A stretch of DNA of 64,000 nucleotides, from IMG/VR virus record IMGVR_UViG_3300036715_000227, positions 2,353-66,352 of that record. One strand, written 5' to 3'. The number at the start of each line of letters is the position of its first letter. Position 1 is the first letter of the stretch. This document shows, piece by piece, positions 1-64,000 of the stretch. A program made the position numbers and the translations under genes. A model generated the notes under the pieces. It was not told the origin of the DNA and did not search any database. It worked only from the letters and a program-made list of their open reading frames with translations. Origin of the DNA: a virus.

Positions 1-283
1 GTGCATAGTGACCGTGTACCATTACGCCGTCTGCATCAAGTTGCTCGCCCTCAAAGGGCCAGCGTTCTGTGATCTCGTCTGGGTCAAGCCAGGCACCTGC
101 ACCACGGTCCATCCAAACTTTGTCCTCGCAGTTGTTGTCCCATCCTTCGGGAGTTCCATTGTAGCCAGGCACCATAATGTTGTGCGTTACAATGACGCAG
201 CCAACCTTGAGTCGTTTGGCATAGGAGTTTTCAGCGAAACGTTTTGCAACGTCCATGTATGTTTTATTGAGTTTTGGATTCAT
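1..283 (-). CDS. dCMP deaminase (3' end beyond window start)
   Basis: Hand translation MNPKLNKTYMDVAKRFAENSYAKRLKVGCVIV..GYNGTPEGWDNNCED; typical dCMP deaminase N-terminus; missing from ORF track. Confidence 0.85.
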   Translation of the reverse strand, partial: MNPKLNKTYMDVAKRFAENSYAKRLKVGCVIVTHNIMVPGYNGTPEGWDNNCEDKVWMDRGAGAWLDPDEITERWPFEGEQLDADGVMVHGHYA

Positions 284-292
284 ATTTGAATT

Positions 293-367
293 TGGTCCCC
301 TCAAGAAGAATCGAACTTCTATTTACTCGTTAGGAGTGAGTCGTACTGTCCATTGTACTATAAAGGG
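293..367 (-). tRNA. tRNA-Arg(CCU)
   Basis: Cloverleaf, loop CT-CCT-AA, T loop TTCGATT, CCA. Confidence 0.85.
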
Positions 368-1086
368 TTATAATTTTTACATTCGGCCAATGTCTTTATT
401 ATTATAAGGTTTTTTATCTGTTTTGTCAAGCACTCAAGCTTCGCTTGCTGTGCCTTGATGGCATATGGATTCTTCGGATCTAAGTATAAATCATAATCTA
501 TCAAATAAAAATCTGGGAAATAATTATGGCTTACTCCTACATCGTCAATCCATTTAATTGCTGGTGGTCTGGTCCAATTGATTTTGATTTCATCTAATCT
601 TTTTGCTAAAGCTTCTTTCCAGGACGAATCCAATTTAACTATTGATCCATCTAACTTAGTGTAACTGCGAATTGACCTAACCAATCGCCTATGTGTAGAG
701 GCTAACGCTTTTTTCCGTAATATAGCTATGGTTTCATCCGAGTGTTTCCACCCGCCAAATTGAGAATGATCGACGTGCTCATATTTTCCATCAGCCCAGG
801 CTTGTTTAATTCCTGCGGCAGATTTTTCCCTCGAGTTTTTAGTTTGCATTTGCGATGCATTACTTGCCTCGACATACAATTCTCGCTTAGGATTTTCCAA
901 GCACCACCTAACATGATTTGCTCTATTTGCTTTTGCAAAAATATTTAATTGAAGAGCGCAGTACGGGCACGTATCTAATTTTACAAATTTTGGCTTCGGC
1001 CCTTGGCCAGTACATGATCTAATATGATTAGCATAACCTTGCGTTTTAATGTCGTAGTGACATTTACTGCATTTAGTAATTTTCAT
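358..1086 (-). CDS. Zn-finger/NUMOD3 + PD-(D/E)XK (TnsA-like) putative homing endonuclease
   Basis: CSKC..H, CPYC..H, YFPDFYL..LYLDPK; start moved to ATG 1086 because the longer ORF overlaps tRNA-Arg; stop lies inside the downstream tRNA. Confidence 0.7.
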   Translation of the reverse strand: MKITKCSKCHYDIKTQGYANHIRSCTGQGPKPKFVKLDTCPYCALQLNIFAKANRANHVRWCLENPKRELYVEASNASQMQTKNSREKSAAGIKQAWADGKYEHVDHSQFGGWKHSDETIAILRKKALASTHRRLVRSIRSYTKLDGSIVKLDSSWKEALAKRLDEIKINWTRPPAIKWIDDVGVSHNYFPDFYLIDYDLYLDPKNPYAIKAQQAKLECLTKQIKNLIIIKTLAECKNYNPL

Positions 1087-1101
1087 AAAGATAAAATAAA
1101 T

Positions 1102-1178
1102 TGGTGCGCCCGGAGGGATTCGAACCCCCAACTATTCGGGTAGAAGCCGAGTACTCTGATCCATTGAGTTACGGGCGC
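1102..1178 (-). tRNA. tRNA-Arg(UCU)
   Basis: Loop CT-TCT-AC, GGTTCGAATCC, CCA. Confidence 0.9.
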
Positions 1179-1276
1179 ATACTTTATTTATGCCAAACGT
1201 TTGTACTATCCATTATACGAACGCCAGATATTAACTGTAGTATACTATTTACTGATTTTGTCGTCAAACTATTTGA

Positions 1277-1351
1277 TGGTCCGCCCTAGTGGAATCGAAC
1301 CACTATCACAGCGTTCGGAACACTGTATCCTATCCATTGGACGAAGAGCAG
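1277..1351 (-). tRNA. tRNA-Arg(CCG)
   Basis: CAGTG-TTCCGAA-CGCTG, CCA. Confidence 0.88.
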
Positions 1352-1402
1352 TCGTGAAAAATCCTACGTAGCTCGCGCCTTGAACGTAGGATGTTGTTAA
1401 CC

Positions 1403-1478
1403 TGGAGCGGGAAAAGAGGCTCGAACTCTCGACCTCAACCTTGGCAAGGTTGCGCTCTACCAACTGAGCTATTCCCGC
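1403..1478 (-). tRNA. tRNA-Gly(GCC)
   Basis: Near-canonical GCGGGAATAGCTCAGTTGGTAGAGCG..TTGCCAA..TCCA. Confidence 0.95.
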
Positions 1479-1573
1479 ATTTAGTTTATGTTAGGCTCCC
1501 TCGTCTCCTGAGAATTTAACCCCATTCGATAGCCGTGTACTCCTGGGGATAAACAAACCCCGAGCATATGTAT

Positions 1574-1789
1574 TTATTCCGGCTGCGCCACAGCCGCGCC
1601 AAATTCTTTCTTCTCACGCTTGACCACTACGCTTGCAGCCACTTGCGCTTCGATCATGCAACGACGGTAGTGTGCACGATGCTCTGCATCACGGAAGGGA
1701 CGCAAAGCAAGAGCACGTTTTGCGGTCTTGCTTAGACGAAATGCCTTGCCGGTAATGCGAGGCTTACGGGGAATGTTTTCTGTTGCCAT
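1574..1789 (-). CDS. small basic hypothetical protein
   Basis: 71 aa ORF with AGGA RBS. Confidence 0.6.
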   Translation of the reverse strand: MATENIPRKPRITGKAFRLSKTAKRALALRPFRDAEHRAHYRRCMIEAQVAASVVVKREKKEFGAAVAQPE

Positions 1790-1818
1790 ATTTTCCTATA
1801 AAGGTTGTTGAAAGTTGT

Positions 1819-1908
1819 TGGCAGAGCGCTAGGGAGTCGAACCCTATGACCGTAGTAATACGGTCTACGGATTAGCAATCCGCTGCCTTACCGTCCGGCC
1901 CGCGCTCT
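1819..1908 (-). tRNA. tRNA-Ser(GCU)
   Basis: GCGGA-TTGCTAA-TCCGT, long variable arm, G73, CCA. Confidence 0.92.
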
Positions 1909-1954
1909 GTATATGTATTATAGCTTAGATTGCTTTCCCACGCAATAGTTTTGG

Positions 1955-2263
1955 TTAAACTACGGTAACAGGAGGTGCTTCGATCACTGAAGCTACTGCA
2001 TGATATGCAGATACTTCATAAGAAATAGGTAGAGGAACACCATATTTAGTCATAATTGCAACGGCGACAGCCTGAAATTCTGCTGCTGCTTCTTCGTTAA
2101 TCCATAACTTTTGCCATGTATTAGGGGCAATTTCATTGAAATGCATCGAATCTGTTTTTCCCGCAGCCAACATTTCTTCTAATTTTATATTCCGTTCATG
2201 TCTAGCGTCGACGTTGTCAACATCTTCTGCGTAAGCGGCCACTGATTGTATGGTCATTGTCAT
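1955..2263 (-). CDS. hypothetical protein
   Basis: 102 aa ORF, AAGGA RBS, TAAATA upstream. Confidence 0.6.
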   Translation of the reverse strand: MTMTIQSVAAYAEDVDNVDARHERNIKLEEMLAAGKTDSMHFNEIAPNTWQKLWINEEAAAEFQAVAVAIMTKYGVPLPISYEVSAYHAVASVIEAPPVTVV

Positions 2264-2340
2264 AATAAAATTCCTTTTCTATCATGTATTTATGCTGTAC
2301 AATTGTAGTTTAACTACGATGTAAGGTATTTTGACGATAA

Positions 2341-4512
2341 TTAGTACGGCAACACTTGTACACTATCATACACTCTGTTTCTGTATTCTGCGGGCGTGGC
2401 ACTCTCAGAAAACTCAACAATAGGGCTAACCAATTTAATAGTGTTCACATCAAATTTAGTGAACCTGTTGGACTTTTTATTGTAATCACTTATGAACGGA
2501 TTCGTAAAGTCCACGATCACAGTGGCATCATTGAACCAGAATCCAGCCTTAGGTTGCACTGACTCTCCCTTTTCTAAGTAGGTCAGTACACCATAATAGT
2601 ACGCAGGATCGTCGATTAAATCTATTTCATCAACTACGAATTTGTTAATGATAATATATTTGTCTTTAATAATGTTACCGTGCTCGTCAATAATTGTATC
2701 ATTGACATCTTTATTAAAGAATGATACCGTTAACTTATTCGTGTCCGCCTGTATCAAATCAGGCAAACTAATGGTGTGAGTGCCTTCTTCTAAGGTCGTG
2801 TTGTATATAATGTCGTCATTATATGTTATACGCAAACCAGGGAGATCACCTTTGCTGTGACTTACATTCACTGCTAACTCAACATTAATTGGTTTAGAAG
2901 CTGCTCCTACTTTTTCCATTACTAACCCAAGGAACTCGTCCCAGTGTTCATAGTAATACTCTGATACGTTGACAATGTCTTTGTTATATCCATACTTGGC
3001 AAATATCTCATCGTGCCATTCTTCTGCTTCTGCTGCCTTAGCTGGCACACTAAGGGAAAGAGACTTAGTGTAACCTTCAGACATAATAGGAAGTTTATAC
3101 TCGTGGCAAAGTCTATGAAAGATTGCCCATCTAATATATCTTTCTTTATATGTTAGTGATGGATTCTTGGGCGTCCACCAAATTGACTTTTCTTTCTTAA
3201 TGAGCTCTGACTTGCCTTCGCGGTCATCCCACGCAGGAGTACCTTCGCCTATTTCGAATGTTCGCCCGGGATTAATGGCGTTGAGTACACCTATACGAGC
3301 ATACTTCATTAAGTTGAACGCAAGCACACATGTCTCGATGAAGTTATCCCATTTCTCTGCCCAATGACCCACAATCATTAAAGGAATGAATTTAATTCCA
3401 TTCTTCTCGAAGTGTTCGGCATCCCAATACAATCCTTCAACTACTGTTTTCTTATTCATTGCAAGTAAGACTTCATTACTGCCTGTTTCGACACCAATGG
3501 ACACACTACTAAGTCCGGAACGTCCTAGTAATTCATACAATTCAGGCTTCATTTGCCCAGCTGGCCTACTAATCCATCCAGATGCTGACCAGCGAATCTT
3601 TTTGTCAGGATTGGCATCATTATATTCTGCTAATGCAGCGGCCATCGCTTTGAGGTTTTTAACACTACCGTTAGCCAAGCTGTCAAGGAAATTGAAATGT
3701 CGTATGTTATACTTCTCAGCAAGGAAAACTATTTCACGAACAATGTTATCACCTGTTCTAAACCTGTATTTAAATCCTTGTACCTTGTTTACATCGCAGT
3801 AGTCGCAATTACGAACACAACCCTTGCTACTAAACACAGGAAGTTGCACTGTCCCTTCGTAACCAAACGTAGCATAATCGGCTAAGCGAAAGTCATCGAA
3901 GTTTGAGAATGGGAATTCTTGTTTGTTATAATCAGCATAGAAAAACTTTTGAGATTCCACTGAGCCGTTCTTCAATAATTCAATTAACGGTTCTTCTCCG
4001 TCCCCTGAAATAACCACGTCAACTACTTTGCGTTTCTTCACAAACATATCATAGTTCAGCATCTTTTCAGCCGATGTAACTTTGAACATCTTTTGTGCTA
4101 ATTCAAGAATAGGAATAGGTGCACCGTTCCCGCCCACTACAATGTTAATTTCTGGATTTAATTTTTTGATTCTCTCTGCCAACAAGTAAGTGCCCACATG
4201 AGAGTAAAGCGAGAATACACTAAAGCCAACCCATCGTGGATTCATGTCCACTATGTTCCGGGCCCACAAGTCGAGAAAGTCTGATATTATTTTTGCATTA
4301 TCTTCGCTAATTGGATCTTCTTCGTAGAAGTAATGCTGGAGATCGTTAAACTTTGTTAGATTGTTGTCTACATGTTTATACAATTCCATTCCGACGTCGA
4401 AAGTCTTACATGTCAACCCTTCAGCCTGAATGGCACCTTTCAAAACGGCAAGTGCCAGTGGGGGGTTTTCCAGCTGCGTGAAAGGAACCGAAACCAGTAC
4501 TATGTCGAGCAT
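2341..4512 (-). CDS. cobalamin-binding radical SAM protein
   Basis: PPLALAVLKG..VGFS..IVVGG..GDGE B12-type domain; SKGCVRNCDYC CxxxCxxC. Confidence 0.9.
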   Translation of the reverse strand: MLDIVLVSVPFTQLENPPLALAVLKGAIQAEGLTCKTFDVGMELYKHVDNNLTKFNDLQHYFYEEDPISEDNAKIISDFLDLWARNIVDMNPRWVGFSVFSLYSHVGTYLLAERIKKLNPEINIVVGGNGAPIPILELAQKMFKVTSAEKMLNYDMFVKKRKVVDVVISGDGEEPLIELLKNGSVESQKFFYADYNKQEFPFSNFDDFRLADYATFGYEGTVQLPVFSSKGCVRNCDYCDVNKVQGFKYRFRTGDNIVREIVFLAEKYNIRHFNFLDSLANGSVKNLKAMAAALAEYNDANPDKKIRWSASGWISRPAGQMKPELYELLGRSGLSSVSIGVETGSNEVLLAMNKKTVVEGLYWDAEHFEKNGIKFIPLMIVGHWAEKWDNFIETCVLAFNLMKYARIGVLNAINPGRTFEIGEGTPAWDDREGKSELIKKEKSIWWTPKNPSLTYKERYIRWAIFHRLCHEYKLPIMSEGYTKSLSLSVPAKAAEAEEWHDEIFAKYGYNKDIVNVSEYYYEHWDEFLGLVMEKVGAASKPINVELAVNVSHSKGDLPGLRITYNDDIIYNTTLEEGTHTISLPDLIQADTNKLTVSFFNKDVNDTIIDEHGNIIKDKYIIINKFVVDEIDLIDDPAYYYGVLTYLEKGESVQPKAGFWFNDATVIVDFTNPFISDYNKKSNRFTKFDVNTIKLVSPIVEFSESATPAEYRNRVYDSVQVLPY

Positions 4513-4536
4513 ATTTGTTTAATTTTGTTTAAGGAT

Positions 4537-4610
4537 TGGTGCCCCACGAGAGAATCGAACTCCCGTCCTCGGATTACAAAACCGATGTACTACCATTGTA
4601 CTAGTAGGGC
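4537..4610 (-). tRNA. tRNA-Thr(UGU)
   Basis: Loop TT-TGT-AA, CCA. Confidence 0.9.
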
Positions 4611-4665
4611 AATGTTGCTGCTAAAGTATTTATACGCAGATAAAGAATATGAATATTTTGTCGTG

Positions 4666-4691
4666 GCAAAGGGCACCTAAGTGCCCTTTGC
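4666..4691 (-). terminator. hairpin after DUF2828 gene
   Basis: Perfect inverted repeat GCAAAGGGCAC-CTAA-GTGCCCTTTGC. Confidence 0.6.
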
Positions 4692-4703
4692 GTCGCCTAC
4701 GCC

Positions 4704-6125
4704 TTAGGCGTAATCGTAACGTGGCTTCATAATAGCAGACTTCATGATGCCTTCTGGTGTGAATTCATCCATATCTGCGCCTAGCAATGCTGCTACAATA
4801 GCTGGGCTAAAGCCGCTAACCAATGCTGCACCAGACTTGTCTGCCTTAACAGGTGTGTTGTCACTAGAATTTAAATTCCAAAAAATTACACTAGGCATAG
4901 TGTAACCAGCAGCTTCGTACTTACGTTCGATCATTTGCATGGCCGAGTCGTCGTGCGTTACGCATCGGTCGAATTGCATGTCCGACAAGATCAATACCAT
5001 TGCTGGCATATCAGCTTGTGGGACAGAACCCTTAACTGCAACATCAAGGATCTTTGCAAATGCCTTGTTGATGTCAGTGTTCATTGCCCACTTAGACTTA
5101 ACCATTTGTTCCATCTTTTGGATGACGTCGCCCTTTAGGGTCAACAGTTCTGGCGAACCAGAGAAGGTTAAGAATGTGTCCTTGAACGCACCCTTGTTCT
5201 TATCAGCCAAGTACAATCCAAGGCTAACTGCAACGTCCAGGCAGGTTGTAACACCTGAACCAGACTTGCCACCTGCTGCGCAGGTCATAGAACCAGATAC
5301 GTCAACTAGAGGCAGGATACTTGCGTCACCTACGTAGTTTGGCAATGCGTTCCATTGCGCGATGATGTGATCCTTTTCAGTCTTGTTGTAGGAAGCACCG
5401 TAGGTACCAATCCCCTTCAAGACGTCGTATGGGAAAACTGCTGCGGCGTTAACCTTAACAGTTGGATCACCCTTCACCAATGCTGCAACGTATTCTGCGA
5501 ACTTGGTTGTGTTACGGCTGAAAGCCTTCTTGTAACGAGCCGAAGCTACAGATGGAACGTGCGAGAAGTTGATGTTATCCCAGTCCTTAGCGCACATCGC
5601 GGTTTCAACGACGTTAGTCATTGTAACCAGAGACTTACGGTAGAACTTTGGAGACATACCAAAGTGTTCACGGATTTCACGTGCGACTTCACCCTTACGA
5701 GGAGTCCACTTTGCAGCCAGACCGTTCTTTGCACGAAGTGCATCGCCCAGCATGTTGTATGCTGCATCCTTCATTGGCTTGGTCTTGAATACGAACAAGT
5801 CGTCCCAACGTCCAAGTTCAGGGATCTTAGCCAACAGAGCCTTAGCTGCGTCGGTATCAGCGCCTTCCAGGTACGCCATGATGTCACGGAAGATTTGACG
5901 TTCACCTGCACCACCACGAGCATCCCTGCTCCAGAGAGCAATGCGTAGAGCCAAATCCTTATCTTCCGCAAATGCAGAGACAAACTGTGGCACGATATTC
6001 TTCCCGCGTGATGCTCCTACATTATAGAAGAAATCAACACAGGCAGATGCCGAACTCTTGCGTGCCTTCATCCCATTGGATGTGCGAGATTCTTGGTTGG
6101 CGATTGCCTTTACAAATGCGTTCAT
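4704..6125 (-). CDS. DUF2828-type TROVE-like/vWA protein (Ro60-like RNA-binding candidate)
   Basis: RDARGGAGER, GRWDDL, LAAKWTPR helical region; vWA MIDAS DVSGSM, SDMQFD, IFWNL, LVSGFS. Confidence 0.85.
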   Translation of the reverse strand: MNAFVKAIANQESRTSNGMKARKSSASACVDFFYNVGASRGKNIVPQFVSAFAEDKDLALRIALWSRDARGGAGERQIFRDIMAYLEGADTDAAKALLAKIPELGRWDDLFVFKTKPMKDAAYNMLGDALRAKNGLAAKWTPRKGEVAREIREHFGMSPKFYRKSLVTMTNVVETAMCAKDWDNINFSHVPSVASARYKKAFSRNTTKFAEYVAALVKGDPTVKVNAAAVFPYDVLKGIGTYGASYNKTEKDHIIAQWNALPNYVGDASILPLVDVSGSMTCAAGGKSGSGVTTCLDVAVSLGLYLADKNKGAFKDTFLTFSGSPELLTLKGDVIQKMEQMVKSKWAMNTDINKAFAKILDVAVKGSVPQADMPAMVLILSDMQFDRCVTHDDSAMQMIERKYEAAGYTMPSVIFWNLNSSDNTPVKADKSGAALVSGFSPAIVAALLGADMDEFTPEGIMKSAIMKPRYDYA

Positions 6126-6138
6126 TTTTGATTTCCTT

Positions 6139-6178
6139 CAGATTACTTTTAAAATATTGAAATTGCTGTTAATAACCT
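6139..6178 (-). promoter_or_regulatory. CAGCAA-stem module in the DUF2828 leader, abutting the RBS
   Basis: AGGTTAT-TAA-CAGCAA..GTAATCT followed by GAAGGA-N9-ATG. Confidence 0.6.
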
Positions 6179-6196
6179 ATTACTATAGAGTATTTG

Positions 6197-6392
6197 ATTT
6201 AGTGCCCCGGGCTTGATTCCGGATTGTAACACACTACCAGTTACCTGCGTTGGGATATGCGTCCACATTGCCCACTCCACTTTCTCTCGATACCTTCGCA
6301 GTCTGGTCCTCACACCACAAGTCGCTAAACAAGGGACCAAATCTTTGTATTTCTGCACCGTATCTATGGTTTCCTTCAACCACGCCACTAAA
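6197..6392 (-). ncRNA. candidate closed structured RNA (~195 nt)
   Basis: Terminal stem ATTTAGTG/CACTAAAT, internal hairpins TGGTCC/GGACCA and CCGG/CCGG. Confidence 0.4.
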
Positions 6393-6407
6393 TTAAACAC
6401 TCTATAT

Positions 6408-6667
6408 AACAGGATGAGCGAGACAGTAAGAGATTATCGACTAGCCCCATCCGCAGTATATCGCTTCAAGTCTCACCAGTCTATCTAAATTATTCTAACT
6501 TAGAAAACTATCTCATATTCTACGAGCACTATTGCATGTTCTACGCACACTATCTCTACGGAAATTGGGGTATACCACCGAAGCAGCCACTTGCGTGCGC
6601 CCAACCTTGAACTAAATCGTCCTTCAAGCAATTTTAAGTATAGTTTTATGGTTGCTGAATTCATCCT
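6408..6667 (-). ncRNA. CAGCAA-stem (Y-RNA-like) RNA, long form
   Basis: AGGATGA-ATT-CAGCAA..TCATCCT-GTT, GCAA/UUCG-capped hairpins. Confidence 0.65.
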
Positions 6668-6675
6668 ACGCAAAC

Positions 6676-6810
6676 AACGGGATAGTTGCCTACTTTTTTC
6701 TTTTATCGAGAGGAACTGTCGAAACCGCTCTATCTAATCGAGCCCAATGCAAGCACTGGGTTATCTTTTAGCATTCCATAGTGATTGTATGGGTTGCTGT
6801 ACCTATCCCT
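6676..6810 (-). ncRNA. CAGCAA-stem (Y-RNA-like) RNA
   Basis: GGGATAG-GTA-CAGCAA..CTATCCC-GTT. Confidence 0.65.
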
Positions 6811-6840
6811 TTAAAACTCTTTTAACTAACTTAAGTATCT

Positions 6841-6869
6841 ATTGTACAATAAAAAGATTTAAAGTACAA
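6841..6869 (-). promoter_or_regulatory. sigma70-type promoter upstream of the Y-like RNAs and DUF2828
   Basis: TTGTAC-N17-TACAAT. Confidence 0.6.
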
Positions 6870-6883
6870 TCATTTTGGTAAAC

Positions 6884-7147
6884 TTACTTTGCTGATGCAA
6901 GCTGTTTCTTTGCTTGCTCAGCAATCTTGTCACGGAGGTAGTCTGGACCAATCTCGCCATTTTGAATTTCAAGCAATGCTGTCACTTCAGAGTGAACATG
7001 CTCGCGACGATTGCTATTTCGATTTTTGATTCGAATCTCACGTGCCCTTGCGGATGCAATAATGACCATGTCATAACGGGAACCGATGTTGCTGACGCAC
7101 TTGTCAGTGTCAATATCTGGACCGCGGCTTAGTGTTACTGAACTCAT
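6884..7147 (-). CDS. rpoZ: RNA polymerase omega subunit homolog
   Basis: SRYDMVIIASARAREI..EVTALLEIQNGEIG resembles omega conserved blocks; TTGACT-N17-TATAAT upstream. Confidence 0.8.
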   Translation of the reverse strand: MSSVTLSRGPDIDTDKCVSNIGSRYDMVIIASARAREIRIKNRNSNRREHVHSEVTALLEIQNGEIGPDYLRDKIAEQAKKQLASAK

Positions 7148-7208
7148 TTTGTGACCTTTAAAGTTGTTGCAAACTTATTATACAGTAAGAACAATTAAAA
7201 GTCAACTG

Positions 7209-7601
7209 TTATTTCTGTCTTTTGGAAAACTCAACCCATTGCATGTCATAGAAGTCTATGTGGTCCAGGAAGGACCTTTCCCATATTCCGAGGGTATATC
7301 TTAACGACATATAGCGAAATCCTGTGATTGACTGGTTGTGTATATCTGTCAAATCAGACACCAATTTTTTGTGTGCTGCACTGTGCATCAGCATAAACGG
7401 GTAATGCGCATCTGTCATTAACCGTTCTTCTTCTTGCAAATCCTTGGTCAGTATCTCCACTGTTTTGCCTATTAGGGCAGAACTGAGATCTCTGTCGATT
7501 GCAACGCCCTCGGCAGTATTAAGATTATGGATGATACCCCAATGGGATTCATCCATTTCTTTTATGCCGAGTTTATAGTGTTCAAAAATTTCTGGGCTCA
7601 T
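7209..7601 (-). CDS. hemerythrin-like protein
   Basis: LGIKEMDESH..EERLM..YP..HSAAH..DHIDFYD; one His ligand appears replaced. Confidence 0.75.
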   Translation of the reverse strand: MSPEIFEHYKLGIKEMDESHWGIIHNLNTAEGVAIDRDLSSALIGKTVEILTKDLQEEERLMTDAHYPFMLMHSAAHKKLVSDLTDIHNQSITGFRYMSLRYTLGIWERSFLDHIDFYDMQWVEFSKRQK

Positions 7602-7678
7602 ATTTTATTGTTATTATAAAATACTTATCGCCCGCGACTAAGTAGAAATACTATGCGTTAAGTTTTCTACTGTTATAA

Positions 7679-7754
7679 TGGTACCTTGGACTGGACTCGA
7701 ACCAGTATCGCTCTCCGTGTAAAGGAGACGTATGACCTCTCTACGCACCAAGGC
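7679..7754 (-). tRNA. tRNA-Val(UAC)
   Basis: TCTCC-TTTACAC-GGAGA, CCA. Confidence 0.88.
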
Positions 7755-7895
7755 TTTTGTATGCTCTAAGATAACTATTTCGTTTAGTTAACTTTTTATA
7801 TCTGCTACCGTGTCCCTTGCTTCCGAAGTTTTCAGTTTGTGTATGACATTAGCTATATTTCTAAAACGGCACTCTACCAACTGAGCTATCAAGGC
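7741..7895 (-). pseudogene. tRNA 5' half fused to an HNH C-terminal remnant
   Basis: GCCTTGATAGCTCAGTTGGTAGAGTG then frame CHTQTENFGSKG..., ending at TAG inside tRNA-Val. Confidence 0.6.
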
Positions 7896-7898
7896 AAT

Positions 7899-8153
7899 TT
7901 AAAAAGAGGTTGACATCCAACCATCTTCATCATCTTCATATTCGGGAAACGATTCAGCATGTAACTTTTGTAACGCAAACAATGCGGTTGTTACTTCAGC
8001 TGGGAATCCCTGCCTGTCATTGCGGCCATCCACCAACAACTTATTAATGTAATCCGGAAACTCTTTGTTTCCCCAAAACAATTCAATTCCTTTAGCAATG
8101 CGAGGGAACGTTGCATTCAACGTAAGCAAATTCGTGATCAACTCTCCTGACAT
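7899..8153 (-). CDS. hypothetical protein (WG..EF..Y..LL..RQGFP type)
   Basis: Paralog of the adjacent ORF; AGGAG RBS region. Confidence 0.7.
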   Translation of the reverse strand: MSGELITNLLTLNATFPRIAKGIELFWGNKEFPDYINKLLVDGRNDRQGFPAEVTTALFALQKLHAESFPEYEDDEDGWMSTSF

Positions 8154-8154
8154 A

Positions 8155-8373
8155 CTAAATCCTAAATTCTTTTTGGTGTTCTTGACTCAATTCAATTAAT
8201 GCAAGTAATGCATCTGCGCCAAACTCTCTTGCTCTACCTGACACGGTCACGTTGAGCAAAGTATTCATGTACGGACGAAATTCTTTCTTGCCCCACATGA
8301 GGCATAAATGCTTACTTACTTCTGCATGTTCTTCATCAAGTAATGTAAAGTGTTCACTTTTCATAATTATCAT
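8155..8373 (-). CDS. hypothetical protein, paralog of 7899-8153
   Basis: LMWGKKEFRPYMNTLL..ALLALIEL. Confidence 0.65.
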   Translation of the reverse strand: MIIMKSEHFTLLDEEHAEVSKHLCLMWGKKEFRPYMNTLLNVTVSGRAREFGADALLALIELSQEHQKEFRI

Positions 8374-8618
8374 ACAGTATTTAGTTGTTGCGTCTTTAAT
8401 ATTTTGTCACGACGCTTATAAAGCGCAGCGTTAGAGATATTTAGCATTTTCTCTAGTTCACTTATGTTATAACTTGAGCAAGTCTATGATATCCCAATCT
8501 ACTTTTCTTTTATTTGTCTGCGCACATTTATGACTGCAAAATTTTTGCGAGGCAGGCTTCTTAATATTGCACACTGGGCAAGCATCATACTCTGCTGTTG
8601 CAGGTTAGATACTAATAA

Positions 8619-8696
8619 TGGCTCCGCACACTGGAATCGAACCAGTTTAAACAGGGATTAACAGTCCCGACCATGTCCTTACTCGGTTTCTGCGGA
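8619..8696 (-). tRNA. tRNA-Asn(GUU)
   Basis: Loop CT-GTT-AA, G73, CCA; near duplicate of 22274-22351. Confidence 0.88.
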
Positions 8697-8860
8697 ATAA
8701 ATTCTTGCGCTACGGTCCAATAACCCCGTTCAAGTCTGCGCCAACATATCAGCAGTATAGTTAAATTTCATCTGTGATACATCCCAGTTTACGCTGGTCC
8801 GGTAAAGTCCTATACGACTTATCACATTGGCATTCTCCTAAAACTACTGACTAACAATTC

Positions 8861-8936
8861 TGGTGCCCTCAGTCGGATTCGAACTGACCACATCCGCCTT
8901 ACAAGAGCGGCGCTCTACCAAATGAGCTATAAGGGC
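8861..8936 (-). tRNA. tRNA-Thr(UGU)
   Basis: CCGCT-CTTGTAA-GGCGG. Confidence 0.92.
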
Positions 8937-8942
8937 TTTATA

Positions 8943-9479
8943 CTAACTATTTATGGTGCGGGTGGACGGACTTGAACCGTCAAGCTGTGAGGCGGTTGAT
9001 TTTAAGTCAACTGAGTTTACCGATTTCTCCACACCCGCGTTATTCTTTTTCCTGCCACCTTTGTGGTTGGCTGCAATCTTTGCCTTGTGATCTTCGCTTA
9101 ATACGTTACCTTTATTGCCTCGACCGGCAGTATTTCCTACTGCTTTTCTACTATTAATTCTGCAAGCTTCTTCGTACCCGTATTTCTCTATCATTTTGTC
9201 CCAGGGACTTTTATGTCCTCCTGGTTGCTCTGCACGATCAATAGTCAAGTTATCTACATCAGTTCCCCAATACAAATGCTTCGGGTTGCTGCACTTACCA
9301 TTGTGGCATCCGTGGCACAAAGGATTCTACCCGACGGAATTGTCGTATCCAGATACTGTGCAAGCACGCCTTTATGGTTAAGTGGAATTTCCACCGCGCT
9401 CGCAACAAGGAGTAGTTAAGTCTAAATGACTTCTACGCTCGTCTCTTGACCGGGTAATAAACTCTTTGATTTCTATCAT
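8943..9479 (-). pseudogene. frameshifted HNH/NUMOD3 endonuclease
   Basis: MIEIKEF..CCERGGNST* / HKGVLAQYL.. / CHGCHNGKCSNPKHLYWGT..DN in different frames. Confidence 0.65.
8954..9038 (-). tRNA. tRNA-Leu(UAA)
   Basis: GTTGA-CTTAAAA-TCAAC, long variable arm. Confidence 0.92.
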
Positions 9480-9530
9480 CTTAAAACAATTATAATACAG
9501 TATTATTTATACTGCAAGGAAAACGGTAAT

Positions 9531-10091
9531 TTAATTTGGACCCAAAGCGGCTAATTCAGTACTGTACTCTTTGCCGTCTACTTCACGTGCATAGCTATCA
9601 CGGTCTGTATAAGCAGAGTCTGTCCATCCAGGGACTGAATCTTTGAAATCTCGTGCTATCTCGTGTATAGCCCGGACAGGACGAGTGGAAGGAATTTTGT
9701 GTTCTTTTTTGTTTTCAAACACATCCACTGTCTCATTAGCTTTCCAATACACACCATCGATTACGATGTTGTATGAGTTAAACGCAATCTTCTTTATCGT
9801 CTCTTCCATCTGAGAAAGCTTAACAGTCGAAGTGTGCTTACTCATTGCAAAGTGCTTGGTAGTCTCAATGGTTACAATGAAGTAGTGAGCACGTTCATCA
9901 AGTAGATGAACACGGTAGCGATACATGCCGTTGATAACTTCGTATGAAGCAAGAGCGTCATGCACTGCTTTCTTTACCATTTCCTCGCGCCATTGCTTTC
10001 TTTCAGTCAGCGTCATCTTTACAGGATCTACTGTAGTAGGCCCGAAGTCTGCTGGTTGTTTAATAAACTTTTTCTTAAAGAAGGAGAACAT
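9531..10091 (-). CDS. hypothetical protein
   Basis: 186 aa ORF, TAAATA upstream. Confidence 0.7.
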   Translation of the reverse strand: MFSFFKKKFIKQPADFGPTTVDPVKMTLTERKQWREEMVKKAVHDALASYEVINGMYRYRVHLLDERAHYFIVTIETTKHFAMSKHTSTVKLSQMEETIKKIAFNSYNIVIDGVYWKANETVDVFENKKEHKIPSTRPVRAIHEIARDFKDSVPGWTDSAYTDRDSYAREVDGKEYSTELAALGPN

Positions 10092-10152
10092 AGTATTGTA
10101 CTTTAGTACTATTTAGTGAATAGTTGCTTTATCATTTTACTATGCTATAACG

Positions 10153-10243
10153 TGGTACGAGCGTAGGGAATCAAACCCTATCAAAGCCGCTAATCTGGCG
10201 GAAAGAGTGTATAAGGCTCCTCGGACTATCAAGTCTCGCTCGC
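10153..10243 (-). tRNA. atypical tRNA(UAU), Ile anticodon with long variable arm
   Basis: GCGAGCG/CGCTCGT acceptor, 4-nt D loop, CT-TAT-AC, CCGC/GCGG arm, CCA. Confidence 0.7.
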
Positions 10244-10451
10244 ATGGGATTGGGAAGGCGTATGGAGTTTTACCCCAGGCGTTAATCGGCTTTTATAGTC
10301 CCCACCTCGTTGGACCACCGTGCCTCTGTACTTCTTGCAAGAAACCTTTTGTTGCATAGTGTTTTTATCAGTTTATTATTCACTACATCACGACGCTATG
10401 CCAACTAAATTGGCGCGCTGCTCGATACCTTCTACGGCGGGCAACAAATAT

Positions 10452-10567
10452 AACAGGATCACTTTAATTGGCGGCTGTGCTACCATTACACTAACAAGAC
10501 ACTCCGTGCCCTGCCCGGAATCGAACCGGACTCGCTGCTTGGATTTATTAAATGCTGGACTGATCCT
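10452..10567 (-). ncRNA. YrlA-like RNA: CAGCAA stem plus permuted tRNA domain
   Basis: AGGATCA-GTC-CAGCA; T arm CCGG-TTCGATT-CCGG, loop-closed acceptor, D arm GTGT-AATGGTA-GCAC; TGATCCT-GTT. Confidence 0.8.
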
Positions 10568-10572
10568 AAAAC

Positions 10573-10648
10573 TGGTTGCAGGTCTTGGATTTGAACCAAG
10601 GATGGCTAAGGCTTATGAGACCTCGCTGGTGACCAGACCCTACCTGCG
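10573..10648 (-). tRNA. tRNA(CAU), initiator-like (C1xA72)
   Basis: CGCAGGT/ACCTGCA, CT-CAT-AA; lacks the GGG/CCC anticodon stem. Confidence 0.75.
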
Positions 10649-10653
10649 TTAAA

Positions 10654-10833
10654 TTGTTTTAAGGCTGACGTCTTCTACTGTGTACAGGGATCGAACCTGC
10701 CTACCCGCCGCTCTGGACGGTGTCCGCACCTTGCCGACTTACACATCAATACTCTAAATGACGCGGTAACGCCAAGAACAGTAAAGGAAGATTACAGACC
10801 TACTGACGATTACCGTCATCAGCCTTAAAACAA
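10654..10833 (-). ncRNA. 180-nt RNA closed by a 15-bp stem, with tRNA-like core (copy 1)
   Basis: TTGTTTTAAGGCTGA..TCAGCCTTAAAACAA; internal GCAGG-TTCGATC-CCTGT. Confidence 0.65.
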
Positions 10834-10858
10834 CTATCAAACTATTTATGCTAAAAGG

Positions 10859-11003
10859 TTTACGTTCGTGCCACGTGCAATACATAACACTGCGCCAATG
10901 TTACTGCAATATCCGAGAAGGGCGGATAATTTATCGGGTGTCCCAGCAGTTACAATACATGACAAACGTAGCTTTTCTCTCTTGGCCGCTACTCGAACGT
11001 AAA
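10859..11003 (-). ncRNA. candidate closed structured RNA
   Basis: 10-bp terminal stem TTTACGTTCG/CGAACGTAAA, internal stems. Confidence 0.5.
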
Positions 11004-11005
11004 TT

Positions 11006-11114
11006 TGGTGGATTGTAAGGGACTTGAACCCTTGTCTGACCAAGAGTGCGTTGGCGCCCACTCGATAATGCTCCTACAGCTATTCACTGTGCATGTGACC
11101 ATCCTTGACAACCC
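11006..11114 (-). ncRNA. tRNA-Ala/tmRNA-like acceptor RNA without anticodon arm
   Basis: GGGTTGT/ACAATCC-A-CCA with G3.U70, GAC-AAGGG-TTCAAGT-CCCTT, no D stem. Confidence 0.6.
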
Positions 11115-11213
11115 AAAATTGATTGCAAGCTTCCTTGACTTGCAGCGCCGCTTTACCATGGTTTTTATTTTGTGACGGAAGCGTTTCTCACCATAAACCG
11201 TCAAAGGATTATT

Positions 11214-11288
11214 TGGTACTGCTACGGGGAGTCGAACCCCGCTTTACAGGATGAAAACCTGTTGACCTAACCGATAGTCGATAGCAGC
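11214..11288 (-). tRNA. tRNA-Glu(UUC)
   Basis: ACAGG-TTTTCAT-CCTGT. Confidence 0.9.
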
Positions 11289-11390
11289 GAAATATGTGGA
11301 CCTAGTTTTCTGTTATATGGCCCATCGAACATGGTGACTTGAAGTCCTGCTTGACATTGTGGTGCAGGGAACCTTGTCGTCTTCAAATTC

Positions 11391-11552
11391 TTACGAGATA
11401 TTATCTAGCGTAATATTTTCTGGCTTACTTGAATCGTAGCCAGTTACTAAGCCTGCTTTAATATCAGCAGCTACTTGTGCAAGCGCAGCTAATACTGATG
11501 TAGCAGTGATTGCTTTGTATAATTTACCTTGGATGTATGCGTTAAAGTTCAT
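11391..11552 (-). CDS. 53-aa hypothetical protein, paralog of the next ORF
   Basis: MNFNAYIQGKLYK..YDSSKPENITL, AAGGA RBS; below ORF-track cutoff. Confidence 0.7.
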   Translation of the reverse strand: MNFNAYIQGKLYKAITATSVLAALAQVAADIKAGLVTGYDSSKPENITLDNIS

Positions 11553-11561
11553 AATTTATCC

Positions 11562-11786
11562 TTAATCTGCGTCTGGTGTAGATTCACCCTTGACGTCTAC
11601 ATCGTAGTCTTCTGGTACTACTTTGATATGATCGGGCTTCTTGCTGTCATACCATGGAATTTCTGTGTGAACTGTAGCAGTTGCTAACAGGTTGGTCATC
11701 TCCCATACTAACGACATAGAATTGTCAGTTTCGAAAGTCTTGTAATACTTTCCTTGGACGTATACTTCGTATTGTTTTGCCATCAT
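11562..11786 (-). CDS. hypothetical protein
   Basis: YEVYVQGKYYK..YDSKKPDHIKV, AAGGAG RBS. Confidence 0.7.
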   Translation of the reverse strand: MMAKQYEVYVQGKYYKTFETDNSMSLVWEMTNLLATATVHTEIPWYDSKKPDHIKVVPEDYDVDVKGESTPDAD

Positions 11787-11834
11787 AACTCCTTGTTATT
11801 GTTATAATGTATTTACACGAAATCACGATTAAAA

Positions 11835-11908
11835 TGGTGGAGGATGCGAGAGTCGAACTCGCGAATGAGCCTTGCAAAGGCACCGGTTTCCCACTAGCCT
11901 AATCCCCC
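11835..11908 (-). tRNA. tRNA-Ala(UGC)
   Basis: Loop TT-TGC-AA, G3.U70. Confidence 0.88.
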
Positions 11909-11937
11909 ATAAAGTATTTAGCAATACTTAACTAACT

Positions 11938-12021
11938 TGGTGCCCTAGGCGAGACTCGAACTCGCAACCCTCTCGGGGACAGTTTCTAAGACTGCTGTGT
12001 AAACCATTCCACCACCAGGGC
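11938..12021 (-). tRNA. tRNA-Leu(UAG)
   Basis: GCAGT-CTTAGAA-ACTGT, long variable arm. Confidence 0.92.
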
Positions 12022-12214
12022 ATTATATACATGTATTTAGCTGCAATGAGCTACCTACTAAATTTTTTATTTTTGTTTTTGTTCTTATTTGGCCTTCTTA
12101 TGCACTGAAGACCAAGCATCTATTTCATCGTCACCTAACATATGACCAAACGCAGACGATTCAAACTCTGGCACAACTTATTATAACACAAATCTATGCA
12201 CTATAAATATTATT

Positions 12215-12727
12215 ATGCCCAAATATCACAATGAACTCGGCTGGCCAACGCTGCCAGCGGAACTCGAAAAACAAGTACTAGACCTCGTACACATTGCACC
12301 TAACATCTGGCCCACAAAGGCTAGAGAGGGTGATTACTTCCAATACGAAGTCCCTGAAAACATTAAGGAATGGTGCTATACTAATTTGCCCATTTCCCGC
12401 GAATACTGGATTCGTATACACCGCTTCACTAATCACGAAGCAGATGATATACATATCGACCAAAACAGAAGTGACGGATACAATTATCTCGTAACACCTG
12501 CTGGACCAACTACCGAATGGTACTCTGATCGTTTCGGAACAGAAGTACTCGAAAATACTGTGTGCAAACAAAGCACTTGGTACTGGTTTGATGTTTCGAC
12601 TATGCATACTGTACGCGGCATGACCGAAGATCGTATCGCAATAACAACTTTCTTGCCTAAACCTTGGCGTAACTATTCTAACAACGACTTTAGAGTCGAA
12701 GCTGGATTACCTAAGTGGGGCGAATAA
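12215..12727 (+). CDS. cupin/2OG-Fe(II) oxygenase-like protein
   Basis: HxD (IHID)..H (MHTV)..R pattern; T4-type late promoter TATAAATA at 12202. Confidence 0.6.
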   Translation: MPKYHNELGWPTLPAELEKQVLDLVHIAPNIWPTKAREGDYFQYEVPENIKEWCYTNLPISREYWIRIHRFTNHEADDIHIDQNRSDGYNYLVTPAGPTTEWYSDRFGTEVLENTVCKQSTWYWFDVSTMHTVRGMTEDRIAITTFLPKPWRNYSNNDFRVEAGLPKWGE

Positions 12728-12942
12728 GATTTCCGACGTCATAGACAGGGCTTCTACACATTATAGTCCAAGCTGCTTACTATCGTATTGCTTGCATCGG
12801 GAAATTGAATTTGTTTATCGCACATAGTATCCAAGCTATATGCCGATGCATTACTGCACTGCCACACGCATCAGTACGACAGACTGTGCCTTGGTCGACT
12901 AACCTGTCCAGTAGGTATCCGTGTGCTCACATAAACAAAACT

Positions 12943-13040
12943 TGGTGCAGTAATTGGGATTCGAACCCAACTCACATCTGTCATTTCTACAATGGGTAAC
13001 GTTACTTCCCATCGCTATATACCCCTCAGCTAATTACTGC
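12943..13040 (-). ncRNA. tRNA-like RNA with non-canonical anticodon region
   Basis: Perfect acceptor, T arm and CCA; 11-nt loop overlapping palindrome GTAACGTTAC. Confidence 0.6.
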
Positions 13041-13086
13041 CTACTCATATACAGACACAGACTCGTCGCCTAACTTACCGCAAAAC

Positions 13087-13187
13087 TGAATAGTGTGACA
13101 GGATTCTCACCTGCAAACATCCTAGGCGTTAGTTGCATACGCTGGCAACTGTTTCCGCCGGGGTTCTAAATGTTGAACTACACACTA
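13087..13187 (-). ncRNA. tRNA-like RNA with hairpin inserted in the anticodon arm
   Basis: TAGTGTG/CACACTA, GTTC/GAAC D stem, GCAGG-TGAGAAT-CCTGT. Confidence 0.5.
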
Positions 13188-13190
13188 ATA

Positions 13191-13264
13191 TGGAGGCCAG
13201 GGATGGAGTTAAACCACCCTCCCCAGGTTTGCAACCTGATACATAAACGATCTGCCACCTGGCC
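13191..13264 (-). tRNA. tRNA-Cys(GCA)
   Basis: TT-GCA-AA, U73. Confidence 0.85.
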
Positions 13265-13272
13265 ATAAAAAC

Positions 13273-13350
13273 TGGAACACACGATCAGATTTGAACTGAT
13301 GATTTTCTGGGTTTGCAATCCAGTGCGTTGGGCCGCTCCGCCACGTGTGC
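13273..13350 (-). tRNA. tRNA-Cys(GCA)
   Basis: TT-GCA-AA, U73. Confidence 0.88.
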
Positions 13351-13477
13351 ATAAAAATAATTTGTAGTAGGCTGAGACACAACTCAATTAGTTTGCGCTT
13401 CGATATTTAACGACTGCCCTAATACTAAGCATTCCGCAACGCCTTTTATCACCCACCAGGGGATTTACTACAAAACT

Positions 13478-13555
13478 TGGTCTCAGTATAAGGATTCGAA
13501 CCTTAGACCCCTGCGTCCCAAACGCAGTGCTCTAACCAGACTGAGCTACACTGAG
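13478..13555 (-). tRNA. tRNA-Pro(UGG)
   Basis: CTGCG-TTTGGGA-CGCAG. Confidence 0.93.
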
Positions 13556-13562
13556 AAAATAC

Positions 13563-13619
13563 AACAGGATTCGCTTTTTTCATAAACGTTGAAATTTTTG
13601 AATTTGCTGAAAGAATCCT
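13563..13619 (-). ncRNA. CAGCAA-stem RNA, minimal form
   Basis: AGGATTC-TTT-CAGCAA..GAATCCT-GTT. Confidence 0.7.
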
Positions 13620-13625
13620 AAAACT

Positions 13626-13700
13626 TGGCGGGCCGCCTAGGACTCGAACCCAGACCTAACGGATTTGGAATCCGCGATGCTGCCATTACACTAACGACCC
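13626..13700 (-). tRNA. tRNA-Trp(CCA)
   Basis: GCGGA-TTCCAAA-TCCGT. Confidence 0.9.
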
Positions 13701-13708
13701 ACTAAATT

Positions 13709-13783
13709 TGGTGCGACCGGGGAATTCCGACATCCCGACCAAGAGATTATGAGTCTCCTGCTCTTCCTCTGAGCTACAGTCGC
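13709..13783 (-). tRNA. tRNA(CAU), Met or Ile2
   Basis: GGAGA-CTCATAA-TCTCT; odd T loop. Confidence 0.8.
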
Positions 13784-13787
13784 GATA

Positions 13788-13897
13788 CCATATAGAAGTG
13801 CATTTGTTTCCTAGCTTTCGGTAGACATGCCTGTCCTTTCGGGTAGCCCCTGCGTCCAGTTGCTAGGTACCCCAACCGTAAATACACTTCTATATGG
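13788..13897 (-). ncRNA. candidate closed structured RNA (~110 nt)
   Basis: 18-bp terminal stem CCATATAGAAGTG../..CACTTCTATATGG, GAAA/GCAA tetraloops. Confidence 0.55.
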
Positions 13898-13908
13898 CCA
13901 CTGCAAAG

Positions 13909-13982
13909 TGGTAGGACGCCTCGGTACCGACCCGAGTTCTACAGGGTAAAAGCCTGTTGCTTCACTTTAAAGCTTGCATCCC
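13909..13982 (-). tRNA. atypical tRNA-Lys(UUU)
   Basis: ACAGG-CTTTTAC-CCTGT; T loop GTCGGTA; D loop lacks GG. Confidence 0.8.
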
Positions 13983-13987
13983 ATATT

Positions 13988-14063
13988 TGGTCCACTGCCT
14001 CAGAATCGAACTGAGTATCCTCCGGGTAAGAGCCGGCTGCTTCGCCACTAAAGCTTGCAGTGG
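13988..14063 (-). tRNA. tRNA-Lys(CUU)
   Basis: CCGG-CTCTTAC-CCGG, CCA. Confidence 0.85.
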
Positions 14064-14126
14064 TTGGTCACATTTTAATTTTCTTTTATGTGCCAACCAA
14101 GACCAAATATGGGATCTAAGTTGACA

Positions 14127-14153
14127 CTATAGTTTACGAGATTTTCGTTTCAT
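14127..14153 (-). CDS. Lys/Arg-rich leader peptide MKRKSRKL
   Basis: AAGAAGG RBS, ATG AAA CGA AAA TCT CGT AAA CTA TAG, then long hairpin. Confidence 0.6.
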   Translation of the reverse strand: MKRKSRKL

Positions 14154-14258
14154 ATAGTACCTTCTTTCATTAAATTTAAACTAACACATATGACAGGAAT
14201 CGAACCTATCCGCTTTCGGCTTCAAATCCGACTAGCAACACAGTCCAAGTTAATAACT

Positions 14259-14332
14259 TGGAGCGGGGTAGGAGAATCGAACTCCTTTGACTAGCTTGGA
14301 AGGCTAGGACACAACCAATATGCCAACTCCGC
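14259..14332 (-). tRNA. tRNA-Gly(UCC)
   Basis: CTAGC-CTTCCAA-GCTAG. Confidence 0.9.
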
Positions 14333-14339
14333 ATAATAA

Positions 14340-14520
14340 TTGTTTTAAGGCTGAAATCTTGTAACTGTATGTCAGGGTCGACCCTTTACACTTCCCCCGA
14401 AAATTAGGGGCTTGCTTCCATTACAATAATACAAACATCCTTACCACTTGTGCTGCAACACGCATGGACAAGAGCCAAGACTCAGTCTGCTTCAATTTGC
14501 AGATATCAGCCTTAAAACAA
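14340..14520 (-). ncRNA. 181-nt RNA closed by the same 15-bp stem (copy 2)
   Basis: Identical TTGTTTTAAGGCTGA/TCAGCCTTAAAACAA ends, divergent tRNA-like interior. Confidence 0.62.
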
Positions 14521-14527
14521 CTAACAA

Positions 14528-15189
14528 ATATGACCTGCCGCTACGTTGGGACTCTTACCCCAGTTTTTCTCAGCATCCAGTTTCCCTTAGCTGACGCTGT
14601 TTATGGCCTTTTCAGGAACATCACTGCAAAGAGCACTGCGGAAGGATGATGCCCTACTGTTTACTATCTCGGTTAATTACTCCGACTAATTAATTGGGAA
14701 TACACGGCGTTTGAATTGGACTTAACCAATCCCTACTTCTGTCCCTGGCAACATCACCGCCGACATCACTCTTCATACCCTACTGGACCGACTTTGCTCA
14801 TCGTTTGTCACATTGCTGTGAAGACCGGAACATTGTTCCGGTTCGGTTTCGCATCTACTCTCTTACTGGTTGATGTCTTAGTATTAGTCCCGGAGTATAT
14901 TCACATGCACAGAGGACCGGGCTCCATGTGCCGCTATACAACCACAATCACTAAACGCTTGCCGGCGTAAACGACCCCGGGGCGCTGATCGACTGTAAAT
15001 CATATTCAAACACATTAAAAGAAATCTAACACTGCTGTGGCTTAGTACGTCCAGCCAATGCTAAAAGGAATCCAATGCATTTGAATATGACCCCTTATGC
15101 TTCGCAGCATCTTCACGATGTAGCGGACTGTTAAAGCGTATTGCCGCAAACTTGGGCTCAGCACTGTCATCAGCTTAGGGAAATCATAT
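14528..15189 (-). ncRNA. large ornate ncRNA (~660 nt), GOLLD/ROOL-class candidate
   Basis: No credible ORF; long-range pairs ATATGA/TCATAT, TTTCCCTAAGCTGATG/CGTCAGCTAAGGGAAA, CCGCTAC/GTAGCGG; many AGUA motifs. Confidence 0.7.
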
Positions 15190-15339
15190 CTCATTAAATT
15201 TTTAATGAACAAAATGTGTTTCTCGCATTAGGTCATTTCTGCCGTCTGCTACCTTATTGCCCCATCTAGTGGTGTGCAATCAAACACTAAACTCTTGCAG
15301 TTAACTCGATCATTTACTGCTTTATTTAACTTATGTCTT

Positions 15340-15461
15340 ATTATACAATAAGAACAATTACTTAGCAAGTTCTTTTAACATTGTGTCTACCAACTTTCGT
15401 TGCCGTTTCCGTTAACTACTTACTAAGCTTCTATTATACATTAAGATGTATTATTGCGCAA
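15340..15461 (-). promoter_or_regulatory. two tandem sigma70-type promoters
   Basis: TTGCGC-N17-TATAAT and TTGCTA-N17-TATAAT, each with TCTTAWTG before the -10. Confidence 0.7.
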
Positions 15462-15723
15462 CCTTGTTTTGGTCTTTGTGCATCAATGCACCCCACTTTA
15501 GGGTAAACATAAATGTGCTGTCTGTTTCCACAGTGAACACAGCCCATGCCTTCTTAACCTTACCCCAGCGGTAATCATATTCTCGTTCGTATGTGAATGC
15601 GTAAAAATCCGCATCCAACTCTGTTTCCATTGCCCACATCAAGATCTCGTCAACGAATTCCTGGCGTGCATATTTGTGCTCGTCCCTTGTTAGGTAGACG
15701 GGCATTTCGATTCTAACTTTCAT
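15451..15723 (-). CDS. hypothetical protein
   Basis: 90 aa, AAGGAG RBS. Confidence 0.7.
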   Translation of the reverse strand: MKVRIEMPVYLTRDEHKYARQEFVDEILMWAMETELDADFYAFTYEREYDYRWGKVKKAWAVFTVETDSTFMFTLKWGALMHKDQNKVAQ

Positions 15724-15794
15724 TTTGCGCTCCTTTAGTTTGCACTAATGAGTCGCGGTGAAGTGTGGTTGGCAGAACATTTTTGATTCCTAAT

Positions 15795-15848
15795 TGGTGG
15801 TCGGCCCACAGAGTCATGACCTCTGAATGCGCCCGGGCAATACCGACC
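15795..15848 (-). ncRNA. 54-nt mini tRNA-like RNA
   Basis: GGTCGGT/GCCGACC-A-CCA, CAGAG-GTCATGA-CTCTG arm, no anticodon arm. Confidence 0.5.
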
Positions 15849-15854
15849 GTAAAA

Positions 15855-15945
15855 TGGCGGAAGAAGGAGGAATTGAACCCCGACCAGCGTAAGCCAGTCC
15901 CTTGTTTTCCAAACAAGTGCCGAGACCACTCGGTCAACATCTTCC
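15855..15945 (-). tRNA. tRNA-Ser(GGA), possible 8/4 fold
   Basis: CTTGT-TTGGAAA-ACAAG, CCGAG-TGGT-CTCGG D arm. Confidence 0.8.
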
Positions 15946-15951
15946 TAAATT

Positions 15952-16039
15952 TGGCGGGATGTGATGGAGTCGAACCATCACCGCTATTAACAGTGGAACG
16001 GTATTCAAAGCCGCTTAACCTCCAAGGTCTCCACATCCC
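15952..16039 (-). tRNA. tRNA-Ser(UGA), possible 8/4 fold
   Basis: TT-TGA-AT, GGGATGTG/CACATCCC. Confidence 0.82.
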
Positions 16040-16047
16040 ATATTCTT

Positions 16048-16134
16048 TGGCGGATCTTAAAAGAATCGAACTTTCACCGTTTTCACAGTGGGTCGGTATT
16101 CGAAGCCGATTAGCGCCCAGCGCACCTAAGATCC
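16048..16134 (-). tRNA. tRNA-Ser(CGA), possible 8/4 fold
   Basis: TT-CGA-AT, GGATCTTA/TAAGATCC. Confidence 0.82.
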
Positions 16135-16893
16135 TTAAAACTTACGTGCCAGTATATGTGCAGTTTGCAATATACGTGGCGGATATGCGACCTGATTCGG
16201 GGCCGCAAACCAACCAGGATTAAAATCCTGTGTTGTATTAAATTTCTCTATCTTCCATCCCATGTAGTATAACACCGATGTTAACCACGGAACGTTGGGC
16301 ATAGCAACTAATGTCACTGAATCGCCCATATTCTTACTGTTTGAGTTGCCCGAGAAGTTACTCGTTGCACTATTAAAGCGATATTCTAGTGATGGAACAC
16401 CGGTTACTGATGAAACAGTCTCTGTTAAAATCATCTGCTTTATGTCGCTGTTTGATATAACTTCCAACACTGAGATAGGATTTGCAATCTCTCCGAGAAA
16501 CTTGCAAAGCATAACAGTGTCAATACCATGACACTCGTTATACAAGTAATCTTGCTTTTCTGCATCACCAAGTAAAAACTTGTAATTCTTTACACTCAAT
16601 TGATCAAATGCATAGTCTGCTATTGCATTTGGCTCTGGCTTGATGTTTATGCCTGTTACTGATTGTGCACCACGTTGAGCTGCAATGAACGGCATGTATC
16701 CGTGATAAGAACCAACATCTAAAATGTTTTTGTCTTTGATGTAGCTATCATCACTAAACGCAAGCTCGTATCGTTGCCTGTCGGGAGTGATGTAATCTAC
16801 ATTGCGTTGTGGCACATACTCTGCATACGGCACAAGTCCGGTATGCGCGAGATGGTCAAAGTATTGTTTATAATAGTAACTTGGAATTAGCAT
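16135..16893 (-). CDS. class I SAM-dependent methyltransferase
   Basis: ILDVGSYHG..GAQSVTGI motif I/II. Confidence 0.8.
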   Translation of the reverse strand: MLIPSYYYKQYFDHLAHTGLVPYAEYVPQRNVDYITPDRQRYELAFSDDSYIKDKNILDVGSYHGYMPFIAAQRGAQSVTGINIKPEPNAIADYAFDQLSVKNYKFLLGDAEKQDYLYNECHGIDTVMLCKFLGEIANPISVLEVISNSDIKQMILTETVSSVTGVPSLEYRFNSATSNFSGNSNSKNMGDSVTLVAMPNVPWLTSVLYYMGWKIEKFNTTQDFNPGWFAAPNQVAYPPRILQTAHILARKF

Positions 16894-18401
16894 TTTATTA
16901 ACTCAAGTAATTTTGCTTTGTATTCTGCATGGTGATTTGGTTTCAACTCTTGCTGAATTTTACCGAACGGGAAATCATTAAATTTTACTTTACTGATCTC
17001 TTTGTAATCAAATCCATACGATGCCAATTGCATCGTAAAATATGGGTTCATTACTCGTTCAGTTGTTTTCCACATAGAGTCATTGTTGAATATGTCAGCA
17101 AGTTCAATTGCTTTGTCTCTATTCATATCAGCCGAATTCCAGTTAATACTAAATTCATCACTACCAGTACCAATGTCTGTGTAACCAAAGCTTGCGTAAT
17201 CTGCACTGAACTCACTGGTGTAAGTTAACGAGCCCGGTTGCTCGATTGTTAACGGATGCCAGTACCACGAGTCAAGCTTAATTTCATGCGCCACTAATCT
17301 ACGGCTAACTTCAGTGACTTGCTCCACGGATTCACCAGGTAATCCAACGATAAGACTTGCGTGTAATATCATGTCGGGATACTTATCCTTAATGAACGCA
17401 ATCATCTCGATCATCTTGTTGGTGTTATATCCTTTGCCAATAGACTTTGCAGCCGCAGGAGTAAAGGATTCTATACCAAAGTGCAGTCCTCTAATTCCCA
17501 TGTTATACAATATATCAAGGGTCTCGGGTTTAATGCAAATAAGGTCCAATCTATGGTAACCCCAAAGCACAGGCTTAAACGAAAGCTCACTTACAACTTT
17601 CTCGAATGAGCGTAATTTATCTATGTGATCGTTGAATGTGTCATCAACGATAATGTAATTCTTAATACCGAACTTGTCGTAGTTGTATTCAAACTCAGCT
17701 TTGATTAAGTCTGGTCGTTTAACAAAATCTAAATTTTGCTTTCCATTCAATGGGTATGAACAGAACTTACATTTAAAAATACAACCACGACCAACTTCAA
17801 TTGGGATGCACTTATGGTTTACGACATCTATGTCTAACCATTGCATATCTTCGTTAGCGAAATCGTATGACTTGGCATAGCGATCATCAATGATTACCCT
17901 GCCATATAAATTCTTCATTGCGTTTTCTAACTTAGATCCGTTAACCAGATGATTCATTAGATTAACGATACTAACTTCGCTGTAGCCCAACGACACATAG
18001 TCAATGTTTTTGTTGTTGTATTGTGCATTGACTTTAGATCCGCCGACCACGACTTTAACCTTGTCGCTTTTGCTTCTAATGTACTTAATGACAGATTTCT
18101 CAAACTCTTTTCCCTGAGGGAAAATCAGAGTAGTGTCAAGGTCTTTAATTCGCGCCGCCTGCTTATCCACTGCAACTTTGTCCATAACAAATGTAGTAGA
18201 GAACCCTACTAAAAAGGTTTCATCGGTTAGCGCAGTATCTATCAAATTAGTGAGTTCATCATACGACCATTCGGACAAGTGATTAACTACCAAACATGTA
18301 AATCCATTTTTCCGTAACGAATGCGCAAGTTTGTACGGACCAATGGAAGGAATACTTACCAAGTGGTCAGTGACGTCAGAGAAAATGATTGCATTATACA
18401 T
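16887..18401 (-). CDS. cobalamin-binding radical SAM protein
   Basis: VGFSTTF..VVVGG; EVGRGCIFKCKFC; DDTFN; FGIES; IVGLPGE. Confidence 0.9.
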   Translation of the reverse strand: MYNAIIFSDVTDHLVSIPSIGPYKLAHSLRKNGFTCLVVNHLSEWSYDELTNLIDTALTDETFLVGFSTTFVMDKVAVDKQAARIKDLDTTLIFPQGKEFEKSVIKYIRSKSDKVKVVVGGSKVNAQYNNKNIDYVSLGYSEVSIVNLMNHLVNGSKLENAMKNLYGRVIIDDRYAKSYDFANEDMQWLDIDVVNHKCIPIEVGRGCIFKCKFCSYPLNGKQNLDFVKRPDLIKAEFEYNYDKFGIKNYIIVDDTFNDHIDKLRSFEKVVSELSFKPVLWGYHRLDLICIKPETLDILYNMGIRGLHFGIESFTPAAAKSIGKGYNTNKMIEMIAFIKDKYPDMILHASLIVGLPGESVEQVTEVSRRLVAHEIKLDSWYWHPLTIEQPGSLTYTSEFSADYASFGYTDIGTGSDEFSINWNSADMNRDKAIELADIFNNDSMWKTTERVMNPYFTMQLASYGFDYKEISKVKFNDFPFGKIQQELKPNHHAEYKAKLLELIKC

Positions 18402-18442
18402 AATTTAATTATAGCAGATAAAACATTATTTATCAACTAACT

Positions 18443-18516
18443 TGGTGCGATGTAAAGGAATCGAACCTTTGTATCCGTCGAGTCAGGACGGCACTCTCCC
18501 ATTGAGTTAACAAAGC
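18443..18516 (-). tRNA. tRNA-Val(GAC), U37
   Basis: CCGTC-CTGACTC-GACGG; acceptor mismatches. Confidence 0.75.
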
Positions 18517-18521
18517 ATAAT

Positions 18522-18598
18522 TGGCATACCGGGAAGGATTCGAACCTTCATCACGCAATTTTGGAGACTGCTGTTCTGCCAATTGGAACTACCGATAT
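18522..18598 (-). tRNA. tRNA-Trp(CCA)
   Basis: GCAGT-CTCCAAA-ATTGC. Confidence 0.9.
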
Positions 18599-18604
18599 AT
18601 AATT

Positions 18605-18690
18605 TGGCGGATAGGAGAGGACTTGAACCTCCACGCCCTTTCGAACGACAGTTTAGCAAACTGTTGCGGCTACCATTTCGCCACCTATCC
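18605..18690 (-). tRNA. tRNA-Ser(GCU)
   Basis: ACAGT-TTGCTAA-ACTGT, long arm. Confidence 0.92.
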
Positions 18691-18697
18691 ATTAACT

Positions 18698-18772
18698 TGG
18701 AGCCTTCAGCTAGAATCAAACTAGCGATTACTGTTTACGAAACAGTCGTGTTCTCACTAACACTATGAAGGC
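18698..18772 (-). tRNA. tRNA-Thr(CGU)
   Basis: ACTGT-TTCGTAA-ACAGT. Confidence 0.85.
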
Positions 18773-18776
18773 ATAT

Positions 18777-18853
18777 TGGTGCACCCTCTCGGATTCGAAC
18801 CGAGAACATTTAGTTTCTAAGACTAACCTGACTACCAATTGCAGCAAGGGTGC
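18777..18853 (-). tRNA. tRNA-Leu(UAG), short variable loop
   Basis: TTAGT-CTTAGAA-ACTAA. Confidence 0.85.
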
Positions 18854-18952
18854 ATAATTCTGTGTGCTAGTTTACTCCTTACTAGCAAGTCCTATAAGTC
18901 GACTCTGCATTTAAGCCTGCAGAGCTTACTATGCCTATAGCAGTGGCTTAAA

Positions 18953-19027
18953 TGGTCGGTCCTGCCAGAATCGATCTGGCACTCACTGTTTCGAAGACAG
19001 TAGTGATATCCATTTCACTAAAGACCG
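18953..19027 (-). tRNA. tRNA-Arg(UCG)
   Basis: ACTGT-CTTCGAA-ACAGT. Confidence 0.87.
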
Positions 19028-19032
19028 ATAAT

Positions 19033-19108
19033 TGGTGGGTCGCACGGGAGTCGAACCCGCCTGGTACTGATTAAGAGTCAGCTGCATCTGCCGCTTTGCT
19101 AACAACCC
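19033..19108 (-). tRNA. tRNA-Lys(CUU)
   Basis: GCTGA-CTCTTAA-TCAGT. Confidence 0.9.
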
Positions 19109-19114
19109 AAATTT

Positions 19115-19191
19115 TGGTGCGGGTAGAGAGATTCGAACTCTCACTTTACAGGGTTTAAATCTGTCGACTCTACCAATTGGCCTATACCCGC
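19115..19191 (-). tRNA. tRNA-Leu(UAA), short variable loop
   Basis: ACAGA-TTTAAAC-CCTGT. Confidence 0.85.
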
Positions 19192-19200
19192 ATTTAACTG

Positions 19201-19279
19201 TGGTAGGGGGTCTAGGAATCGAACCTAGTTCTTCTACTCTTCAGGCAGACGCTGGAATCACCAGACTAGCTCACCCCCC
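19201..19279 (-). tRNA. tRNA-Phe(GAA)
   Basis: TCTGC-CTGAAGA-GTAGA. Confidence 0.87.
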
Positions 19280-19860
19280 AAAAACTTCTCGTATTGTGCT
19301 TTTTCCATAATGACAATCTTTTTGTCAGTATGTACTTGCATAACAATTCTCATCTTTTCTTTATCGTTGCCCCACCAATGCCCCTTAATCTCTAAGTAAA
19401 CATCATATGCAGGCAAGTAAAAATCCGGAGTATATGAACGAGTTTTTCCGTCCATCTCATACTCTAATATATCTTTATTCGTTTTAAGCTTAGTCCAGGC
19501 GATGCCCAGTTCCTCAAGCTTTAACGCAACATTTCTTTCCCAGGTGCCTTGGCATTTTTGGCCTGCAACCTCGAACCATTTACATCTGCCACCTTTGTTG
19601 TTAGTAGATGCTTTCTGGCTTAAAATTTTCTTAGTAGCATCACTATGCGTTTTACCTGCAAATATTCCGGGTAATCCTTTGTTCCACGGAACAGGCATCA
19701 CTGTGCCTTCTTGTTTAGCAAACACATACTGGTTGCTACCTTTCTTGCCGGTCATACCATTTTTGTACACTCTAGTAGCATTTAACGGGCAGCATCGTTC
19801 GTGATTGCGTAACGAGTTATCGTTTTTACATTCTTTTTGGCAAAATTTACAAATAAACAT
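19258..19860 (-). CDS. Zn-finger/NUMOD3 + PD-(D/E)XK putative homing endonuclease
   Basis: CKFC..H, PWNKG, YTPDFYL..YLEIKG; late promoter ATAAATA; stop inside tRNA-Phe. Confidence 0.75.
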   Translation of the reverse strand: MFICKFCQKECKNDNSLRNHERCCPLNATRVYKNGMTGKKGSNQYVFAKQEGTVMPVPWNKGLPGIFAGKTHSDATKKILSQKASTNNKGGRCKWFEVAGQKCQGTWERNVALKLEELGIAWTKLKTNKDILEYEMDGKTRSYTPDFYLPAYDVYLEIKGHWWGNDKEKMRIVMQVHTDKKIVIMEKAQYEKFLGGELVW

Positions 19861-19893
19861 AGTAACCTCTTATGTTTATTTATGCATACTAAC

Positions 19894-19924
19894 GCTAGTG
19901 CTCTACCAACTGAGCTACCGATGC
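19894..19924 (-). pseudogene. tRNA 5' half
   Basis: GCATCGGTAGCTCAGTTGGTAGAGCACTAG, then the endonuclease promoter. Confidence 0.65.
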
Positions 19925-19931
19925 ATAATAT

Positions 19932-19992
19932 AACAGGATCAACTTTTAGTTTTCGAACAAAGAAAATTTTTAAAGTTTGCTGAACTGATCCT
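19932..19992 (-). ncRNA. CAGCAA-stem RNA, minimal form
   Basis: AGGATCA-GTT-CAGCAA..TGATCCT-GTT. Confidence 0.7.
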
Positions 19993-19997
19993 AAAAC

Positions 19998-20030
19998 TGG
20001 TACCCTGTCTCAGATTCGAACTGACACGAT
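19998..20030 (-). pseudogene. tRNA 3' half
   Basis: TCAG-TTCGAAT-CTGA..ACCA with no 5' half. Confidence 0.6.
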
Positions 20031-20039
20031 GTAAAATTT

Positions 20040-20117
20040 TGGTACCCAAGATGGGATTCGAACCCACACTGTACAGATTTTGAATCTGCTGCCTCCTACC
20101 TATTGCGCTACTTGGGC
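20040..20117 (-). tRNA. tRNA-Leu(CAA), short variable loop
   Basis: GCAGA-TTCAAAA-TCTGT. Confidence 0.87.
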
Positions 20118-20294
20118 GTATAATGTTTCCCAGAATTTAATTCCGTATTTTTGTTTACAATAATTAAATTCTGCCTGGAGATTTTCTCCGAATTTGTATT
20201 CTACTAGATCTTTTGTTTGCTTAAATTTAGCATCGTCTCTGTCTTCAACGGCTCTTCGGACCGCCGCTATGACCCAATTAGCGTAACGGGGCAT
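20100..20294 (-). CDS. hypothetical protein
   Basis: 64 aa, translationally coupled to upstream gene; stop inside tRNA-Leu. Confidence 0.55.
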   Translation of the reverse strand: MPRYANWVIAAVRRAVEDRDDAKFKQTKDLVEYKFGENLQAEFNYCKQKYGIKFWETLYAQVAQ

Positions 20295-20944
20295 TAAATA
20301 TCTAACACAATAGGCGCATTAGCGTGCCTACTTTTTCTATCTGACATTGCCACATTGTAAATGTCGCAACCATCAACTTTAACGTGACCATACCCTTCGT
20401 GTATGTGTCCGTGTATCCATAACTCCGGTTTCTTATCTGCTAAGAAATTCGGATAAACGCGATTACCAACGCTTGTGCCTGTCCTACCTGACACGTCTAA
20501 GTATCCATACACTGGTGCATGGGATACGACAATGTCATACTTGCAGTCAGGCAGCTTGCTCAAGTAATCTGCAATTTCTGCTTCAGTGCTACTAAATGCC
20601 CACCTGGGCAAGTTAGTGACTTGCGGCAATCCAAGCAATCGCTTTCCATTGGGCAGCAAGCACGATGTATAATCGTTGTTACCAGGAAGGCCAACTACTG
20701 TTACCCCGGCACGTCGCATATCTTGCAATGCTGGGCCAGGATAAACTTGTAAGTGGAAATCGTGATTTCCGGGAACAAAAAGCTTCACCTTGTGTGGCAG
20801 TGCGGCAAGCCATTCGACTGCCCATCGCCATTCGTCTAAGTAACCTGTTGTCATAATGTCACCTGCATGTACAAACACATCCCCGTCCGGGATCTTCTTT
20901 GGGTCTACGGGTGAATGGGTGTCGCTGGTTGCTACGAGACGCAT
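20294..20944 (-). CDS. calcineurin-like metallophosphoesterase
   Basis: SDTH, HAGD, PGNHD, SHAP, HGHIH. Confidence 0.92.
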   Translation of the reverse strand: MRLVATSDTHSPVDPKKIPDGDVFVHAGDIMTTGYLDEWRWAVEWLAALPHKVKLFVPGNHDFHLQVYPGPALQDMRRAGVTVVGLPGNNDYTSCLLPNGKRLLGLPQVTNLPRWAFSSTEAEIADYLSKLPDCKYDIVVSHAPVYGYLDVSGRTGTSVGNRVYPNFLADKKPELWIHGHIHEGYGHVKVDGCDIYNVAMSDRKSRHANAPIVLDI

Positions 20945-20965
20945 GATATTCCTTGGTTAATGAGT

Positions 20966-21041
20966 TGGTGCAACATACAGGGATCGAACCTGTTTCATCG
21001 GCTTTTCAGACCGCTGCAATGACCACATTTGCTAAAGTTGC
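20966..21041 (-). tRNA. tRNA-Phe(GAA)
   Basis: CT-GAA-AA. Confidence 0.87.
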
Positions 21042-21050
21042 ATAAAAATA

Positions 21051-21127
21051 TGGGCGGACTCCTACGGATTTGAACCGTGTCTTCGATTTTCACAGAATCG
21101 AGTGCTTACCATTACACTAAGGGCCGC
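21051..21127 (-). tRNA. tRNA-His(GUG)
   Basis: CGATT-CTGTGAA-AATCG, G-1/C73. Confidence 0.88.
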
Positions 21128-21132
21128 ATAAT

Positions 21133-21219
21133 TGGCTGAGGAAGTACGACTTGAACGTACACGCCCTTTACAGGCACTGATTTCAAAGACCAGCGTGGCT
21201 ACCATTTCACCATTCCCCA
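21133..21219 (-). tRNA. tRNA(UUG), Gln anticodon with long variable arm
   Basis: CTGGT-CTTTGAA-ATCAG, GCCT-GTAAA-GGGC arm, U1-A72, G73. Confidence 0.8.
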
Positions 21220-21225
21220 ATATAT

Positions 21226-21291
21226 AACAGGCAAAGGTTGTCGACTAAGACACCAAAAGTTTAAGTCTGTATTGTTTGCAGAACTTTGCCT
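21226..21291 (-). ncRNA. CAGCAA-stem RNA variant
   Basis: AGGCAAA-GTT-CTGCAA..TTTGCCT-GTT. Confidence 0.65.
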
Positions 21292-21297
21292 AAAACT

Positions 21298-21372
21298 TGG
21301 TGCTCTCTGGCAGATTTGAACTGCCTTCTGTGGACTACAAAACCACTATTCTCCCGAGTGAACTAAGAGAGC
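21298..21372 (-). tRNA. tRNA-Thr(UGU)
   Basis: TT-TGT-AG. Confidence 0.85.
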
Positions 21373-21378
21373 AAATAT

Positions 21379-21493
21379 AACAGGATGCCTTAATAGACGG
21401 CATGAAGCCGTCGCTCTGCAGAGCGTACTACGCGATGTGCGTGGTGTTGGAATCGAACCAACTGATCTAAAAGATCGTTGCTGCAAGCATCCT
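21379..21493 (-). ncRNA. YrlA-like RNA with four-arm permuted tRNA domain
   Basis: AGGATGC-TTG-CAGCAA; GTTGG-TTCGATT-CCAAC; closed acceptor; GCTC/GAGC; GACGG-CTTCATG-CCGTC; GCATCCT-GTT. Confidence 0.75.
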
Positions 21494-21570
21494 TATAACC
21501 GATATCGTATGTGCTCTTTTATGGCATTTACTTCGCCATACACTAAGTCGATCTTAGTTTGCGCATAATA

Positions 21571-21647
21571 TGGTACCTCTGAAGAGATTCGAACTCCTGA
21601 CTCCTTCGTTCGTAGCGAAGTACTCTAATCCACTGAGTTACAGAGGC
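21571..21647 (-). tRNA. tRNA-Arg(ACG)
   Basis: CTTCG-CTACGAA-CGAAG. Confidence 0.93.
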
Positions 21648-21653
21648 ATAAAC

Positions 21654-21729
21654 TGGTGGGCTATCGAAGATTCAAACTTCGCAACACTCTCACATGTGAA
21701 GAGCAGGATTTCTAATCACTCTAAAGCCT
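21654..21729 (-). pseudogene. degenerate tRNA-like element
   Basis: T arm and CCA present; loop CACATGT, poor D arm. Confidence 0.5.
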
Positions 21730-21733
21730 ATGT

Positions 21734-21808
21734 TGGTGGACCATGGGGGAATCGAACCCCTCAAGACATGATCATTGCAAGTGATCACCGTAACCCATTA
21801 CTCAGCCC
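21734..21808 (-). tRNA. atypical tRNA-Ala(UGC)
   Basis: GATCA-CTTGCAA-TGATC, G3.U70, 4-nt D loop. Confidence 0.78.
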
Positions 21809-21817
21809 ATTGTAGGT

Positions 21818-21969
21818 TTTTGAGAGACCAACTATCTTTCTTAAGGACTCGCTGGGTTGTCTCGAATTAAGAGAGTTTAAACTACCTTGCACAATTCTAC
21901 TGGTGTGTCATGCTCAAGAAATAGGGCACTAGAATACAAGGGACTCAATCTCAATCGTCTATCTCAAAA
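21818..21969 (-). ncRNA. candidate closed structured RNA (~150 nt)
   Basis: TTTTGAGA/TCTCAAAA terminal stem, no ORF, between tRNAs. Confidence 0.45.
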
Positions 21970-21971
21970 TC

Positions 21972-22045
21972 TGGTGCTGAATGCGGGAATCGAACCCACG
22001 TAAGCTACGTACCAAGCAGCTAGGTTACCACTACATCAATTCAGC
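21972..22045 (-). tRNA. tRNA-Thr(GGU)
   Basis: GCTGC-TTGGTAC-GTAGC. Confidence 0.87.
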
Positions 22046-22052
22046 TTGTCTC

Positions 22053-22128
22053 TGGTGGTCAAGGCGATGCTCGAAATCGCACATTCATCCTTATGAGGGA
22101 TGCTCTCTTCCTCTTAAGATACTTGACC
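22053..22128 (-). tRNA. tRNA(CAU), Met or Ile2
   Basis: CATCC-CTCATAA-GGATG. Confidence 0.85.
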
Positions 22129-22194
22129 TAAACTAAAAGTATTACATTTAATACTTTTGATTTCTTTATCTTTTAACACACTGCAAAATAAACT

Positions 22195-22266
22195 TGGAGC
22201 GGGTGACAGGGTTCGAACCTGCATCTTTCGGCTTGGAAGGCCAAACGTATTCCACAAACCACACGC
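22195..22266 (-). tRNA. tRNA-Gly(UCC), degenerate D arm
   Basis: TTGGC-CTTCCAA-GCCGA. Confidence 0.75.
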
Positions 22267-22273
22267 ATAAAAT

Positions 22274-22351
22274 TGGCTCCGCACACTGGAATCGAACCAG
22301 TTTAAACAGTGATTAACAGTCACGTCCTTGTCCATACTTGGATTCTGCGGA
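22274..22351 (-). tRNA. tRNA-Asn(GUU)
   Basis: CT-GTT-AA. Confidence 0.88.
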
Positions 22352-22359
22352 ATATAAAC

Positions 22360-22447
22360 TGGTGTTGCATGTAGGATTCGAACCTACTACCCTTGGAAGG
22401 GCACGGGGTTACAGCCCGCTCTAGCACTCCAACTCTAGCGATACAAC
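22360..22447 (-). tRNA. tRNA-Tyr(GUA)
   Basis: CT-GTA-AC, long variable arm. Confidence 0.88.
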
Positions 22448-22454
22448 ATTAAAT

Positions 22455-22516
22455 AGCAGGATAGTTTTTACGGTTTTGATTAAAAGTCAAATGTAATTGT
22501 TTGCTGAACCTATCCT
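22455..22516 (-). ncRNA. CAGCAA-stem RNA carrying a tRNA-Lys(UUU) anticodon stem-loop
   Basis: AGGATAG-GTT-CAGCAA..TTTGA-CTTTTAA-TCAAA..CTATCCT. Confidence 0.72.
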
Positions 22517-22521
22517 ATAAC

Positions 22522-22596
22522 TGGCGCCGTAGACGAGACTCGAACTCGCCTGACTCACATCGACAGTGTGGTGCCCTCCCCGAGAGCTACTACGGC
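22522..22596 (-). tRNA. tRNA-Asp(GUC)
   Basis: CT-GTC-GA, G73. Confidence 0.87.
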
Positions 22597-22604
22597 ATAT
22601 AACT

Positions 22605-22678
22605 TGGTGCGGGCTAGGAGAATCGAACTCCTCACTAAACGTTGGCAACGTTTGATTTTACCAATAAACTAAGCACGC
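22605..22678 (-). tRNA. tRNA-Gly(GCC)
   Basis: AAACG-TTGCCAA-CGTTT. Confidence 0.87.
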
Positions 22679-22683
22679 CTAAC

Positions 22684-22757
22684 TGGTCAGGGTACAAGGA
22701 ATCGAACCTTGGCCACGACGTCCCAAACGTCGCATGATACCATTTCACCACACCCTG
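22684..22757 (-). tRNA. tRNA-Pro(UGG)
   Basis: CGACG-TTTGGGA-CGTCG. Confidence 0.9.
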
Positions 22758-22766
22758 AAAATACAT

Positions 22767-22843
22767 TGGTCTGCGCTCAAGGATTCGAACCTTGGACCCC
22801 TCGGTTCCAGGCCGAGAACTCTACCAGACTGAGCTAAACACAG
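22767..22843 (-). tRNA. tRNA-Pro(UGG)
   Basis: CTCGG-CCTGGAA-CCGAG (C33, A37). Confidence 0.85.
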
Positions 22844-22853
22844 ATTAAAAACT

Positions 22854-22927
22854 TGGTACATCGTTGGAGAATCGAACTCCCGTCTACGGTATGTAACACC
22901 GCGGTTCTACCATTAAACTACCGATGC
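22854..22927 (-). tRNA. tRNA-Val(UAC)
   Basis: GCGGT-GTTACAT-ACCGT. Confidence 0.87.
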
Positions 22928-22935
22928 AAACTAAC

Positions 22936-23010
22936 TGGAGTCGCGTACGGGGATCGAACCCGCCTGCACAGGATGAAAGCCTGTTGACCTCACCAAAAGT
23001 CAAACGCGAC
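22936..23010 (-). tRNA. tRNA-Glu(UUC)
   Basis: ACAGG-CTTTCAT-CCTGT. Confidence 0.88.
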
Positions 23011-23017
23011 ATAAACT

Positions 23018-23091
23018 TGGTAGCCAGAGCGAGAATCGAACTCACAAATACCGCTTATCAGGCGATTATTATACCATTTAATTATCCGGCC
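23018..23091 (-). tRNA. tRNA-Ile(GAU)
   Basis: ATCGC-CTGATAA-GCGGT. Confidence 0.88.
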
Positions 23092-23095
23092 ATTT

Positions 23096-23170
23096 TGGTA
23101 GGGGGTATGGGAGTCGAACCCATTCACTTGATTTCAAAGACCAATATCTGCTCCAATCGATTTACCCCCA
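23096..23170 (-). tRNA. tRNA-Gln(UUG)
   Basis: TTGGT-CTTTGAA-ATCAA. Confidence 0.85.
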
Positions 23171-23802
23171 ACAATCTCTTTTAAATCATTTTTCATTATG
23201 ATTTTAATTTTCACAGCAGGATTTTGTTCTATCACCCACTGCATTTTAACTTTGTCATTGTTCCACCAATGACCTTTGATTTCAATAATTTCCTGCGTAT
23301 CTATTAGATAAAAATCAGGCTTATACCAATGTACTCTGCCTATATTATCTTTATATCGCAGTGAGCTTGGTTTGCTCCACTTTATATCGTTTGCAATAAG
23401 ATAATTGTAAAATTCAATTTCCATCGACGACATAAGCATCATGTCGTTACCATTGCTGTCAATTACACGTAACCTCGCATAATTTTTATAGTGATGTCCG
23501 CGAGCATCAGCCGCAACGTCACTCTGTATGTAACAATCCCAACACATGCCATGCTTATTAGCCGGATGTACAACTTTACCGCAAATACAAAACTTTTGTG
23601 GCTTAGTTTTTCTATAACTAGTAATGCGTTTAGCAAGTATGCTTTTGCTTTGCTCTTCAGTTAACAATGCAATAGCTTTTTTGTTACTTTCGCTACGTTT
23701 CTTGTTAGTATCTGCTGTAAAAGATCTACTATTGGCGCAAGTCCTCGAACAAAACATTCCAGGCTTGCTGTGCTCCGCATTACATTTGGGGCATATCTTC
23801 AT
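23134..23802 (-). CDS. Zn-finger + PD-(D/E)XK putative homing endonuclease
   Basis: CPKC..FCSRTCANSR, YKPDFYL..IEIKGHWW; AGAGG RBS, ATAAATA promoter; stop inside tRNA-Gln. Confidence 0.75.
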   Translation of the reverse strand: MKICPKCNAEHSKPGMFCSRTCANSRSFTADTNKKRSESNKKAIALLTEEQSKSILAKRITSYRKTKPQKFCICGKVVHPANKHGMCWDCYIQSDVAADARGHHYKNYARLRVIDSNGNDMMLMSSMEIEFYNYLIANDIKWSKPSSLRYKDNIGRVHWYKPDFYLIDTQEIIEIKGHWWNNDKVKMQWVIEQNPAVKIKIIMKNDLKEIVGGKSIGADIGL

Positions 23803-24188
23803 AATCGAACCTCTATATAAAGTATTTATGTTACTCTGCAAATATAGGTACCATTACATAAATCCCGATCATAAATTGTCCTACCTATTGTTGCTACTCC
23901 CTAAGTAGCCACTAGATTCAGAGTCTATCGGCTTCGCAACATTGTTGCCGCCATATACGTCAATAGGTATTCAAAAGTGCACTGCAAGGTATCTGCATTA
24001 TTAATGCCCACAAGCTTGTGCACTTTTGAATACCTAGCATTGCTGCTAGATATGTTGGGGTCACTATGCCCCAACCAGGAGTCTTACTAATGCGTTCTCA
24101 CCGCAGTTTTCATGTTTCCTGTCCGCCTTTTTACAGCTTAATTTATAGTGTTCTGTTAGGTCTACGTTACCTATCCACACTGCGCATA

Positions 24189-24347
24189 TTAGCAAGCAAT
24201 TAAACTGCCTTTATGCGACTTTTTCTTGCACTGTAGCTGCGCATTGCGTTCCAACTTTCTAACGATCAGCTTTTGAAACTGCTCTTTAGTCATTGTATAC
24301 GTTGCAAGCCACTCTGCTTGTTGTTTACTCTTTTTATCTGTTTCCAT
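24189..24347 (-). CDS. 52-aa basic hypothetical protein, first gene after the attenuator
   Basis: AAAAGGA RBS; METDKKSKQQAEWLATY.. Confidence 0.55.
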   Translation of the reverse strand: METDKKSKQQAEWLATYTMTKEQFQKLIVRKLERNAQLQCKKKSHKGSLIAC

Positions 24348-24360
24348 TATTCCTTTTCAC

Positions 24361-24400
24361 AAAACAAAAAACCCTGAGGTCTTTCGATCCCAGGGTTCTT
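24361..24400 (-). terminator. intrinsic terminator (candidate attenuator)
   Basis: AACCCTGGGATC-GAAA-GACCTCAGGGTT then TTTTGTTTT. Confidence 0.85.
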
Positions 24401-24425
24401 GAAGTTTTTGTGTGTTACTTGCTGT

Positions 24426-24620
24426 TTAAGCGTAACCACTTCCTTCTCGAACCCTGAACGTAATCTCATTATCCCCGCGTGTCACAATAGTTTCTGTACC
24501 CGCATTATACGAGCCGTATGTAAAGCTATTGGACAAAGTCGCATCATGCCACATCGGTGCGCATACGGGCTGTTGCGCCTGGACCGCTAATGTTTGCAAT
24601 GATAAGAGACTATGTTTCAT
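24426..24620 (-). CDS. candidate leader peptide using all 20 amino acids
   Basis: 64 codons, 43 distinct sense codons by hand count; contains antiterminator TTCAGGGTTC; RBS weak. Confidence 0.6.
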   Translation of the reverse strand: MKHSLLSLQTLAVQAQQPVCAPMWHDATLSNSFTYGSYNAGTETIVTRGDNEITFRVREGSGYA

Positions 24621-24667
24621 TTTGTTTACCGTTTTAAGTTGCCTTGTTTAAATTTCTAACTTAAGCT

Positions 24668-24896
24668 ATTGTACATTAAGATTAATTAAAGTGCAACCGC
24701 TTTCTACATTTATTTATTCCATTTAGCACCACTGCTAAATTTTCTAACTTAAGCTATTGTACAATAAGATTAATTATTATGCAACCTGCTTGTTAAGTTA
24801 TTTATACCATTTCAAAAAACACTGCTATTAAACACGTTTTTTGAACTCTTTTTGCTTTCAAGTTCTAATTATGCATTAAGACGCATTGTTTGTCAA
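24668..24896 (-). promoter_or_regulatory. three tandem sigma70-type promoters heading the tRNA array
   Basis: TTGACA-N17-CATAAT, TTGCAT-N17-TACAAT, TTGCAC-N17-TACAAT, sharing TCTTAWTG. Confidence 0.8.
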
Positions 24897-24911
24897 GCCA
24901 CTTTGGATAAC

Positions 24912-25178
24912 CTACTTAAAAATTGTGGACCACTTCTTTAGCTTCTCTGCCTTGGCAACGCTTGCTTGGCTTAGTTCTTCTTTATTCAATACGCCACTAG
25001 AAACCAAAAGTCCAATCATGCATATAACATCACCAGCTTCTTGCGTTAGGTTTTGTTGGTTGGAACGATCTTGCCAAGTCGAGTCTAGGCCCCAACGTGT
25101 GCACTTGCTTGCCGCCACTACCAACTCACCGCACTCTTCTTTGAGTATATCCAAAATCTCTTTGATTTTGTCGTCCAT
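24912..25178 (-). CDS. MazG-like NTP pyrophosphohydrolase
   Basis: EECGEL..SK..R.G..EAGDV. Confidence 0.8.
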   Translation of the reverse strand: MDDKIKEILDILKEECGELVVAASKCTRWGLDSTWQDRSNQQNLTQEAGDVICMIGLLVSSGVLNKEELSQASVAKAEKLKKWSTIFK

Positions 25179-25180
25179 AA

Positions 25181-26770
25181 TTATCGGGTTTCACGACCCA
25201 TTTTTTCCCTAGTAGGTGCCGTGCTTGCTTTGTCTTTGATACGTGCAATGGCTGCTGACTTTTCTGCGCTAGGGCCTATCTCTGTGCGGCCGCCCGTCAT
25301 TACATTAGGTTTTGCCAATGGAGTTTCTTCGTCTGGAATGTCGTCAATGTCAAGCCCTGCACCAAAACCATCATCACCATCCGTGACTCTACCTAATTTA
25401 AAACTAAATCCCCCTGCTGTTGGGTCTACAGCACTACACTTATTAACTACACTTATCTCGCCATCTAATTTAGCAGGCCACTGAGTTGTAAACACTAATT
25501 CGCCTCCCTTAAATTCGGAATACTGCTGAATAAAATTCATCTCTAAAATTTGCAATATTGTAGATTGAAACTCCGGAATAGCATTATGCTCATTAATTGC
25601 TTCTGCTACATACTTCTTTAGATTATAAACTAACTTACCGGCATCGCATGTGCGTTTTTTAACATTCAACCCAGAGAATAAAGGGCTAAACTTTGCAGGC
25701 AACGTTGAATCCTTGCCTTGTTTAAAGTTAGCAAGGTCAGTAACACATTGTTGAACTAAATTTGGATGCTTTTCAGACAACGGTAAAAATTTTAGCCAGT
25801 GTTTCGGCAAAGATTCTGGTGCTATATTAAATATAAAATCAACTGCCGAAAATGCTTGTGTAATGGTGCTAGGTCCAACTGTCCTGTCGGATGCTTGGCA
25901 TAGTTCCACAAAACGCAGAGCATTTTTTAATTTGCGGTTTTCTTTTAACTCTGGACTAATTTTCAATCCGGAGATAGCAGGGGCGGCACCGCCGCCATTC
26001 CCTTTACTAGAAATATTGACACTATGTGAGGTTGTTTCGCTAGTAATACTAGCGAAACTATCAGCCAGGTTATTATTTGCTTTAAGCGGGAAGTTCAACG
26101 TTAACTCGCCAATATCCCCTCCTAGCCATTCTAAGAAAGCCTTACGCTTTGGGAATACAGTGCGATTATATAGCAACGCCAAAACTCCAAGGTATTCGCC
26201 CGCATAATCAACGATTGCGTTACGCACTTTTTCTTTATCTTTTTCCAAATACTCATCCGGAAATACTACCCGTTCAGAAGAAATGATATACCGAGCAAAT
26301 TGCTGTACCACTTTGCCGTAGTCAGTGCTACTCAATATATTGTTGTTCGCAATGATATCAAAAAAATCAGCAGCATCTATATTTTGATCGCATATATGAA
26401 TTTGAGATGGCTTAACCTTTAACGCTTCTTTTCCTGCGTCAGAAGGGTTTTCTCCCACGGCTGCAGTCATACCACCAAATTCTTTTGTTTTAGCAAGCTT
26501 ACTTAAAGGGATAGAATCAGGGCTATTCAATATCTTTGCCTTAATTCCCCCTTTAAATTGTCCTGTATCAAATAATTGTTGGAATCGACTTGCCTCTGTC
26601 GGATCTATCACTATTTCCGCCCCGTCTAAACTAGTAAAAGGCGATCCAGATGCAATTTTTTTAATAAAAAGAGGAAAACGAGCATCATGGCCAGCGCCAG
26701 TTAATTCTGATGGGGCCAGGGTAGGAGCTTCTGTTAAAAAGTAATCAATTTTATTTAATAAATCGCGCAT
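25181..26770 (-). CDS. hypothetical protein, possibly virion-associated
   Basis: 529 aa; MRDLLNKI..LTE N-terminus resembles processed head proteins. Confidence 0.55.
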   Translation of the reverse strand: MRDLLNKIDYFLTEAPTLAPSELTGAGHDARFPLFIKKIASGSPFTSLDGAEIVIDPTEASRFQQLFDTGQFKGGIKAKILNSPDSIPLSKLAKTKEFGGMTAAVGENPSDAGKEALKVKPSQIHICDQNIDAADFFDIIANNNILSSTDYGKVVQQFARYIISSERVVFPDEYLEKDKEKVRNAIVDYAGEYLGVLALLYNRTVFPKRKAFLEWLGGDIGELTLNFPLKANNNLADSFASITSETTSHSVNISSKGNGGGAAPAISGLKISPELKENRKLKNALRFVELCQASDRTVGPSTITQAFSAVDFIFNIAPESLPKHWLKFLPLSEKHPNLVQQCVTDLANFKQGKDSTLPAKFSPLFSGLNVKKRTCDAGKLVYNLKKYVAEAINEHNAIPEFQSTILQILEMNFIQQYSEFKGGELVFTTQWPAKLDGEISVVNKCSAVDPTAGGFSFKLGRVTDGDDGFGAGLDIDDIPDEETPLAKPNVMTGGRTEIGPSAEKSAAIARIKDKASTAPTREKMGRETR

Positions 26771-26790
26771 GTTGTGTCCTTATAAGCTAT

Positions 26791-27549
26791 TTATTCACGG
26801 ATACGATAAAAGCCTTTGTCCAACCAAGTAGTAAGGATGTCTTCCTGTCGTACATAGTTATTCTTATTAAGACTGTGCTTAATGCTGTCATTGATGAGGT
26901 CAGCGTCGGCAAGGTCGTGCCACGACGTTTTGCGCGGGTCCATAGGAGCGTGACCACTCTTGTACACTGCTGCATAAAGCCACGGATCGTTCATATTCTT
27001 GTAGAAATATGCGTCTTTACAGTCGAATCCGTTCACTGCAAGCATGTAAATCAGCGATGTGATGTTGTGGTTGTAGTATACCCCGCTTGGCGTATTATTG
27101 TGCATACGATTGTACAGATAGTGAATATTCTGTGGCATTGCCATCACGAGCATCCCGTTCTCTGACATTGCATTGCTCCAGTTTTTAAGAGTTTGCAACG
27201 GATTTACTGCATACTGGAACGCATCATGGCACCACATCAAATCTACTTTTCGGGGAAATAGATTGCTATCCTCAAAATTCTTTTGTATGGGCTTTACATT
27301 CTCTAGCGCAAGGATCTCTTTGTTGATTTTAGATAAGTCTTCGTCGACTGCATAAACTATGTAGTTATGTGGTTCAGGGGGGTCATCGCGTGTTTCCAAT
27401 GTTGCCCACCATTCTACGTCGAGACCAGCGCCACAGCCCATATCTGCGACTACAGTCAAACTGTCTAGAAAACTATCGTAGCCGTACAATAGTTCCAAAA
27501 TTTGCATACTGTGGTCATGCGAGTCATATGCGTTTCTGAATTGTGCCAT
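26791..27549 (-). CDS. SAM-dependent methyltransferase
   Basis: VADMGCGAG, VDLMWCHD. Confidence 0.85.
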   Translation of the reverse strand: MAQFRNAYDSHDHSMQILELLYGYDSFLDSLTVVADMGCGAGLDVEWWATLETRDDPPEPHNYIVYAVDEDLSKINKEILALENVKPIQKNFEDSNLFPRKVDLMWCHDAFQYAVNPLQTLKNWSNAMSENGMLVMAMPQNIHYLYNRMHNNTPSGVYYNHNITSLIYMLAVNGFDCKDAYFYKNMNDPWLYAAVYKSGHAPMDPRKTSWHDLADADLINDSIKHSLNKNNYVRQEDILTTWLDKGFYRIRE

Positions 27550-27790
27550 CTTTTAATACCTCGTATACTATCTGTTCTTTTAACTTTTTAAGAGCCGGAG
27601 CTAACTTCTCACAAGCTTTTCGTAACTCGTCGTCTGATGTCCCCCATGCATACTCTTGATCTACTACGTGCGCCAATGACGAACATCTGTCTTTTGCAAG
27701 TTGAAGATCAATAACGTTTTTAGGTACTTGTGCACGTTCACACAAGTACCATTCGTCTAATAATTCTCTTGCAAGTTGTTTATGGTCCAT
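27524..27790 (-). CDS. hypothetical protein
   Basis: 88 aa, coupled to neighbours. Confidence 0.6.
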   Translation of the reverse strand: MDHKQLARELLDEWYLCERAQVPKNVIDLQLAKDRCSSLAHVVDQEYAWGTSDDELRKACEKLAPALKKLKEQIVYEVLKDGTIQKRI

Positions 27791-28242
27791 TACACTGTTA
27801 CGTCTTCCATACCAGCAGTGCGTAAACGAACCACGTGCCCAGCCATATAAGACTTGGCCTCTAGTCCCTTCATCACTCCTAAGTACTTATTCCGCAGTAA
27901 AGCCACTTCATTTATTAATGTTTCATAATCAATGACTTCGTCCTCGCCGTCAACATACTTCTCAGCATCCCTACTAGTAAGTGCTCGAGCGTATCCTTCT
28001 AGATACTTTTGGAAATGTTTACGGCGTATCTTACGAAGCTGAATGTTCATGTGCCCCAGTACAGCTTCAATTTCTTGCAGCTGATGGAACCTATGCTCGG
28101 TTTGCCCTGGTAGCGCCGCAACGTTCTTCTCGACGTTTCCTTTAAGGGCTATCTCTCCACGGGCTCCAATAAGCTCAGACTCAAAGTACTGGATGAAGTT
28201 AGGTAGCGCGGATAAATCCGCGACTACTTTGTTGTACCACAT
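27790..28242 (-). CDS. uvsY: UvsY recombination mediator
   Basis: KYVDGEDEV..LRTAGMED; near uvsX. Confidence 0.8.
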   Translation of the reverse strand: MWYNKVVADLSALPNFIQYFESELIGARGEIALKGNVEKNVAALPGQTEHRFHQLQEIEAVLGHMNIQLRKIRRKHFQKYLEGYARALTSRDAEKYVDGEDEVIDYETLINEVALLRNKYLGVMKGLEAKSYMAGHVVRLRTAGMEDVTV

Positions 28243-28469
28243 TACTCGTCGTCTTCGTTGTAGTAATCGTCTTCGTCTTCAGCGGCATACTCGCGCATTG
28301 CCTTGGACAATGTCGGGTCACTACCGCCAAAGTCTTGCAACTCTTCGTCAGACAACATATCAACCATTACGCTCATTACGTTGTCTGCCGCCTCTTGACG
28401 GTCCTTGGCAGGGATGTACTGCTTAAGGATGGAGTATACTTCGTTCAATACTTCTACTTCGATGCTCAT
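28242..28469 (-). CDS. small acidic hypothetical protein
   Basis: MSIEVEVL.., AAGGA RBS. Confidence 0.6.
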   Translation of the reverse strand: MSIEVEVLNEVYSILKQYIPAKDRQEAADNVMSVMVDMLSDEELQDFGGSDPTLSKAMREYAAEDEDDYYNEDDE

Positions 28470-29173
28470 TTGATTTTCCTTATTACTAACCAACCTTTAC
28501 ATTTTCCGCTAGTTGGTATTTTATTGTATTTTAACACTTTTTCCATCGTTGACACAACCAAGTTGTTAGCCAAACAAAATTTTGCAAACTCTCCTACTAC
28601 ATTAAACATTTCCCCGGCCGGATTAACGAAAACAAATTCCTTGCTATTATTCTTATTCCCTGACATGCGTATAGAATGTGCCTCTTTCACTTCACTGGTA
28701 TGATGCTTTCCGTAGAAAGCATTTTCCTTGCCGTTTCTTCCTATCTTAGCCTTAGTTTGCTCGGAATGCTTTTTTCTGCCCACTGTGTTGCAAGTAGTAA
28801 CATAACTTGCAACTCTTTTTTCTATATGCAATTTAGATTGCTTTTTACCTAAATGAGAAGGAGGTCGGTTATCTATACATATGTTCGTTAAAATTCCATT
28901 TTCGTCAATGTTTTCTCTGCCGTATTGCTTAATAAATTTAGCTTCAAGTAAGTATGCATCATGTTCACTCTCAATATTGTCTACTAGAATTTTTACAGGT
29001 ACGTCAAATCCGTTATTAGTTAAGTATAGGATTTTAAATGTTTTATACCGATTACTTGTCGTATCTGCACGTTCTTTAAAATGGTCTAAATGCCTAGTGT
29101 TAGCTTTAAGCCCTTTACCGATATAAAACGGATCACCTGTTCGAATATCAATTAACGCATAGACATAATACAT
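28466..29173 (-). CDS. GIY-YIG/NUMOD3 homing endonuclease
   Basis: YYVYALID..PFYIGKG..R..E; FYGKHHT. Confidence 0.85.
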   Translation of the reverse strand: MYYVYALIDIRTGDPFYIGKGLKANTRHLDHFKERADTTSNRYKTFKILYLTNNGFDVPVKILVDNIESEHDAYLLEAKFIKQYGRENIDENGILTNICIDNRPPSHLGKKQSKLHIEKRVASYVTTCNTVGRKKHSEQTKAKIGRNGKENAFYGKHHTSEVKEAHSIRMSGNKNNSKEFVFVNPAGEMFNVVGEFAKFCLANNLVVSTMEKVLKYNKIPTSGKCKGWLVIRKIK

Positions 29174-29216
29174 AGCAGCCTTTATAGTTATTTAGCTAGA
29201 CTGCTATGTATCCATA

Positions 29217-30299
29217 TTACTCTTCCACCGGGTCAATCGAATCTACTGTTTCCGGGGTTCGGCCTGACATCAGATGAGGATTAGCCGTTATGTCAGCCAT
29301 AACACGAGTCAAACATTCGTCGTCATTACGTTCCCATCCTTTTCGAAATTTTTTAATAATTTCACCATCAGTTGTTGTATATACTAGGCTGTTACCTTCC
29401 TTCTTTAGAAGTGCCTTACCTTCAAACATATCCGTCAATCCAGACGTAGGACTCATTCCTTGCTCGTAAGGAATCTTAACTTGCACGGATTCAAACGGCT
29501 TTGCATAACGAGTCTTCATGATCTTACAAGCTGCACGAATACCAGCAACTTCTTTAGTCTTGTTTCCATCTTCATCTTCCTTTAGCTTAAGCTTGCGCAT
29601 AGCAACGACGATAGATGAGGCATAGATGAAGCCTTGTCCACCAGAGATCTTGTCGTCTGGATCAAACATGTCTTGCGATGCGTATGTGTGGTTAGTTGCA
29701 ACCAGGCCAATGCCCAACGAGCCAAACATGTTAACACAGTTGCGCACTAATGCAGTCAATGCCTTAGGCTTGCGACCCATGTCACCCTTCATGTCACCTG
29801 CATTGAACTGGTTAACGTCTGTAGGAGTCAACAACATACCCAGCGAGTCAAGTACAATCAGTACCTTAGGACGATCTGCTTCTGGTACATCTTTGTATTG
29901 TGCAACGAACTCGCTGATCATCTTTGCGACGTCATCGATCATTGCCATGTTGAGTTTCAGAAGCTTGTCTTCCGATGTGTCAACGTTAAGAGCATGTAAC
30001 CACTTTTCATCTAGTGCGTTTTCCGTATCGATTAGAATAGGAAATATGCCGGCCTTTTGTGCATTGGCAACAAGATTGCCAGAACAGATAAAGGACTTAC
30101 CCGCACCAGATTCTCCAGCAAACACCGTTACCTTGCCCAACGGAATACCGCGGTCAAAGGCGCCGGAGATTAGATAGTTGAGAGCGTAGTTATTAGTGCT
30201 TACCCAGTCAGTCGGGTCATTGAATCCTGTGCTAAGTCCTTCGATAGACTTAGTGATAGATTTGCGAAATTTGCTAACATCAAACGGGCGATTGGCCAT
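29217..30299 (-). CDS. uvsX: UvsX RecA-like recombinase
   Basis: AGESGAGKS Walker A, LIVLDSLG, ISGGQG. Confidence 0.95.
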   Translation of the reverse strand: MANRPFDVSKFRKSITKSIEGLSTGFNDPTDWVSTNNYALNYLISGAFDRGIPLGKVTVFAGESGAGKSFICSGNLVANAQKAGIFPILIDTENALDEKWLHALNVDTSEDKLLKLNMAMIDDVAKMISEFVAQYKDVPEADRPKVLIVLDSLGMLLTPTDVNQFNAGDMKGDMGRKPKALTALVRNCVNMFGSLGIGLVATNHTYASQDMFDPDDKISGGQGFIYASSIVVAMRKLKLKEDEDGNKTKEVAGIRAACKIMKTRYAKPFESVQVKIPYEQGMSPTSGLTDMFEGKALLKKEGNSLVYTTTDGEIIKKFRKGWERNDDECLTRVMADITANPHLMSGRTPETVDSIDPVEE

Positions 30300-30915
30300 T
30301 TTGTTTTCCTTTTAAATATGATTGTCTTCTAGCTTCGGACCAGGGCTTACCTTTTAATGATTCGCCTAATTTAGCAGCATGTTCGGGAGTACGCTTATAC
30401 TCTTTCATTTGTTGCTTAGTTGCATCCGAATGCTTATAATTCAACTGTTGTTGCGATTGACTCATTTTTTGCTTAGTTGCGTCTGAATGTTTCAATCCCA
30501 AATGACCGTTAGAATTAAATTTTCCTTTTTTAGTCGCTTGCATTTTTTGAATACGAGCTGCTTTAGCTTCAGCAGATTCACCGTAAGATGTTAAAACTCT
30601 AGAATTAGTTTCTTTATCTACATACGCTTTATTCAAACGTAACGGATCTGTTTTGCTTTCTTTAATCAATCTTTGTTCTTCCCAGAAACAATCTTCGTAC
30701 TTTTCATTTCTGAATAATATTTGAACTTCAAACGAATCTGCACCATACATCTCTATTAACTCTTTAACTTTCCTCGATGAAGAAAAATAATGAATCCATA
30801 AATCGTCCTCTGGAGAACGTTTTTGTCGTATATTGCTTGCTCTTGATCCTATATAAAATTGATTAGTTATCTTATTTTTTAAAAAGTACACATAGGCTTG
30901 AAATTTATTTTGCAT
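30280..30915 (-). CDS. GIY-YIG/NUMOD3 homing endonuclease
   Basis: AYVYFL..FYIGSR; KHSDATK repeats. Confidence 0.85.
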   Translation of the reverse strand: MQNKFQAYVYFLKNKITNQFYIGSRASNIRQKRSPEDDLWIHYFSSSRKVKELIEMYGADSFEVQILFRNEKYEDCFWEEQRLIKESKTDPLRLNKAYVDKETNSRVLTSYGESAEAKAARIQKMQATKKGKFNSNGHLGLKHSDATKQKMSQSQQQLNYKHSDATKQQMKEYKRTPEHAAKLGESLKGKPWSEARRQSYLKGKQNGQSPV

Positions 30916-30949
30916 ACATTATTTATGCTGTCAAATGGTTTTGCCATGA

Positions 30950-31663
30950 TTATTCCTTAATTAACTTTATAAATTCAGTTGTGCTTGTTGGATGACCAAC
31001 AAGCAATTTCATTGAACTGTGATCCTTTACCGCTCGACTAATTATCGAATGAATTATTCCTACTTCGAAAAAGTTTAAGTTCACAGTGTAGTGTATCCCT
31101 TGTATTACATCATATGCAATTTTAACACACCTGGCTATATTATCATAGTATTTTTGGTTACATTCAGCGACAAGTTTCGAAAATTCTAAAACTCTATCTT
31201 CATTCACTGCTAGTCCCATCTCGGTGAGCTTTGTTGAAAACATTTTTGGATTTTCCCAATACCATAATACATCAACCACATGGTCTGCTGATACGAACGC
31301 ATGTTGCCTATCAGACAGACACACAGATAAAATCTCTAATTGTTCACCATAATTGCCGCTAACTTTTTTATAGATAATGTCTCCGAATTCAGGAGTCCTT
31401 CCGTGCCACTTTTCAAAACTCATAAGCTGGATTAGTAATTTACCAAATTCAGTTGTCGAGGTAGACGCAATCACTGTACTGTCATGAGGCGGACGGGCAG
31501 GGTGGAAAATTTTATAAAATAATTCAAGAGGCTTGTAATGATGTAGATTTTTTCCCGGGACGAATGAAGGTAAAATATCACTTCCACCTTCATTCGTACA
31601 GTAATCCAACATTGCTGCCAAGGTGTTACCCATGGCACCATTTGGATATACAATGCTTAACAC
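30950..31663 (-). CDS. hypothetical protein
   Basis: 237 aa ORF. Confidence 0.65.
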   Translation of the reverse strand: MLSIVYPNGAMGNTLAAMLDYCTNEGGSDILPSFVPGKNLHHYKPLELFYKIFHPARPPHDSTVIASTSTTEFGKLLIQLMSFEKWHGRTPEFGDIIYKKVSGNYGEQLEILSVCLSDRQHAFVSADHVVDVLWYWENPKMFSTKLTEMGLAVNEDRVLEFSKLVAECNQKYYDNIARCVKIAYDVIQGIHYTVNLNFFEVGIIHSIISRAVKDHSSMKLLVGHPTSTTEFIKLIKE

Positions 31664-31664
31664 A

Positions 31665-32699
31665 TTAAGATTGCTTGCGGCTACGGATCATTGCCAAAAT
31701 GTCTTCGGCGGACTTGGTAGTTGCCTTAGCAGGAGTTACTACTGGTGCAGTAGCTTCTGGTGCAGCATCTTCTTCCCAAGGTTGAGCAGCGGCTTCTGCA
31801 ACTGGTGCAGCGGCTGGTGCAGGACGAGCGACTGGTGCGCTTGGCTTGACTGCAACGCCGGTACCTTCGTTGGCTGTATCTTCTGCACCCTTGGATTGGA
31901 ATCCACTTGGCTTGAAGTACTTTTCCCAACGTTCGCGGTCGTAAGGTTGTCCGTCAACGGATGCTTCGAACATTTCCTTCATGACCTGCAACTCAACTTC
32001 TCCTGGCTTCTTTGGCAAGAATGTAGACAAGTCAAACAGACCATGTGTTTCGATAGCAGTCGCTTCGTCTGCTGTCAATGCAGTTTCCTTACGGGACCAG
32101 CTGGATGTGCTGTAGTCAGCGTAACCACCTTTGGAGGTCTTCTTAACGGTGAAGTCAAGACCTGCAACGTAGTCAGTTGGCAAGTTTTCCAATTCTGGGT
32201 CCATCAACGCAGTCTTAACCAAGTTAAAGATTTGTGGGCTGATGATGAAACGACGGATTGGGTTGCCCTCTGGGCCCTTGTCGTCGGCGATTGGGTTTTC
32301 GTGCACGAAACCTTGGAACAAGTAAGACTTCTTCTTCCAGTACTTGCGACCAAGTTCTTCGAGGTTAGGGTCCTTGAACCATGGGCGAACTTCTGCCAAG
32401 ATTGGGCATTGCGAACCATCGTTGTACATTTCGACGCAAGGTACTTGCACACGTACTTGCTTAGAGTCTGCCTCGCCTTTGATACCAGCGAATGTCAAAT
32501 TGATCATTGCCTTCTCAACCCAGAAGTAAGAGTTTTTGGTGTTGCCGTCAGGCAGGAAACGAATGCGGGCTTGTGTGCCTTCGGCGATATTCCAGTGGGG
32601 GTAAATTACGTTGTCACCAGCAAATTTGCCTTTGCCGCCTTGACCGTTGTTGGATTGCGCTTGTAGTTTAGCGCGAATTTCTGCGAGAGTAAGTGCCAT
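31665..32699 (-). CDS. single-stranded DNA-binding protein (T4 gp32-like)
   Basis: RIRFLPD, CPI, YADYSTS, Ala/Pro tail. Confidence 0.9.
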   Translation of the reverse strand: MALTLAEIRAKLQAQSNNGQGGKGKFAGDNVIYPHWNIAEGTQARIRFLPDGNTKNSYFWVEKAMINLTFAGIKGEADSKQVRVQVPCVEMYNDGSQCPILAEVRPWFKDPNLEELGRKYWKKKSYLFQGFVHENPIADDKGPEGNPIRRFIISPQIFNLVKTALMDPELENLPTDYVAGLDFTVKKTSKGGYADYSTSSWSRKETALTADEATAIETHGLFDLSTFLPKKPGEVELQVMKEMFEASVDGQPYDRERWEKYFKPSGFQSKGAEDTANEGTGVAVKPSAPVARPAPAAAPVAEAAAQPWEEDAAPEATAPVVTPAKATTKSAEDILAMIRSRKQS

Positions 32700-32844
32700 G
32701 ATAAATATTTCCTTGTATGTTAAGTTTTAAGTTGGTCTTAGTTTTGCTTTGATGCAATAACGTCACGCTACTTGCGTAACGTAAATTTATTGTAACATTG
32801 TATTTATCCCTGAGCAAGGAAAACGACTATTTTTCTTTTACCAA

Positions 32845-34314
32845 TTATCGTTTTGTCATGCCAGCCAAATATCGGATTAGTGCAAGAGGGTCTGCACTTT
32901 CGGTTGGTTGTGCATTTGGATCCACTGGTGCATCTTGTGGCACTGCATTTGGATCTGGATTCGGAGCAGGTTCGGGCGCTGGCTCAGGTTGTGGATTCTG
33001 TTCTGCGGTTGCTAACTCTTCTTCGATGTCGTCTGCAATGTAGCCCATACCGTTACCACGCATCCAATCCAAAATTGTTTGGCGTGTGTCAACTTCTGGA
33101 CCTTGTGAGTTAGCCAATTCAGTAATCTGGTCAGTTAAACTCTCGTCGTTGAAAATTTGGGACAATGCCAAATTGGCATCCAGGCCCTCTACACCGGCTT
33201 GTAATGATGCAGCCATAATCTCTTTAAGTGCATCAACTTTTTCGTCATCAGATTCAAAAGCGTCTTCTGTTACATTAGATGCCCAATCCTCAAACTGTTC
33301 GCCCATTGGAGTTGCCATGCTTTCTTGTTGCTTCTTATACGCACGATACACATAAGGTAATGCGTCGGTAAACTTTTCGTTATACACTTTCTTTACAAAA
33401 CGTTCGCGCAATGCATCAACATCGATGTCGTCTTCTACATCTGAATCTGGTTGATACGACTCCTTGAACTCAGTATAACCCTTGTGACCTGCTAAGTGGT
33501 GTAGATGACTCTTTAATTCGCTGTAGCGCGATACTGCTGCATCCGCCATTTGTGCTGTTTCCGAATCTTCAAACTGGCGGCGCTTTGCTTCGCGAACAAA
33601 ATGGCGCATAGAGCCCATCTCTGTTACCATTCCTTCAATACTGCGACCAATGTCATCAGCTATATCCCCGCCCTGGCTACAGTGCATCGCCATCGCCCTT
33701 GCGCCGTGTAAGTTCGTAAACGGTAGGAGGCGACGTTCACCTAAATGATTGTCGAGATAGATTGCTTCAATGTTACGTGAACGAGCACCATGACGCTCTT
33801 CATCTACCGCTGCACTGTGCTTAACACGGATCTTCACTGGTCCGCATTCCTGGAAGGACATATTACGTGTCCCGTACATTTTGCTTTCAGTAGCAATAGT
33901 AGATGGGCCCGACACATCGTTGCCGGTAAACTTTGCATCAGCCTTAGACTGCTGTTGAATATCTCTTAGGTCTAAACCACTCTTGTTAATATCGCGAGCA
34001 TCAAAGCTTAGGAAGTTTTGTTTTGCAAACTGACGTATACTGCGTAAGAAAGTAAACCATTCATCTTGCTGTACGTTATCTAAGTTATCAGTAATGTTCT
34101 TAGAGAAGTAAACCTTAAGACCGTCACCGTCAATGATACTCATTGTTACATTGCCAAAGTTCTCCCCGTCTTTAGCTACATAATCGAAGTTAAAAAAGCG
34201 AGCTTTTTCAGGATCGCTTGTACGCTTGGACTTCTCGTCGCCCAGATTCACGTTCTCAAAGCGAGTACGGATCTTGTCAAATAAATTCTCTGCTACTTTA
34301 TCAAGCTCGCGCAT
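32845..34314 (-). CDS. putative virion/head protein
   Basis: 489 aa acidic protein next to terminase; ends LIRYLAG. Confidence 0.6.
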   Translation of the reverse strand: MRELDKVAENLFDKIRTRFENVNLGDEKSKRTSDPEKARFFNFDYVAKDGENFGNVTMSIIDGDGLKVYFSKNITDNLDNVQQDEWFTFLRSIRQFAKQNFLSFDARDINKSGLDLRDIQQQSKADAKFTGNDVSGPSTIATESKMYGTRNMSFQECGPVKIRVKHSAAVDEERHGARSRNIEAIYLDNHLGERRLLPFTNLHGARAMAMHCSQGGDIADDIGRSIEGMVTEMGSMRHFVREAKRRQFEDSETAQMADAAVSRYSELKSHLHHLAGHKGYTEFKESYQPDSDVEDDIDVDALRERFVKKVYNEKFTDALPYVYRAYKKQQESMATPMGEQFEDWASNVTEDAFESDDEKVDALKEIMAASLQAGVEGLDANLALSQIFNDESLTDQITELANSQGPEVDTRQTILDWMRGNGMGYIADDIEEELATAEQNPQPEPAPEPAPNPDPNAVPQDAPVDPNAQPTESADPLALIRYLAGMTKR

Positions 34315-34330
34315 AATATTCCTTGTTTAC

Positions 34331-34465
34331 TTATTTATTGCTACCGCTCAAACTGCGAGGAATAACGTGGTGTCTCTCGACATAAACACTGAGCGGTAGT
34401 TCCCGGTGGTTAGCTGATTCAATTATTGAATGATACCATTTAGAATACTTGTTTGTGATGAACAT
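34331..34465 (-). pseudogene. truncated HNH endonuclease
   Basis: MFITNKYSKWYHSII..ERHHVIPRSLSGSNK*. Confidence 0.65.
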
Positions 34466-34495
34466 AAAGTATTTATCTAAATGTACGGTATAGGA

Positions 34496-35581
34496 TCAAT
34501 AATGATTTGACGAAAATACTGCAATCCACGGCAAAGGGTCAATGTAATCAGATGCATCGTTCATTCGTTCATCAAGGTCAGCATCAAAGCTTTGCAATGC
34601 TTGCATCATACGTATGGCTAATATTAGAGACATAACCAAATCGTCCGTCTCACCTTCTTTTGCTTCAAATGAATTGCCCTGGGCCACGAATGTTTTAAAC
34701 TCAGAGATCAGCAACTTAGAGGCAATGTGCAACTTCTTCTGTTCAATCATACTCTTTAGCTTTGCACACGCTGCCAACTTGCTCTTGTGCGTTGTATTAA
34801 AGCCCTTTCGTGCACGTTTCTGCCCAGGCTTACTTGGTTCAGTTAAAAATATGCCTCTAAAGTTTTCTTCACCGACTTGAGCAATAGCCATAAGCGCAGC
34901 TTCGCCCAGTGTATTATTTTCTACGCTGTAATAAATCTGGTTCTCTGTATTTGTCGTTTCGTACAAGTATTCAATGATGTCTTTCATAATCTGTACTTGT
35001 CGTTGAATAGGTGTCTTATTGTGATTCCATTCTCCTATTTGCTTTAAGCTTGGTAGCTCGATAATCTGAATAGCAGATGGGTCGCCGCCCGTACCTAACG
35101 ATGGATCTAATGACACTACATAAGTAGAGTGAGCATCTGGCTTCCCGTACCAACGCACAGTGCCTTGTCTCGATACCGGATCAATACCAGCCATCTCAAT
35201 GAGAGTCATCGAATTGATTAGCGTTTCATCATAAATCAAGAACTCGCAATTTTTAATGAGAATCCCATTTGCGTAGAATCTATGATTCTTTTCTACTTCC
35301 AATAAGTCGTACACTGGTTCTATATCGGCGACAGTCACAGATACAATCGTTTCTATTCCGTCATTGACGAATATTTTAGATCGTGGCTTTAATGATTCTG
35401 CTGCAACAATCTCAAATGTAGGCTTGAAGAATTTATGGTCAGGCGTGCATATAATATGTCTTGACTGTGTTTTAAGTAGCAATGTTTGCTTACTTCCCCG
35501 GCGCAGTAGTCCAGCAAAAGTTGACCACCCAGTATCTGTCAATACTTGCAATCCTATATTATTTTTTAATAAATCGTCCAC
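34496..35581 (-). CDS. terminase large subunit C-part: C-intein plus RNase H-like nuclease
   Basis: TPDH block B, VYDL, YANGILIKN|CEF; LDPSLG, VENN, DDLVM; likely GTG start after AAGGA. Confidence 0.88.
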   Translation of the reverse strand: MDDLLKNNIGLQVLTDTGWSTFAGLLRRGSKQTLLLKTQSRHIICTPDHKFFKPTFEIVAAESLKPRSKIFVNDGIETIVSVTVADIEPVYDLLEVEKNHRFYANGILIKNCEFLIYDETLINSMTLIEMAGIDPVSRQGTVRWYGKPDAHSTYVVSLDPSLGTGGDPSAIQIIELPSLKQIGEWNHNKTPIQRQVQIMKDIIEYLYETTNTENQIYYSVENNTLGEAALMAIAQVGEENFRGIFLTEPSKPGQKRARKGFNTTHKSKLAACAKLKSMIEQKKLHIASKLLISEFKTFVAQGNSFEAKEGETDDLVMSLILAIRMMQALQSFDADLDERMNDASDYIDPLPWIAVFSSNHY

Positions 35582-37121
35582 GAACAAATCCTTCTTCTTG
35601 TGTATTTTCTTTAAACTGCTTATTCACTACGCCGTTATTGTACCAAACTAATCCGAGCTTACCAACCTGGTCTTTTTTCAATCTACCTTTATTAAATCCA
35701 ATCGGGCACTCACTAGCGTATGTTTCAATTTGACTATCATTAAACCAACTCAACAAAATTTCTAATTCTCCTATTGTTACCTCGCGTATTTCTCCACTGG
35801 GCCACTTTAGTGTCACTATCGAATTTGCGCCCACACAACCGTGTTCGCGGCGGAAGCGTTCTTCACCGATACGCCCAATTTCCTCTGCCTTCCACACTTC
35901 GTCGCGATCAGGATGTTCGTCCCAGCTTGAGCGATATGCGCGGAATCCATTAGTGCCCAATGGGGTAACATTTCCAAACTCATCAAACGTCTTATTAGCT
36001 TGTTTCCATATTGTCGCAAACTGGTCTTCGTCTGAGTTAGGAGTGGAAGTAATAATAGCTTTACCACCAGTAGACAATGTAGGCGATATGGAAGTCCAAA
36101 ATTCTTTAGCAATGCTTGGTCTAACGAACGCAAACTCGTCACAGTTATGAGTTACTATGTTTCCGTTGACATAAAACTTGTGTGATATATGATCTACTTC
36201 GATAAGGTCATACACTGCACACGCACCTGATTCCCTTATAGTTTCTATCTCTACAGGTCCATCACTGGTATCAATAAAATCACCCACCTTCAGATCTTCT
36301 ACAGATATTTTTTCGTTACGCACGAAGAAAAAGTGCCTATGAGTAGCTTTAACTGATTGTCCGTTAACCAACTTTAATTCATATGTTTGTTTATTTTCTG
36401 CTTTAGTAACACCACGGAATCCGCGCCAGCCGCTCGGAGTGTCAATCAAATAGTTATTGTTTTCAACATAAGCGTCTACAATTTGATCAGGGTTACGAAG
36501 ATTCCAGTATAGTTCTTCTAAGATTACTGTCGATTCCTCGCCTGTTTTTTTGTTCTGCAGTCTTACTGTAGATTCACCGTGTAGGCAATATAGGAGCGAG
36601 ATAGACATACCCCGTCCTGTTGTTTCCGTGGTCGTTTGGGATACAATGCGAGAGCCATTTTCAAAGTCTATCGAGCCTTTGTTGTACGATGTAGCGCCTG
36701 CTCTAATGTGGTCCGGACATAGCTCGTATGCATAGCGAACACGCTGCATAATTTCTTGGGCACCTGTGTACTTGTGAGCCGCAATCAAAATCGTACTATC
36801 TGGCACAAACATTGCGTACCATAATAAATACCCGGCCGCACTGGTAGATTTGCCAGTCTGGCGTGGCATTAGACTGATTGAGAAACGGTAACTGTTGTAC
36901 GTATCGATTAGCTTCTTCTGATAGTCATATGGATGGTACAGCATCTTACCCTTTGTCGGGTGTTGGATATAAAAGAAGTTATCCATAAAGTATTGTGGCC
37001 CTGTTACAGGATCGGAACACAAGGCGAACTCTTGAATCTGCTGAGGAGTCCATAGTACGGATTTGTACGGTGTTTTAACAATAGCTTGTGGGTCTATTGG
37101 TTTTTTGGGTATATTGCTCAT
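35559..37121 (-). CDS. terminase large subunit N-part (ATPase) with mini-intein and N-intein
   Basis: PRQTGKS Walker A; intein CLHG..THN (36587-36144) in Walker B; EHG|CVGANS N-intein. Confidence 0.92.
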   Translation of the reverse strand: MSNIPKKPIDPQAIVKTPYKSVLWTPQQIQEFALCSDPVTGPQYFMDNFFYIQHPTKGKMLYHPYDYQKKLIDTYNSYRFSISLMPRQTGKSTSAAGYLLWYAMFVPDSTILIAAHKYTGAQEIMQRVRYAYELCPDHIRAGATSYNKGSIDFENGSRIVSQTTTETTGRGMSISLLYCLHGESTVRLQNKKTGEESTVILEELYWNLRNPDQIVDAYVENNNYLIDTPSGWRGFRGVTKAENKQTYELKLVNGQSVKATHRHFFFVRNEKISVEDLKVGDFIDTSDGPVEIETIRESGACAVYDLIEVDHISHKFYVNGNIVTHNCDEFAFVRPSIAKEFWTSISPTLSTGGKAIITSTPNSDEDQFATIWKQANKTFDEFGNVTPLGTNGFRAYRSSWDEHPDRDEVWKAEEIGRIGEERFRREHGCVGANSIVTLKWPSGEIREVTIGELEILLSWFNDSQIETYASECPIGFNKGRLKKDQVGKLGLVWYNNGVVNKQFKENTQEEGFVRGRFIKK

Positions 37122-37208
37122 AACTGTATTTAACAGTTTTGAAAAATGGTTGACTCAATAATCAGTTTAATGTACAATACACAATGTAAACCTTAGAGTA
37201 CATCGAAA

Positions 37209-37748
37209 ATGGAACAAACTTTAATTCTGAACCGGGACTTTAACCCAATCTCAATCTTACCTTTGAGCGTAATCGACTGGCAGCACGCCATCAAGTTATT
37301 CTTCTTGGATCGTGTTGAAATTTTGGAAACATATCCAGGGCGAGTCATTCGCAGTGAAAAGCTTGAAATTGAAATTCCGTCCGTTGTAATGACTAAGGAA
37401 TACTTCAATTTCAAGAAGAGTGTAAAGTTCTCCAAGCACAACCTGTTCTTGCGTGACCTGTACACTTGCCAATACTGCGGTGAAATGTTCCGTGAAGCTG
37501 ACTTGACGAATGACCACGTTATTCCTCGGGTTGCTGGCGGCAAGACAACTTGGGAAAACTGCACAACGGCTTGCAAGGTTTGTAACTCCAAGAAGGGACA
37601 CAAGCTGCAAAAGCCAATGCGTATGCCATTCAAGCCAGACTACTACAGCCTGGTCAAGCAATGGAAGCAACGTGCACAACCGTTCCAAGTTTCACACGAA
37701 AGCTGGAACCGTTACTTGGGCTTAACTGCTAAGGTAGCGAACGGTTAA
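37209..37748 (+). CDS. HNH endonuclease (McrA-like)
   Basis: RDLYTCQYCG..DHVIPR..GG..WEN..ACKVCN; TTGACT-N17-TACAAT promoter. Confidence 0.9.
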   Translation: MEQTLILNRDFNPISILPLSVIDWQHAIKLFFLDRVEILETYPGRVIRSEKLEIEIPSVVMTKEYFNFKKSVKFSKHNLFLRDLYTCQYCGEMFREADLTNDHVIPRVAGGKTTWENCTTACKVCNSKKGHKLQKPMRMPFKPDYYSLVKQWKQRAQPFQVSHESWNRYLGLTAKVANG

Positions 37749-38518
37749 CGGAACGTATTGAGAGATGGGTTGTACTGTTTAATCAGTTCCATCTCTCTTG
37801 CGTGAGCAGGTCTCTTACCACGCACAACTTCAAGTAGCCCGTAAGTGAAAGCTTCCGGGCCATACTCACGAATGGACTTGCATAGTCCCCAATCCTTTTC
37901 CTCTACCCTTGCTCGCTGTGCATGTTTTTGCATACGCACCCACAGAGCTTTTTTCAAGTTAGGACGACCAGCGGTGATGCCTATGTATTGCTCACCTGTG
38001 ATTATGTTTGTTATGACGTATATTCCATGATTGCAATCATTTCTTTTCTTACGCTTCTTGATTGCCGCGACCAGGTCAGGATCAACTGCTTCATTTGTTG
38101 AGCCACCTGCGTCAGTGGGATCTGTTGGTTTGGACATTAGTGTATTGCGAATCTCGTCCATTCCCAGCTTTTCATTCTTCTCAAAATCATCTGCTGTTAG
38201 GTTGTCCTTTTGGGAGAACCATAAACGGAACCATTCGTCAGTTCCGGGAACTAAGTTCTTTTCTTTTTCAATTTTGCGTTTGTCGAGGTTGCCGCCTGTA
38301 GTGCCCATTGGTGACTTAATGCCCCACGGATTGTCTCCTGCGGGTGCCATTGGGTTTTGCTGCGATGAATTTTGCAGACCCATTTGCGAGTTAACATCTT
38401 CGCCTAACTGTGGTAAGCCGGCAAGTCGGCGCAAGTCTGCTAAGTCGCGTGGGTTCATAAACGCATCTGGATCTAGCGTCTCGCCAGGAGATACAAAATC
38501 AGCAGAGGTTAAACGCAT
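37745..38518 (-). CDS. head-protein-like domain fused to GIY-YIG nuclease
   Basis: LADLRRLAGL, PGTDEWF; C-terminal GIYVI..YIGIT..R..E..N. Confidence 0.7.
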   Translation of the reverse strand: MRLTSADFVSPGETLDPDAFMNPRDLADLRRLAGLPQLGEDVNSQMGLQNSSQQNPMAPAGDNPWGIKSPMGTTGGNLDKRKIEKEKNLVPGTDEWFRLWFSQKDNLTADDFEKNEKLGMDEIRNTLMSKPTDPTDAGGSTNEAVDPDLVAAIKKRKKRNDCNHGIYVITNIITGEQYIGITAGRPNLKKALWVRMQKHAQRARVEEKDWGLCKSIREYGPEAFTYGLLEVVRGKRPAHAREMELIKQYNPSLNTFR

Positions 38519-38901
38519 TAGACACCGTACTTGTTTTTCTTGCGAGGAGCGACGATACTCTGTTTATTAGTGCCGTCCATCTCTCTGGATTTGCGGTCAG
38601 ATGCAGTAGTTTGATACTCTGAGTCAATAGTCGCAAAGGCTGCATCCATCATGTTATGCTCTTCGTCTGTGTAAGGGCGGGCAACGTTATACTTCTCTAC
38701 CCACGATGCTTGATCCATGTCCACTGCTTTTTTAGACTTACCGTCTGCCATTGCAGTAGCCATCATAATACGGTGCAAGTGATATGTACGATCATACCCA
38801 CCTACGTCACGGAAGCGCACCTCCCCTTTACTAGCTGTTGCTGGTACTAGTGGCTGGGTGCCTTCGCGACCTTCGGAAACGATAATCTCGTTAATTTTCA
38901 T
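38518..38901 (-). CDS. putative internal head protein
   Basis: MKINEIIVSE leader. Confidence 0.55.
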   Translation of the reverse strand: MKINEIIVSEGREGTQPLVPATASKGEVRFRDVGGYDRTYHLHRIMMATAMADGKSKKAVDMDQASWVEKYNVARPYTDEEHNMMDAAFATIDSEYQTTASDRKSREMDGTNKQSIVAPRKKNKYGV

Positions 38902-38902
38902 A

Positions 38903-41266
38903 TTACTTCTTAATCTTCATTGCTTGATATTCAGCCATCAAGTCGCGGCCCATGGACTGCACTGGATCAGCTGATTCTTTGGCTACATTACGGTCCACAG
39001 AACGGTTAAATGTTTCAGCATCCTTTGCAGCATTTGGCAAATTGTTTGCGTTTGTAAAACGAGCTTGTGCTGCGTGACCGCGCATTAATCCGCCTTTGTT
39101 TGGACCGCCTGCGATCTTGCCGATTGCCTTCATAACACCAGTACCACGACGATCAGCTTTCATGTCATCCGGTTCGTGTGCACGTTGGTCATTTGCTTTC
39201 TTAGCATACGAGCCCAATGTGTTCTTGCTTAGTTCATTAACTTGCTCGTCACCAGCCATTGGGTTGTTCCCGGGCTGGCGCATTGGGAAGTTTTGTCTCT
39301 TCTGGCGATTCATATCGTCACCAGCAGAAGTAATCTTCTCTACGCTTTGATATTGCGGAGCAGGTTCGTTCTCGTATTCTTCTTCCATTTCCTCTGCACC
39401 GCTATCGCCCATGTTCTCGTCGCCTTGTGCAGCGATGATAACTTCTTGTTCTGCTGCTGCATCGCTACCGCCCATGCCAGCGTTCTTCAACATGTCAAGT
39501 AATGCAACCGCCGCTTCGCCGTCTGCTGTTACTGTAATGCTCTTTGTGCCATCGCTGCTTTGGTTAGTGGAGATGTTCATCTTGGAATCATCTTCACATT
39601 CTTCTGCACTCATGTCGCCACCGATAACGGAAACAGACTCGGTAGTGATGCCAGCTAAACGAGCTAGATCATCTAAATCTTTGGTACCGTTGTTACGTGC
39701 TAGATTCACAGGATCAGAGATGCTGTCTGCACGTGGTGCACGTACTTGGTCTAAGCTTAAAGGCGCTTGGCCCGCTGCTTTGCGCTGTACTGCTGGCACT
39801 GTTAATGGATCAACTGCTTCGTCCATTGCTGGGTGCTCTTGGTCAAAACGTTGGCATACCCATTCGTATGGATCACCAGTACGTGCTTTAGCAACACCGT
39901 ATGGCATTTCGCCTGCGTTCAAATAGTAATCAAACAATGCTTCGTATAAGTCGTTGTCCATATCGCCGCCAGCTTGGAACTGCTTTACTTCGTGCTTGAA
40001 ACGATTCAAGATATGCTCGAAAGCGTCTTGTCCGCCAGCAGCTTCAGTTAAGTAGCCTTTGAAGTTAGTTGGGCGAGCGCCCTCGCTAACTGCCGCTTTA
40101 CGGTTGATCTTGCTGTCACCCATGTTACGCTTGCCGCCAGTGCTTTGGTTGTACCAATCAGCTGGGCCAGTTGCTGCAGGGCCAGAAGGGCGCACTGCGC
40201 CAGGTGGCTTGCTGGATGGTGGCTTGATAGGCGCAGGACCTTGGCGCACTGTTGTGAAACGCGGGGTGCCATCTTTGTTCTTCATGTTACGTGCCATGTT
40301 AGCAAAATCATCACCTAGCCCTTCTTGCTTAACTGCTGCTACACGGCCCTTTTCTGTTCCTACATCAGCAATCTTGTGCTTAACACCTGGCTTGCCTGGT
40401 AGTTTAGTAGGTGCTGGTCCAAATAAGAAACGATGCAAGCCCAATGTGCCCTGTGGTGCACTGTTTTCTTCTCCGGCCGCTGGCTGTGCACGTGGACGAC
40501 CGCGACCACGTGGTGCATTAGGGTCAATACCCTTGGCTGCTAATTCTGCTGCTTTTTGTGCACGTAGCAATGCTGGTAATCCTTTTGGACGACCGCGACC
40601 ACGAGCCACTTGACCTGCTGGTAATGCTGAAGGGACATCATCATCATACTTGTTACCGTAGCCGCCTTTGCCTGCCTTGTGAACACGACCTGTATCTGTA
40701 TCTAATGTCTCTGGACCTTCGTCAGGACGGTCATACCATTGGATATCATCGCCAGCGCCTTCATCTAAATCACCGTCATCCCATTCGCTAGGAGTAGTGT
40801 CTGGGTCGCGCTTTGTTTCTTTAACTGGCTTCTTCTCATCCTTCTTACCGGACATGCTCTTACGCATATCAGCTTTAGACTTGACATACTTCTTCTTGAA
40901 GTCAGCGTCGGATACTTCTTTAGCCTTCAACTCATAGTCAAGGTCAGACATCTTGCCTTCTTTAACTTTTTTGTCCGACTTAAACTTCTCAGTAGTTTTT
41001 TTATCTTTATCTGCTTGCTTGACTGCTTTATCTTTGGCTGCGTCTTGCTTTCTGTAGTGGTCAAAGTCGATTTTACTTTTTTCGCTCTTGTGCTTTGCGA
41101 ATGCTTCGCTCAATTTCTTTTCAACGCCTTTAACACCGCCCATAATGCTACCCTTAGCTTCGACGCTCTCGTAGATTTTTTGTGCTTGCTGCTTAGGAGT
41201 TTCAACTTCGGCTGGTTTAGTAGCGTTGTTGAATGCTGCTAAGATGTTATATAGATTGTTGGACAT
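38903..41266 (-). CDS. putative internal head/core protein
   Basis: 787 aa low complexity, RGRGRP AT-hooks, many xxE sites, LARLAGI. Confidence 0.6.
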   Translation of the reverse strand: MSNNLYNILAAFNNATKPAEVETPKQQAQKIYESVEAKGSIMGGVKGVEKKLSEAFAKHKSEKSKIDFDHYRKQDAAKDKAVKQADKDKKTTEKFKSDKKVKEGKMSDLDYELKAKEVSDADFKKKYVKSKADMRKSMSGKKDEKKPVKETKRDPDTTPSEWDDGDLDEGAGDDIQWYDRPDEGPETLDTDTGRVHKAGKGGYGNKYDDDVPSALPAGQVARGRGRPKGLPALLRAQKAAELAAKGIDPNAPRGRGRPRAQPAAGEENSAPQGTLGLHRFLFGPAPTKLPGKPGVKHKIADVGTEKGRVAAVKQEGLGDDFANMARNMKNKDGTPRFTTVRQGPAPIKPPSSKPPGAVRPSGPAATGPADWYNQSTGGKRNMGDSKINRKAAVSEGARPTNFKGYLTEAAGGQDAFEHILNRFKHEVKQFQAGGDMDNDLYEALFDYYLNAGEMPYGVAKARTGDPYEWVCQRFDQEHPAMDEAVDPLTVPAVQRKAAGQAPLSLDQVRAPRADSISDPVNLARNNGTKDLDDLARLAGITTESVSVIGGDMSAEECEDDSKMNISTNQSSDGTKSITVTADGEAAVALLDMLKNAGMGGSDAAAEQEVIIAAQGDENMGDSGAEEMEEEYENEPAPQYQSVEKITSAGDDMNRQKRQNFPMRQPGNNPMAGDEQVNELSKNTLGSYAKKANDQRAHEPDDMKADRRGTGVMKAIGKIAGGPNKGGLMRGHAAQARFTNANNLPNAAKDAETFNRSVDRNVAKESADPVQSMGRDLMAEYQAMKIKK

Positions 41267-41853
41267 TATTTTGCTGCCTTTTTAACTGGGGAAGGGATTT
41301 TGTTTTGTGTTGAGCCAACTGGGCTCTTTGTGTCAGCTGGTGTTGCTGCTTTTTGTGCGGCTGGACGAGTTTCGATACCAGGGGCTTTGCCCTTAGTTAA
41401 TTCTTTTAACATGCTGTCAGTACGTGCTTGGCCAACTGCTTCTTGTCCGCCTGCTTCGGATTTTAATTCTGGGTCAGTTAAACGTGCGCCTTTAACATCT
41501 TTGCCAAGTGCTTCTGCACGTTCGTTAAGGTCATCTTCGTCCTTTGTGTATACGCATACGCACTCAGGGTTAACACCAGCACGTTCACGGATCATTTGGC
41601 GAAGCAAGTTAGTTGTCGTTGGATACTTAACAGTAACTTCAAATACCCAAGCTTCGCATGGGCCCATCTTAGGGAAGTCACGGTGTTCTTGAATTGGGAT
41701 GCTACGTGCTGTAGAGATTGTGTCTACTTCGTACACGTCAAGAGCATTCTTGATACGCTCCATCACTGCGCCTTTTGGGTTTACACCCGCAATCTTAACA
41801 CGATATTCATATGTCTTGTTAAGCTGAAAAATATATTCTTGGAGATTTTGCAT
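41266..41853 (-). CDS. putative structural protein
   Basis: 195 aa in late cluster. Confidence 0.55.
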   Translation of the reverse strand: MQNLQEYIFQLNKTYEYRVKIAGVNPKGAVMERIKNALDVYEVDTISTARSIPIQEHRDFPKMGPCEAWVFEVTVKYPTTTNLLRQMIRERAGVNPECVCVYTKDEDDLNERAEALGKDVKGARLTDPELKSEAGGQEAVGQARTDSMLKELTKGKAPGIETRPAAQKAATPADTKSPVGSTQNKIPSPVKKAAK

Positions 41854-41889
41854 ATTGGGTTCCTATTACATATTTAGTAATAAATCATC

Positions 41890-42420
41890 TTATTCAGTTT
41901 TAGGTTTGTTTTGTGCCAGGATGGATGCCAGTAATGCATTGCGGTCAAGCACCATGCCTTGACCGTCCATTGGCTCTTCTACATCTGCACCTTCTTTAAC
42001 TGCTTTAGCATCTTTGAGTATTTGGTGATCAAGCCTAGCCTTTTGTAGTTGCAAGCCAATCATTCGTAGCTTTTTATCCATCTTAGCTGTCTTGGCAGTT
42101 ATAGCGTGTCCAAGTAATACAGATGCAGTTTGGAAAATAGGACCAGCAAAGCGCGGGTCAACATTGAATGCTAGATCAATCATATCTGTCGCTTTTTCTT
42201 TTGCTAAAGTAGACAGCTCGTCTAAATCAACATCTGATTGATCAAGATCGTGAACAAATGGTAGTGCAGCATCTATCTTGTCAATACCAGCGTCCAACTG
42301 CACTAACGCCTCTTTATTAGTTGCCAGCATATCTTCCATGGCTTTTTGATCTTCTTTGGATACCGGGTCTACAAAATTTGAGTCTGGCAAGTTCAATAAA
42401 TCTGATAATTTTTTTGTCAT
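41890..42420 (-). CDS. putative terminase small subunit-like protein
   Basis: Helical, DRNALL C-terminus; position-based guess. Confidence 0.4.
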   Translation of the reverse strand: MTKKLSDLLNLPDSNFVDPVSKEDQKAMEDMLATNKEALVQLDAGIDKIDAALPFVHDLDQSDVDLDELSTLAKEKATDMIDLAFNVDPRFAGPIFQTASVLLGHAITAKTAKMDKKLRMIGLQLQKARLDHQILKDAKAVKEGADVEEPMDGQGMVLDRNALLASILAQNKPKTE

Positions 42421-42545
42421 GCTGTATTTAGTTTGCAGTTTTCACCGTGCCAACGATTAAAGTTAGATTGCCCTGCTACTATTCGTGCACAATGCTCATA
42501 AGCGTTAAAGTAGCCGTAGCCGCCAAGTTCGCGAGCTACGCTTAT

Positions 42546-42977
42546 TTATGCTCTGCCTTGATTGAAAATATCATGTTCAGTCACTACTCTAAAGCGAAGC
42601 CCATGTGCTGCACAGTACGCCTGAGCCGCTTGCCATTTAGCCATATTCAATATAGCCGCTGCTTTGTCTCTAGTAGACTTAGCATGTTCTAGTGTAGTCT
42701 CTTTAAGTGGTTTAACTTCTAGAATTTCACCATGATTTTTGCCTGCCTTATCAACGTACATGATAAAGAAGTCTGGCACATAGATAGTATTCTTACCAGT
42801 AAAAGGATTCCTATAGTTAATGTGAATTGCTTCGCTTGCCCACTGTAGTATAGCAGGATTGTTGTCAAAGAATGTCATCACTGTGAGTTCCCAGGATGAC
42901 CGGTAAGTAGGAGTCTTTTTGCCTACATACTTTGCTGTATTGCGTGGCTGAAACTGACCTTGTGCATATTTTGACAT
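42546..42977 (-). CDS. head completion nuclease (T4 gp4-like)
   Basis: YRSSWE..WASE..YVPDF..EVKP..KW. Confidence 0.9.
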   Translation of the reverse strand: MSKYAQGQFQPRNTAKYVGKKTPTYRSSWELTVMTFFDNNPAILQWASEAIHINYRNPFTGKNTIYVPDFFIMYVDKAGKNHGEILEVKPLKETTLEHAKSTRDKAAAILNMAKWQAAQAYCAAHGLRFRVVTEHDIFNQGRA

Positions 42978-43366
42978 TATGGTAGAATTGCTCGTGCAAC
43001 GTATTTGCTAGTTACTGGTTGCGTAGTAAGACCCAGTAAACTTGTGCCCACACGTTGTAAGTTCAGGAACATAGCAAGGTAAGAGTTAATCTCGCCTTTA
43101 GGTAACTTAGTAAACTCTGACAAAATTGACATAGGGTTAACACCGCGTGTCCGTGCAGTGTACATGACTGCACTAGCAAGTATTTTAGCTGATTCTTTAT
43201 TATCGGCCACAGTTTCGAAGTAACTAATCACTGCATCGTCTACATTAGGACTAACAGTAAACGTAGGACTAAAGAAATTATTGAAGTATTTGTTCGCGTC
43301 TGTATTAGCGTTAGATGTTAAATCTACCGGTTCTAGGTTGTAACTATTTTGACTTGTGCTGCTCAT
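42977..43366 (-). CDS. putative structural protein
   Basis: 129 aa, coupled. Confidence 0.55.
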   Translation of the reverse strand: MSSTSQNSYNLEPVDLTSNANTDANKYFNNFFSPTFTVSPNVDDAVISYFETVADNKESAKILASAVMYTARTRGVNPMSILSEFTKLPKGEINSYLAMFLNLQRVGTSLLGLTTQPVTSKYVARAILP

Positions 43367-44619
43367 TATGGTGCCGGTGGGGTGGATGTTTGAGATGGGG
43401 TTGTTACTTTATTGTATACCGTCTTGCCTGCCGCATATAGTAGACCTAGACCTGCCACTGTTTGAGGCGAGCCGGTTGCTAATAATGCAGTACCTGCAGT
43501 GAGTAATCCTGCGCTTATCTTGCTACTAGATCCATTACTAGATACATCACCTGCTGAGTTGGCGCTAGGTTGGTCAACACCGGTAATCACTGATTGTATT
43601 TTACCAGATAGGTCAGCAATACTAGGTACAGCGATACGGTTGATAGGGTTGTCACCTCGCAGTACATCCATACCAAATTGTGTTAGTTCGCTCAGTGCGG
43701 CTTTCTTTAGATCCATTGCATTTGCATTTTGCAAACCACGGAATGCCTTTAACGCTCCGCCGATAGGATCGCTAGGTATAGAATTTATAACTTCATCTAA
43801 TGTGTCTACCATACCACCAGGACCAATGATGCTGCGTGTACCATTGGCAGGTTTTAACGGCGATGGTGCAGTATCGTAATGCAGTGTCGAAAATCCTTTT
43901 ACTGTATTCTTGGTTACATTGCCTTCTGAGTATAATACAAATTCATATGCCACAGTCATATCGTGTTGCATGGGATCAGTCGAACTTGACGAATGTGTCC
44001 CGTGCTTAAAAGATGTAATGATAGGATTTACTAAAATGTATTCCGAAAAACGTTTTTGATGCAAACTGTATATTCGTATAGACTTAATAAAATGTCTAGG
44101 TTGGCCGTATGGCTTTAAGGGAGTAAACCCGTATAAGTTTTTACGATCATTGTCGTAACGGCCATCTTGTGCTAAGTATGCTGGCGCAACGGCACCGTCT
44201 TTAGCTACACCACTGTCCATGTCTCTAAAGTAATACGAATAATACTCCGCCCACAATGTGCGTATACGGTCAGCACTGTCATCGTGAAACGCAAAGTTTA
44301 CTGGATCATAGTGCACTTTATTTTGTATAATAGATGGTCTGCCGTAACTGTTAAGCGTTTTGTTGTCTATTGTGAACTTAGGCAAGTCTACACTCTTAAT
44401 AAGCATGCCTGCTTCAGACGCGCGGTCCGGGACCGAACCACCTTGCCTTAACTCATCGTCGATATCAAAAAATACATGGTATAGATACCCGAGCTTAGGA
44501 TATAAAGCATTACCGGTTACCTTCTGATCACCGTCGTGGAATAACTTCGAGGCGTGCTTGTAGTCTTTGACTTGGTCGCCTGTGCCCAACTGCGTTAAAA
44601 ATCCGTCTAGTAAACCCAA
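43366..44619 (-). CDS. tail tube-like/baseplate protein
   Basis: KSVDLP..YDPV..FHDD tube-fold pattern. Confidence 0.65.
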   Translation of the reverse strand: MGLLDGFLTQLGTGDQVKDYKHASKLFHDGDQKVTGNALYPKLGYLYHVFFDIDDELRQGGSVPDRASEAGMLIKSVDLPKFTIDNKTLNSYGRPSIIQNKVHYDPVNFAFHDDSADRIRTLWAEYYSYYFRDMDSGVAKDGAVAPAYLAQDGRYDNDRKNLYGFTPLKPYGQPRHFIKSIRIYSLHQKRFSEYILVNPIITSFKHGTHSSSSTDPMQHDMTVAYEFVLYSEGNVTKNTVKGFSTLHYDTAPSPLKPANGTRSIIGPGGMVDTLDEVINSIPSDPIGGALKAFRGLQNANAMDLKKAALSELTQFGMDVLRGDNPINRIAVPSIADLSGKIQSVITGVDQPSANSAGDVSSNGSSSKISAGLLTAGTALLATGSPQTVAGLGLLYAAGKTVYNKVTTPSQTSTPPAP

Positions 44620-44647
44620 AGTATTCTCCTATACAATATTTATGCCG

Positions 44648-44676
44648 TAAAAAAGCCGGGAACTTGCCCCGGCTTG
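44648..44676 (-). terminator. intrinsic terminator after the tail tube gene
   Basis: AAGCCGGG..CCCGGCTTTTTT. Confidence 0.75.
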
Positions 44677-44694
44677 TAAACGTTTCGTCTGGGA

Positions 44695-45312
44695 TTAGCC
44701 AGTGGTTAGGGAACCTAGTGTACGACCAACTGCTGTACCAACACCTTGTCCAATAGGAGTCTGGACTGCATTATCAAAGCGAATTGTTAATGCGATTGTA
44801 GATGCTTCTGCTGTGCCGTAAGCCATTTCGCCGTAGTCAACGCTAGATAATTGGCAACCATATAGTTCCCATGTTTCTAATACGTTAGGAGTGTAAGCAC
44901 CGTTACCGCCGTCTAGTACTTCGTAGCGTAGTAAGAACTTATAGTCAATACCAGATGCTGCACTGCTTTGTTCTGCAAAGTCGAATTGCTTCTGAATCTG
45001 TTCGCCGACTAGACGAGAAATATTGCCGCCTGCATCATCGCGCAGTGTGACACTTGTTTCTTGCCATTCTGGCTTGCCTTGTAACCATACCTTGCTGTTA
45101 TAAACGTCGATAGCAAATGGAGTAAACGACACGTTAGGACGCTTAATGTCTTGAACTTGTTTTGTTAACTCTTGTCTATCGCTGCTTACGCCGAAGTTTT
45201 CAAAAGTAGCGCGGAAGCGATACTTTAACTTAGGCATTAACAAGCCCTGTGTGCTAGAACTTTGGCTTGTTGCCAACGGAACTGTAATCTTTGTTAGTGA
45301 CGAAACTGCCAT
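44695..45312 (-). CDS. tail tube protein (gp19-like)
   Basis: GKPEWQ..LRDD..WELYGC; downstream of sheath. Confidence 0.85.
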   Translation of the reverse strand: MAVSSLTKITVPLATSQSSSTQGLLMPKLKYRFRATFENFGVSSDRQELTKQVQDIKRPNVSFTPFAIDVYNSKVWLQGKPEWQETSVTLRDDAGGNISRLVGEQIQKQFDFAEQSSAASGIDYKFLLRYEVLDGGNGAYTPNVLETWELYGCQLSSVDYGEMAYGTAEASTIALTIRFDNAVQTPIGQGVGTAVGRTLGSLTTG

Positions 45313-45389
45313 CTTAATCTCCTATATATGTATTTACTTAAATTATGGTGTTATAATGGGACCAGCAATGGTCCCATTATGTGTTCACT

Positions 45390-48300
45390 TTATAACTTAG
45401 CAATGTCTCCTGGATTGTACAAGCGAATTGGGATGTAGATAAATTCCACGTCCTTCATTGGCTCGATAGCAACGTCAACATACAACTCATTACGAGCAAT
45501 GCGTGTTGGTGTGTTGTTAGACTCGTCGCAAACAACTAGATAGTCGTATACGCCGCGTTTTGCAACTAGATCATTTACAGCACCAGAGATGATGTTCTTG
45601 ATTTGATCGCGAGTGATCTTGTCGTTTGGTTCAAACAAGAAGCCGTTACCAACAGTAGCAAGAATTGTACGGATATAGTTAACAAGACGAGCAACGTTAA
45701 CACGGTCCATGCTGCTTGCAACCGGGTTACGTGTCTTCTGACCCCAAACAACTAAACCAATACCCGGCAAGTTAGTGATAGGGTTGATCTTTGTTTCGTA
45801 CAATGTATCACGTAGACCTTGGTTTACGCCAATTGGATTGTATTCGCCAGACGCAGAGTCAATGTAACCAACGCTAGAAGCATTGTCTACTAGCCCACGA
45901 CGTGTACCAGCTGGTGCAAACCACATGTAGCTTAAGTTATCGCTGTGGATAAACGTGCGTAATGCAATGTGCGATGCTGGTTGAACAACTGTGTTGCCTT
46001 GAACGTCGTTTGTCTCTGCACAACCTGGGTAGTAAACACCAAGATATGGATCGTTGGTAGTTAAACCTGTTTCGTTGTCTGCGTTGTTAGACCAGTTAAC
46101 TAGATCAATGCCGTTAGGAGCAAGACGCATCGGGGTGTCACCAATAACGAACGCCGTATTAACGCGGTCATTGTTCAATGCAACCATGTTAGCAATAAGT
46201 TCTGGGTAACCAGGTGCAACGATCAAGTTGAACTGGAACTGTTCTTCGCGAATCTCAGTAGAACCATCAACTGCGCCCTTCATTGCAGCAACAATCATGT
46301 GACGTTGTGCTTGGTGGCCAGCATACATGGAGCCGTTATCCTTCAATCCGCTTGCTGTAACCCATGCGTCAGTGACAGCAGGTAGAACTGCGTCAGGGAA
46401 GCTTACATCATTGAAGTAGTTGTTTACAAAACGCTTCACGTTGAAGCCTGAACGGCGCATGTTGACCATAATCATACCGCGTGGGAATAAACGTGCGTCA
46501 GGAGCATCTGCATCCAAGTAATCGCTCGTAGATAAACCGCCTAAGCCAGCAATAGCAGGCATAGCACCGTTCACTACGTTAGCTGTTCCTGTTGTGTCCC
46601 AACGTGCATCGGCAAATAATACGCCGTTTTGACCGATTTGATCTGTATTGTCAATCTTTTCCCAGATGCTACCAGTGTAACGGGAGATTGCTGGCCAGTT
46701 TTCAAGATCGCTGGTGTCTAACCATAAGTCACCTGCCACTAAAGCTGTGCTGTCTGTTTGGGAAGTTGGCTTGCTTGCAGAAACAATAACACCTGTTGGG
46801 TCAGTTTCTGTTAAGTTGTAGCCACGTGCATCAGATGCTTCGTTTTGATAACCTTTCCATCCTGTCAATGTATTGATCATAACATCAATGTCAGTTGCAG
46901 AACCGTAGTACCACAATGTGCCATCAGTTGGGTTCTGTGTTGGTTCTGTCTTGCTGTATGTATACTGCATAGGTGTCCAAGCAGACAAGCTTAATGCTCC
47001 GCTAGGTGTGCCTGTTACACCGGCAACGCTTGTAGTGAAGCCTGCCGCTGCAACTGGTGCATCAGACAATAACATGACGCCACCGTATTTGTGTGTTAAA
47101 CTGATAGCACCTGTGGTTTCAACTGCCGAAACAACCTCAGGAATGCCTGCTGCAAACACTGCAGCCACAAAAGCTGCACGGCTTGTGCCGCCGATGGTCA
47201 CTGTATAGCTTGTCATTGCTGCTGTACCGATAGACGATGTTTGCAATGTAAATGTGCTACCTGCAGTGAATGGGTTTGCGCTTACTACATTAGCCACAAC
47301 CTTAGTTGCACCTGCTGTTGCCTTAACATAAGGCTTGTACGTCACTGTACCGTTAGCGTCAACATCATATGTTACAATAGATGCGCCTGCTGCAATACCA
47401 AATCCGCCACCAGCTGGATCTAAACCATATGTTGCTGTTGCTAAAGTGGAATACAACGGTGCCGCTTGTGCTGCCCATACGTTAGTGGAAGAATTATACT
47501 TCTTAATAACTATGTTTGCACCAGAACCTGTAGTAGTTGTCTTAACGAACACGCTACCGCTTGGGCGAGGCTGAGCATCTGTGCTTCTCCAGCTAGGAAT
47601 TTGAACGTAAGTGCCGTACTGTGCAATAGGACGGTAGTACGTACCTGCCGCAACACCCAATGCACGAATGTCTTGTGTGCCACCTGCAATGACTACAGCA
47701 CCGTTAAGAGCTGTAGTAGAGGCATAAATTTCTAAATGACCATCGACTGCGGCTGCTGATACACCTGCAATGCCTGCAGAAGTAATGTCAGATGCGGCCG
47801 TGTCCACTGTTGTTCCTGTCATTGTAACTGTTTGACCATTGACTGTGATGTCGCTTGCAATATTAATAGGATACAGAGAATTGTTTGGAACCGCACCCTT
47901 AACTGTCGGATGCGAGCTAGCCCATTGTGCGTCACCGACTACCGTCCAAATATTGGCTGCATTCTTGTAGTAAACCGTCCAGGAGCTACCATTGTATGCA
48001 CCGCCAGCAGCTGGTCTCAATGTAACTGCGTAGCTACCAATAGAACCAACGCTATCAACTGGATAGTTTGTACCCGCAACTAGTTCGGCAGAATCAGTAA
48101 TAACAGTTGGTTGAACTTTTGTGAATACTGCTGTTGTTGCATTCCATTCGTAAACACCAAAATCTGTTGTAGCTAAGTCTAACCAGTTAGTGCCGTTAGC
48201 AACTGTGCCTGTCGGGCGAACAGATGTTGCATCTAATTGCGCAATATCAATGTCAGCACGTAATACAAATGCCTTGTTAGCTAAACCTAATGTAGAGTAA

Positions 48301-48587
48301 GCTGTTAACAGTCCGTATTCGTTACGCTCGTCGCCGTGCAACGGTGTGCCAGTCGAAGATTGCTTGAATACAGGGTAACCTAAGTTGCTAACTAAGTCAC
48401 GTTGACCAGTAAACATTTGAAGTTTACCTGCGTTAGCCTTAATAGTACCGTTCGCTACTGCGCCGGATGGGTTTGTTTTATCTTGAGTAGTTGCTAAGAT
48501 GATAAGTGGAACCGAACCAACTGCGCCTGGTACATACTGGCTTTCGTCAGTGATTGTAATTTGTTGACCTGGGGAAACTAATGCCAT
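45390..48587 (-). CDS. tail sheath protein (gp18-like)
   Basis: LVSPG..DES; WFAPAGTRRG, WGQKT, DRVNVARL, CDESNNT. Confidence 0.95.
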   Translation of the reverse strand: MALVSPGQQITITDESQYVPGAVGSVPLIILATTQDKTNPSGAVANGTIKANAGKLQMFTGQRDLVSNLGYPVFKQSSTGTPLHGDERNEYGLLTAYSTLGLANKAFVLRADIDIAQLDATSVRPTGTVANGTNWLDLATTDFGVYEWNATTAVFTKVQPTVITDSAELVAGTNYPVDSVGSIGSYAVTLRPAAGGAYNGSSWTVYYKNAANIWTVVGDAQWASSHPTVKGAVPNNSLYPINIASDITVNGQTVTMTGTTVDTAASDITSAGIAGVSAAAVDGHLEIYASTTALNGAVVIAGGTQDIRALGVAAGTYYRPIAQYGTYVQIPSWRSTDAQPRPSGSVFVKTTTTGSGANIVIKKYNSSTNVWAAQAAPLYSTLATATYGLDPAGGGFGIAAGASIVTYDVDANGTVTYKPYVKATAGATKVVANVVSANPFTAGSTFTLQTSSIGTAAMTSYTVTIGGTSRAAFVAAVFAAGIPEVVSAVETTGAISLTHKYGGVMLLSDAPVAAAGFTTSVAGVTGTPSGALSLSAWTPMQYTYSKTEPTQNPTDGTLWYYGSATDIDVMINTLTGWKGYQNEASDARGYNLTETDPTGVIVSASKPTSQTDSTALVAGDLWLDTSDLENWPAISRYTGSIWEKIDNTDQIGQNGVLFADARWDTTGTANVVNGAMPAIAGLGGLSTSDYLDADAPDARLFPRGMIMVNMRRSGFNVKRFVNNYFNDVSFPDAVLPAVTDAWVTASGLKDNGSMYAGHQAQRHMIVAAMKGAVDGSTEIREEQFQFNLIVAPGYPELIANMVALNNDRVNTAFVIGDTPMRLAPNGIDLVNWSNNADNETGLTTNDPYLGVYYPGCAETNDVQGNTVVQPASHIALRTFIHSDNLSYMWFAPAGTRRGLVDNASSVGYIDSASGEYNPIGVNQGLRDTLYETKINPITNLPGIGLVVWGQKTRNPVASSMDRVNVARLVNYIRTILATVGNGFLFEPNDKITRDQIKNIISGAVNDLVAKRGVYDYLVVCDESNNTPTRIARNELYVDVAIEPMKDVEFIYIPIRLYNPGDIAKL

Positions 48588-48724
48588 GGTGTTTATCCTT
48601 TAAAGTACATTATCAATATTTATGTATTAACTCTTTACAGCACGGTGATGAGCAAGTATCAATAGTAGAATACTACCGATATTTTTAAAATTTAAAATTT
48701 TAAAGGTTTGACATAAATACTTAT

Positions 48725-49669
48725 ATGGATAACACAAAAAATACAATAATATATTGGATTAGGCTTCGTAGTCACACTGATTATACATCACAAGGATATA
48801 TAGGAGTGACAAAAAGAGGCACAAAAAGACTTTCAGACCATTTCACTGCGTTAGCTGCCGGGACACATAAAAACCCACATCTTACATCCGCTTTTAAAAA
48901 ATACGGGCTAGAGGCATTTGTGTCAGACACTTTATTCATAGGAGAAGAAAAATATTGTTACGAAATAGAGGCTCAATGGCGGGCATCACATAACGTAGGA
49001 TGGAACATTGCACCGGGCGGGCACCGAGGGCCCGGTTGGCCTAAAGGAAAATCCCACAGTGCAAAAACTTTAAGAAAAATAGCAGAAACTAAAGCTGCAA
49101 ATGCAGAATTTCGTAAAGAAGCTAGTTTGCAAAGAGAACACGCAAGAATAGAATCTAAAAAAATAGCAAAAGAAGCAAAGCTGGCCGAAAAGCAGAAAGA
49201 ACTAGAACAAGTTAAACTTGAAAAAATAAAAACAAAAGAAGCAAAGCTGGCTGAAAAGCAGAAAGAACTAGAACGAATTAAACTTGAAAAAATAAAAACA
49301 AAAGAAGAAAACAACTTTCGACGTTTGTGCCCTATATGCCACAAAACACCAGTCGCAATAAACTATATTAAAGGGACGAAAACATACTATCGCAAATGCT
49401 GTGATCAGTGTTCTTCGAAAAATGCTGGTACGCGGATTAAACCGCTTGCATGGGTTAAAGCAGGGTACAAAAAGAAACCGCATTGCGAGCATTGTGGTTT
49501 CATGGCAAGCAATATTAATATCCAATTAAATGTATTTCACCTTGACGGAAATCTTAAAAATACAGCATGGAGCAATTTAAAAACAATCTGCTTAAATTGC
49601 ACTCCGTTGATTTACAAGAGTAAGCTGCCCTGGAAGCCTAGTCAACCAGAAGCTCAGTTTTCTGTTTAA
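48725..49669 (+). CDS. GIY-YIG plus Zn/HNH fusion nuclease
   Basis: IIYW..GYIGVT; CPIC, CEHCGF, HLDGN..NL..CLNC. Confidence 0.75.
   Translation: MDNTKNTIIYWIRLRSHTDYTSQGYIGVTKRGTKRLSDHFTALAAGTHKNPHLTSAFKKYGLEAFVSDTLFIGEEKYCYEIEAQWRASHNVGWNIAPGGHRGPGWPKGKSHSAKTLRKIAETKAANAEFRKEASLQREHARIESKKIAKEAKLAEKQKELEQVKLEKIKTKEAKLAEKQKELERIKLEKIKTKEENNFRRLCPICHKTPVAINYIKGTKTYYRKCCDQCSSKNAGTRIKPLAWVKAGYKKKPHCEHCGFMASNINIQLNVFHLDGNLKNTAWSNLKTICLNCTPLIYKSKLPWKPSQPEAQFSV
49169..49306 (+). repeat. 66-bp tandem repeat (KEAKLAEKQKELE.. x2)
   Basis: Direct repeat visible in DNA and protein. Confidence 0.8.
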
Positions 49670-50279
49670 GCTCTTCCAGCGAGCCATTGTTTTCCAGTTC
49701 AAAATCAAACTTGGTGCCTACCCAACTTGTCTCTGAGAGATGTATTCCTAGCAATTCTAGTTGAGATGCTGCTTCTTTGTCTCCTCTGTTGGCCCAGCAA
49801 GCTGTAGTGTACCAATCAGGAAGCATACCACGCTTAACCCATCCCACTCTAGCACCGGCATTGCGCATAGATTCGATCTCGTTAGGGAAGCGGCAGTCAC
49901 TTATCACAATGTTGTCTTTAGTATTGCGCAGTTGATTCTCTACAGATGCCACCCAAATGTCAGTATGAAACCTTTTCCTGCACACCTCGGTTCCCCATAG
50001 CTGCAACATGATGCGTGGTGTTAAATCAGGCATACCCAATCGTTCTGCCCACCATGGGTCAACTGTTTCTCGCCACGCTCTACCCTCTTTGGTTTTGCCT
50101 TCGAGCAGCTCACGGTCCCAGCCAAACACTGCCGCCACTGCATCTTTAAGCGTACCAGCAAAGCTCATACGCTTATATCCGAAATCGTTGACCAAAAAGT
50201 CTGCTACTGTGTCTTTGCCAGAACCAATCAAGCCTACTAGAGCAACAACTTTATTTTGCGTGTTTACATTTATCCCCAT
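49638..50279 (-). CDS. deoxynucleoside monophosphate kinase (gp1-like)
   Basis: GLIGSGKDT, SFA..LK, TPR..LQ..GTE, SDCRFPNE. Confidence 0.92.
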   Translation of the reverse strand: MGINVNTQNKVVALVGLIGSGKDTVADFLVNDFGYKRMSFAGTLKDAVAAVFGWDRELLEGKTKEGRAWRETVDPWWAERLGMPDLTPRIMLQLWGTEVCRKRFHTDIWVASVENQLRNTKDNIVISDCRFPNEIESMRNAGARVGWVKRGMLPDWYTTACWANRGDKEAASQLELLGIHLSETSWVGTKFDFELENNGSLEELKQKTELLVD

Positions 50280-50530
50280 GCCATCTCCTAAAATTCATTG
50301 AATCAACTAACTTACTACAATGATAACACACTAGCTTAGGAGCCGCAAGTTTTTCGGCACGTTTTCTTTCTCGTTGCGCCGATGAATGTTTCTTACCAAA
50401 AACCCATTGGCTTCGCCTACTAAGCCTGGGCGCCGTTAATTTAACTATATTTTCTAGCTTATTATTGCCGCCAAAACTTTTCGGCACTATGTGATGCTTT
50501 TCGCTATATCCAATTACTACGGATAAGATA
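50251..50530 (-). pseudogene. HNH endonuclease remnant
   Basis: EKHHIVPKSFGGNN..ENIVKLT ... CYHC..RWHGDKCK. Confidence 0.6.
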
Positions 50531-50560
50531 CTTATACTAACCGCTGAGTTGAGTTACAGT

Positions 50561-51460
50561 TTAACCAGTTATCCAAGTCATCGGAGTTGACCCGTCCATA
50601 AAGCGTTTGATTTCTTCTTCGAGCTGTTCGATTTCTTCCTTAGCCTCTGCAATCAATGCCACCCCATTGAGCTGAACACCTCCATTGGGCCCGGCAATCG
50701 TTGAATATTTCGAACGTGCTTCTCCCAATAGTCTCTTAGCAAACGCATAAGCATACTCTTGCAGCCACGGGTAAACTTGGTAATCATTCAGTAGCATCCA
50801 ATCTGGTTTGTAGTTATAGCACCATAGCAAAACTGTCTCGGCATAGTCAATAGTGCTTTGGCCAGTGCCTTGGAACGGCATTTTACGCTCGATGATGAGC
50901 TTTTTGGAACTCTTGTTGTAAGTGAAGTTCATGAAACCGCCGAACATCTTCATAGCAAGCTTTTGATATTGTGCAAATAGTTCGTAGTTTACAAGTCCCC
51001 CAACACGACCAGCAACCAGCATGTATGTATTCAAGTAACCTGACGCAAACGGTTCAAACTGAGAGGATGTTGTACCAGTAACGCTACCGATACCACGACG
51101 ATAGATTTGGCGCACTTCCATAATCTCTTTAGGAAGGATGTATTCTTGCGTTTCAGGAAGAAGCTTCATTGATACATAGCTTTCCTCTACTGCATTGGAA
51201 CTGCGTTGACGATACTTGATGATAGCTTGCTTTATCGCCATCTCATAGTGCTCGTTCTCGAGTTCAACATCGACAATGCCGTCTGCTAAACGCATACGGA
51301 TGTAATCCGCTATCTCTGCTCGTTTCGCATCGTGCGATTCATACTTTGGATCAAACTCATCGTTGGCAATATGCCCGGCACCAGTGCCTGTATTCATATC
51401 ATACAGACTGTCTGTTGTTATATTATTGTTCGAGTCAAATAGTGGGTCTTTAGTAGCCAT
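50561..51460 (-). CDS. neck protein (gp13-like)
   Basis: VDVEL..WLQEYAYA..LGEARSKY..GGVQLNG. Confidence 0.85.
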   Translation of the reverse strand: MATKDPLFDSNNNITTDSLYDMNTGTGAGHIANDEFDPKYESHDAKRAEIADYIRMRLADGIVDVELENEHYEMAIKQAIIKYRQRSSNAVEESYVSMKLLPETQEYILPKEIMEVRQIYRRGIGSVTGTTSSQFEPFASGYLNTYMLVAGRVGGLVNYELFAQYQKLAMKMFGGFMNFTYNKSSKKLIIERKMPFQGTGQSTIDYAETVLLWCYNYKPDWMLLNDYQVYPWLQEYAYAFAKRLLGEARSKYSTIAGPNGGVQLNGVALIAEAKEEIEQLEEEIKRFMDGSTPMTWITG

Positions 51461-51520
51461 GAAAAAGTCCTAGTTAGTGTATTTAGCACTTTCTAGGACT
51501 AAAGAGTTAAAGGAGTATCG

Positions 51521-52699
51521 TTATTGTACTTTGAGCAGTATAATGTCTGCGCTCAAGCGCCCGTTAAGCAGGACCTCTGTTGCACGAATGTCCTTGATGA
51601 AGGTTCGAAGAGCAACCTTACCTGCTTTCGCAAACTCCTTAAGTTGATCAGCTGGCTTGCGCAGTGTCTTTGCCACACTCTTTGCTTCGTCATAGCCAGT
51701 AATACTTGTGCCTTTAACGCCAAGCGGTCCAGTCAAGCTGTCTGCAAGATAGCAACCCAACTTGCGAGTCTTTGTGTTGTAGACCCAAAGCTCCTTTGCA
51801 CCCGGAATAAGCGAGGGCGGGATAGATACAAGCTTCAGTGCCTTATCTTCCTTCATGTACTTCACTTTAGCCACTTGCTTCTCTTTGGAAACAACCTTGG
51901 GCTTACGTGCAGCCTTGGTAGCCTTCTTCACGCCGCGGTATTGTTCGACTGCATCCAGGATTTCTTGGATAAAGCCCAGCATACGCTTGAAGTCTGCAGA
52001 CTTCATGTGTGAATAGCCTTCAGTCAACTGCTTGTCTGTCTTAGCTTGCGCTTCCACTAGTTCTTCTTTGCGCTTGATATACAGTGCTTCGTACTTTCCG
52101 AGCTGCGATTGCGGGACGTTGTTCTTTGTCAGGAACTCGTAAATCTTAGTAGTTACCTTGTTCTTAAGGGACACTTCGTCATACAGTCCTTCCAGTTCAC
52201 CGATAACCTCAGCCGTCTTCTCATTGAGACGGTCTTGTATTGTGGGAACGCAGGGCTTAGGCGCTTTTGTATCTGCTACTACTGCGACCACTTCGGGTTC
52301 CAATGAGTCGATTGCTTTTTGGATGCAGTCCATCATAAACTCAACATGACGGCCACGGAAGGGCATACCCTCGCGGTGCGCCATTACAAGGCTACATACG
52401 GTCATGGGAATTGCGCGGTCAGGGGTGCGCAAAAATGCTTTGGCGTCTGCCTTTGTGAAGTTGCCCGACGATGTCATCCATTCCATGACATACTTCTTGC
52501 AATCTTTTTGATTGTAGTAATAATTGTAGTAGTAAAAACTTTGGCGCAGTTGGTGATCGAACACTTCGTCGTCCCAATCCTTTGCGCTTTCATCCCACGT
52601 CGGCTCTCCGCCGGTATACTTTTCGTCAGCAAAGATTGGGTTGCGTACTTTGAACGCCCTAACCTTGATCTTAATGCCTGCGCTCATGCGTGTTGCCAT
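51521..52699 (-). CDS. conserved-looking jumbo phage hypothetical protein
   Basis: 392 aa; LWVYNTKTRKL..KTLRKP..NGR. Confidence 0.7.
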   Translation of the reverse strand: MATRMSAGIKIKVRAFKVRNPIFADEKYTGGEPTWDESAKDWDDEVFDHQLRQSFYYYNYYYNQKDCKKYVMEWMTSSGNFTKADAKAFLRTPDRAIPMTVCSLVMAHREGMPFRGRHVEFMMDCIQKAIDSLEPEVVAVVADTKAPKPCVPTIQDRLNEKTAEVIGELEGLYDEVSLKNKVTTKIYEFLTKNNVPQSQLGKYEALYIKRKEELVEAQAKTDKQLTEGYSHMKSADFKRMLGFIQEILDAVEQYRGVKKATKAARKPKVVSKEKQVAKVKYMKEDKALKLVSIPPSLIPGAKELWVYNTKTRKLGCYLADSLTGPLGVKGTSITGYDEAKSVAKTLRKPADQLKEFAKAGKVALRTFIKDIRATEVLLNGRLSADIILLKVQ

Positions 52700-52702
52700 A
52701 AT

Positions 52703-52888
52703 TTATTCCTTGAGTTTAGTAGTTTCTACTACGATGCGTTGGGCGCAGCGGCCCAGGCCTTCGACAGTATTACTGCCCCATGACGTATTATAACGTCCTT
52801 CTTTGTTCTTTGTCAAGCTCAACATTTCGATTATCTGTTCGCCCACTTTGCGGGCTTGCTGTTCAGACAGCATTTCATACACTTGCAT
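52703..52888 (-). CDS. hypothetical protein
   Basis: Small coupled ORF. Confidence 0.55.
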   Translation of the reverse strand: MQVYEMLSEQQARKVGEQIIEMLSLTKNKEGRYNTSWGSNTVEGLGRCAQRIVVETTKLKE

Positions 52889-53106
52889 TATTTGGTCACT
52901 CCGAGTAGGCGGCTTTGCAGACCTTTTGCTGCATTCTTTGCATTCGTGTAAGCATAGTCGTCAGACATGCTGTTATAGCGGTAGACTGCATAAACCCACA
53001 CTCCGTCGTCACCAAGTTGGTCAACAAACACATCGTAGGCATTGTCCATTGGATTGCCATCGTAGCGCACACGGACATTGGAGCCGTAATTTTCAATTCG
53101 TGCCAT
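52888..53106 (-). CDS. hypothetical protein
   Basis: Small coupled ORF. Confidence 0.55.
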   Translation of the reverse strand: MARIENYGSNVRVRYDGNPMDNAYDVFVDQLGDDGVWVYAVYRYNSMSDDYAYTNAKNAAKGLQSRLLGVTK

Positions 53107-53107
53107 G

Positions 53108-53320
53108 TTAGCCTTCCACTTTCAGCCACTTACCGTTTTCTTGCTTGGCGTACTTCTGCCCGAAGCCAGGTCCCAGCTTGCCAGTGCCGTAACGTCTAAA
53201 GGATTGTTCCGACATGTTAGCCCAAGGGCCCATGCGTGTCATACCATCAATCATCACGCCTTCGTACGGGACGTCAAAATCGTCTTTCTCACTAAGGGAG
53301 CCTAACCAATACTTTGCCAT
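53108..53320 (-). CDS. hypothetical protein
   Basis: GGAG RBS. Confidence 0.6.
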   Translation of the reverse strand: MAKYWLGSLSEKDDFDVPYEGVMIDGMTRMGPWANMSEQSFRRYGTGKLGPGFGQKYAKQENGKWLKVEG

Positions 53321-53571
53321 TACAGTTCTCCAAAAATCAAAAATTCTGCGAGGTCACTGTCAAACAGTGTCCAAGGGGTGATGCAGGTAATGTCCACAAA
53401 GTGAATGTATTCGTTGCTGAAGGTAATCATTTGATTTCCCAGAAAAGTTTAGGATTAAATTGCTTGCGCTTTGTCCAGTATGGGATAGAGTAAGCGAGAT
53501 TGGATTCAACTACGATGGGCGTCAACTGGCCCATCAAGTTGCGAGTTTTGGAAGCGTAAACGTACATCATT

Positions 53572-53868
53572 TTACATAGACCAGTATGTTTCCGAACTGA
53601 CATCCAGGCAACGCGGGGTGTTCACACTTTGCACAGCGTCAGTACCTGTCATTAGGTTTTGCACGACCTCAGTCTTTTCGATCTTTGCGAAGTCAACATC
53701 TTCCATAACGCAATGGTCGTTCAGCACTAGCTTGCCAGCCTTTGCGAGGCGAGTAGCGCAAGCCTTTGCAGCGCCCTCAGAAGCAAACTTAGCGTCCTGC
53801 CAGTAACCGCTGCGCATGATACGGACAATCTTTGTGGACTCTACGTGGAACAGTACAAACATTTTCAA
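53572..53868 (-). CDS. hypothetical protein
   Basis: Ends NTP..SETYWSM; early promoter TTGACC-N17-TATAAT. Confidence 0.65.
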   Translation of the reverse strand: MKMFVLFHVESTKIVRIMRSGYWQDAKFASEGAAKACATRLAKAGKLVLNDHCVMEDVDFAKIEKTEVVQNLMTGTDAVQSVNTPRCLDVSSETYWSM

Positions 53869-53924
53869 CTCCGTTAACTACTTACTAAGCCACTATTATA
53901 CAATAAAACCATTTAATGGTCAAA

Positions 53925-54164
53925 TCAATTTGCTTCGTTGCCAACTGCTGCAAAGTTTTCCCAAGCAACAAAGTAGCCGTCGTACTCTACGTTATACTCG
54001 AGCTTGTCGCCACTGTCACCTGTGCCTTCGGGGACAAGGGTAACTTTCTTGATATGGGGTTTAACTTGATCCCGCATTGTGAGGATGTGCACCCAGCTTT
54101 CGCTAAGTTTAGCAGTGAACATAACACGAGTGTATTGATCAAGCACCTTAACTTCAATGTCCAT
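53925..54164 (-). CDS. hypothetical protein
   Basis: GGAG RBS; promoter TTGCAC-N17-TATAAT. Confidence 0.6.
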   Translation of the reverse strand: MDIEVKVLDQYTRVMFTAKLSESWVHILTMRDQVKPHIKKVTLVPEGTGDSGDKLEYNVEYDGYFVAWENFAAVGNEAN

Positions 54165-54224
54165 CTCTAACTCCGCTTTATTAACTTAAGCTTTATTATA
54201 CAATAAGATGAATTTTGGTGCAAA

Positions 54225-54485
54225 TCAAAGTAGCAGTGCAAAGGTTAGCCACTGTTCCAATTCACTAAATTGGGTGTTAAATTCCGTATCTAATGCAGTG
54301 AATGTAGCTGTAGGCGCGTGAATTCTGCGGCAATTTACTGCTTCTTTGCTAATTTTATCAGCTAACACCCGCATATTTCTGTGGATTTTAAGCATGTCAT
54401 TACGGTTTTTCCAGTCTTTTACATTGAGTATAAGCGGGGTTAGCGTGTCCAAACGTGCAGTATAATCCATAGTCTGAGTATACAT
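54225..54485 (-). CDS. hypothetical protein
   Basis: 86 aa. Confidence 0.55.
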   Translation of the reverse strand: MYTQTMDYTARLDTLTPLILNVKDWKNRNDMLKIHRNMRVLADKISKEAVNCRRIHAPTATFTALDTEFNTQFSELEQWLTFALLL

Positions 54486-54576
54486 TAAGGCGGTTTTCCA
54501 GTCAAATCAGCTAAATAAGTGTACATCGCGGGATTCCCGTCCCCATGTACTTTAACGCTTTCAAGGAGCATCAACA

Positions 54577-54675
54577 ATGTTATTTATAGATAACAAATAT
54601 ACCCATTGGTATTACGCAATCATTCGCGTCGCGCAAAACAGAACACTCGCTGGCACGGCCCAAACTGCAAACTAA
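54577..54675 (+). pseudogene. truncated HNH endonuclease start
   Basis: MLFIDNKYTHWYYAII.. matches the 57831 ORF. Confidence 0.6.
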
Positions 54676-54699
54676 ATACTAATACGTAAGGGGCATATT

Positions 54700-55815
54700 T
54701 TGAGTAGATTATCAATGTGGAAGGATGGATCGCATACGAACGATTACAAGTTTATCGACAGAATCATCAGCGAGCAATATACTGTCGGGGCCACCGGAAT
54801 TCTACTCCACAAATATCTCGGTCCTATTCAGCAGACTGGTAGCACAAACGCAACCATTCCTGACTACGCTACACAATCAGAGAAAAACATCGAAGACTTG
54901 CTATTCCTTGAGAATCGTGACCGCAAGTACGATACCAGCGTGTATGTTATGCGTGGACATTACACCGTTGCAGATACCAGCTTCGACTTATCACAGTTCG
55001 GTCTGTTCTTGCAAACAGGTACTCTGTTTATGACGTTCCACATTAACGACATGGTGCAGTTGTTGGGACGCAAGATTATGAACGGCGATGTGCTTGAGTT
55101 GCCTCACTTAAAAGATTACAATAGTCTAGACACAAGCACACCTGTTGCACTAAAGCGTTTCTTTGTTTGCTCTGATGCGCAGTTTGCAAGTGAAGGATTT
55201 AGTCCTACGTGGTACCCACATAGCTGGCGTGTAAAGATTAACCCGATGACAGACGGTCAAGAGTTTAAAGACATTCTCAATAATACAATGGCCGGCGACC
55301 CAGGTGATCCCGGTGATACTACACCTATAGGTCAAATTTTGTCTACGTTAGATTTATATCAAGGCATTAACGAAGCTGTGGTCACACAAGCAGAACGTGA
55401 TGTTCCTTTTTCGGGCTACGATACGTCTAACTTGTATATCAAGAGCGACCAAACTCCCGACGAAGATCCGCAAGTATCACCAACTAAAAAGGTTACCGGT
55501 TACTTGACCAGCGATGGCCTTCCGCCAAATGCAAACACCGTTGCGGCAGGTATTGCGTTCCCTGTTGGTCCGGCTGCTGGTGACTTCTTCTTGCGCACTG
55601 ACTATGTTCCGTCTCGCTTGTTTAGATACGATAGCAAGCGTTGGGTCAAGGTTGAAGATGCTATACGCACAGACATTACTAACGGCGCAGGCGATAATAA
55701 AACATTACGTGCAACGTTCGTTAACGATACTTCCACAATCAAAACTGCTGTGGGCGTTAAACCTACACTACAGAGTCTCGACTCTATTTTACGTCCTAAG
55801 GCGGATAATCAATAA
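54700..55815 (+). CDS. neck protein (gp14-like)
   Basis: DLLFLENRDRKY, LSQFGLF, GDVLELPHL. Confidence 0.75.
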   Translation: MSRLSMWKDGSHTNDYKFIDRIISEQYTVGATGILLHKYLGPIQQTGSTNATIPDYATQSEKNIEDLLFLENRDRKYDTSVYVMRGHYTVADTSFDLSQFGLFLQTGTLFMTFHINDMVQLLGRKIMNGDVLELPHLKDYNSLDTSTPVALKRFFVCSDAQFASEGFSPTWYPHSWRVKINPMTDGQEFKDILNNTMAGDPGDPGDTTPIGQILSTLDLYQGINEAVVTQAERDVPFSGYDTSNLYIKSDQTPDEDPQVSPTKKVTGYLTSDGLPPNANTVAAGIAFPVGPAAGDFFLRTDYVPSRLFRYDSKRWVKVEDAIRTDITNGAGDNKTLRATFVNDTSTIKTAVGVKPTLQSLDSILRPKADNQ

Positions 55816-57206
55816 TGGCAATACCAGCACAACAATTCTTCTATTCTGGCCAAGTACGCCGCTTTCTAGGGCAACTTATCCGTATGCTATCTGGATTTCA
55901 AGTTCAGTTCGGCAAAGATCGCTACGGCAATCAAGCACTGCAAACAGTACCCGTTATCTACGGTGATGCAAGCAGACAGGCCGCAACTATTCTAAAGAAC
56001 AATTCCGAGAGTATGCTTAGTTCGGTGCCGGCAATGGCTATCTATATCACTGGCATTCGCTATGATCAAAATCGTATGCAAGAGCCGTACCATGTATCTA
56101 AGATGCAGATTAGGCAGAAAAGCTACGATCCTGTTACGGGCGAATACGGATCTACTCAGGACAGTGCGTACACAGTAGAGCGTTTAATGCCTGTACCATA
56201 CACTATCACATTTAAGCTTGACATCTGGACTTCCAATCTCGAGCAAAAATTACAGCTACTAGAACAGTTGGGCGTATTGTTTAACCCAAGTATGGAAATT
56301 CAAAATACAGACAACTACATCGACTGGACATCGCTCACTGTCGTAAATCGTACCGACATGCAATGGACCGGGCGAAATGTGCCGGCAGGGAACGATGACT
56401 CGCAAATCGACATTATGACCTGGACTTTTGAAATCCCAATTTGGATAACAGGTCCTGCTAAGGTTAAGCAATTAGGTGTGGTGCAAAAGATTATCGCGTC
56501 TGTGTTTGATGAGACCGGTGCATTATCGCAGGATGCAATGATGGAAAGCAACCTGATGATGCGCAGATTGCTCACACCATTGGGTTACAATATGGTGTAT
56601 GCAGGCAATACGCTAACGTTATTCAAGAAGAGCGACATACTTGCAGAGGATGGCACTAAAATTGGCACACCAGACCAATGGCAATCACTAATAGATGTGT
56701 ATGGCAAAATGACCGACGGTGTATCGCAAGCACGTATGCAGCTATATGCTGGATACGATGAGCTTGCGGGTGAGACAACATACAACGAAGTCATCGGTAC
56801 TATTGCACAGAATCCGGCAGATCCTACTCAGTTATTGTTTAACCCCGACATTGATACATTACCAGCTAATACATTGCCGCCTATTAATTCTATTATTGAC
56901 CCGACGAAAGTTACCGTGGATGCATATATGTTGCACCCAACCATGGGCACACGCTATATGATCATCGACGATATAGGACAAGAAGGAAGTAGCTCGCAAA
57001 TATGGGGTACGTTAGTTGCTAAAACAAACGATATCATACAATATAATTACAGCGGGTGGGAAGTTGCGTTAAATAGTAGTGAGACTAATACTGTAGAGTA
57101 CGTAACTAACCTTAAGACAGGGACCCAGTACAAATGGCTGAACGGCCAATGGTCCAAAGCCGTAGAGGGACTCTATTCAGAGGGAGAGTGGTCTATCATT
57201 CTTTAA
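55815..57206 (+). CDS. tail sheath stabiliser/terminator (gp15-like)
   Basis: FFYSGQ, VPVIYG, PVPY..LQLLEQL..FNP. Confidence 0.85.
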   Translation: MAIPAQQFFYSGQVRRFLGQLIRMLSGFQVQFGKDRYGNQALQTVPVIYGDASRQAATILKNNSESMLSSVPAMAIYITGIRYDQNRMQEPYHVSKMQIRQKSYDPVTGEYGSTQDSAYTVERLMPVPYTITFKLDIWTSNLEQKLQLLEQLGVLFNPSMEIQNTDNYIDWTSLTVVNRTDMQWTGRNVPAGNDDSQIDIMTWTFEIPIWITGPAKVKQLGVVQKIIASVFDETGALSQDAMMESNLMMRRLLTPLGYNMVYAGNTLTLFKKSDILAEDGTKIGTPDQWQSLIDVYGKMTDGVSQARMQLYAGYDELAGETTYNEVIGTIAQNPADPTQLLFNPDIDTLPANTLPPINSIIDPTKVTVDAYMLHPTMGTRYMIIDDIGQEGSSSQIWGTLVAKTNDIIQYNYSGWEVALNSSETNTVEYVTNLKTGTQYKWLNGQWSKAVEGLYSEGEWSIIL

Positions 57207-57831
57207 CTTACATTTATCAAAATGCCATCTAAGCATATTTGATTTGCTTCCCTCTTTGCCGCATTGCGGCCAGTTAACTATTGGCTTTTTGACTCCTATC
57301 ATTCCACGAGACATATTGGCGCACCACTCTGCTGAATCTTTCCTTTATTTCCAGCAGAGTTATTAGCTTTGTGAGTAGCAGTTGCCGGAATCCCTTTATT
57401 CCACGGTATTATTATTTTCCCGATGTTTCCTTCTTTCCGTGATTTAGAAAGATTTGCCTTGTGTGCATCAGTCATTGGTCCACGCTTCATTCCGCGTGTT
57501 GCGTCAGAAAATTCTCGCCTAATCAATGAGTACTGGCCAGCAGTAAGGATATGGCGATGTTGGTTATTGCTAGTTCTCTTAAATGAATTCAACGCCCATT
57601 GCATTTTTCTTGTGCTGCGGGCACGTTCACCATTTTTATTAACAGATGCTGGCATATAAAATGCTCTTTAGCTGTTAAATTTACTAAATTTTCCTTGGTG
57701 TTTGTACCGCCCAAACTTTTCGGAATAATATGATTCTTTTTAGTATGTGTTCCTGCACTTATATTCCGTACTTTTGCTCGCGTAATGATATTATAATACC
57801 ACTGAGTGTATTTGCTATCTATAAATAACAT
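57205..57831 (-). pseudogene. frameshifted HNH/NUMOD3 homing endonuclease
   Basis: MLFIDSKY..HIIPKSLGG..ENLVNLTAKEHFI, split over frames. Confidence 0.7.
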
Positions 57832-57895
57832 AGCTGGTGCTCCTTTAAAGCATTAGGGTAGGTGGGAATTCGAGGTCCGCGGCCTACACTTATTT

Positions 57896-58315
57896 ATGCA
57901 TAATACATCAGCAGTCGGTGCGCTAATCTATAGCTGTTCCACAAAACGGTACTTGTTTTTACTTCGGAATGGTTTGAAAAACGGTAATACTTGGGCATTG
58001 CCTGGTGGTAAGATTGATGCTGGCGAGATACCTATCCAAGCACTTAAGCGCGAAATCTCAGAAGAGATAGGTGTAGTTACCTACGACAAGATTATCCCAT
58101 TAGAACATTTTACTAGCGACAATGCACGGTTCGAATATCATACTTACATCATACCAGTGGCAGATGAGTTTATCCCAACATTAAATCACGAACACAGAGG
58201 TTATGCATGGACGCATATAGAAGATCACCCGAGGCCATTGCACCCGGGTGTCTGGAGAAGTTTCAGTTTTGATAGCGTATTAAAGAAAATACGCACCGTA
58301 GAACATATTTTATAG
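57896..58315 (+). CDS. NUDIX hydrolase
   Basis: GGKIDAGE..ALKREISEEIG. Confidence 0.92.
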   Translation: MHNTSAVGALIYSCSTKRYLFLLRNGLKNGNTWALPGGKIDAGEIPIQALKREISEEIGVVTYDKIIPLEHFTSDNARFEYHTYIIPVADEFIPTLNHEHRGYAWTHIEDHPRPLHPGVWRSFSFDSVLKKIRTVEHIL

Positions 58316-59047
58316 GTCTACTTCAATAGCCATTTCGTGGAATGTAGCTTGACGAACGTTAGGCATAAACTTCCACGCTTCCGGTAAGCGGAATGTATCT
58401 GTAGGAGATACACGCACAAAGTCAACGTCGTTATATGTTGAAAAAATCTTGCACATAGCTTGAGTCATGAACTCTTCGTTGTAACCGTGCGATGGATCTG
58501 TGTATGCGTTTGTACCTTGATACAAGCAGTAACCAGAAGTAGCAGTATCCACACCGTCAAAGCCAAGTAAGAAAACTTGTTTGTGCCCATCGAAGCAAGC
58601 CAAGTAGGTAGCAATAGTGCCAGCGTTCCAGGCAGGGTCTTGGGGAATCAAATAGAACTTACTAGGATTGTCTTGAATAGCTGCCGCGCTTGCGTATGTG
58701 ATATACTGGTTAGGGTAATGAGAACTTGCAATTTCTTTAACAAATTCAGGGCCGTTAGCTACTAAGAAGTGTGGAGCAAAGTCACGGTACAAAGCGTTGC
58801 AACCGTAAGTTTGAACTGCACCAGCAGCAAGAAGGCCACCTTTATGGTTTTTCAACAATTGCAAGTCGAAATTTTTACGAGACCAACCGTTACCAATAAT
58901 TACAGCCTTGTTGCTGATTTGGTTGTTAGTGATCACGTTAGGGATGTGCTCTCTCACCGCTCTCCAGTAACCATCAACATAAGTTAATTCGGAAGTTACA
59001 TCTTCACCTGTGTATGTGGAACGGTATAGTTTTTTAATATCGCGCAT
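58310..59047 (-). CDS. glycosyltransferase-like (GT29/Maf-type Rossmann) protein
   Basis: AVIIGNG.SR, YGCNALYRD, FLLGFD. Confidence 0.55.
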   Translation of the reverse strand: MRDIKKLYRSTYTGEDVTSELTYVDGYWRAVREHIPNVITNNQISNKAVIIGNGWSRKNFDLQLLKNHKGGLLAAGAVQTYGCNALYRDFAPHFLVANGPEFVKEIASSHYPNQYITYASAAAIQDNPSKFYLIPQDPAWNAGTIATYLACFDGHKQVFLLGFDGVDTATSGYCLYQGTNAYTDPSHGYNEEFMTQAMCKIFSTYNDVDFVRVSPTDTFRLPEAWKFMPNVRQATFHEMAIEVDL

Positions 59048-59175
59048 AATTCTTCAGCCTTTATATTAGTTATTTATCAGATTTGCCCATAGGTAACAGT
59101 AGTGTATATACATTTTGCTACCTTAATAATGTATTTAACGATTTCTGCTAAATACTGCATTACAGTAGGGAAATC

Positions 59176-61488
59176 ATGGCATTAACACGGGTCAGACAAC
59201 AACAAATCAACACCACTGTCACAGGGTTTGACGATCCACTCGTCCCCATTAATGCTGCGCAAACTGGTGTTAACACGGGCGACATCGGCTTCATATTTAA
59301 TCGTGGCACGTTAGAAAATGCTGCTTTGATATGGGACGAGACAAACGATACTTTCAAAGTAGTATTAACAACCGACGACGGAGCAAACAACTTAGTAACT
59401 GGCAACGTAATCGCTGCTAACTTTAGCGCAGGTAACATTACTGCGAGCACAATCACAGCCACAGTAACTGGCAATGCAAGTACTGCTACCAAATTGGCAA
59501 CTGCACGTACTATCAACGGCGTGGCTTTTGACGGCACCGCCAATATCACAATTACTGCTGCGGCGGCTGCAAGTACCTTGTCCGGTAATACCATTGCATC
59601 CAATGTACTTTACTCTAGCTTAACTAGCGTGGGCACGTTGGGCAATTTGACAGTAGCTAATCTAAGCACACTGAATAATGTAATCATTAATGGAAACTTA
59701 ACCATTAACGGCTCGTCCACTGTAGTTAACTCCGCTATGTTAAATGTAGTTGATAAGAACATCACAGTGGCAAACGGTGCAACTAATTCTGCGTCTGCTG
59801 ACGGTGCAGGATTGACCGTAGCAGGCGCAAACGCTACTCTTTTATACGCTAGTAGCACTGATAGCTGGGGATTTAACAAGACATTGTATGCTACATCGTT
59901 TAGTGGTGCAGGCACTGGATTAACTGGCACGGCTGCCAGTTTAACTGCCGGCACAGCTACAGTAGCAAACGCACTGGCTGTTCCGCGATATATTAACGGT
60001 GTGGCATTTGATGGCACTGCTAGTATTACTGTTACGGCAAATGCAGCCACACTAAGCGGATCTGCGTTAAACTCAACAGTAACTGATTCTAGTTTAACTA
60101 GCGTGGGCACGTTGGGTAACTTAAATGTTACTGGCACGGCCACAGCAGGAACGTTCTCTGGTGTAGGTACTTCGATAACGGGCACTGCAACTACGCTGAA
60201 CATTGGCGGCAATGCAGGTACTGCAACTAAGTTAGCCACTGGTCGTTATATCAATGATTCATTATTTGACGGCTCCACAAATATTACGATTACTGCGGCT
60301 GCAAATACACTAACGGGTACCACATTAAATTCCGGGGTTATTACTTCCTCGTTAACATCTGTCGGTACATTGAACAATTTAACAGTCGGCAGTGCTGCTA
60401 CTTATAGTGCTGTTGGCTTGCTAGGAACGTTTGTGAGTAACATCGCGGGATACAACCAGTTAATTTTACAAAACAAGAGTGCCAATGTTAACGCAAGTTC
60501 TAGCTTCGTAGTAAGTAACGATATTGCCACTGATACCAGCTATTATGGCGAACTTGGCATTAATTCCAGCACACACTCTGGTGCTAGTTCGTTTAACTTA
60601 ACAAGTGCAGTATATGTAGCATCTGCTACGTCTGATTTAACTATTGGTACTTACGGTGCGAATAATATTCACTTCGTAAACAATACAAGCAGCGTAGACA
60701 CTGCAACATTCTTTGCAAACGGTGTAGCCAAATTTAATCAACCAATCATTGGTTCGTTAGTTGGCGGTACAGATCATGCAGACAAACTAACCACTGCCCG
60801 AAATATTAACAGTGTGCCGTTTGATGGCACTGCTGATATTACTATTACTGCCAATGCAAGCACGTTAAGCGGCACATTTCTAAACAGTAATGTAACTGCA
60901 TCAAGCTTGACTACTGTTGGCAACTTAACTGCGTTAAACGTAACTGGCAACATTACTACGCAAGCCATCACGGGACTTGTTAATACTAGTTTAACATCGT
61001 CATCGGCAGTGCCGTTATCTTACTTGCAGGCTAACTATACCTCAATGAGCAGAGTAGTGAAGTTGGTAGCCGCAGGGTACACCGCAGCTATGACAGCCAC
61101 AGGTACAATACCGTTTGACAATACTATCCCGTTAAGCACCGAAGGCACGCAAATTTGGACTACAACTTTTACACCAGCGAGTACGGCATCTAGATTCATA
61201 ATTGATCAGTCATTCGTTGTCGACGCTGCGACAAGCAACAGAAATATGACAATCGCACTGTTCCGTAACGGCACATGCATAAACGCAACCGTCACTAATG
61301 TTATATCGTCAGGACATCCGGAAGCAATTGCAATTCACGCATTTGACTCACCAGCAACTGCATCAGCAGTCACGTACATGCTACGTGTAGGTATAAGCAC
61401 TTCGGGTACTTGGTACTTAAATCAATCGATAATCGCAGTGTTCAGTACTGCTGCAACGTCGGACTACACTATTTTAGAGGTTTTATAA
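59176..61488 (+). CDS. tail fibre protein
   Basis: ATKLATARTINGVAFDGT and SSLTSVGTL repeats. Confidence 0.88.
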   Translation: MALTRVRQQQINTTVTGFDDPLVPINAAQTGVNTGDIGFIFNRGTLENAALIWDETNDTFKVVLTTDDGANNLVTGNVIAANFSAGNITASTITATVTGNASTATKLATARTINGVAFDGTANITITAAAAASTLSGNTIASNVLYSSLTSVGTLGNLTVANLSTLNNVIINGNLTINGSSTVVNSAMLNVVDKNITVANGATNSASADGAGLTVAGANATLLYASSTDSWGFNKTLYATSFSGAGTGLTGTAASLTAGTATVANALAVPRYINGVAFDGTASITVTANAATLSGSALNSTVTDSSLTSVGTLGNLNVTGTATAGTFSGVGTSITGTATTLNIGGNAGTATKLATGRYINDSLFDGSTNITITAAANTLTGTTLNSGVITSSLTSVGTLNNLTVGSAATYSAVGLLGTFVSNIAGYNQLILQNKSANVNASSSFVVSNDIATDTSYYGELGINSSTHSGASSFNLTSAVYVASATSDLTIGTYGANNIHFVNNTSSVDTATFFANGVAKFNQPIIGSLVGGTDHADKLTTARNINSVPFDGTADITITANASTLSGTFLNSNVTASSLTTVGNLTALNVTGNITTQAITGLVNTSLTSSSAVPLSYLQANYTSMSRVVKLVAAGYTAAMTATGTIPFDNTIPLSTEGTQIWTTTFTPASTASRFIIDQSFVVDAATSNRNMTIALFRNGTCINATVTNVISSGHPEAIAIHAFDSPATASAVTYMLRVGISTSGTWYLNQSIIAVFSTAATSDYTILEVL

Positions 61489-61489
61489 T

Positions 61490-61948
61490 ATGGCATATAC
61501 ATACATTCAAGCGATCGGGCATGGCTTTCCGGCTGTGCAGTGTCACGCATCTGGGGACGGATCAGTTTATACTGACATCGTTTGGGACAGTGGTGCTGCA
61601 ATGCCTACTCAACAAGAATTGGATAATTGGATTGCTGCTAACCCGGCGGCCGACACCACAAAACTTACTGTGCTCGCTTTTCGAAATAGATTTACTCAGG
61701 CAGAAAAGATAGCGATAGAGATGGCGTCGTTAGATAACCCATCAGCCTCAACACAGGCCCGCATGTTGGCTGCTTCTTTACGTGTCATGAATTCTGACTT
61801 ATCTGTGGCAACGTTCGTGGACATTAACCGCGCTGACACCATAGCTGGTGTACAGGCTCTCGAAACATACGGAATCATTGGCACTGGGCGGGCAAATATT
61901 ATTTTGAATACTCCTGCTACTGCATTAGAAATTAACCCATTGATTTAA
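61490..61948 (+). CDS. tail fibre assembly-like protein
   Basis: AFRNRFTQAE; follows the fibre gene. Confidence 0.55.
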   Translation: MAYTYIQAIGHGFPAVQCHASGDGSVYTDIVWDSGAAMPTQQELDNWIAANPAADTTKLTVLAFRNRFTQAEKIAIEMASLDNPSASTQARMLAASLRVMNSDLSVATFVDINRADTIAGVQALETYGIIGTGRANIILNTPATALEINPLI

Positions 61949-61952
61949 TACT

Positions 61953-62576
61953 ATGTTCGCAAAAATCGAAAACTTTATATCTACCATAATAGGTAAGATC
62001 AACTGGACTGTTCCAGTGTACGAGACTTTACGCCATCATGAAGTTGATGAGATACGCCAAAAGCTTAAAGATAACTACTACATTATTTTGTCCAGGCACA
62101 GTGGGCACCTTTCTACATATGCTATCGCGTTTGCGCATTTAGTATTGACAGGGAAATGGGGCTACTATGGCCACGCTTTCCTCAACGTAGAGAACGAAGT
62201 TAAGACAGATTCTGACTACAAGTTTATGGAAGCAACTGGCAAGGGTGTGCACTATTCAGACTGGGCCGAGGCGTTTGATTCTCAGACTGGTTCTGTTGCG
62301 TTACTCAAGCCTAAATCTATGTCTATTGAGCATTGGACTGCTGTAATGGATAAAGCTCGCACTGAGTTGGGCAAGCCGTACGATACATTGTTTGATTTGA
62401 CGAATGATCGTGCGTTAAGCTGCGTAGAATTAGTTCGTGCAGCATTACAGGCTGAACCTAACTATGCGTCAGATTTTGCTAATTTCGAGGCAATGATTGC
62501 AAAAAACCGCAATTTAGATCCACAAATGTTCATGGAATGCGCAGATTTTGAAGTGGTTTACGAAGTACGTCACTAA
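61953..62576 (+). CDS. permuted papain-like (YiiX/YebB, NlpC/P60) enzyme
   Basis: YGHA..EA..GV..LGKPYD..F..SCVELV. Confidence 0.78.
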   Translation: MFAKIENFISTIIGKINWTVPVYETLRHHEVDEIRQKLKDNYYIILSRHSGHLSTYAIAFAHLVLTGKWGYYGHAFLNVENEVKTDSDYKFMEATGKGVHYSDWAEAFDSQTGSVALLKPKSMSIEHWTAVMDKARTELGKPYDTLFDLTNDRALSCVELVRAALQAEPNYASDFANFEAMIAKNRNLDPQMFMECADFEVVYEVRH

Positions 62577-62602
62577 GTAGCTGGTTTACAAATAGAATCC
62601 AA

Positions 62603-62631
62603 AAGAAAAGGACTTTAAAAGTCCTTTTCTT
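62603..62631. terminator. bidirectional terminator between convergent genes
   Basis: AAGAAAAGGACTT-TAA-AAGTCCTTTTCTT. Confidence 0.7.
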
Positions 62632-62668
62632 ATGAGTGCACATAGTAGGGGCATTTAGCCCCTAACTA

Positions 62669-64000
62669 TTATACGCGACCTACTACAACTTCGATCATGC
62701 CCTTACCAGCGCCGTACGCTTGTAAAGCCTTACCAATGATTGTGCCAGCAGCCGCATTGTTGTCAGCCTTAGCATAACCAAAGCCAGCAGATACCATCAA
62801 GTCACCCTTAGTAACTGGGCCTACTACCTTACATGGTACACGACCTTGTAACGCAATAGCAGCAACACGAGCACCCGCCAAGCCACCGTTCATCAAGTGA
62901 GCTGGGTTAGTAGATACAACGCCCGCAACCTTCTTAGTGTCAGCATCAGCTAATGTAACTTCTTCCATACCACCAAACATAACAACTGTACCAGCTGCGT
63001 ATGTTGCATCTGCTTGATAGTTTTCTGCCAAGTCAGCGTATTTTGCTGTTGTCGCTAAACCGTTAAAGTTAGTAGCATATACTGTACCGAATACGTTTGC
63101 AACTTGACCAATATCACCTACACCTGTTGTACCAGACTTAGTAACGCTTGGTGTTGTGATACCAGCAACTGTATAGCTGTTGCCAGTGTTTAACGCATTG
63201 GCTGTTGTCGCTGTGGTCGCACTAGTTGCAGAAGCAACTGTACCAGTAACGTTAGCACCAGTTAAGCTTGTTAAGTTAGCGCCAGATACAGCACCGAATG
63301 CGCCGGACCATGTACCGGATGTAATTGTACCAACAGAAGTTAAGCTAGAAGCTGTTACACCTGCCGCTAAAGTAGCCCCAGTTAATGTACCTGCTGCTGC
63401 TGTTACAGTAATATCTGCAGAACCGTTAAACGAAACACCATTGATGTTACGTGCTGTTTGTAAAGTAGTTGCTGTACTTGCGTTGCCAGTCACTGCGCCA
63501 GTGATTGGTCCAGAGAAACTAGAAGCAGAAACTGCACCCGAGAATGTACCAGTAGTAGCAGCCAATGCACCCATTTTAACAGGGCTATATACTGCACTAG
63601 TAAAGTCAACTGTTGTAGTTGGCTCTGCTGCAACGCTGTCAAAGAACTTGAATGTACCGTCAGTTGCGTCACGAATCACACCAGCATGTTTTTCTGTACC
63701 GCTTGTATACGATGCAATTAAACCAAGGTCAACAATGTCACCAGTGTTACCTTCACCCAAATAAATCATAGGATCAGTAACAGTAAGACTGTTTGCACTA
63801 GTTGTTGTTACGTTACCTGCAACGTTTAAGTTACCAGTTAATGTAATGTCCTTAGCTGATATTGTATTTGTAACAGTTAAGCTGCCTAAAGTACCAACAG
63901 AAGTTAAGCTAGATGCTGTTACACCTGCTGCTAAAGTAGCCCCAGTTAATGTACCTGCTGCTGCTGTTACAGTAATATCTGCAGAACCGTTAAACGAAAC
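62669..64000 (-). CDS. tail fibre protein with C-terminal autocleaved chaperone (5' end beyond window)
   Basis: ARNINGVSFNGS repeats; YADLAENY..GVVSTNP..GRVPCKV. Confidence 0.88.
   Translation of the reverse strand, partial: VSFNGSADITVTAAAGTLTGATLAAGVTASSLTSVGTLGSLTVTNTISAKDITLTGNLNVAGNVTTTSANSLTVTDPMIYLGEGNTGDIVDLGLIASYTSGTEKHAGVIRDATDGTFKFFDSVAAEPTTTVDFTSAVYSPVKMGALAATTGTFSGAVSASSFSGPITGAVTGNASTATTLQTARNINGVSFNGSADITVTAAAGTLTGATLAAGVTASSLTSVGTITSGTWSGAFGAVSGANLTSLTGANVTGTVASATSATTATTANALNTGNSYTVAGITTPSVTKSGTTGVGDIGQVANVFGTVYATNFNGLATTAKYADLAENYQADATYAAGTVVMFGGMEEVTLADADTKKVAGVVSTNPAHLMNGGLAGARVAAIALQGRVPCKVVGPVTKGDLMVSAGFGYAKADNNAAAGTIIGKALQAYGAGKGMIEVVVGRV

Follow-up and report, generated by a model that had tools for sequence, protein, structure and literature searches.

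A candidate ribosome-mediated transcription attenuator with a conserved amino-acid-diverse leader at the head of phage tRNA arrays

The classical attenuators that rely on a translated leader include the enterobacterial trpL, hisL, pheL, leuL and thrL systems, as well as the multivalent ilv leaders. In pyrBI and pyrE of E. coli, it is the distance between ribosome and RNA polymerase that decides terminator action, a close ribosome blocking the hairpin. Leader-peptide attenuation is the subject of Elf and Ehrenberg 2005 (PMC1183508). Other leaders, i.e. those of bmrB-bmrCD from Bacillus subtilis (PMC4191407) and of msrD (10.1101/2021.11.29.470318), are reported to respond to ribosome-targeting drugs and to control resistance genes, stalling being due to particular peptide or codon contexts. 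Phage tRNAs are presented in three papers (PMC10264068, PMC11555353, PMC11464382) as sustaining translation when host tRNAs are degraded or codon-mismatched. In the literature searched, no description was found of how phages set the level of their own tRNAs, nor any paper on an all-amino-acid leader of the kind considered here.

The DNA analysed here, hereafter the window, is a stretch of 64,000 nt. Its source is a giant uncultured phage that has relatives sharing the module described below. All coordinates are window positions and all features of the module lie on the minus strand (Table 1). A sequence-only reading of the window had proposed that a short, compositionally very diverse leader ORF, followed by a terminator and overlapping an antiterminator, heads a tRNA array and acts as a general sensor of tRNA shortage.

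Table 1. Features of the module and of its surroundings in the window
Feature	Position	Strand	Description
Promoter-like site P1	24868-24896	-	TTGACA-17-CATAAT; 11/12 consensus matches
Promoter-like site P2	24756-24784	-	TTGCAT-17-TACAAT; pattern search; one copy of an 80-nt tandem duplication
Promoter-like site P3	24668-24696	-	TTGCAC-17-TACAAT; pattern search; second copy of the 80-nt tandem duplication
44-nt block spanning the leader start codon	24594-24637	-	identical in relative L001 (alignment)
Leader ORF	24426-24620	-	ATG, 64 sense codons, TAA
Antiterminator hairpin H_A	24389-24458	-	UUCAGGGUUC:GAACCCUGGG, GAAG:CUUC, apical hairpin
Intrinsic terminator T	24361-24400	-	14-pair stem, GAAA loop, U6GU4 tail
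ORF52, 52-aa protein gene	24189-24347	-	ribosome-binding site begins directly after the U-tract of T
Structured non-coding RNA, 347 nt	23842-24188	-	between ORF52 and the tRNAs; conserved
Endonuclease-like gene, 235 aa	23134-23841	-	phrog_945 1.7e-12; Phage_endo_I below cut-off
tRNA array, 48 tRNA genes	293-23170	-	first is tRNA-Gln, 23096-23170

Relatives were fetched through ORF52-like proteins, which gave 50 loci (37 unique), the window and L001 among them. As this small gene lies downstream of the leader, the search was blind to the leader itself. The same module, i.e. T and a leader ORF whose stop codon lies 16-29 nt before the T stem, is present in 36 of the 37 unique loci, the ORF being in each case homologous, ATG-initiated and 44-73 codons long. 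Same-strand tRNAs follow in 34 of these 36 loci, the remaining two being cut by contig ends. An HMM of the leader from the clade of the window found no match in five distant relatives; distant leaders were at first recognised only from their position and by visual inspection, then also in a MAFFT alignment. Other routes to relatives yielded little: BLAST of 23100-25200 against phage records gave no match, scans that used either ORF52 by itself or a DNA pattern spanning T recovered only the contig of L001, and 44 loci fetched through a 529-aa neighbour carry neither tRNAs nor leader. Four loci from a metagenome scan with the leader alignment (L046-L049) were discarded as chance matches lying on the opposite strand of bacterial genes. 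L001-like contigs also occur in the RNA run X14, one of which spans the ORF52 start and T and enters the leader; it may derive from DNA and is no proof of a transcript. The RNA run with related pieces is stored as contigs and is uninformative on transcription or translation, depth gaps in these contigs carrying no meaning.

Recounting the leader ORF of the window reproduced the initial figures, i.e. 64 codons, all 20 amino acids and 43 distinct codons, including all four Val, all four Gly and five of the six Ser codons. The codon diversity that had drawn attention to it is extreme when compared with windows of the genes of this contig (0.08% of 11,219 reach 43 distinct codons) but ordinary when compared with base-shuffled, stop-free versions of the ORF, 12% of which reach 43 codons and 22-25% of which hold 20 amino acids. 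The leader of the window alone is thus not beyond a composition-matched null for its 20 amino acids and 43 codons. Its ribosome-binding site is as weak as had been claimed (anti-SD duplex of -3.0 kcal/mol); a conserved AGGAC, 15-19 nt 5' of the leader start in 32 of 36 relatives, likewise corresponds to a weak or atypical site. None of the leaders shows a codon run or an enrichment pointing to one sensed amino acid, and 3-9 kinds of amino acid occur only once per leader. The comparison of leader codons with phage tRNAs is non-discriminating, 57 of the 64 codons being decodable by simple wobble and 51 codons being decodable overall.

The strong intrinsic terminator reported after the ORF is found: T folded alone reaches -18 kcal/mol, with the U6GU4 tail following the stem. 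Its 5' arm, AAGAACCCUGGG.UC, occupies 24400-24386, its GAAA loop 24385-24382, and its 3' arm extends to 24367, the tail ending at 24361. The complementarity described between the end of the ORF and this 5' arm holds as well. Indeed, TTCAGGGTTC (24458-24449) is complementary to GAACCCTGGG (24398-24389), and the helix is extended by GAAG (24446-24443), which pairs with CTTC (24404-24401), the stop codon of the leader ORF lying within the apical loop of the resulting hairpin, H_A. The two structures are mutually exclusive in the leader fold: the minimum-free-energy fold of the window leader contains H_A and lacks T, and forcing T to form costs 3-6 kcal/mol relative to H_A. When the upstream 100 nt were dinucleotide-shuffled 1000 times, T was lost from the fold in 0.8% of cases and the energy advantage was matched in 0.2%. 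A 1:2 hairpin sequestering the antiterminator strand was not found, the no-ribosome fold of the window being H_A, not T.

The shared use of the T arm recurs across the family. Folding of the nascent RNA joins 6-13 positions of this arm to the end of the ORF in every one of the 36 loci, the 5' strand of H_A ending 1-30 nt ahead of the stop codon. At least six sequence types of this pairing exist, e.g. CCCGGGG:CCCUGGG, CCAGAGAGUUUC:GAAACCUCUGG and UUAGGGUCC:GGACCCUAG, the paired sequences of T arm and ORF end covarying between clades. The gain in binding of the T arm, measured against 200 shuffles, has p<=0.05 in 29/36 loci and p<=0.01 in 20/36. As the 5' strand of H_A cannot be aligned between clades (MAFFT), column-wise covariation is available only for T and for 11 long-form members; elsewhere, the support for H_A consists of per-locus folds with shuffle controls. 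RNAalifold on the 11 long-form members recovers H_A, with two pairs changed on both sides, and in T, the 36 relatives show pairing in 96.9% of cells and changes on both sides in three pairs. H_A is kept in L001 and in the X5 variant despite 7 and about 10 changes in its variable strand, respectively, its apical part re-pairing in other registers. The full-length minimum-free-energy fold retains T in 18 of 36 loci; a switch in these loci would therefore depend on the order of folding. The sequence-only reading had looked to antiterminator covariation despite peptide divergence, and this is the pattern observed: the pairing exists in covarying types in 36/36 loci while the peptides have strongly diverged, which is the opposite of a peptide kept after the pairing is lost.

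The attenuator interpretation is supported on comparative and computational grounds, and the module is rather probably a ribosome-mediated transcription attenuator heading the phage tRNA array, the read-through of which would increase when decoding lags. From the layout initially put forward, the kept short ORF, the terminator and the excluding antiterminator stand, but neither a codon run nor a 1:2 hairpin accompanies them. Transcripts from one to three upstream promoters would carry a leader of 44-73 codons with at least one codon per amino acid, in which the ORF end and its stop codon would provide the 5' half of H_A and the 5' arm of T its 3' half. H_A would be transcribed before T; with no ribosome on the end of the ORF, it would form and block T, and the polymerase would go on to transcribe ORF52, the structured RNA and the tRNA genes. 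A ribosome keeping pace with the polymerase would, at the last codons, melt H_A and free the arm of T, which would then form and end transcription; the start of T, 16-29 nt 3' of the stop codon, would lie beyond the leading edge of this ribosome. According to Li et al. 2015 (PMC4824070), a terminator can fold when 10-15 nt separating the hairpin from the A site are free; termination was measured there at about 90% with the stop codon 28 bp upstream and at below 10% at 5 bp. Since the melting of H_A would need a pacing ribosome, read-through would rise if initiation were poor or if decoding were slow at most codons; slow decoding thus probably lets more transcription through. This would amount to a negative feedback between decoding capacity and the expression of ORF52 and phage tRNAs. 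That the leader is translated and that T terminates are inferences, as are the direction and magnitude of the response. An equilibrium ribosome-masking model tried on 12 loci gave a clean switch in three of them (window, L001 and L079) and was otherwise ambiguous, its no-ribosome state lacking T in 5/12 loci and retaining it in 7/12; this model has the flaw of letting both strands pair around a ribosome placed at the stop codon.

What the leaders would sense is suggested by their amino-acid content. All 20 amino acids are present in 35 of the 36 leader peptides (44-73 aa), the exception being the L078 leader, which lacks Asp; two protein-only relatives from the clade of the window (P0002 and P0004) lack Cys. 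The corresponding background is 1.0% (45 aa) to 6.7% (64 aa) for phage-ORF windows of the same length and 2% to 25% for base-shuffled leaders. Cys is single in 36/36 peptides and is spread over 8 alignment columns: in 8 peptides it is absent from the common column and found in one of 7 others instead, and in L001 the sole Cys is the last codon. Trp is likewise relocated in 3 peptides. The amino-acid diversity is thus kept in homologs despite strong divergence. It is conceivable, albeit with somewhat more doubt than confidence, that evolution keeps at least one codon per amino acid, such that depletion of any single aminoacyl-tRNA would raise transcription of the tRNAs and of the ORF52-like gene. 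Depletion could then result from starvation, from the codon demand of late infection or from host anticodon nucleases, the leader would act as a pan-tRNA sensor with feedback, and the ORF52-like protein and the structured RNA might be further parts of the same response. One prediction of this sensor, that all kinds of amino acid precede H_A, failed: the full set lies far enough 5' of the H_A 5' strand in only 7/36 loci (one kind is missing in 23 loci and two kinds in 6), which is no better than permuted peptides.

Some of these features could also belong to an ordinary early cassette, in which the leader would encode an abundant functional peptide, T would be a plain leaky terminator or insulator, H_A would only stabilise the mRNA at its 3' end and the presence of 20 amino acids would be incidental. 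Peptide motifs (LKH, W, SIRG, ND and FIEGxGYA) do recur between clades, leader pN/pS is 0.45-0.55 in the larger clades, close to that of the ORF52-like gene, and the composition of the window leader is, as stated above, ordinary against its own base content. However, the single Cys and the Trp change alignment columns yet stay present, the complete amino-acid set recurs in nearly all peptides of the family, and between the window and L001 the leader reaches a pN/pS of 0.88 with radical replacements. Furthermore, the peptide has no family in Pfam or PHROGs, and H_A shares the T arm in every locus and covaries with it, which would be needless for a stabiliser. Such a cassette is therefore an unlikely account of the module.

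The leader RNA is itself constrained. Its folding in the window is unusually good (z = -4.2), the window and L001 share the 44-nt block spanning the start codon without a single change whereas the promoter region 5' of it is much more diverged, and leader pS is 0.12 against 0.55 and 0.62 in the neighbouring genes (window versus L001), the corresponding values for the 45-aa clade being 0.26 and 0.39. The synonymous sites of the leader being much more conserved than those of its neighbours, the RNA must be under constraints beyond those of a sensor ORF. These observations would fit an RNA-only switch, where the ORF region would be a structured sensor binding a tRNA, a protein or a ligand and deciding between H_A and T, the frame being a by-product. 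Such a by-product would hardly account for an ATG frame that has 44-73 codons and stops 16-29 nt short of T in all 36 blindly found loci, nor for the retention of the amino-acid set. In addition, variation is highest at the third codon position (0.120, 0.123 and 0.184 for the three positions in the 45-aa clade), and every indel seen, in L001 and in the contig of run X5, is in frame. Rfam gave nothing but tRNA, and no T-box, for 23100-25300 at E<=1, and no match, T-box included, for the leader regions of 12 relatives at E<=0.05. An RNA-only switch thus appears quite improbable.

The terminated leader transcript could instead be the product itself, as an abundant trans-acting small RNA, possibly besides attenuation. 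The one to three strong promoters, the predicted transcript of about 250-440 nt ending at a strong terminator and a nucleotide conservation above coding needs would suit it, and rnTrpL of Sinorhizobium, as described in PMC6614838, offers a precedent. A small RNA leaves unexplained, however, the kept frame, the kept amino-acid set and the sharing of the T arm by H_A, and its probability seems marginally lower still.

The three tandem sigma70 promoters announced upstream of the leader deserve unequal credit: P1 is close to consensus, but P2 and P3 match only 3/6 positions in their first hexamer, which is why P2 is missing from the consensus-scan list. The duplication that carries them corresponds to repeat family D15. 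Contigs of related phages match 24650-24696 only and then continue into other genes; P3 is therefore a generic phage promoter element. Directly 3' of T, a TTGACA-17-TA[CG]AAT site (10-11/12) lies across the ORF52-like start in 32/36 relatives. That T would mainly shield this near-consensus promoter-like site from occlusion by the strong upstream promoters, with no response to translation, is highly improbable, given that the window and L001 keep the whole module without the site and that shielding requires no leader ORF and no H_A. In the interval from T to the first tRNAs, L001 has no promoter of at least 9/12 and the window has a single 9/12 promoter-like site. Strong sites lie within the array of the window, at 429-401 (12/12), 18436-18408 and 7205-7177 (11/12 each). 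The caution that internal promoters take part of the array out of the control of the leader was thus justified: since such sites lie within the array, the switch cannot gate all of it.

Contrary to the initial description, the array does not directly follow T: ORF52, the structured RNA and the endonuclease-like gene intervene. ORF52 is under protein-level selection (pN/pS of 0.20 versus L001) and, as its ribosome-binding site abuts the U-tract of T, T must be read through at some rate. Distant ORF52 homologs (48-55 aa) head every tRNA array examined in relatives; they have no consistent Pfam or PHROGs family, each weak match being found in 1/7 members only. In the structured RNA, 19 of 27 consensus pairs have compensatory changes (14 sequences), and Rfam returned no match for it. 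The endonuclease-like gene is inserted in the window and absent from L001, where the structured RNA runs straight to tRNA-Gln. The tRNAs of the contig cover 19 kinds of amino acid, and an 87-nt repeat within the array (22268-22354) was not recognised as a tRNA.

If true, ribosome-mediated attenuation at this locus would bring a new sensing logic to classical attenuation, measuring overall decoding speed instead of one amino acid, and would give viral tRNA arrays their first regulatory principle. The family also supplies natural variants, i.e. 36 distinct leaders, relocated single-copy residues and covarying helices.

Like trpL-type leaders, the phage module combines a promoter-proximal short ORF with an intrinsic terminator and an exclusive antiterminator that takes its 5' strand from the end of the ORF; ribosome position would be the signal in both, a lagging ribosome leading to read-through. 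Unlike them, the phage leader is longer (44-73 codons) and has no codon run devoted to a single amino acid, every amino acid being present, mostly once or a few times; its no-ribosome fold in the window is the antiterminator, no 1:2 hairpin having been found; and the genes downstream specify a small protein, a structured RNA and tRNAs instead of biosynthetic enzymes. Compared with pyrBI and pyrE, the expected sign is opposite, as a close ribosome on the phage leader should free the terminator arm. The phage spacing of 16-29 nt between stop codon and T falls outside the range in which, according to PMC4824070, a terminating ribosome blocks the terminator. As in the bmrB and msrD leaders, a leader ORF and a switch would report ribosome stalling generally, but the phage leaders conserve amino-acid completeness, their target would be tRNA supply and no resistance ABC gene lies downstream. 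Finally, T-box riboswitches share with this module a terminator/antiterminator leader that senses, or here would sense, the state of tRNAs; the phage leader has neither a specifier loop nor a T-box bulge, and a kept reading frame would here replace the direct binding of tRNA.

The antiterminator that the sequence-only reading had proposed as an alternative to the intrinsic terminator (T) of the leader is recovered by structure prediction. Indeed, the minimum-free-energy fold of the window's leader RNA (stability z = -4.2) contains the antiterminator hairpin H_A, which uses the 5' arm of T, and lacks T itself. The H_A helix pairs UUCAGGGUUC (24458-24449) with GAACCCUGGG (24398-24389), plus GAAG:CUUC, and the loop of its apical hairpin contains the stop codon. 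H_A has an advantage of 3-6 kcal/mol over forced T. This outcome is rare: when the upstream 100 nt were dinucleotide-shuffled 1000 times, T dropped out of the fold in 0.8% of the shuffles, and 0.2% equalled the energy advantage.

Layout of the leader locus in the window
Feature	Position	Strand	Remarks
MazG-like gene	ends 24912	minus	upstream of P1
P1, TTGACA-17-CATAAT	24896-24868	minus	11/12 consensus positions
P2, TTGCAY-17-TACAAT	24784-24756	minus	first hexamer 3/6; within 80-nt tandem duplication
P3, TTGCAY-17-TACAAT	24696-24668	minus	first hexamer 3/6; within 80-nt tandem duplication
Leader ORF, 64 codons	24426-24620	minus	
H_A	24389-24458	minus	
T, strong terminator	24361-24400	minus	
ORF52	24189-24347	minus	ribosome-binding site adjoins U-tract of T
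Non-coding stretch, 347 nt	23842-24188	minus	between ORF52 and endonuclease-like gene
Endonuclease-like gene, 235 aa	23134-23841	minus	phrog_945
48 tRNA genes	23170 down to 293	minus	

The tRNA array had been placed directly after T, which skips about 1.2 kb occupied by ORF52, the non-coding stretch and the endonuclease-like gene. Among the three promoters read before the ORF, P1 stands, but P2 and P3 have poor first hexamers; the P3 element also precedes other genes in contigs of relatives. The endonuclease-like gene, missing from the close relative L001, is an insertion between a structured RNA and tRNA-Gln, and its final 37 nt overlap that tRNA gene.

The same module is found across a family of loci. 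In four complete giant relatives, each tRNA array begins with a distant ORF52 homolog (ORF52-like, 48-55 aa); these genes are preceded by a promoter, a small ORF and a homologous terminator and followed by a conserved non-coding stretch, then tRNAs. Loci were fetched by alignment of ORF52-like proteins, a search blind to the leader; the 48 loci obtained, with the window and L001, make 50, of which 37 are unique. In 36 of these 37, T is located 17-77 nt before the ORF52-like start, and an ATG-ORF of 44-73 codons has its stop 16-29 nt before the stem of T. The sole exception, L071, has an HNH-like gene in the leader position, and the terminator scan directly upstream of the ORF52-like start found none in the L071/L073 lineage; in both loci, a gene with an HNH-like motif adjoins this start upstream of position 1501. 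Same-strand tRNAs follow in 34/36 loci, the remaining two ending at a contig edge, and no tRNA lies upstream of the leader in any of the 36. ORF52-like proteins form a family marking heads of tRNA arrays (window; L055-L107), and one relative genome, G002, has two arrays, each with its own copy.

Pairing is conserved while sequences change. T is paired in 96.9% of alignment cells, three pairs being altered on both sides. When the nascent RNA is folded up to the loop of T, 6-13 positions of its 5' arm pair with the leader ORF end and the resulting hairpin encloses the stop codon, in 36/36 loci. The pairing sequences vary by clade and change jointly with the arm of T, which is the antiterminator covariation sought in homologs: CCCGGGG:CCCUGGG in the clade with 45-aa leaders, UCCGGGGAGUUUCAUAGA and its complement in the 57-aa clade, and, as further types, CUAGGGGCUUC:GAAGCCCCUGG, CCAGAGAGUUUC:GAAACCUCUGG, UUAGGGUCC:GGACCCUAG and CAGGGUUC:GAACCCUG. 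Compared with 200 shuffles, the energy gain of arm binding reaches p<=0.05 in 29/36 loci and p<=0.01 in 20/36 (p 0.065-0.17 in the other seven). For 11 long-form members, H_A also emerges from the RNAalifold consensus, where two of its pairs are compensated. Full-length minimum-free-energy folds retain T in 18/36 loci and displace or alter it in the other 18; the two predicted folds of the full-length RNA are near balance. A conserved structured non-coding RNA, about 200-350 nt long (window 23842-24188, minus; e.g. L060:1666-1900), is located downstream of the ORF52-like gene and ahead of the first tRNA, with invariant GGGCGGAC and AACG motifs, 19/27 consensus pairs compensated (14 sequences) and no Rfam match.

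Close relatives point to constraint on the RNA. The leader frame is intact in L001 (82% peptide identity to the window's) despite deletions of 3, 3 and 6 nt, and in a contig from sequencing run X5 despite net deletions of 6 and 9 nt; the latter was reconstructed from its sequence differences, and the rebuilt part translates to protein P0003. Both retain H_A despite about 10 (L001) and 7 (X5) changes in the variable strand, from stop codon to T, the apical part pairing anew in different registers. Between the window and L001, pS is 0.12 in the leader (pN 0.11) versus 0.62 in ORF52 (pN 0.125) and 0.55 in MazG (pN 0.09). The leader's nucleotide sequence is thus itself under constraint; its frame is kept, but its residues are conserved little better than its silent sites.

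The counts made by hand on the window's leader (43 distinct codons, 20 amino acids, four Val, four Gly and five Ser codons) were all correct, but their significance depends on the choice of null. The diversity is extreme against the contig's long ORFs (64-codon windows: mean 33.4, sd 3.7; at least 43 in 0.08% of 11,219), and 0.9% of 774 stop-free windows outside long ORFs reach 43; it is ordinary once the ORF is compared with base-shuffled, stop-free copies of itself, 12% of which reach 43 codons and 22-25% all 20 amino acids. Taken alone, it is mostly an effect of even base composition. Across the family, however, 35/36 distinct leader peptides, including those as short as 44-46 residues, contain the full set of 20 amino acids; only the L078 leader is incomplete, lacking Asp. 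At 45, 48, 53, 57 and 64 aa, complete sets occur in 1.0, 1.6, 2.8, 4.1 and 6.7% of same-length windows from 390 long ORFs of the retrieved loci, and in about 2, 4.1-7.0, 10, 9-14 and 25% of base-shuffled leaders, rates that are not multipliable across members related by descent. Cys occurs exactly once in 36/36 peptides (chance of at least one at this length, about 0.5), in one common alignment column in 28 and in 7 different columns in 8, differing even within close pairs (L091 and L093, window and L001); Trp is in a common column in 33 and elsewhere in 3. In the 45-aa clade, 1/8 single-copy-residue columns are variable versus 19/36 others (Fisher p = 0.054), and third codon positions are the most variable in leaders. 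The amino-acid set is retained through sequence turnover; against strict completeness, an alignment shows no Cys in P0002 and P0004, two protein-only relatives from the window's clade.

As H_A is made before the 3' arm of T, an unoccupied leader end should yield read-through, and a ribosome on the last leader codons would release the arm of T. From these folds we infer a ribosome-dependent choice between H_A and T. In an equilibrium ribosome model of the window, no T forms with the P site at codons 1-51 and T forms at codons 52-63; the model is not clean in 9/12 loci. According to Li et al. 2015 (PMC4824070), a terminator can fold with 10-15 free nt between A site and hairpin, and measured termination was ~90% for a stop placed 28 bp upstream but <10% at 5 bp; the 16-29 nt between leader stop and T fit these values.

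Control of tRNAs is probably limited. Both caveats already raised, a weak ribosome-binding site and internal promoters, are borne out: the leader site is weak or atypical, and the window's array contains further strong promoter-like sites. In only 7/36 leaders is the complete amino-acid set far enough upstream of H_A that a stalled ribosome would not cover the hairpin; the 45-aa clade has its Glu, and the 57-aa clade its Asp, too near, and the sole Cys of L001 is the last codon. Directly after T, a near-consensus TTGACA-17-TA[CG]AAT site spans the ORF52-like start (L060-L106, about -10 to +19) in 32/36 loci; L101 has a weak version and the window, L001 and L103 have none, and between T and the first tRNA of L001 no promoter-like site of at least 9/12 was found. 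This site, whose start would lie within the ORF52-like gene, is preserved even where encoded residues differ. Because of such sites, the switch can in most relatives only modulate tRNA transcription, and its chief target there may be the ORF52-like protein. A recurrent repeat, TTGCAx-17-TATAAT then a CTTAAGTTA-like box (window 15326-15461, 53870-54223, 7163-7196; families D10 and D18), occurs both inside and outside the array.

The 66-kb contig belongs to a large phage whose recombinase is UvsX-like and whose terminase is of the T4 type; related contigs reach 350-525 kb. Weak intein and HINT matches, both under Pfam cut-offs, suggest a possible intein insertion in the large terminase subunit (35559-37121, minus). 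An 87-nt repeat (90% identical copies at 8613-8699 and 22268-22354) carries a tRNA-like T-arm motif and is not called a tRNA by ARAGORN or by the Rfam tRNA model; tRNA-Asn is absent from the contig's set.

The leader has no Rfam match, and full-text literature searches brought up no publication that describes an all-amino-acid leader or places a leader-peptide attenuator ahead of tRNA genes. The parts of the leader-H_A-T module match those of ribosome-mediated attenuation, whereas the regulatory codons and the 1:2 hairpin of that system are not matched, and we would for this reason class the module as a variant form of ribosome-mediated attenuation.
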